25,612 nucleotides of DNA, taken from Bdellovibrionales bacterium. GTDB taxonomy: Bacteria > Bdellovibrionota > Bdellovibrionia > Bdellovibrionales > UBA840. The stretch is taken from NCBI GenBank assembly GCA_037969075.1, contig JBBKWS010000163.1, positions 1 to 25,612 on the forward strand. Reading direction: 5' to 3'. Of the stretch, positions 1 through 25,612 are shown in pieces. The notes beneath the pieces were generated by a model that was not told the origin of the DNA, ran no database searches, and saw only the letters and a program-made list of their open reading frames with translations. How positions within the stretch are numbered: position 1 is the first letter of the stretch; every line of letters begins with the position of its first letter. The translations under genes and the position numbers were made by a program.

Positions 1-453
1 CAAAAAAATCATATTAAGCCTGTATGGCAAGAGTCTGAAGATGTTGATGAGTTAAAAGAAAAGTTTTTGCAAAAGCTTCCTGCTAGAGGTGTAAAGGCAT
101 TTATCTTTTCTCAAAACACGAAACTGATTGGTTATATTCAGTATTACAGCGCACCTTCAATTGGCGGCGGGTGGTGGGAAAAAGAGCTTCCCGGTACTTA
201 TGGTATCGATCTTATGATTGGAGATGAAAAAAAAATGGATATGGGGATTGGTCATAATGTGATTAAAGAGTTTATTTCATTTATATGTAAAGTAGAGTCC
301 GATGTGAAGTCAGTAATCGTTGATCCATAACCATCGAATGTAAAGGCAATTCGAGCATTTGAAAAAGCTGGTTTTATACAAGAGGCCAAAATGGAAACAC
401 TAAACGGTACGGCTATTTTAATGCGTTTTAAAATTACCTCCCACCACCAGTGA
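1..453 (+). pseudogene. AAC(6')-Ib-like GNAT acetyltransferase, cut by the window edge at 5', with an in-frame premature stop (TAA 328-330)
   Basis: Frame is open from base 1 (QKNHIKPVW...). Motifs IGYIQYY, GGGWWE, GIDLMIG and GIG are present. After VIVDP* the same frame continues PSNVKAIRAFEKAGF...SHHQ* (TGA 451-453), the conserved DPxPxNxxAIRxxEKAGF C-terminal motif of AAC(6')-I-type GNATs. Confidence 0.85.
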
Positions 454-772
454 TACAGATACTGATAAGGCATTGACGACAGAGATTCGAAAAAGCTTAG
501 ACATGTTTCAGACCTATATAAAGCAGCGCAATCAATTCTTTGTAGAAATGAGCCGAAGTGCAGAAAAGCCAACAGCGATTGTAATTGGTGCACTTCATAT
601 TAAAGATTTAGAGTCAAAGTTGCCCAAAGGATCTTTTGAGGTCTATTCTACTAAAGGCCTTAGAGGTGATGAAGATAAACTGATTCAAGAGTTAGAGAAG
701 TTTTTGCAGGGGCTTTCCATCATCTTTAAGGATTTATTTACAAAGTCTGTCTTAACTGTAGCCCTCCATTAA
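422..772 (+). pseudogene. Start-less C-terminal gene fragment (RNxxF...IVIGALHxxDL motif, loosely TraB/GumN-like)
   Basis: Frame is open from 422 to TAA at 772 and overlaps the GNAT 3' end. The TTG at 473 has no ribosome-binding site. The sequence looks like the tail of a larger protein. Confidence 0.45.
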
Positions 773-815
773 ACAGCTTTGTACTCCTTATGATGGATTA
801 ACCAAAGGGGCAGAC

Positions 816-1331
816 ATGAAATATCTATTGATTACTTTTATTCTTTGTATGCAGTCGTTAGCTTACGCGCAAGAGCGAAAAGTATGCGACGCTTTAGAGC
901 TAGAGCGCGACGTGATCGAAGCGGAAAGAGACGGCGTCACTCCAGAAGGTTACTGCCGCTCGGGTGGAGGCTCAAATTGTAGTTTAGCAGATAATTACGG
1001 TGAGGCAGTTTGCCGCGTAAACCAAGGTTCTAATTGCAGTTTAGTTGATGAATTGGGTGAAGGTATTTGCCGTGCCATGAACGGCTCAAATTGTATTTTG
1101 GTGGATAATGTCGGCCAAGGAGTTTGTCGTGCTGCTGGCGGATCGAATTGTTCTTTGGTTGAAAACTACGGCGAAGGTATTTGCCGCGCCATGAACGGCT
1201 CAAATTGTATTTTGGTGGATAATGTTGGACAAGGTATCTGCCGAGGTCTAAGTGGTTCTAACTGTAGTCTTGTAGATACTCCTGAAGAAATTAGAGAGTG
1301 GCGTTTAGAACTTAGAAAATTTTGTCGTTAA
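816..1331 (+). CDS. Secreted cysteine-rich repeat protein (six 19-aa repeats)
   Basis: AAAGGGG RBS precedes the ATG. Signal peptide MKYLLITFILCMQSLAYA. Repeat consensus [EQ]G[IV]CRx3GSNC[SI]LV[DE]NxG. Confidence 0.85.
   Translation: MKYLLITFILCMQSLAYAQERKVCDALELERDVIEAERDGVTPEGYCRSGGGSNCSLADNYGEAVCRVNQGSNCSLVDELGEGICRAMNGSNCILVDNVGQGVCRAAGGSNCSLVENYGEGICRAMNGSNCILVDNVGQGICRGLSGSNCSLVDTPEEIREWRLELRKFCR
945..1286 (+). repeat. Intragenic tandem repeat, 6 x 57 bp
   Basis: Six 19-codon units. Units 3 (1059-1115) and 5 (1173-1229) encode identical peptides and match at 54/57 nt. Confidence 0.9.
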
Positions 1332-1332
1332 A

Positions 1333-1363
1333 AATAAAAGGCTGGGTGAACCGGCCTTTTATT
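1333..1363. terminator. Bidirectional intrinsic terminator
   Basis: AATAAAAGGCTGG-GTGAA-CCGGCCTTTTATT: 13-bp arms with one G-U pair and A/T tracts on both sides, between convergent transcription units. Confidence 0.8.
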
Positions 1364-1377
1364 GATTGCGAAGGTAA

Positions 1378-1466
1378 CTACTTCTTGCCAACTTTGCCGG
1401 TGTGGTTTTTCCAGTTGTAATCTGGGTTTTTGCCAAAACGATCTTTCCAATCGTCCCATTTTTTAT
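1378..1466 (-). repeat. Direct repeat copy 1: displaced 3' end of the 56-aa gene (att-like scar)
   Basis: 89 bp, 83/89 identical to 2529-2617. On the minus strand it encodes KKWDDWKDRFGKNPDYNWKNHTGKVGKK* with no start codon in that frame. Confidence 0.95.
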
Positions 1467-2464
1467 TTATAAGAGTAGATATCTTTTCCTATATAAGTTC
1501 CTTTCCACTCGTAGCACTTTTGTTTGCCAATGCAATCAGTAGAAATAGTTAGATACCCATTGGCTTTAAGCCACTCGCCAATAAAGGAATCTATATGGCC
1601 GTGCAATAACCAAAAGTAGCGATTTACATGGCTGGATATATTTGAGCCTAAATCATCACACCTAGAACTATTTAATTCATCATCACTATCCATTATTTCA
1701 GGACATTTTGGGGATACATAATCTTCCAATTCGGCATAGAAATCATGTAAATTTGTATGTATATCAGTAGAAATTTCTTCTCCCAATTGGTTTAATGTTA
1801 CACTCTTTAAGTGGTTTGAATTTTGATAGTGAATCGTTTTGTTACGAATTATATTTAGCTGATTTTTAGCGTATATCAAGCCATCCTCTGTCGGTTCTTG
1901 TGTGTAAGCTAGTAAAGGCCACTTGCTATCTTTAAAGTCGGGTATGGATTTATAGTCTATTAAGCACGGGTTGCCGTTTGCGGTTAATTCTACATTCACC
2001 ATCTCGATCATTCGACGATGCATAAATAAAAAACTTTCGCCTTTTACAGATGTTTCTTTTATTAAGAAGGCTTTAGTATCGGATTGTGGTATCCATTTTG
2101 TATTAACATATGGAGTGATGGATTGTTTTACATCCTCCGTATATCCTTCCTCTGAGAAACTGCTGAAAATTGCATTCATTTTGTGCCAGCCATCGTGCCA
2201 CTCTCTGTGTTTGCGGCTCGCTAACATTGGCCGTATAGAATTCATGGCTTCTTCTGTAATATTATCGCTGCAAGACCGGCAAACTTTAAACTCACTGCCT
2301 GAGGTATTACAAGTGACTATGGTTTTGCCGAAATTATTTGGGTGACTACTTTCCAAGTAGCTATTAAGCCAACCTAAATCAATGCTATAAATATTAAAAT
2401 TGCCGCAAAAACTATTTTGCGCAAAAACAAGATTCATAGAAATAAATATTAAGTTTATTAACAT
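1463..2464 (-). CDS. Secreted type-3 dicopper (tyrosinase-family, PvdP-like) protein
   Basis: N-terminal signal-like segment (MLINLIFISMNLVFA). CuA-type motifs HREWHDGWH and GESFLFMHRRMI. CuB-type motifs IHTNLH and LGSNISSHVNRYFWLLHGHID. Confidence 0.75.
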   Translation of the reverse strand: MLINLIFISMNLVFAQNSFCGNFNIYSIDLGWLNSYLESSHPNNFGKTIVTCNTSGSEFKVCRSCSDNITEEAMNSIRPMLASRKHREWHDGWHKMNAIFSSFSEEGYTEDVKQSITPYVNTKWIPQSDTKAFLIKETSVKGESFLFMHRRMIEMVNVELTANGNPCLIDYKSIPDFKDSKWPLLAYTQEPTEDGLIYAKNQLNIIRNKTIHYQNSNHLKSVTLNQLGEEISTDIHTNLHDFYAELEDYVSPKCPEIMDSDDELNSSRCDDLGSNISSHVNRYFWLLHGHIDSFIGEWLKANGYLTISTDCIGKQKCYEWKGTYIGKDIYSYK

Positions 2465-2528
2465 ATGATCTATTGATTATGGGAGTAAGTACTAAGGGTC
2501 TATATTATTAGGCAAATATGTAAATATT

Positions 2529-2617
2529 CTACTTCTTACCGACTTTTCCGGTGTGATTCTTCCAATTGTAATCTGGGTTTTTGCCAAAACGATCTTTCCA
2601 ATCGTCCCATTTTTTAT
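2529..2617 (-). repeat. Direct repeat copy 2: current 3' end of the 56-aa gene
   Basis: 2566-2617 is identical to 1415-1466 (52 bp). The remaining 37 bp carry 6 synonymous differences. Confidence 0.95.
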
Positions 2618-2699
2618 CGGTGTGATCGTGCTTAACAGTGCCACCTTTATCGAAGATGATCTTAGGCTTTTTTCCAAATAAAAAAGAGATGATGCCCAT
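2529..2699 (-). CDS. Small 56-aa hypothetical protein, absent from the ORF track
   Basis: MGIISFLFGKKPKIIFDKGGTVKHDHTDKKWDDWKDRFGKNPDYNWKNHTGKVGKK*. A GGAG RBS (2707-2710) overlaps the rdgB stop. Divergence from the duplicate copy is synonymous only in this frame. Confidence 0.9.
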   Translation of the reverse strand: MGIISFLFGKKPKIIFDKGGTVKHDHTDKKWDDWKDRFGKNPDYNWKNHTGKVGKK

Positions 2700-2709
2700 A
2701 TAGTAACTC

Positions 2710-3300
2710 CTATAGATTCTGTTTTAGCTTATCTTTAAATAAACGTAAAGCAAGGCCACGATGAGAAATTTTATTTTTTTCAGCAGATGTCATCTCTGCG
2801 AGTGTTTTAGTGCTGCCCTCTGGCATAAAAACAGGGTCATAGCCAAAGCCACCCATTCCAGATTGCTTAACAGCGATAGTGCCCTTTAATTGGCCCTCAA
2901 AGGTGAACTCTTCTCCGCTTGGAGAGTAGGCCACAAGTACACATTTAAACTGAGCGTTGCGATTTGTTGTGCGAATTTGTAGCATCTTTATAAGCTTCGC
3001 CACATTTTCTTTGTCAGTTGCTTTTGCCCCAGCATATCTAGCCGAGTGAACTCCAGGTAAATGATTTAAACCTTCGCATTCTAGGCCAGAATCATCTGCT
3101 AGTACCCAAGTGCCTGGACGCATTACATGGATGGGTTTTGCTTTAATCCTGGCATTTGCCACAAATGTCTCACCCACTTCTTCAGGTGAAGAATAGTGAG
3201 GAATATCATTTTGTGCTTTAATAGTTATAGGTAGATCAGCAAGCAATGTGCGAATTTCTTGTAGTTTTCCTGGGTTAGAGCTGGCGATCCAGAGTTCCAT
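2710..3300 (-). CDS. rdgB: Non-canonical purine NTP pyrophosphatase (HAM1 family)
   Basis: Motifs ASSNPGK, ADDSGL, PGVHSARYA, GFGYDPVF and KNKISHRG; lies downstream of rph. Confidence 0.97.
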   Translation of the reverse strand: MELWIASSNPGKLQEIRTLLADLPITIKAQNDIPHYSSPEEVGETFVANARIKAKPIHVMRPGTWVLADDSGLECEGLNHLPGVHSARYAGAKATDKENVAKLIKMLQIRTTNRNAQFKCVLVAYSPSGEEFTFEGQLKGTIAVKQSGMGGFGYDPVFMPEGSTKTLAEMTSAEKNKISHRGLALRLFKDKLKQNL

Positions 3301-3305
3301 AGATT

Positions 3306-4034
3306 TTAAACCTTTAGTGGGTAAAAATGTCCTATAATTTCACTTTGCTTTTGAAATAATACAGAGCAAGCATTGACTGCTAAGTCATACATTTCATCGA
3401 GCTCTTTTTTAGTAAACGGCTCAGCCTCTGCTGTGCCTTGTACTTCAATTAAACGTTTGTCGGATGTAGCAACGAAATTCATATCTGTTTCTATGGATAC
3501 ATCTTCTTCATAGCATAAATCTACTAAGCACTTACCCTCTTTAACACCAACGCTGACTGCGGACACATAGTTTGTAAGAGGAATTTCTTTTATTAAATTT
3601 TGTTGTTTCAATTGATTGAAAGCTAGTGCCATAGCTACAAAGCCACCGGTCACGGCAGCGGTTCTTGTGCCGCCATCGGCTTGCAGTACATCACAATCAA
3701 TAATAATTTGTTTTTCACCAAGTTTTTTTAAATCAGTAACAGCGCGCAAGCTACGGCTAATTAGTCTTGATATTTCTTGGCTTCTTCCAGAGTTTGTCGC
3801 TTTGTCTCTATGAATACGGGTGTGGGTAGATCTGGGTAGCATAGAGTACTCGGCAGTTACCCAACCTTTACCGCTTCCTTGTAACCACTTCGGTAATGAG
3901 TTTTCGACAGAGGCTGTACAAATAATTTTAGTTAATCCAAATGAAACTAAGACTGAACCTTCAGAGTGCAGCACGAAATTAGGTTCAAATGAAACGGGAC
4001 GGATTTCACTATAACTTCTTTTATCTATTCGCAT
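3306..4034 (-). CDS. rph: Ribonuclease PH
   Basis: Motifs [39 protein letters not shown] and IEVQGTAE. Confidence 0.97.
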
Positions 4035-4048
4035 ATACGCAATATATC

Positions 4049-4789
4049 TTAGATATTTAGTTTGTCTACGCTTTCTTTGTAACTGAGGATGGCTCTAAAG
4101 ATGGTTTCTGCAATTTTTTCTTGCTCAAGAGGGTTTTTAAGAATTTCAGCTTCTTTGCTGTTAGATAAAAAACCAATCTCAACAAGAAGAGATGGCATAT
4201 TTACACTAGATACAACGTAAAATGGGGCCTGTCTGATTCGTGCTTTTCCGCCGCGATCCTGAAGCCATTGATCCTTTAGTATTTGTGCGGCTTTGATCGA
4301 AGAGAATAAATAATGCGACTTTGATATATCATCTAATATTGTGGATATTTCCGCAGAGTATTTTTCGCGGTATTGACTAGGACGACCTTCGGGTTTTGCG
4401 GCGCCAGATTGAATTTGATTTTCTCTATAAGCTAAGAACAAAGAGTCTTGATCTGCAGGCAATATATTTTCTATGTAAATTTCAAGTCCCTTTGCTCTCT
4501 TTTCTGGAGAACTATTCGTATGAATACTAATAAAAAGATCACCCTTTTTTTGATGAGCAAATTTGGCCCGGCTAGATAAATCCATGCTCCGATCACCGCT
4601 GCGTGATAAACTTACTTCAATATCTTTTTTTGTTTGTAACTTTTTTGCCAAAAGAGAGCTTACCGACATAGTAATGTTTGATTCATTGGCGCCGTAATAA
4701 GAGGCTCCAGTGTCAATGCCTCCATGACCAGGGTCAATAATTACTTGATAACTAAAACTCAGTGAAAATATGAATACAAATAATGCCAT
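4049..4789 (-). CDS. N-acetylmuramoyl-L-alanine amidase (Amidase_3), catalytic domain only, with signal peptide
   Basis: Zn and catalytic motifs [19 protein letters not shown] and LVEIGFLSN; hydrophobic N-terminus. Confidence 0.92.
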
Positions 4790-4875
4790 AATTCATTGTC
4801 TGTAACTATATCCCCATCCAGCAAGGCTAGCTTCGATCTACTAGACAATCATCAAGACTACATATACAAGAAAGT

Positions 4876-5304
4876 ATGTCTGAGAGCTGGAAAGTGAGCA
4901 CAATTAACGACCTTGATCCTGTGATTAAGCATATGCAAAATACTTTGCAAATAGGCGATATTGTACTATTTCGAGGGCAAGTCGGAGCGGGAAAAACAAC
5001 GCTGATAAATAAGTTTGTAAATTCAATTGGTGGCAGCAATCCTAATTCACCTACGTTTGCTATCCACAATCAGTACGAGACCTCCTTTGCCAGGATACAT
5101 CATCTAGATTTATATCGTCTAACAGACGACGAAGATTTGTACTCAACAGGGCTTGAAGACTTTTTGGCAGATAAAAATGCTATTATATTTATTGAATGGG
5201 CAGAGCGACTGTCGCAAACGCAATTACCTCGCAATCGAAGAGTATTTAAGATACACATAGATGTAGAAGATCAGAATAGAAAAATTATTTGGAGTACATA
5301 TTAA
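4876..5304 (+). CDS. tsaE: tRNA threonylcarbamoyladenosine biosynthesis ATPase TsaE
   Basis: GAGKTT P-loop plus SPTF, HLDLYRL and IEWAE motifs. Confidence 0.95.
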   Translation: MSESWKVSTINDLDPVIKHMQNTLQIGDIVLFRGQVGAGKTTLINKFVNSIGGSNPNSPTFAIHNQYETSFARIHHLDLYRLTDDEDLYSTGLEDFLADKNAIIFIEWAERLSQTQLPRNRRVFKIHIDVEDQNRKIIWSTY

Positions 5305-6422
5305 TGCCAATATTTGTAGCCACTACGCAAAAAGGTTTAGGGACTGTTTTAGCAGAAGAAATAACTTCGCTTGGTGGAAAAGTAATTAAATCTAATGATA
5401 GACAAGTTAGATTCGAATCGAATTGGAAAACTTGTTACAAGATAAACATGGGCTGTTCTATTGCCTCAAGAATTTTATTAACTATTTTAGATTTTAATGT
5501 GTATAAACCTGATGATTTATATCATCACCTGCAACAACATGATTTTACAAAGTACATCAGACCCGACCAAACACTAAAGGTTTCGGCGAAAGTTACTAAC
5601 TCTCATGCGTTTCGCGATCAAAGGTTTTTGGCGCAAAAGACAAAGGATGCTATTGTTGATCAGTTTACGGATGCATATGGCGAGAGACCAAATGTTGATA
5701 ATGAAAACCCAACCCTTACTATTGTTGTACGAGTTGTAGATACAGTGGTGAATGTAAGTTTAGATACATCGGGAAATCCACTTTTTCAGAGGGGATACCG
5801 AAGAACCCAAGCTGACGCCTCGATGAAAGAAAGTTTAGCTAGTGGAATCGTAAGAGCAAGTAATTGGAAGCAAAATACAAATCTATATGACCCAATGTGC
5901 GGAGCAGGGACTATTTTAATTGAAGCTGCTAGGTGGGCTAAAAAAATGTACCCAGGTTTACACCGCAGATTTGCTTTTGAACATTGGAAGACGTTTCAAC
6001 ATGACGCTTACGAAGAGGTTTTTCAAGAGCTTAGGTCGCAAGAATGTTCTACCGATTTACGGTTTTATGGTTTTGATATTGACTCTAGGGTGATTGATAT
6101 TGCCCGCGATAATGCAAAGGCTGCAGGGGTAGATGATATTGTTGAGTTTAAGCAGCTTGCAGTTAAAGATTTTAAAGCATTCGAAGAAAAGGCAACGGTG
6201 ATTACAAACCCTCCTTACGGTGAACGCCTAGGCACAGTTGAAGAGTTAAAAGATTTTTATACCCAATTGGGGGAAGTGTTTTATCAACTTAAAAACTGGG
6301 ACCTATGGATATTATCTGGCAATAAAGAGCTTCCAGCAAAGATGAGATTAAAGGCACAACACAGATTGCCAGTCTGGAACAGTGAGATTGAGTGTAAATT
6401 TCTTCATTATCCCATTTATTAG
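5304..6422 (+). CDS. THUMP-domain RNA m2G methyltransferase (RlmL/YpsC-like)
   Basis: THUMP region and motifs SLDTSGNPLFQRGYR, DPMCGAGTILIEAA, GFDID and TNPPYGERLG. The likely start ATG overlaps the tsaE stop (TAATG). Confidence 0.9.
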   Translation: MPIFVATTQKGLGTVLAEEITSLGGKVIKSNDRQVRFESNWKTCYKINMGCSIASRILLTILDFNVYKPDDLYHHLQQHDFTKYIRPDQTLKVSAKVTNSHAFRDQRFLAQKTKDAIVDQFTDAYGERPNVDNENPTLTIVVRVVDTVVNVSLDTSGNPLFQRGYRRTQADASMKESLASGIVRASNWKQNTNLYDPMCGAGTILIEAARWAKKMYPGLHRRFAFEHWKTFQHDAYEEVFQELRSQECSTDLRFYGFDIDSRVIDIARDNAKAAGVDDIVEFKQLAVKDFKAFEEKATVITNPPYGERLGTVEELKDFYTQLGEVFYQLKNWDLWILSGNKELPAKMRLKAQHRLPVWNSEIECKFLHYPIY

Positions 6423-6493
6423 GCATGTAGGATGTGGTGCGTATAGCATTTGAAAATAGTACAAATTATATTGCAGCCTTATTAGGGGTGCTA

Positions 6494-6991
6494 ATGGCAA
6501 AAGTAAAATCAGCAAAAAAGGTAAAAAAACAAGTGGCAACAAAAGCAAAAGTTTCTAAGTCAGCCAAGTCTACTAAAGTAAGTAAAGTAACAAAAGCTAC
6601 AAAATCTGCAAAGCCAGTAGAAAAGAAGATGGCAAAGGTTAAGTCTGCAGCTAAGGTTGAAGTGTCTAAGGTAGCACTTAAAAAAGAAGCGACTAAAAAG
6701 AAGGCTGTAAGTTCTAAGCCAGAAGAGATTTTAGATCCTGGTTTACTAAGTAAACAACAAGTTAAGAGTTTGGATAAACTGATTCAAAAAAATGCCGAAT
6801 GGGAGATGATTTCTGGTGTTTTAGAGCAAAATGCTATTCCTTATAAAATGCAAAATGCTTATCAAGATAAAATGGCGATTAAGCATCCTGTATTAGGTCT
6901 GGGGTATGTAACTCTAGCTGAAAATCATAAGATGACGGTTTTATTTCAAGACGGGAATCGTAACTTAATTATGAATTATAAGTCGAATTAA
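6494..6991 (+). CDS. Hypothetical protein with a Lys/Ala-rich N-terminus and a small C-terminal beta-domain
   Basis: AGGGGTG RBS precedes ATG 6494. Histone-H1-like low-complexity half. C-terminal HPVLGLGYV...KMTVLFQDGNRNLIMNY. Confidence 0.8.
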   Translation: MAKVKSAKKVKKQVATKAKVSKSAKSTKVSKVTKATKSAKPVEKKMAKVKSAAKVEVSKVALKKEATKKKAVSSKPEEILDPGLLSKQQVKSLDKLIQKNAEWEMISGVLEQNAIPYKMQNAYQDKMAIKHPVLGLGYVTLAENHKMTVLFQDGNRNLIMNYKSN

Positions 6992-7002
6992 GGCATACAA
7001 AC

Positions 7003-7025
7003 AAAAAAAGCGCATTTAATGCGCT
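7003..7025 (-). terminator. Intrinsic terminator downstream of infA
   Basis: AGCGCATT-T-AATGCGCT inverted repeat, preceded by A7 on the + strand (a U-tract on the minus strand). Confidence 0.7.
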
Positions 7026-7057
7026 AAACTTTAATTTATAATTTAATACGGATTAGA

Positions 7058-7276
7058 CTACTTGTGGCGGTACATTATAAGACCATGAGTAGGATCATAA
7101 GGTGAGACGCCTACAGTCACTTTATCCCCAACTACCACACGAATATTAAAACGACGCATTTTTCCGCATAGTTTGGCTTGGATGACAACTTTATTCTCTA
7201 GCTCTACTTTATAGAGCCCACCAGCCGCAGCATCAACCACGAAACCATCTAAATTTGCTAAATCATCTCTCGACAT
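7058..7276 (-). CDS. infA: Translation initiation factor IF-1
   Basis: 72 aa with KVELEN, GKMRRFNIRVVVGDKVTV and SPYD motifs. Confidence 0.95.
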   Translation of the reverse strand: MSRDDLANLDGFVVDAAAGGLYKVELENKVVIQAKLCGKMRRFNIRVVVGDKVTVGVSPYDPTHGLIMYRHK

Positions 7277-7377
7277 GGATCGAAACTATGTCAAAGGGGG
7301 AACAAAGTAAACTTAAAAATAAGCCTATGTAGCGAAAAATATTGTCATTGCCTCTAGGCAGTTGTAATTTTTGTGTT

Positions 7378-9756
7378 ATGAAAATGACATTTGAAAATTA
7401 CTTAAAGACGAAATTGCCGAATATTGCGATCACCTCAGCCAAGGTTGTACTTGAGCTAGTAGCAGAAGGGGGTACTGTACCTTTTATTGCTCGTTACCGA
7501 AAAGAGAAAACTGGTAACTTAGATGAGGTACAAATTCGCGGAGTCATCGAGCTACATGAAGCTTTTGAAGAAACTGGGAAGCGCCAAGAATTCATTTTAA
7601 AAGAAATCGAGACGCAAGGTAATTTAACAGCTGAATTAAAAGCGCGGATCACTAAAAGTTTTGATCTTGGTGAATTAGAAGAAATCTACCGACCATTTAA
7701 GAAAAAGAGAAAAACAAAAGCTACCGTTGCAAGAGAAGCGGGCATAGAGCCGCTGGCAGACTGGATTTGGGATATTGGTCAGGGTAAAATAAAAGACGCT
7801 ACTTCACTAGAAGTTAAGGCAAAAGAATTTCAAAATGTTCCGGCTAACTTTGTAACTTATGAGCAAGTCTTAAAAGGTGCGCAAGATATTGTTGTTGAGA
7901 GACTAACAAACAATGCAGAGTTAAGAGAAAAAGCAAAGAATGATCTGTGGGACAATGGACAGCTGATTAGTAATAAAACGAAAGACTTTAAAGCGAACTC
8001 GAAATACTCAATGTACGCTGAGTATAAAGAGCCAATTAAAAATCTAATTTCATCAAAAGCGTCTCACAGGTATTTAGCAGTACGTCGCGGCTGGCAAGAA
8101 TCAGAGCTAAGCACCAGCTTAGAGGGTAATACAGATCAAGTTATTCATGAATACGAAAAAGTGGCATTTAGTGTTGAAAATACACAGGCTACCCCTTTTT
8201 TAAAGCAAGCTGCGAAAATGGCTTACTCGGTGTATGTACAGCCATCAATTAGTAACGAAATTCATAAAGTATTAAAAGATACAGCAGATGATCAAGCAAT
8301 TACGGTTTTTGCCGAAAATGTTAAAAAACTATTAATGGCCTCACCTTACGGAGCAAAAACTGTTTTAGGGGTAGATCCAGGTCTGCGCACAGGTTGTAAA
8401 ATTGCATTAGTCGATAAGGGTGGACATCTTTTATCACATACGGTGCTTCATACGTTGGGTGACGGAGCCAAAGAAACTGCTAAAAAAATGCTTTCAGAGT
8501 TAACTGCCAAGATAGAAATTGAAGCTATAGCCGTTGGCAATGGAACTGCCGGTAGAGAAACTGAAATATTTTTTAAATCTGCGCTAAAAGAAATAAATAA
8601 AGAAGTGCCAGTAGTACTTGTTAATGAAAGTGGTGCATCGGTGTATTCAGCATCAGATGTGGCCCGTGAAGAGTTCCCTGATTTAGATCTAACAGTTAGG
8701 GGTGCAGTATCGATTGCTAGGCGCTTGCAGGATCCACTGGCAGAGCTTGTAAAAATTGATCCAAAAAGTATCGGTGTCGGCCAGTATCAACATGATGTTT
8801 TACAAACTAAACTAAAAAAGAATTTAGATCATGTGGTTGAATCTTGCGTGAACCAAGTTGGGGTTGATTTAAACACAGCTTCGTACTCTTTACTTGCATT
8901 CGTCGCCGGTGTTGGACCAGCATTAGCTAAAAATATCACTGAATATAGAAAAACTAACGGATTGTTTCAAGATAGAGATTCTTTATTAAAAGTATCTAGA
9001 TTCTCAAATAAAATCTATGAACAGTCAGCTGGTTTTTTACGCCTGCCGAATTCTAAAAATGCATTAGATAAAACGGGTATTCACCCAGAATCCTATGCAG
9101 CAGTTAGAGATATGTCTAAAGAATTAGGTGTTACCGTTACAGATTTGATGAGCGGAAATGCAAAAAGATTATTAGAGCTACGGAGTAAGTGGGCAAAAAT
9201 AGTTGGCGAGTTTACCTTTGACGATATTATTAAGGAACTAGAAAAGCCAGGTAGAGATCCACGGGGTTCTTTTATTCCAGTAGCATTTAGAGATGATATT
9301 TTTGAAATGAAAGACGTTACAGCAGGGATGATTTGTCCTGGGGTCGTAACTAACGTTACTAACTTTGGTGCTTTTGTTGATATTGGTGTTCATCAAGATG
9401 GTCTGGTACATATATCAGTACTAAGTGACAAGTTTGTCGAAGATCCTAAGACAGTAGTGAGTCCTGGGGACCATGTACAAGTGAAAGTTATAGCTATCGA
9501 TCAAGAGAAGAAGCAGATTTCGCTATCCATGAGAATGGATGAAGCGCCAGTAAGGGCTGAAAAACCTAAACGAGAAGAAGCGCCGAAGTTCAAACCTTCA
9601 GGTCGTGACCCTCGCAAAGATTTTAAGGCAAATGCAAGAAGTGATAAGCGACCTTCTAATAACAATAAAAATAATCCAGCTGCTAGAAAACAGGCGCCAT
9701 TGAACAACGCATTTGCAGCTCTTGGTGATCAGCTAAAGGGCATTAAGTTAAAGTAA
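7378..9756 (+). CDS. tex: Tex family RNA-binding transcriptional accessory protein
   Basis: TVPFIARYRKEKTG, YqgF-like GVDPGLRTGCK, ARRLQDPLAELVKIDPKSIGVGQYQHD, HhH region and S1 domain (FGAFVDIGVHQDGLVHIS). Start is at ATG 7378 or 7384. Confidence 0.96.
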   Translation: MKMTFENYLKTKLPNIAITSAKVVLELVAEGGTVPFIARYRKEKTGNLDEVQIRGVIELHEAFEETGKRQEFILKEIETQGNLTAELKARITKSFDLGELEEIYRPFKKKRKTKATVAREAGIEPLADWIWDIGQGKIKDATSLEVKAKEFQNVPANFVTYEQVLKGAQDIVVERLTNNAELREKAKNDLWDNGQLISNKTKDFKANSKYSMYAEYKEPIKNLISSKASHRYLAVRRGWQESELSTSLEGNTDQVIHEYEKVAFSVENTQATPFLKQAAKMAYSVYVQPSISNEIHKVLKDTADDQAITVFAENVKKLLMASPYGAKTVLGVDPGLRTGCKIALVDKGGHLLSHTVLHTLGDGAKETAKKMLSELTAKIEIEAIAVGNGTAGRETEIFFKSALKEINKEVPVVLVNESGASVYSASDVAREEFPDLDLTVRGAVSIARRLQDPLAELVKIDPKSIGVGQYQHDVLQTKLKKNLDHVVESCVNQVGVDLNTASYSLLAFVAGVGPALAKNITEYRKTNGLFQDRDSLLKVSRFSNKIYEQSAGFLRLPNSKNALDKTGIHPESYAAVRDMSKELGVTVTDLMSGNAKRLLELRSKWAKIVGEFTFDDIIKELEKPGRDPRGSFIPVAFRDDIFEMKDVTAGMICPGVVTNVTNFGAFVDIGVHQDGLVHISVLSDKFVEDPKTVVSPGDHVQVKVIAIDQEKKQISLSMRMDEAPVRAEKPKREEAPKFKPSGRDPRKDFKANARSDKRPSNNNKNNPAARKQAPLNNAFAALGDQLKGIKLK

Positions 9757-10525
9757 GCAGGTGATTTACCATTTCACTAAAGCCTTGCCCCCCTGGTTTT
9801 GAACAAACATATTGGGGGAGATGCTTTAGGTCTCCAATAAATTTTTTAATATTAGCTACTGCTACCGAATTTTGAAAAGCTTCAAACATTGGTTCATCGT
9901 TTGGGGAATCGCCACAAAATAAAAGTTGTTTTTGTGCCTGCTCTAAATCTAGATTGAACTCATCTTTTAGATATACCTTTACCATTTTTAATTTATCGTA
10001 ATCGCCAAACCAACCGTTCACATGTATTGAACTAATTTTTGCCTGCGCCCCGTGGGCTGTAAATATTTTTACTATTTCTTGCACTGACTCTTTATCCAAA
10101 GGCTTAACATCTTCGCAAAAATCTATGGCTAAATCCATAAGTCTTGTGAATTGATCAGAGGCAATGTCGGCATCAGGTACTTTTTGAAGGATTTCTCTTT
10201 GAATAATATCTAATTTTTTTCGATTTTTAGTTTGTTCGCTTTGATCAAAATAAAAGTGGCGTTTCATTTGCTTTTTTTTGCGGTCATATTTAAAATAAAA
10301 CCCACCATTTTCTCCAATTACTCCATCGACTGGCCACATCCGAGCAATCATCTCACACCAGCCGGCGGGTCTGCCGGTAACAGGTACTATTTTAATATTG
10401 TGCTCAAATAATTTCCACATAGAGCCATAGCTCTCTGCGTGGAGTTGGCCATCATCTGTGATGGTATCATCAATATCCGTGAAAATAATATTGGGTTTAT
10501 TTTTTAAGTCTTCAATTTTTCTCAT
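9743..10525 (-). CDS. HAD-superfamily hydrolase, subfamily IIB
   Basis: Motif I FTDIDDTIT, motif II VTGR, motif III K, motif IV GDSPND. Overlaps the 3' end of tex convergently by 14 bp. Confidence 0.9.
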   Translation of the reverse strand: MRKIEDLKNKPNIIFTDIDDTITDDGQLHAESYGSMWKLFEHNIKIVPVTGRPAGWCEMIARMWPVDGVIGENGGFYFKYDRKKKQMKRHFYFDQSEQTKNRKKLDIIQREILQKVPDADIASDQFTRLMDLAIDFCEDVKPLDKESVQEIVKIFTAHGAQAKISSIHVNGWFGDYDKLKMVKVYLKDEFNLDLEQAQKQLLFCGDSPNDEPMFEAFQNSVAVANIKKFIGDLKHLPQYVCSKPGGQGFSEMVNHLLTLT

Positions 10526-10655
10526 TAAAACTCACTTGCAGTTTATCTAAACTAAGCATAAGTTGAAAATCTGGGTATTGCAATGAGTCGGATTTTCTAT
10601 TTGCCATAAAGTGCTACGACTCTCATCCTTATACATACAACAAGTTGAGGCATAA

Positions 10656-13343
10656 ATGAGTAAGGCATCGAAATCACTAGTTATTGTTGAGTCTCCAACG
10701 AAGGCAAAAACAATACGGAAGTTTTTAGGCAAAAACTATATGGTCGAATCTTGTATGGGTCATATAAGGGATTTACCTCAATCGGCTAAAGATATTCCAG
10801 AAAAGTTTAAAAAAGAGAAGTGGGCAAGTCTTGGAGTAAATCCTGATAAAGATTTTGCGCCGATTTATTGTATTCCAAAAAATAAAACTAAAATTGTAAG
10901 TGAACTAAAAAAGAAATTAAAGGATGCGGATGAGTTGATCCTCGCAACCGATGAAGATCGTGAAGGGGAGAGTATTTCTTGGCATTTATTAGAAGTATTA
11001 AATCCGCAAGTGCCTGTAAAACGCATGGTGTTTCATGAGATTACAAAGCCGGCGATCGAAAAAGCATTAAAAAACTTTAGAGATATTGATAAAAATTTAG
11101 TTAAAGCGCAAGAAGCTAGGCGTATTTTGGATCGCTTGGTTGGATATACTATTTCTCCATTGGTTTGGAAGAAAATTGCATACGGATTATCTGCTGGGCG
11201 TGTGCAATCAGTGGCTGTAAAATTAATTTCTGAAAAAGAAATGCAAAGGCTTGTATTTAAGCGTTCAAGTTATTGGGATTTATCTGCAAAGTTGAAAAAA
11301 GGTACACAAGAGTTTGATGCAAAAATTCAAATCACTTCAGGTAAGCGTGTAGCACAAGGTAAAGACTTTGATGGCACAACGGGCGATCTATTAAAAGATA
11401 AAAAAGCAGATGTGATATTGCTAGATCAAAAGCAAGCTGAAAAATTAGCTAAGGACTTGGGAACAGAGGCTTGGAAAGTAACTGAAGTTGAAGAAAGTCC
11501 GTTTACAAGAAAGCCGTACCCACCATTTATTACTTCTAGTTTACAACAAGATGCTGGTAGAAAATTGAACCTTGGTGCAAGAGATACAATGCGTGCAGCT
11601 CAGTCGTTGTATGAAAAAGGTTTTATTACCTATATGCGTACTGACTCTACATTTTTATCTCAACAAGCTATTGATGCAGCAAGGGACAGTATTAAAAGTT
11701 TGTATGGCAAAGACTATATGCCAAAAGAGCCAAGACTATATAATGCTAAAAAATCCAAAGGGGCACAAGAAGCCCATGAAGCGATTCGTCCATCAGGCGA
11801 TGTTTGGGCAACGCCTGACGACACGGGCTTAAAAGATGTTGAGTTTAAATTATACGATCTAATTTGGAAGAGAACTATGGCTTCACAAATGTCGGATGCA
11901 AAACAAACTCGGGTGGGTGTTAAAATTGAAGCGGGGAAATCTATATTTTCTGCAAGCGGGATGACTATCGAATTTCCTGGTTTTTTAAGAGCTTATGTAG
12001 AAGGTAGTGATGATGCTGATGTGGCCCTAGAGAACCGAGAAGTTAACTTACCGAAAATGACTAAGGGTGATTCTTTAAAATGTGATGGTGTAAGTGCCAA
12101 AGACCATGAAACTAAACCTCCTGCGAGATTTACCGAAGCAAGTTTGATTCAAATGATGGAAAAAGAAGGAATTGGCAGACCGTCAACGTACGCACCAACT
12201 ATCGCTACGATTCAAGAAAGGGGCTATGTTAGAAAAGATGGAAACGCTTTAGTTCCAACTTTTACTGCGTTGGTTCTTAGTAAGTTATTGTCTCGTTATT
12301 TTCCTGAATATGTGGATACAAGTTTTACTTCTGCTATGGAGCAATCATTAGATGAAGTTGCTGATGGGGATTTAGATTCGATCGAATATTTAGGTAAGAT
12401 TTATTTAGGAAAAACAGGCCTTCGTGCACTAGTAGAGAAACAAGAAAAAAATATTGATGCTGATGAAGCAAGATCCATAGAGTTTGAAAATTTATCAAAA
12501 TACTCAATTCGTGTTGGCAGATACGGTGCTTATGTTTGTCGCCCAGATGGTGAAGAAGAGGTTTGTGCCTCTCTCCCAGATGCGCTGGCTCCGGCTGACA
12601 TGACAGCTGAGGCCATTGAAAAACTGATCGATCAAAAAATCAATGGAGCCGATGCTCTTTGTAAGGATGAAAAATCAGGTCTTCCTATTTATGTTTTAAG
12701 TGGAAGATTTGGACCTTATGTTCAGTTGGGTGATGTAAATAGTGATGATGCCAAACCAAAACGGGTGTCAATTCCTGCAACGATTAAACCAGAAGAAGTG
12801 ACTCCTGATATAGCGAAGTTTTTGATTTCTCTTCCTAAGGTTTTAGGTCAGAATCCTGACTCTAAAAAAGATGTATCAATTGGCCTTGGTAGATTTGGCC
12901 CATTCGTATTACATGATGGCGACTTTAGATCTATCACTAAAGCTTATAGTTTATTTACGATTACTTTCGAAGAGACTCTTGAAATTTTAAGTCAGCCTAA
13001 AAAAGGTCGTGGAACTGTAAAGGTGATTAAAGAGCTTGGTAAAGATCCAAGTGGTACAACCGATATTCAAGTTTTAGATGGTAAGTATGGTCCTTATATA
13101 AAATGGGGCAAAAAGAATGTATCAATCCCCGAGAACAAAAAAGCCGAGGACATTGAAGCTAAAGAGGCTTGGACTTTAATCACTGACAAGTTTGGTCCTG
13201 ATGTAACTAGCGGTGATAAGCCGAAAAAGAAAGCCGCTAAAAAGACAGCTAAAAAAGCAAAGAAAGTAGTAAAAGCTGACATTGAAGAAGCGCCGACTAA
13301 AACTGCTAAAAAGAAAATAGTGACACGTAAAAAGAAGTCCTAA
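10656..13343 (+). CDS. topA: DNA topoisomerase I (type IA) with C-terminal GRxGPY-type repeats and a Lys-rich tail
   Basis: TOPRIM motifs LVIVESPTKAK and ATDEDREGE, SAGRVQS, catalytic GFITYMRTDS, AHEAIRP and GIGRPSTYA. Confidence 0.98.
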   Translation: MSKASKSLVIVESPTKAKTIRKFLGKNYMVESCMGHIRDLPQSAKDIPEKFKKEKWASLGVNPDKDFAPIYCIPKNKTKIVSELKKKLKDADELILATDEDREGESISWHLLEVLNPQVPVKRMVFHEITKPAIEKALKNFRDIDKNLVKAQEARRILDRLVGYTISPLVWKKIAYGLSAGRVQSVAVKLISEKEMQRLVFKRSSYWDLSAKLKKGTQEFDAKIQITSGKRVAQGKDFDGTTGDLLKDKKADVILLDQKQAEKLAKDLGTEAWKVTEVEESPFTRKPYPPFITSSLQQDAGRKLNLGARDTMRAAQSLYEKGFITYMRTDSTFLSQQAIDAARDSIKSLYGKDYMPKEPRLYNAKKSKGAQEAHEAIRPSGDVWATPDDTGLKDVEFKLYDLIWKRTMASQMSDAKQTRVGVKIEAGKSIFSASGMTIEFPGFLRAYVEGSDDADVALENREVNLPKMTKGDSLKCDGVSAKDHETKPPARFTEASLIQMMEKEGIGRPSTYAPTIATIQERGYVRKDGNALVPTFTALVLSKLLSRYFPEYVDTSFTSAMEQSLDEVADGDLDSIEYLGKIYLGKTGLRALVEKQEKNIDADEARSIEFENLSKYSIRVGRYGAYVCRPDGEEEVCASLPDALAPADMTAEAIEKLIDQKINGADALCKDEKSGLPIYVLSGRFGPYVQLGDVNSDDAKPKRVSIPATIKPEEVTPDIAKFLISLPKVLGQNPDSKKDVSIGLGRFGPFVLHDGDFRSITKAYSLFTITFEETLEILSQPKKGRGTVKVIKELGKDPSGTTDIQVLDGKYGPYIKWGKKNVSIPENKKAEDIEAKEAWTLITDKFGPDVTSGDKPKKKAAKKTAKKAKKVVKADIEEAPTKTAKKKIVTRKKKS

Positions 13344-13354
13344 AAAGTATATAA

Positions 13355-13912
13355 ATGCACATAAGAAAGATAATAAAAGAAGATCAATCGTATTTTTTAG
13401 AAGCGATTGATCTTTTAAATCGTACGCAGGGGCGAGATCTTTGTGGTCCTACATTTTTAATGGACTTGATGGACCGAGAGGATGCCTTTGTTGTTGCGGC
13501 CTTTGAAGATAAAGACCTTATAGGTATTGCCACAGCTAAAATCATTGATAACTATGATTATTATCTGCCATTTAACACTAAAATTAATGAAGACTTTAAA
13601 AATCTAAAAGTAGGTTCATTTGCCACCATGTCTGTGGTTGAAGGTATGCAAGGAAAGGGCATTGGCCAGGCGTTGAGTTGCAAGCGACTAGAATGGCTTC
13701 GGGAAAAGGGCTGTGATGTTGTTGTTGGAGTTTCATGGGTGAGTGGGCTGGCCCACACGTCAAATAGGGCATTTGAGAAATTAGGGTTTAAGTCAGTAAA
13801 GTTAGTTGAAAAATTCTATGGACCTTCTAGTGTAGAAAGTCCTTTTGTATGCCCTGGTTGCGGGGAGCCGCCGTGTGAATGTTCGGCGGTTATGTATATT
13901 CTAAATTTATGA
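13355..13912 (+). CDS. GNAT family N-acetyltransferase with a C-terminal Cys cluster
   Basis: Acetyl-CoA loop VVEGMQGKGIGQAL, AFEKLGF and CPGCGEPPCEC. Confidence 0.85.
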   Translation: MHIRKIIKEDQSYFLEAIDLLNRTQGRDLCGPTFLMDLMDREDAFVVAAFEDKDLIGIATAKIIDNYDYYLPFNTKINEDFKNLKVGSFATMSVVEGMQGKGIGQALSCKRLEWLREKGCDVVVGVSWVSGLAHTSNRAFEKLGFKSVKLVEKFYGPSSVESPFVCPGCGEPPCECSAVMYILNL

Positions 13913-14002
13913 GCTTCAAACGAAGGGCATATTTGGCGTATTTTTTACAATTCAGCCAAGAGTCCTTGCTATTTTTCGCTCTGATGAGCATCTTTTTTAG
14001 GC

Positions 14003-14929
14003 ATGCTAAAGTACGTACTTAAACGGCAAAAAATCAAGTCCCTCAGTCAGCTAGAGTTAGGTTTAGAAAGACCTATTGAGCTCGACAGGAACCATATTTA
14101 TGGTGGCAGAAGCTTCTATTTTTTTGATTTTGACGACAATGTAGCTTTCTTACCAACTCCTATGTTTATCTTTCATAAGAACAGCAAAAAGGCTGTTGAG
14201 GTCTCCACAGCCGAATGGTCTATGCACCATGGTCGCCTAGGTAAATCAGGCCCATACAGAGACTATACGATTAATATGGATGAGAATAATGGGAGCTATA
14301 AGCGCTTTCGTGATGAAAAATTTAACTTTATTGAAAAATACATTCTAGGTAAAAAACAGCCATTTGTTGAAGATGTACTTAGAGCGCTACGAACACCAGA
14401 TTTAAATTGGAAGGGCCCTTCCTGGGATTGCTTTTATCACGCAGTTTATAATCAAAGGCCAATCTCGATCATAACTGCTCGAGGACATTCTAAGCAGACA
14501 ATCATTGATGGTATTAATGTCTTGGTAGAGTTTGGTTTTTTACCACACCCACCCAATTATCTAGATGTGTATCCGGTAAGTAGTCCAGATGTAAAAAAAG
14601 AGTTGGGTGATGTAAAGCTAGAGATGACAGTACCGGAATTGAAAAAAGCAGCCATTCGTGCCTCTGTTGAAAAAGCATTGATGCGCTATGGAGCTAGAGC
14701 GCCACACCGGTTTGGGATGTCTGACGATGACAAAAAGAATTTAGCTTTAATTTTTGATGAGATGAAGCTTCTAAAAAAAGATTATCCAGGAATGTCATTT
14801 TTTGTGATCAACACGAGCGGCTCATCATACGTCAAGAAAGAAGTCCAGATTATGGCAAATAACGATATGCATTCTGGTCCTGCTCATATTAAACCTAAGC
14901 AGTTGAGTCTGTTTGATGTGCAAATCTAG
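14003..14929 (+). CDS. HAD-like hypothetical phosphatase with a C-terminal QLSLF motif
   Basis: FFDFDDN (DxD), IITARGH and GMSDDD correspond to HAD motifs I, II and IV. Confidence 0.7.
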   Translation: MLKYVLKRQKIKSLSQLELGLERPIELDRNHIYGGRSFYFFDFDDNVAFLPTPMFIFHKNSKKAVEVSTAEWSMHHGRLGKSGPYRDYTINMDENNGSYKRFRDEKFNFIEKYILGKKQPFVEDVLRALRTPDLNWKGPSWDCFYHAVYNQRPISIITARGHSKQTIIDGINVLVEFGFLPHPPNYLDVYPVSSPDVKKELGDVKLEMTVPELKKAAIRASVEKALMRYGARAPHRFGMSDDDKKNLALIFDEMKLLKKDYPGMSFFVINTSGSSYVKKEVQIMANNDMHSGPAHIKPKQLSLFDVQI

Positions 14930-14960
14930 TCCAATTTTATTAAAAAATACTTACTAAAAA

Positions 14961-14989
14961 CTGACATTTATATATTTCCCTTTTATTCT
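14961..14989 (+). promoter_or_regulatory. Candidate sigma70 promoter of prc
   Basis: CTGACA-N17-TATTCT upstream of an AAAAGGGG RBS and ATG 15014. Confidence 0.35.
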
Positions 14990-15013
14990 AGTAAACATTG
15001 AAAAGGGGCTATT

Positions 15014-16990
15014 ATGAAATGGTTTTTTCTTGCATTAGTTTTAAGTTTAACAACAGTGGCGCAAGCGCAAGAGTGTCAGCATATTCAACCCATTATGCAA
15101 AAGCTAATGGCGAATCATACAAGTCAAAATACTTACAATCAAACTTTAGAGAACCGAGTGATTGATCAGTATATTAAAAGTTTAGATGGTGGGAAGTTAT
15201 ATTTGCAGGCGGATGATATTGCCCTAATCCGCAAAAAATTGACAGGTAGTTATGCGAGCTTGAGAAAACGGGATTGTAAATTTTTGGTTGAGATACAGGC
15301 TGTTTTTCAAAAACGAATTGAAGAGCGCGCTACATTTGCCGAAAGTTTTTTAAAGACTCTAAAAGAAATTGATAAAACCGTAGAAGTAAATCTTGATCCA
15401 AAAGCAAGAGAGTATCCAAAGAATTCAGCTGAAGCTGAAGCGTTTCAAAAGAAGCACCTACAACTACAATTAGCAAATATATTGATAACTGATGTAAAGT
15501 TAGACGAAGCGAAAGAGATGCTAAACCGTCGGTATACTAGAGCTATTAAATTCTCGAAGGATAAAAGTGGTGAGGAGCTATACTCTAACTATCTTGAGTC
15601 CTTTGCACATTCTTTAGACCCACATACGTCATATTTTTCTAAAAAAATGTCTGAGGACTTCAGGATCAATATGTCATTATCTCTTGAGGGCATTGGCGCC
15701 ACTCTTAGTTCTGAAGATGGGTTCACTGTGATTCAGCAACTAGTGCCTGGGGGAGCTGCAGCAAAATCTGGTCAGCTAACGAGCCAAGATAAGATTATGG
15801 CAGTAGCGCAAGATGGAGATAAGAAATTTGAACCAGTTTATGACATGGATTTGAGTGATGTAGTTAGGTTGATCCGTGGGCCGAAAGGGACAAAAGTTAA
15901 CTTAAAAGTTCTCAGAAAAGAGGGAGCGAAAACTAAGAATTTTGAAGTGCTTCTTACGCGTGAAAAAATTAATTTAGAAGATGAAGCTGCTCAGATTACG
16001 TATATGGATAAAAAAGTTGGCAAAGTAACGAAGAAAATTGCAGTGTTAACTCTTCCATCATTTTATGCAGATGGAACAATAGGGGGCAGAACATCTGCTA
16101 AGGATGTAAGAAAACTTCTTATTGAGGCCTCTAAGAAAAAAGTTGATAGCTTAGTGTTAGATTTGGCAAATAACGGTGGTGGTAGTCTTGATGACGCTGT
16201 TAAAATTGCGGGGATGTTTTTTAAAACAGGCAATGTGGTTTCACATCAAGACACGAGGCTAGCAGATATAGACCCTACGGTGTATTTTCCAGGACCTATG
16301 GTTGTGTTGATTAACCGTTTAAGTGCATCTGCGTCTGAAATTGTTTCTGGTGCATTAAAAGATTATAAACGCGCTATTATTGTTGGGGGCGACCATACTT
16401 TTGGTAAAGGGTCGGTACAACAAGTGCAGCAGTTGTCGCAAGAATTAGGAGCTATCAAGTTTACGGTAGGTTTGTTCTATCTTCCGGGTGGAAAATCTAC
16501 GCAACATGCAGGAGTTAATTCTGATGTGGTTTTTCCGAGTGTTCTTAGTCTTGATGATTTTGGGGAGAAAAGTTTAGATTATTCTCTTCCTCCAGATTCT
16601 GTACCTAATTTTATTTCTAAAACAGCTTATGAAAATGAAGGTTCTGGTCGTTGGAGTCCAATCACTGATGAAGTGGTGGGGGCGCTTAAGAAAAAGTCAG
16701 AAGCTAGAATCGCTGCTAATAAAGATTTTCAAAAGATTGTAAAAGATGTTTCTGAGCAGAAGGATAAGAAACTCATTAAGATAGCAGATATTTTCAATGA
16801 AAAAGACTCTGAAGATAACAAAAAACGTGAAAAATTTAAAACTATGTCACGTGAAGAAAGGCGTAAAGAATATTTAGACAGCGCCGAAGTGCAAGAAGCT
16901 GTGAATGTAGCACTGGATCTAGCTAAAGAAATATCTGTGGTCTATGCGGCAGGTAGTTCTAAGGGACAGGACAAAAATCTAGCTAACTAG
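15014..16990 (+). CDS. prc: Carboxy-terminal processing protease (S41A, Prc/Tsp)
   Basis: Signal peptide, LDPHTSY, PDZ domain (LEGIGATL), DLANNGGGSL, catalytic SASASEI and TFGKG, and a C-terminal DUF3340-like helical region. Confidence 0.93.
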   Translation: MKWFFLALVLSLTTVAQAQECQHIQPIMQKLMANHTSQNTYNQTLENRVIDQYIKSLDGGKLYLQADDIALIRKKLTGSYASLRKRDCKFLVEIQAVFQKRIEERATFAESFLKTLKEIDKTVEVNLDPKAREYPKNSAEAEAFQKKHLQLQLANILITDVKLDEAKEMLNRRYTRAIKFSKDKSGEELYSNYLESFAHSLDPHTSYFSKKMSEDFRINMSLSLEGIGATLSSEDGFTVIQQLVPGGAAAKSGQLTSQDKIMAVAQDGDKKFEPVYDMDLSDVVRLIRGPKGTKVNLKVLRKEGAKTKNFEVLLTREKINLEDEAAQITYMDKKVGKVTKKIAVLTLPSFYADGTIGGRTSAKDVRKLLIEASKKKVDSLVLDLANNGGGSLDDAVKIAGMFFKTGNVVSHQDTRLADIDPTVYFPGPMVVLINRLSASASEIVSGALKDYKRAIIVGGDHTFGKGSVQQVQQLSQELGAIKFTVGLFYLPGGKSTQHAGVNSDVVFPSVLSLDDFGEKSLDYSLPPDSVPNFISKTAYENEGSGRWSPITDEVVGALKKKSEARIAANKDFQKIVKDVSEQKDKKLIKIADIFNEKDSEDNKKREKFKTMSREERRKEYLDSAEVQEAVNVALDLAKEISVVYAAGSSKGQDKNLAN

Positions 16991-17063
16991 TGTACAAGTC
17001 CAGTTATTCTTATAATTCTTAAATTCAATACAGAATGTACCGATCAATTGATTGGTACAAATT

Positions 17064-18905
17064 ATGACTAATGCTAATGAAGTCTCAGTTTTATTTATAT
17101 GCAGTTCACCCAAAAAATATCGTTTGGTTGTTAAGCAATTAGCGCAAGATGGTTGGGCAGTAAGTGCTGTGGGGAACGTGAAGAAGGGTTTGCAGATTAT
17201 GATGCAAAAGAAGCCCACTCACGTATTTATATCAGCAAATACTCCAGGTATTGCGCTATTAAAAATCGCAAAAATTGTGACCAGTACGTTTAAGATCCCA
17301 GTAATTCTTTTTGCAGAAAGCCAAGACTATCAAACCTCTAAAATGATGCGTGAAACTAGGTGGCAGCATACGCTTTCATCTGGGTTAAGTGCCGTTGCGG
17401 TAAGAAATAAAATACGTTCATTGTCAGGTGCAGATACCAATTTAGCCACAGATGCTAGTAGTTCCATGAAACGTTTTAGTATGGGTAATAATTCTAAGGA
17501 GAATGACAACGGTATTATTCGTATTGAAGGAAATATAGGTAAGTCTATAAATATTAAGGAGGGTTCACCTACGAGCCGCAAGAGCTCTGATGGCGACTTG
17601 CATGAAGAAGCTAGTGATGCAGGTAGTTCTGCATTAAATAGTAAGGGTGCTCACAATACAGACAAGGAAGATCTTGATGGCGGATTTTATTATCAAGGTA
17701 AAAAGGTAAAGCAAGTAGTAGAAGAAAAATCTGATGACGACGATGATCTTTTAGATGGAGACATTTTATCTGAGGATATTATAGATGAACTTGATGTTTC
17801 TGGCGACTCAAATGGCGATAATGATGAAATCTCAAAACTATTGGGTGCGTTTGATGAATCTGGAGAAATGATAGCTGAGGCAGATGAGCTAAGTTTTGAT
17901 AAGGACAATAAATCTGCTGGAGCACAGAGGAAGACTAAGTTTCATGACATAGATTCTACTATTGATGATGATAATGAGTTGTCTATCGAATCCAATCAAC
18001 AAAATAAAAAAAATGCGGATGGACAAGCGGGCTTAAAATCTAAAAATAATAGTAATAAATCTAGTAATGAAGACGATGATGTAGTGGCAGGGGATCATGT
18101 TACAAATGTAGTGCCTTTTAATAAAAAATCTAAGAAAAAAATAAACAGCAGCAAAATTAAAGAATCTGAACTAAATGATGATATCGACTTTGCGAATGAT
18201 GTATTAGGAATAGATATTAATGCGGCTGAAGAAAGTAAATTATCTAAAAAAATTCTATCAGAAATAGAAGGGATTGTTGAGAAAAGCTTAAATCATGTTG
18301 TAAATAGTAATGAGCAAGTTCAAAGCAAAGTGGATAAAACTTCTGATTTTGTAGCATTTTTTGTAAACAGCAAAGAGTTTTCGGGATTGATATATATGGC
18401 TGTGGGTAAAAATAATGCTATTTCTAGTGGTATCATTGGAAGTTTTATGAAGACCTTATCAGAGAATTTTAAGGCAAGTTCGATTGAGGCCTATGTTCAC
18501 AGGCCAGTGAGTATAAGTGTTAAACCTGTAAATATTAGTGAGTGGATGGATGAAAAATGTGATTTTAAATTAGTTACATCACATTTAGAAAATGAAGTTG
18601 TTTTAGGATTTATTGCCGATAATCATGCTCATCCTCTTTTTGATGAATCTCCTCATGATGGAATGTTTCATGTGGATGTAAAACATTTTCCAGTGAATTA
18701 TACGATGAATATGGATTTATTTGTGTATTTGCCGCTAAATAAAAAGGCTATCAAGTATATAGGTAAGGGCGGTTATTTAGATAAAAAGCAAAAACATAGA
18801 TTGCTCAAGAATGAGATATCGGCTTTTCATATTTTAAACGAAGAAATTCTTACTGTTCGTGATTTTTTTGTAAAGTTATATACAAAAAGTAAATTAGCTA
18901 GCTAA
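17064..18905 (+). CDS. Hypothetical protein: degenerate receiver-like N-domain, long acidic low-complexity linker and C-terminal globular domain
   Basis: The N-terminus has a receiver-like alpha/beta pattern (KPTHVFIS, IPVILFAE) but Ser at the phospho-Asp position. About 250 aa of D/E/S/K/N-rich sequence follows. Start is ATG 17064 or TTG 17052. Confidence 0.75.
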   Translation: MTNANEVSVLFICSSPKKYRLVVKQLAQDGWAVSAVGNVKKGLQIMMQKKPTHVFISANTPGIALLKIAKIVTSTFKIPVILFAESQDYQTSKMMRETRWQHTLSSGLSAVAVRNKIRSLSGADTNLATDASSSMKRFSMGNNSKENDNGIIRIEGNIGKSINIKEGSPTSRKSSDGDLHEEASDAGSSALNSKGAHNTDKEDLDGGFYYQGKKVKQVVEEKSDDDDDLLDGDILSEDIIDELDVSGDSNGDNDEISKLLGAFDESGEMIAEADELSFDKDNKSAGAQRKTKFHDIDSTIDDDNELSIESNQQNKKNADGQAGLKSKNNSNKSSNEDDDVVAGDHVTNVVPFNKKSKKKINSSKIKESELNDDIDFANDVLGIDINAAEESKLSKKILSEIEGIVEKSLNHVVNSNEQVQSKVDKTSDFVAFFVNSKEFSGLIYMAVGKNNAISSGIIGSFMKTLSENFKASSIEAYVHRPVSISVKPVNISEWMDEKCDFKLVTSHLENEVVLGFIADNHAHPLFDESPHDGMFHVDVKHFPVNYTMNMDLFVYLPLNKKAIKYIGKGGYLDKKQKHRLLKNEISAFHILNEEILTVRDFFVKLYTKSKLAS

Positions 18906-19096
18906 TTACGAATATTAGAGTCATTTCTACTGCGTTACATAATCTTTCTTTTGCTGGAACCTGATGTGGATAAAAAGTCGTATCTACTAGAGTTTTGTTA
19001 GATATTGCAGCTCGTATTGTAAAATGTAAAAAAATTAGTTCTGATTAGGTAATTGGGTAAATAGTATTAGTTTTCACCTGTTACTTGGGGTAAATC

Positions 19097-19954
19097 ATGG
19101 CATGGATGCAGATTTTGATAGCGCTTAGTTTTTCACAAACAATTCATGGTCACAGAGGCGCTAGGGCACAGTATCCTGAAAATACTTTGCCGGCCTTCGA
19201 TTATGCCCTAGAAAATGGTGCTGACTTTATTGAGTTAGACACGCAGATGACTAAAGATGGTCATATAGTTGTACATCATGACCCCTCTATAAATAAAGAG
19301 CAGTGCTTATACGAAAATGGCGATGCAATACGAAAAGAAATACTTATTTACGAAACGAACCTTCAGGACTTGCAAACATACGATTGTGGCTCACTTGGTT
19401 CAAGAGATTTTCCTGAGCAACGGAAACTACCAGGCACAAAAATACCCACTCTTGCAGAGGTAATAGTTAATTTTAAATCTCATCTGCCTAACAATCCCAA
19501 TTTAAAGATTAATATTGAAATTAAGTATGAGGAAAATGGAAAGTATCCAGATCTACCAATGTATGTACTCGAGGTTATGAATGTTGTTAGAGACTATGAG
19601 GTCGAAGATTATGTGATTTATCAATCGTTCAGTAAAGATGCAGTTAAGCTGGTGAAGGATATGGATGAGTTGGCTACCACCTTCTTTTTATTTTCAAACC
19701 CATTTACAAACTACCAAGCTATTTTAAAAGAAACTAATGCTGATGGGGTATCAGTTCATTATGCAAGAGTGAATGCGAGTCTTGTTAAAAAAGTAAGGGG
19801 CTTAGGTAAAAAAATATTATCGTGGACTGTGAACGATGAAAAAAAATGGCGTAAATTAATAGACTTAAAAATTGATGGAATTATTACAGATGATCCTGAA
19901 GGTCTTTATAGATTCAAAAAAGAGGTGAGCCTAACCACCCCTAGATCTATTTAG
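19097..19954 (+). CDS. Glycerophosphodiester phosphodiesterase (GDPD, GlpQ/UgpQ family)
   Basis: Motifs GHRGA, PENTLPAF, IELDTQMTKDGHIVVHHD, NIEIK, WTVND and DGIITDDP. Confidence 0.93.
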   Translation: MAWMQILIALSFSQTIHGHRGARAQYPENTLPAFDYALENGADFIELDTQMTKDGHIVVHHDPSINKEQCLYENGDAIRKEILIYETNLQDLQTYDCGSLGSRDFPEQRKLPGTKIPTLAEVIVNFKSHLPNNPNLKINIEIKYEENGKYPDLPMYVLEVMNVVRDYEVEDYVIYQSFSKDAVKLVKDMDELATTFFLFSNPFTNYQAILKETNADGVSVHYARVNASLVKKVRGLGKKILSWTVNDEKKWRKLIDLKIDGIITDDPEGLYRFKKEVSLTTPRSI

Positions 19955-19957
19955 CGA
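19897..19957 (+). repeat. Degenerate direct repeat copy A (GDPD 3' end plus decayed hairpin)
   Basis: About 50/62 aligned columns are identical to 20530-20588 (hand alignment), including an exact 16-mer CAAAAAAGAGGTGAGC at 19915-19930. Confidence 0.8.
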
Positions 19958-20116
19958 TACTCCTTAACTCATCGCATTGTTTTGATCGTCAGAGCCCATT
20001 AATTAAGATTTACTCTGCCTTATCAAGAAAATTCTTGATCCTTTTAGCCATAAATTGGAACGTGCAGATGCTTAGTTATTATTTACAGGAGTGACGGCTC
20101 CTGGGGCGGGGGATCC

Positions 20117-20527
20117 ATGAAAAGTTTGATATTGATGAGTATGCTTTTAAGTTCAATAAGTTTTGCAGAAGGCAAAACTCCGTGCCAGCGATATCGCGAT
20201 CAAGGCAATCCGTTTACATTAGAAGAGTGGAAGCAAAATGAAAGCGAGTGCACCAACTGGATGCAAGAACGTGGAGTGAGTTGTGTTTTTAATTCAAGAC
20301 GAGCGGAAAGTTTTAAACGTCTTTGTAAGCATGTTTGTGCGACAGAAAATTTTTGCGCACCTGTGACTCCGTACAAAATTGAAGGGCCTTGCACAAAGTA
20401 TTTTAAGATCGACGGTGTAGTATGCGTCGATGAAACTGGACGAGATCGAGATCTTTGGAAGCGGGAATGTACTGATCAGCGTTTGAGCGATTTAGCTTGC
20501 ATGGATAAGAACCCCAATCACTTATAA
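20117..20527 (+). CDS. Small secreted cysteine-rich protein with two internal repeats
   Basis: GGGGGA RBS, signal peptide MKSLILMSMLLSSISFA, 10 Cys, and a CTxxxxxxGVxC...KRxC pattern that occurs twice. Confidence 0.8.
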   Translation: MKSLILMSMLLSSISFAEGKTPCQRYRDQGNPFTLEEWKQNESECTNWMQERGVSCVFNSRRAESFKRLCKHVCATENFCAPVTPYKIEGPCTKYFKIDGVVCVDETGRDRDLWKRECTDQRLSDLACMDKNPNHL

Positions 20528-20529
20528 TT

Positions 20530-20588
20530 TGAAGGTTTTATAGACAAAAAAGAGGTGAGCAAGGCTCACCTCTAGGTCAATTTAACGA
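20530..20588 (+). repeat. Degenerate direct repeat copy B (alternative GDPD tail plus intact terminator)
   Basis: TGAAGGT-TTTATAGA-CAAAAAAGAGGTGAGC...CACC.CTAG.TC.ATTTA.CGA is shared with 19897-19957. Confidence 0.8.
20546..20573 (-). terminator. Intrinsic terminator for the 878-aa gene
   Basis: Perfect 10-bp stem AGAGGTGAGC-AAG-GCTCACCTCT with an A-tract on its left (a U-tract on the minus strand). Confidence 0.85.
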
Positions 20589-23218
20589 ATCGTAAACTTA
20601 GACTCTAAGGTTTCAGTCACAAAATTTCCATTATCATCTACTACTTGAATAGACACAACGTAGTCTTTACCTTTATTAAGTTTTATTTCACTACCATTTG
20701 GTATTTCTAAAATATATGAAAATGTTTTGCTTGTGCTAATCCCTCTAGATTCATCAGCAATTGAATTCAATCTGGCAGGAACTAAAGATGCTATCGTTTT
20801 GTCGGCTGTGGCTAGGCGGTACTCCCTAATGGTTCCTACAACCTGATAATTCGCGCCAAAATCTACGTTTGAATTAACCTTAACAAATACACTTGGGTAC
20901 GGAGCTCCGACATCTGACGCTCGTATATAAGCCCCTTTATCTTGCAGGCGTCTTTCGCCGTCATTGATTTGTGTAAAATTAAAATCATCAGCTAAGAGAA
21001 CGCGCTGTAGAATATTGGTCTTGTCATAATTAAGACGCTGAGGAAACTCTAATCCAGATCCATCAACAACCAACTCTATACCCAGCTCGCCGTTAACTAA
21101 AAAATCATCGATAGATTTATAGCTAGCGACACCATCACTTATAGACTCTATAGTCGCTAACTGTAATATTAAAAGAGGTACGTATGCTCTAAAGTACCTT
21201 TGTTTAAAAAACTTATTCAATATAGTTAATCTTTCAGCTGGATCTTCTGTTTGAGCAATTTTCACAAAGTTTGAATGTATATTTTTAGCAAAGTGACTAA
21301 GTTTAAAACAAGAAACTTTCTCGCTCAGGCCGAATACCAGTTCGTCATTGTTAACGACTAGGTCTTTACACTCATTAGGAAACCTCATATTAGTAGGCCT
21401 TGGATTAACTATGTCTGACCACTCTGTGTACTTATCGCCCAAAAGAAGCTTACCAATTAAAAATTTGATGTTTTCAGAGTTCTCTGGGTTATTAAAAATC
21501 GCATTGGTGATAGTGGTAGATATTGATAAGCGTAATGCATAATACTGCGAATCATCACGATCCTTTTTACTACTAGCTCTCTCATCCAACAGCTTTACAA
21601 TATTTTTCATCGCTATGCTATTTTTCATTAGATCGTTACTTGCCATTGCCATTTTAATAAAGCCAATGTACCCAGCGTTTTCATACTGACTTGTATATTG
21701 GTCGCTAAATAAATACTCAAAGGCCAACTCTGCTTTTGGAGCAGTGGCATTATCTACGCGAACATAGGATTTTAGCATTCTGGTGGCATTTTCATTCTCT
21801 TTCATGCCTTTAAAACCAATGCGCACTTTAGTTTTAGTTATTTTACCAGTTTGCCCAGTGTACTCTGTGGCTTCGTCGCCATTAGTTGGAGCGCTAACAG
21901 TTTTCTCTAGTTTTCTAAAAGTTCTTGAGTTGTAGCCAGCAAATAGAAACTCAGCACGAAATCTATTGTCTATGTTTGTAAGAGGCGTGGATTTATCTTT
22001 TGTGAAGATTAAAAAATCTGCATTTTGTATAGAACTGATATCATTAATAGCACCGGGTAGTTTAGTAAGATCTTTTGAGAACCAACGTTTTGCAAAAATA
22101 CCGTTGAATGCATTTTCATCCTTCTTTTTAGAGAGATCAAACTTATAGCCAAACTCCTTCATTTCGTAATTGTAGGCATTTGTATCCCATCTTACAGGTT
22201 CAAAACCGGTATTCATCAACTCTATACTGGCGCTGAACTCACGACCTTTTCTTACTTCTAGAATTGATTTTGCAACTACTTCAGTGGGGCTTATTTTTTT
22301 AAATGCTGAGTGAATAATAATGGTATAGGCCTTAGCAAAAAACTCTAACTGAGCCACATCTTTTTTTAGTTTTATTCCCGCAGGTAATATTCTAACGGAT
22401 ACGCTATGGGTTAGTATTTCTCCTACCTGCACTGATTTTGAGTCGCGAATTTTTGCAGCAGTTAATCTAAAAAATTCTGCATCTAACCTTAAAGGATCTA
22501 AGACATTCTCTAGGAAGATTTTTGTTTTCTCTTCATCTGCAAAATAATCACTACCTTTTCTAAATATAGATTCGGCAGCATCAATCACTTTGTTAAATGA
22601 GCGTAAAATATTACCTGATTTTTTAGTAAATAAAGAGCTGGTATCCTTTTGATTAGGAGTGTTAACGCCAATTTCTGCTAGGCTCTCTTCAGTTTTACGA
22701 CGAGCGCGGTAAGAAGCTAAGCTGTCTACTTCATAAATTCTTTTTACGGCTATTCCTGCGTAAACATTAAGGGGTTGGATTCGCAGAACTGGGCTTACAG
22801 CTATTTCTGATTCAAATCGCAGTTCATGCATTACTTCGTCAACAACGGTATATACTGACTTTAGCGGCGTAAGTGGTTGGCCATTACGATCAATGTCTCC
22901 AAGGTTAGTAGCGTACACTCTACGATCAAAATTTATTTTTGCTTTTAAACCTACGCTTGCTGGGTTTCCATCAATTTCAAATTTGTGCTTAACCAGGCTG
23001 GCGCTTAGACTTAAGTCGCCGAATGCTCCTAAGATCTCATCAACCAGATTTCTTTGCTCTTTAAAACCTAGGTCGCTAAGTTGGTTAGTGCCTCTGTCGA
23101 TAGAAATGAATGTAGGGCTGTCTAAGTCTTGTTGCGTGATTGTTTGATTACTTATGACGTTAACATCAGCTAACAAATAAAGGGGGAGTAGTAGTATCGT
23201 AATAACTATGCGTAACAT
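20582..23218 (-). CDS. Large secreted hypothetical protein (878 aa)
   Basis: AGGAG RBS, signal peptide MLRIVITILLLPLYLLA, long intact ORF, no family motif recognised. Confidence 0.85.
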   Translation of the reverse strand: MLRIVITILLLPLYLLADVNVISNQTITQQDLDSPTFISIDRGTNQLSDLGFKEQRNLVDEILGAFGDLSLSASLVKHKFEIDGNPASVGLKAKINFDRRVYATNLGDIDRNGQPLTPLKSVYTVVDEVMHELRFESEIAVSPVLRIQPLNVYAGIAVKRIYEVDSLASYRARRKTEESLAEIGVNTPNQKDTSSLFTKKSGNILRSFNKVIDAAESIFRKGSDYFADEEKTKIFLENVLDPLRLDAEFFRLTAAKIRDSKSVQVGEILTHSVSVRILPAGIKLKKDVAQLEFFAKAYTIIIHSAFKKISPTEVVAKSILEVRKGREFSASIELMNTGFEPVRWDTNAYNYEMKEFGYKFDLSKKKDENAFNGIFAKRWFSKDLTKLPGAINDISSIQNADFLIFTKDKSTPLTNIDNRFRAEFLFAGYNSRTFRKLEKTVSAPTNGDEATEYTGQTGKITKTKVRIGFKGMKENENATRMLKSYVRVDNATAPKAELAFEYLFSDQYTSQYENAGYIGFIKMAMASNDLMKNSIAMKNIVKLLDERASSKKDRDDSQYYALRLSISTTITNAIFNNPENSENIKFLIGKLLLGDKYTEWSDIVNPRPTNMRFPNECKDLVVNNDELVFGLSEKVSCFKLSHFAKNIHSNFVKIAQTEDPAERLTILNKFFKQRYFRAYVPLLILQLATIESISDGVASYKSIDDFLVNGELGIELVVDGSGLEFPQRLNYDKTNILQRVLLADDFNFTQINDGERRLQDKGAYIRASDVGAPYPSVFVKVNSNVDFGANYQVVGTIREYRLATADKTIASLVPARLNSIADESRGISTSKTFSYILEIPNGSEIKLNKGKDYVVSIQVVDDNGNFVTETLESKFTIR

Positions 23219-23379
23219 GTCTTTGATTCTCCTGTGGGGAATTAAAAATAATTAAACAGCGTGCCCAATTAAGTTGCACGTAATTTATAGTTAAACCCGG
23301 TAAACGCAAGTAATTTTTCGAGATTCACTTGATCCTGACAATGAATGGGATTGTAATGAAATAAATATAGGAGCCGAGA

Positions 23380-24675
23380 ATGATTTATACACTTTTGTTA
23401 GTATCCAGCATGATTTTTGCCAAAGATTTTCCTGTCGAACTTAGGGAGCAAGTAAGTATTAATCGCTACGTGCTCGATAATGGCTTAGAGGTGTATGTAA
23501 CCAAAAATCCTAAGGCACCTGTAGTTTCAATTTATCATTGGGTAAAAGCAGGCAGTTTAAATGAAAAGAAAGGGATTACCGGTATCTCTCATCTGTTTGA
23601 GCACATGATGTTTAGACCTGTACATAAAGGTGAGGCAGGCTTTTTTGATAAAATCACCTCACTTGGTGGAAGCGCAAATGCCAATACTAGGTATATGTCT
23701 ACGGTGTACACCACAACTGTTCCTGCGGATAAATTAGATCCACTATTAAAGATCGAGGCTGATCGCTTTATAAACTTAAAAGTGACGGATGAACTTTTAA
23801 ATATAGAGAGAAAAGCAGTTTGGTCAGAATACTCTACAAAATTTGATACAAATCCAGTTATTGATATATGGGGCAAAGTGTATCAGGCTGCATTTCCAGG
23901 GCACCCCTATGAATGGACTATCATTGGCTATAGGCAAGATTTAGAGAAAATCAACGCAAAGGATTGTAATAACTACTTCGATAAATATTACCGACCCAAC
24001 AATACGGGGCTCTTTATCAGCGGTGATGTCGATCCAGAAAATGTAATGAAAATTGTTAAAAAGTATTATGCGGATTGGAAGAAAGGAGAGAATAGCTCTC
24101 TTCCGTCTGAATATGCTAAGTCTACAAAATTTGTAAGTGTAAAAGGACGCATACCATCACCATCAAAACAGGTCCTACTAGGATTTAGAACAATTAATGA
24201 ATCTAAGAATCCGGTAGAGTACATGTTTTTAAATCATCTATTATTTGGTTCGGGTAATTCAGTGGCTGAAAGGCGCATTAAGCAAAGTGCAAAGTTAGTA
24301 AGTGCTGTGTCTGATTTTAATTATGACTATGACAGCGGTCTTATTAAAGCCTTTTTTGTACTGTTGCCAAAAACTTCTGTTACCACATTGACCACTGAAG
24401 TCTTGAAATTAAAGGGTGATATTGAAAAAATGGACGAGCAAAATTTTAATGCCTACAAGCAAGAATTTATCACTTCACTTTTAGAGGGCACTCTAAGAAA
24501 TGAATCATTAAATGAATCATTGGCTTTGAGCTGGGGAAAATATAATGATTTAAATATCTTTTTAAATTGGGAGAAAAAGATCAGAGCAATTACAAAGGAC
24601 TCTGTGATTGAGATTTTAAATAAATTTTATACAAAAAATAATATGGTCGTAGTGTCTACTAAAGGTAAGGAGTAG
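23380..24675 (+). CDS. M16B zinc metallopeptidase, catalytic subunit
   Basis: AGGAG RBS, signal peptide, inverted zincin HLFEH (HxxEH), ANANT, ERKAVWSE and HPY...IIG. Confidence 0.93.
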   Translation: MIYTLLLVSSMIFAKDFPVELREQVSINRYVLDNGLEVYVTKNPKAPVVSIYHWVKAGSLNEKKGITGISHLFEHMMFRPVHKGEAGFFDKITSLGGSANANTRYMSTVYTTTVPADKLDPLLKIEADRFINLKVTDELLNIERKAVWSEYSTKFDTNPVIDIWGKVYQAAFPGHPYEWTIIGYRQDLEKINAKDCNNYFDKYYRPNNTGLFISGDVDPENVMKIVKKYYADWKKGENSSLPSEYAKSTKFVSVKGRIPSPSKQVLLGFRTINESKNPVEYMFLNHLLFGSGNSVAERRIKQSAKLVSAVSDFNYDYDSGLIKAFFVLLPKTSVTTLTTEVLKLKGDIEKMDEQNFNAYKQEFITSLLEGTLRNESLNESLALSWGKYNDLNIFLNWEKKIRAITKDSVIEILNKFYTKNNMVVVSTKGKE

Positions 24676-24677
24676 TT

Positions 24678-25612
24678 ATGATGTATAGATTGTTGGTTTT
24701 ATCGCTGCTACTGATTTCTTGTACAACTATGAATACGAGTTCGCTTACAAATGGGACGTCTTTATCTATACATACTGATGAAGGATTGCCTAGGCAAATT
24801 GTTACACTTCAAGTCTCTGGCTTAGTAAATCAGCTGGGTAGAGAGGATCAGGCGTTTTTTCCGGTCATTGCGAAGATTTTTGATCAAGGACCTACGGGGA
24901 TGTCCGAGGCAGAGTACAAACAAAAACTATTTCTTTTAAACGCTAATATCTCATTTTCTCCAGCATATAGAACTTTTGATGTAAGTATTGTCAGCCCTCC
25001 TCAACATTTAGAGGAAACCTTAGACTTGGCATTTAGAGTGCTTAAGTCTCCAAAATTAGAGGCAAAAGATATTAAAGAGGCGTTGGTGAACACTAAGGCT
25101 AATTTAGAATCAGCATTTACTTCGATGCGAACAGGGTTGATGTATCATGCGTTTAAAGACTATTTTAAAAATGATTCTTTAGCATTGAATGGCACAACTA
25201 GCCCTAAAGATGTTAGTAAGATGAATAAAACTAATGTGGTTACTTTATATAAAAAACTTTTTACTCTTGAGCACTTACGAGCTTATAGTGTTGGGCCGGT
25301 AGATAAAGCAGATGTTACCACAGCCTTAAATAACATGATTACTAAGTATCAGGCGCCAGCATTTACACCTTATACTTTCAATAAAGAAATCCCTGCGCCA
25401 AATTCAAAAGTGCAAGTGATTCACAGGCCCAATGTAACAGACCATCAGGTGCTATTTTTGTTTCATCATCAATTTGATATTGATGGTCGAGAAGGGGTAG
25501 TGGCGCAGACAATGTTTGATTATTTTGGTGGAGGTTTAACAGGTAAGCTTGGCTCTATTTTAAGAGAAGAGCGAGGCTTAACATATCATGCTAGTTCAAA
25601 CTATGGTCGCTA
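24678..25612 (+). CDS. M16B peptidase non-catalytic partner subunit, probable lipoprotein (cut by the window edge at 3'; absent from the ORF track)
   Basis: AAGGAG RBS and MMYRLLVLSLLLISC lipobox-like signal. No HxxEH motif. FGGGLTGKLGSILREERGLTY contains the substrate-binding R/Y pair. Confidence 0.85.
   Translation, partial: MMYRLLVLSLLLISCTTMNTSSLTNGTSLSIHTDEGLPRQIVTLQVSGLVNQLGREDQAFFPVIAKIFDQGPTGMSEAEYKQKLFLLNANISFSPAYRTFDVSIVSPPQHLEETLDLAFRVLKSPKLEAKDIKEALVNTKANLESAFTSMRTGLMYHAFKDYFKNDSLALNGTTSPKDVSKMNKTNVVTLYKKLFTLEHLRAYSVGPVDKADVTTALNNMITKYQAPAFTPYTFNKEIPAPNSKVQVIHRPNVTDHQVLFLFHHQFDIDGREGVVAQTMFDYFGGGLTGKLGSILREERGLTYHASSNYGR

Follow-up and report, generated by a model that had tools for sequence, protein, structure and literature searches.

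The rph-rdgB locus of a Bdellovibrionales bacterium, studied here within a window of 25,612 nucleotides (the whole stretch of contig JBBKWS010000163.1 that was analysed), raises the question of how one accessory gene could have come to separate the coding part of a conserved 56-aa gene from the terminator, with the last 89 bp of the small gene now at both flanks, and whether a dedicated recombinase or the general recombination of the cell is the more probable agent. The features of this locus and of a second islet in the same window are collected in Table 1.

Table 1. Features of the tyrosinase-like islet, its surroundings and the second islet (positions in the window).
Feature	Position	Strand	Basis
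rph (RNase PH)	3306..4034	-	ORF; first in the conserved run rph-rdgB-small gene; identity 93% with G001 and 73% with G003, order kept
rdgB / Ham1-family NTP pyrophosphatase	2710..3300	-	Pfam Ham1p_like, E 1e-61
Intact conserved 56-aa gene, function unknown	2529..2699	-	ORF; repeat copy B makes up its final 89 nt
Core (52 bp common to both copies), copy B part	2566..2617	-	Codon-wise comparison; roughly doubled k-mer depth
Tail B, final 12 codons and stop of the intact gene	2529..2565	-	6 synonymous differences from tail A
Spacer from small-gene stop to cargo start, 64 bp	2465..2528	-	Unstructured, MFE -0.2 kcal/mol
Cargo, 333-aa secreted-looking type-3-copper (tyrosinase/PvdP-like) protein	1463..2464	-	ORF and profile matches
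Repeat copy A, orphan small-gene 3' fragment	1378..1466	-	Core 1415-1466, tail A 1378-1414
Bidirectional intrinsic terminator, common to the convergent gene	1328..1363	.	Hairpin of -14.2 kcal/mol, then U-run
Cys-rich protein of the convergent gene, with repeat units of 19 aa (57 bp)	816..1331	+	ORF and repeat search; within a strain-specific region
Repeat copy A of the second islet, at the GDPD gene's 3' end (gene 19097-19954)	19897..19957	+	Repeat search
Cargo of the second islet, a Cys-rich ORF of 136 aa, secreted-looking	20117..20527	+	Absent at the syntenic G001 site
Second islet, repeat copy B with intact terminator hairpin	20530..20588	+	Hairpin of -19 kcal/mol, z -5.9

The repeat search of the window identified a direct repeat pair (1378-1466 and 2529-2617, minus strand) of 89 nt, 93% identical and spaced by 1151 nt, which was also recovered by self-BLAST of the contig (E 1.8e-32). 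These two places are the only occurrences of the sequence in the 2.5-Mb assembly, and the repeat is thus genome-unique rather than dispersed. Nothing other than the cargo ORF and the spacer, 1062 bp in total, is enclosed. The TAA stop codon of the cargo (1463-1465) falls within the repeat, and the orphan copy, which has an open frame of merely 36 codons and no homology upstream, is followed by the terminator, whose hairpin has a z-score of -4.24 with equal stability in 0 of 200 shuffles. The first-pass annotation had described this anatomy, from the 89-bp repeats around one gene and 64 bp to the terminator behind the orphan copy and the stop codon inside the repeat, and every detail of it was confirmed.

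Codon-wise comparison of both copies on the minus strand revealed 52 nt without any difference and then 37 nt with six differences (AAC/AAT, AAA/AAG, AAC/AAT, GGC/GGA, GTT/GTC and GGC/GGT), all of which are synonymous third positions, both copies encoding KKWDDWKDRFGKNPDYNWKNHTGKVGKK followed by the stop. Similarity is bounded by TAG at one end and by ATAAAAAA at the other. The chance that all six differences would be synonymous is 3e-5 if substitutions are uniform and 8e-4 if they are all transitions, while the split of 0/52 versus 6/37 differences gives a Fisher p of 0.004 (0/14 versus 6/11, p 0.003, for degenerate codons only). The pattern is not due to chance. Because all the differences are synonymous and the switch from 0/52 to 6/37 is sharp, the comparison supports the view that tails A and B are two natural coding alleles, each of which evolved as coding sequence. 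An inverted repeat noted by eye in the core (ACGAT and ATCGT separated by 7 nt) was set aside, being too short to point to a recombinase site.

Of 61 related genomes, 58 have a homologue of the small gene, which is single-copy in 56 of these 58, and the extra tail was found in the source genome (G000) only, that is in 1/61. The order rph-rdgB-small gene is conserved without the cargo in the sister species G001 and in G003, and homologues of the cargo are present in 3/61 relatives and in 15/384 genomes of the order. Since the small gene is near-ubiquitous, the extra tail confined to one genome, the synteny cargo-free and the cargo rare, the cargo gene is, on this comparative ground, an insertion. 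The earlier description of an integrase-free islet, in which a single gene entered at the small conserved gene's 3' end, is supported. The comparison of the locus across relatives that had been proposed with it did provide the cargo-free gene order but not a true empty site: in G001, homology stops at the small-gene stop, the downstream flank is non-syntenic and the contig finishes 162 bp later, which limits the downstream comparison, even though G001 and 55 other genomes have one tail each. At the six variable tail sites G001 agrees with tail A at two, with tail B at three and with neither at one, and is uninformative on which tail is resident, and likewise on the suggestion of the first-pass annotation that the tail of the intact gene arrived together with the cargo.

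These genomes also bear on the idea that the small gene once had a second, tandem paralogue here, of which the orphan tail remains and whose 5' half the cargo replaced. One relative (G029) holds two full copies of the small gene, but on different contigs, and against it stand the single copies elsewhere and G001, in which the one copy is followed by the end of a convergent gene within about 60 bp of the small-gene stop. Such an origin is accordingly extremely unlikely. No donor-like arrangement, with small gene, spacer and cargo but without the orphan tail, was seen. At eight other cargo homologues (L004, L025, L026 and L029-L033) there were no flanking repeats of more than 31 nt and those present were chance-like. 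A metagenome scan with the small protein gave two distant loci (75% and 71% identical), neither with cargo or extra tail. Contigs were also scanned with the cargo and with P0002, its closest homologue (73% identity; encoded on a contig of 34,128 bp), and tblastn confirmed no relative among the results.

The source is a MAG of 211 contigs (90% complete, 5.7% contamination) from a sample that holds several strains, and the reads-level evidence consists of four runs of this one sample, with k=31 contigs which break at the 52-bp core and are blind to which tail joins which side. These circumstances leave room for an assembly artefact or a mixed state, whereby strain alleles were misjoined or an empty site coexists with a free 1151-bp circle or a tandem array. 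The read-contig layout lists no joints, X3 and X4 covering the stretch piecemeal, and at k=31 is uninformative on circles and empty sites. Against an artefact, the contig is unbroken through both 89-bp copies, and an overlap of exactly 119 nt is shared by 46 pairs of contig ends, which would put the last k of the assembler at about 119, in excess of the repeat. The k-mer depth of the core (121 and 44.8 in two runs) is roughly double the flanking depth of about 70 and 13-20, and two runs (records 2 and 11) contain the junction from cargo to core at full depth. An artefact or mixed state is therefore considered very unlikely.

Recombination between co-occurring strains is visible, as far as can be read from these contigs, in a second allele of the cargo with 10 clustered SNPs, 8 of which are synonymous while both replacements correspond to P0002 states. 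A lower-depth co-occurring strain (X1 record 3) carries 30 nt of tail B (2536-2565) joined to other downstream DNA, the cargo being absent there; the 30-nt loose end of this record had no match in the MAG. These observations could also fit a duplication of the 89 bp in situ, with both copies identical at first (template switching or an unequal sister exchange as foreign DNA was copied in could have produced it) and one tail later overwritten by allelic import whose tract ended at the boundary of core and tail. The synonymous-only differences and the sharp boundary are equally well accounted for in this way, the cargo itself displays mosaic allelic exchange and tail B occurs in a strain without the cargo. 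In addition, tail A and the downstream Cys-rich repeat gene were not found in any of the five family relatives searched, and the downstream block could be an import. On the other hand, two events are required, and the hint that tail B is the commoner one (depth 105.7 versus 69) comes from short unitigs whose figures do not balance. An in situ duplication followed by import is hence regarded as rather unlikely.

The build of the islet is not restricted to this locus. In the second islet, a 62-bp repeat surrounds one ORF, and the corresponding site of G001 is empty, with one copy of the repeat. A third islet, on contig C188 (24575-24726 and 26102-26253), has a repeat of 152 bp with 89% identity, one ORF of 408 aa and an orphan tail of 42 codons. 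The repeats of the three islets in the source genome, all of them duplicated 3' gene ends, are unrelated in sequence, and those of the second and C188 islets have scattered mismatches. An islet of like build with a DNA methylase was also found in a control genome of the order (G023).

It was then of interest to consider these results together with the search for a recombinase or an att partner. A Pfam scan of 19 ORFs of the window gave no recombinase or transposase, the ORFs being housekeeping genes, a GNAT fragment or without family. The MAG has three tyrosine-recombinase matches and one serine-recombinase match, all on other contigs, and these could in principle serve an att-flanked cassette reduced to its cargo, CIME-like or of a stripped e14 type, with the recombinase encoded elsewhere, a crossover in the 52-bp core and the resident tail displaced by the replacement 3' end. 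As described in PMC13626634, e14 and phage 21 in icd of Escherichia coli have a matching anatomy: the intact gene runs into the insert, a C-terminal pseudogene fragment (icdC) lies at its far end, the copies differ mainly silently and loss of the insert recombines both copies. As a counterpoint to capture by general recombination, a perfect core adjoining a diverged replica of the gene end is also typical of the attL and attR of an e14-like element, and the islet has precisely this (52 nt and then the diverged tail). The islet likewise fits the definition of CIMEs in the streptococcal ICE/IME families, in which, according to PMC5704250, integration and transfer genes are lost while attL and attR are kept and bound the element at its target gene's end.

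The differences are nevertheless considerable. At 15 kb, e14 is a prophage that brings its own site-specific system and excises upon SOS induction, while the islet has one gene, and no cognate integrase was found in the islet or the window; the 90%-complete MAG has no third copy of the core and IMG/VR gave 0 matches to the exact 52 nt. CIMEs derive from ICEs, are moved by them and reuse an att site, whereas no such ICE, no att reuse and no decay remnants are found at the islet, the extra tail in 1/61 genomes pointing to no repeated use of the site. With 7 differences in 52 nt between the source genome and G001, the DNA of the core is conserved no more than the remaining gene. The junction itself creates the stop codon of the cargo, and the two further islets are similarly built with unrelated repeats and scattered mismatches. 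An att-flanked cassette is consequently unlikely. Of the two alternatives offered by the first-pass annotation, homology-anchored capture from a related lineage fits better, while the minimal satellite mobilised in trans through a 52-bp att core was not supported, and the MAG and IMG/VR gave no further copy of the core such as the suggested integrase-bearing element would carry. A viral protein-scan match at one locus was discarded as a chance match of 9 residues (FGKNPDYN given as the matched string) in a 162-aa phage structural protein.

Instead of a new mobile element, the islet seems to be a further case of a recombinase-free insertion type already in the literature. Furuta et al. (2010; PMC2853133) described insertions with long target duplication for restriction-modification genes of Helicobacter pylori, Haemophilus, Neisseria, Campylobacter and others, in which inserts of less than 20 kb lie between direct repeats of more than 30 bp that are variable, genome-unique and present as a single sequence in insert-free genomes. 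Mobility genes such as transposase or integrase are absent in that class, most of the species are competent, the repeat may overlap a gene's 3' end (Fig. 3 legend) and the mechanism was linked to DNA breakage by restriction-modification systems, with a citation of Nobusato et al. (2000). The islet resembles this class (PMC2853133) by its genome-unique repeat of 89 bp and its insert of 1062 bp without mobility gene, and the second islet, given its empty site with one copy in G001, by a true target duplication. In contrast, its cargo is tyrosinase/PvdP-like and not a restriction-modification system, which was a screening criterion of PMC2853133 and not a matter of anatomy. Its repeat also differs in being mosaic, one part identical and the other synonymously diverged, so that a second allele is implicated, and the insert-free comparison is partial for the tyrosinase-like islet. 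Non-restriction cargo in all three islets of one genome, around a copper oxidase-like gene and two other genes, argues for a general host recombination route to the gain of single genes.

Taken together, we assign a probability of roughly 0.55 to the reading that the islet is an insertion with long target duplication, produced by capture from a related lineage through general recombination. To our knowledge, the mechanism of such insertions has never been worked out. The route that we infer, and its direction, would begin with incoming DNA of a related lineage anchored by homology within the small gene, its other end being closed by an illegitimate or putative microhomology joint at ATAAAAAA. 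A donor of related lineage is plausible, since the composition of the cargo is genome-like (GC 0.353, GC3 0.344, tetranucleotide distance at the 55th percentile) with no foreign signal. Simple homology-facilitated illegitimate recombination is known to yield deletions and not known to yield duplications, so a circular or inter-chromatid intermediate must be assumed, and the topology would be that of a single (Campbell-type) crossover with a circular or sister-chromatid intermediate. The identical 52 bp would then be a stretch of one-genome origin in both copies and the 37 bp with synonymous-only differences two natural alleles now side by side, making the mosaic repeat an unusually clean footprint of the point at which parental DNA was joined. 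The small gene is left intact, and the islet could be lost again through recombination between the 52-bp repeats. Elements of this route are known separately: a homologous anchor with an illegitimate joint integrates foreign DNA in homology-facilitated illegitimate recombination (PMC3240628), and alternative pairing of sister chromatids gives the duplications (merodiploids) triggered by transformation (PMC3784515), although these extend over 100-900 kb between IS-derived repeats as opposed to 89 bp around a 1-kb insert in the islet.

A further possibility, which we consider quite doubtful, is that the duplicated tail is a portable homology handle instead of a scar, with accessory genes travelling as recombinase-free cassettes. 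If this were so, a 1151-bp circle would loop out by recombination between the tail copies and enter the conserved gene of a related cell by a single crossover, bringing with it the silent-site-recoded tail of the previous host, and the presence of three islets of common build in one 2.5-Mb genome would be accounted for. Non-restriction genes would then also come under the 'virus-like life cycle' that has been put forward for restriction-modification systems and of which we know of no demonstration. In annotation, a perfect direct repeat at a gene's 3' end should not by itself be taken to signal an integrase-driven element.

Returning to capture by general recombination, its expected consequence for expression is that the cargo, without terminator and probably without promoter of its own, would be read from the rph-rdgB-small gene operon and end at the old terminator. 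Such read-through is suggested because the spacer has no promoter-like or terminator-like match on the minus strand. The 56-aa protein matched no Pfam or NCBIfam family, and its atlas neighbours are hypothetical proteins, mostly of Bdellovibrionota, with every score at or below 0.80. A role for it as a tyrosinase helper was dropped, the small gene occurring in 58/61 genomes versus 3/61 for the cargo.

As for the cargo protein, it matched PvdP of NCBIfam partially (E 1.4e-14; 53.5 bits versus a cut-off of 625) and Pfam Tyrosinase with E 0.032 and 15 bits, under the curated cut-off of 22.6. A profile built from 11 cargo homologues matched the PvdP chains 6eys and 6rrp (7e-16) at profile positions 208-301 only. 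Whereas P0002 ends in ...SYRK, the cargo ends in ...SYK, and its stop codon appears to be supplied by the repeat junction, as expected of an arbitrary junction. A +1 frameshift fusing the cargo with the orphan tail was dropped as well, as the homologues share their end point and the C-terminus is variable. Finally, His149 and His288 are nearly invariant across the 11 homologues and are read as candidate copper ligands.

The MAG that contains the window (G000) comprises 2.5 Mb in 211 contigs at 90% completeness and 5.7% contamination, and the window is the whole of its contig C163 (25,612 bp). All elements described in the first-pass annotation for this locus are present: two 89-nt copies of the 3' end of a 56-aa small gene lie 1151 bp apart with 93% identity, the first 52 nt (the core) without differences and the last 37 nt (the tail) with six, all at third codon positions, while the 28 residues and stop encoded by the two copies are identical, and the orphan copy is followed by the terminator. 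Similarity is bounded by the stop codon at one end and by ATAAAAAA at the other. The chance of six out of six changes being synonymous is P 3e-5 to 8e-4, and the split of the differences between core and tail (0/52 vs 6/37) has p 0.004. Therefore, both tails diverged as parts of working genes, with a recombination boundary between core and tail. The orphan copy itself is not a gene, since its open frame has just 36 codons.

Layout of the insert and its neighbours in the window
Feature	Position	Strand or orientation	Remark
rph	3306-4034	minus	first in minus-strand order
rdgB	2710-3300	minus	Ham1 family, E 1e-61
small gene	2529-2699	minus	56 aa
spacer	between small gene and cargo	minus	64 bp
cargo ORF	1463-2464	minus	333 aa
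orphan copy of the small gene's 3' end	1378-1466	minus	89 nt
terminator	between orphan copy and Cys-repeat gene		strong, bidirectional
Cys-repeat gene	816-1331	convergent to cargo

The cargo islet is an insertion. The small gene is present in 58 of the 61 related genomes searched, with a single match in 56 of them; one relative, G029, carries the complete gene twice, the two on separate contigs. The comparison of the rdgB-downstream locus across relatives proposed in the first-pass annotation reveals rph-rdgB-small gene synteny free of cargo in G001 (the sister species, 81% identical at the DNA level) and G003, and the extra tail in G000 alone, cargo homologues being found in 3/61 relatives and 15/384 genomes of the order (E <= 1e-8, G000 counted). 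Homology of G001 to the window stops at the stop codon of the small gene, 162 bp before the contig end; G001 represents a single-tail allele and falls short of a clean empty site. Of five family relatives searched, none yielded the Cys-repeat gene that lies past the orphan tail, implying that a variable region borders on the end of the small gene. The motif GTGACCCGAAAAAGGAASCRGGTACCT, about 27-34 bp long, is dispersed over 10 places in G000 (e.g. C2 2829-2855 and C16 4520-4546; reversed control, 0), none of them within the window, and occurs once in G001 immediately 3' of the small gene's stop (L005 122-162).

Soundness of the assembly was assessed on public contigs (k=31) from four runs of one sample. 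Each junction is supported separately: tail A of the orphan copy joins the core, and the core connects with the cargo by way of the spacer and tail B of the intact gene, both at about 70x in run X1 and 13-20x in run X2, with a core depth of 121x and 44.8x respectively, roughly double that of the junctions. Because the 52-nt core exceeds k, which tail goes with which side is not readable from these contigs. In the MAG, on the other hand, 46 pairs of contig ends share exactly 119 nt, from which a last assembly k of about 119 is deduced, longer than the whole repeat, and the contig runs unbroken through both copies. An assembly artefact or an abundant empty-site-plus-circle state is unlikely. As to the native tail, comparison with G001 gives no decision; in a lower-depth strain of the same sample (X1), the tail-B letters lead into a different downstream sequence that is hairpin-like. 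Unitig depths, which do not balance, hint at tail B as the more common of the two alleles.

Comparing the entire MAG with itself yielded 23 nearby direct-repeat pairs, most of which were examined (C53, C115, C159, C57 and C28 left out), and three of those examined have the same build, the present islet included. The second, in the window (19897-19957 / 20530-20588), has a 62-bp direct repeat (81%), the 3' end of a GDPD gene plus terminator, around one 136-aa Cys-rich ORF; in G001 the site is empty, with one repeat copy that includes the hairpin. The third (C188 24575-24726 / 26102-26253) has a 152-bp, 89% repeat around a single secreted-looking ORF of 408 aa, encoded on the opposite strand; the repeat corresponds to the final 42 codons of a lipoprotein-like gene (161 aa), leaving an orphan 42-codon tail, G001 synteny stops at that gene's stop, and neither protein has a Pfam family. 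The same pipeline applied as a control to the complete 1.6-Mb genome G023, of another family of the order, gave 297 pairs, mostly paralogues and internal repeats. One of three picked by eye is a textbook insertion with long target duplication (L086 17531-19317; G023:C1 497531-499317), in which a DNA methylase (PF01555, E 1.8e-65) and an 81-aa ORF lie between two copies of an ankyrin-repeat gene's 3' end, a 218-bp duplication with 97% identity; the build is thus not peculiar to G000. In C28 of G000, a segmental duplication (5073-5492 vs 7337-8968) covers a small membrane-protein gene and flank, its second copy broken by a 289-aa ORF.

The first-pass annotation was right in reading the islet as integrase-free. 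The three Phage_integrase and one Resolvase matches of the MAG all lie on other contigs. One of its two proposals, a minimal satellite with a 52-bp att core mobilised in trans, is not supported: the genome contains no more than two copies of the core, the suggested search for elements carrying it returned no exact match in IMG/VR, and the small-gene site is used once in 61 genomes. Core DNA differs from G001 at 7/52 positions, conserved no better than the rest of the small gene. As the repeats of the three islets are unrelated in sequence, a single recombinase acting at a single att site cannot explain them. The sole viral protein match was a chance 9-residue similarity.

The islet belongs to a known, mechanistically unexplained class, the insertion with long target duplication, whose anatomy, in the sections of PMC2853133 used here, is the same. 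According to these, the class was found by Helicobacter pylori genome comparison and later in several phyla, always in restriction-modification gene screens and mostly in naturally competent species; in the cases covered, repeats are 46-423 bp, genome-unique and sometimes over a gene's 3' end, mobility genes are lacking, and the mechanism has been linked, tentatively, to cargo-induced DNA breakage. The e14/icd/icdC arrangement and CIMEs look similar but depend on site-specific systems, as described in parts of PMC13626634 and PMC5704250 respectively. The present case is modestly interesting for its non-restriction cargo and for a repeat mosaic showing where two alleles were joined.

Topologically, an insert enclosed by a direct duplication corresponds to a single crossover, for which either a circular piece or the sister chromatid could be the partner. 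Transformation can trigger inter-chromatid events that duplicate DNA (in the part consulted of PMC3784515), and foreign DNA is known to be trapped by homology on one side combined with an illegitimate joint (likewise, PMC3240628). Most likely, DNA of a relative carrying small-gene tail, spacer and cargo would have paired with the recipient's small gene, the crossover falling at the core/tail boundary and the cargo end being joined at ATAAAAAA. The data are equally compatible with a two-step history, in which an identical duplication came first and allelic import later replaced one tail.

The cargo matches Pfam Tyrosinase under the cut-off (E 0.032) and, over part of its length, NCBIfam PvdP (1.4e-14, far below the equivalog cut-off), while a profile of 11 cargo homologues matches the PvdP tyrosinase of solved structure with 7e-16 and insect phenoloxidase with 1.4e-3. 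Judging from these profiles, it appears to be a distant type-3-copper relative, for which 'tyrosinase-like' is fair; its N-terminus looks like a signal peptide, and its composition resembles the rest of the genome. Its stop codon is provided by the ATAAAAAA junction, making it one residue shorter than its closest homologue, P0002 (73% identical). A second allele in run X2 (window 1526-1606) has 10 clustered differences, 8 of them synonymous, and its two replacements, D310N and I312S, are the P0002 states, which suggests a recombination tract inside the cargo; this pattern implies a cargo under selection and recombining in the population. Since neither promoter nor terminator is predicted in the spacer, the cargo is probably read from the rph-rdgB-small gene transcript, ending at the old terminator. 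A crossover joining the 52-bp repeats would delete the cargo and leave the small gene intact.

In G251 and G252 (L032, L033), from another family, the small-gene homologue has a convergent cargo homologue (32-35% identical) about 0.9 kb away, the two being separated by an outer-membrane-like gene. In G028 (L060), several genes and about 3 kb separate the small gene from a homologue of the 136-aa cargo of the second islet. Such proximity may be due to chance, or variable regions may often abut the small gene. The protein of the Cys-repeat gene has no known family and contains 57-bp (19-aa) tandem units at 969-1253, GSNC(S/I)LVD..GEG(I/V)CR. At the contig start, a GNAT (Acetyltransf_8) gene (window 1-453) has an in-frame TAA at 328-330 followed by the usual C-terminus of the family; it is a pseudogene or results from an error. 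The contig end there shares 78 nt with contig C76 in inverted orientation.
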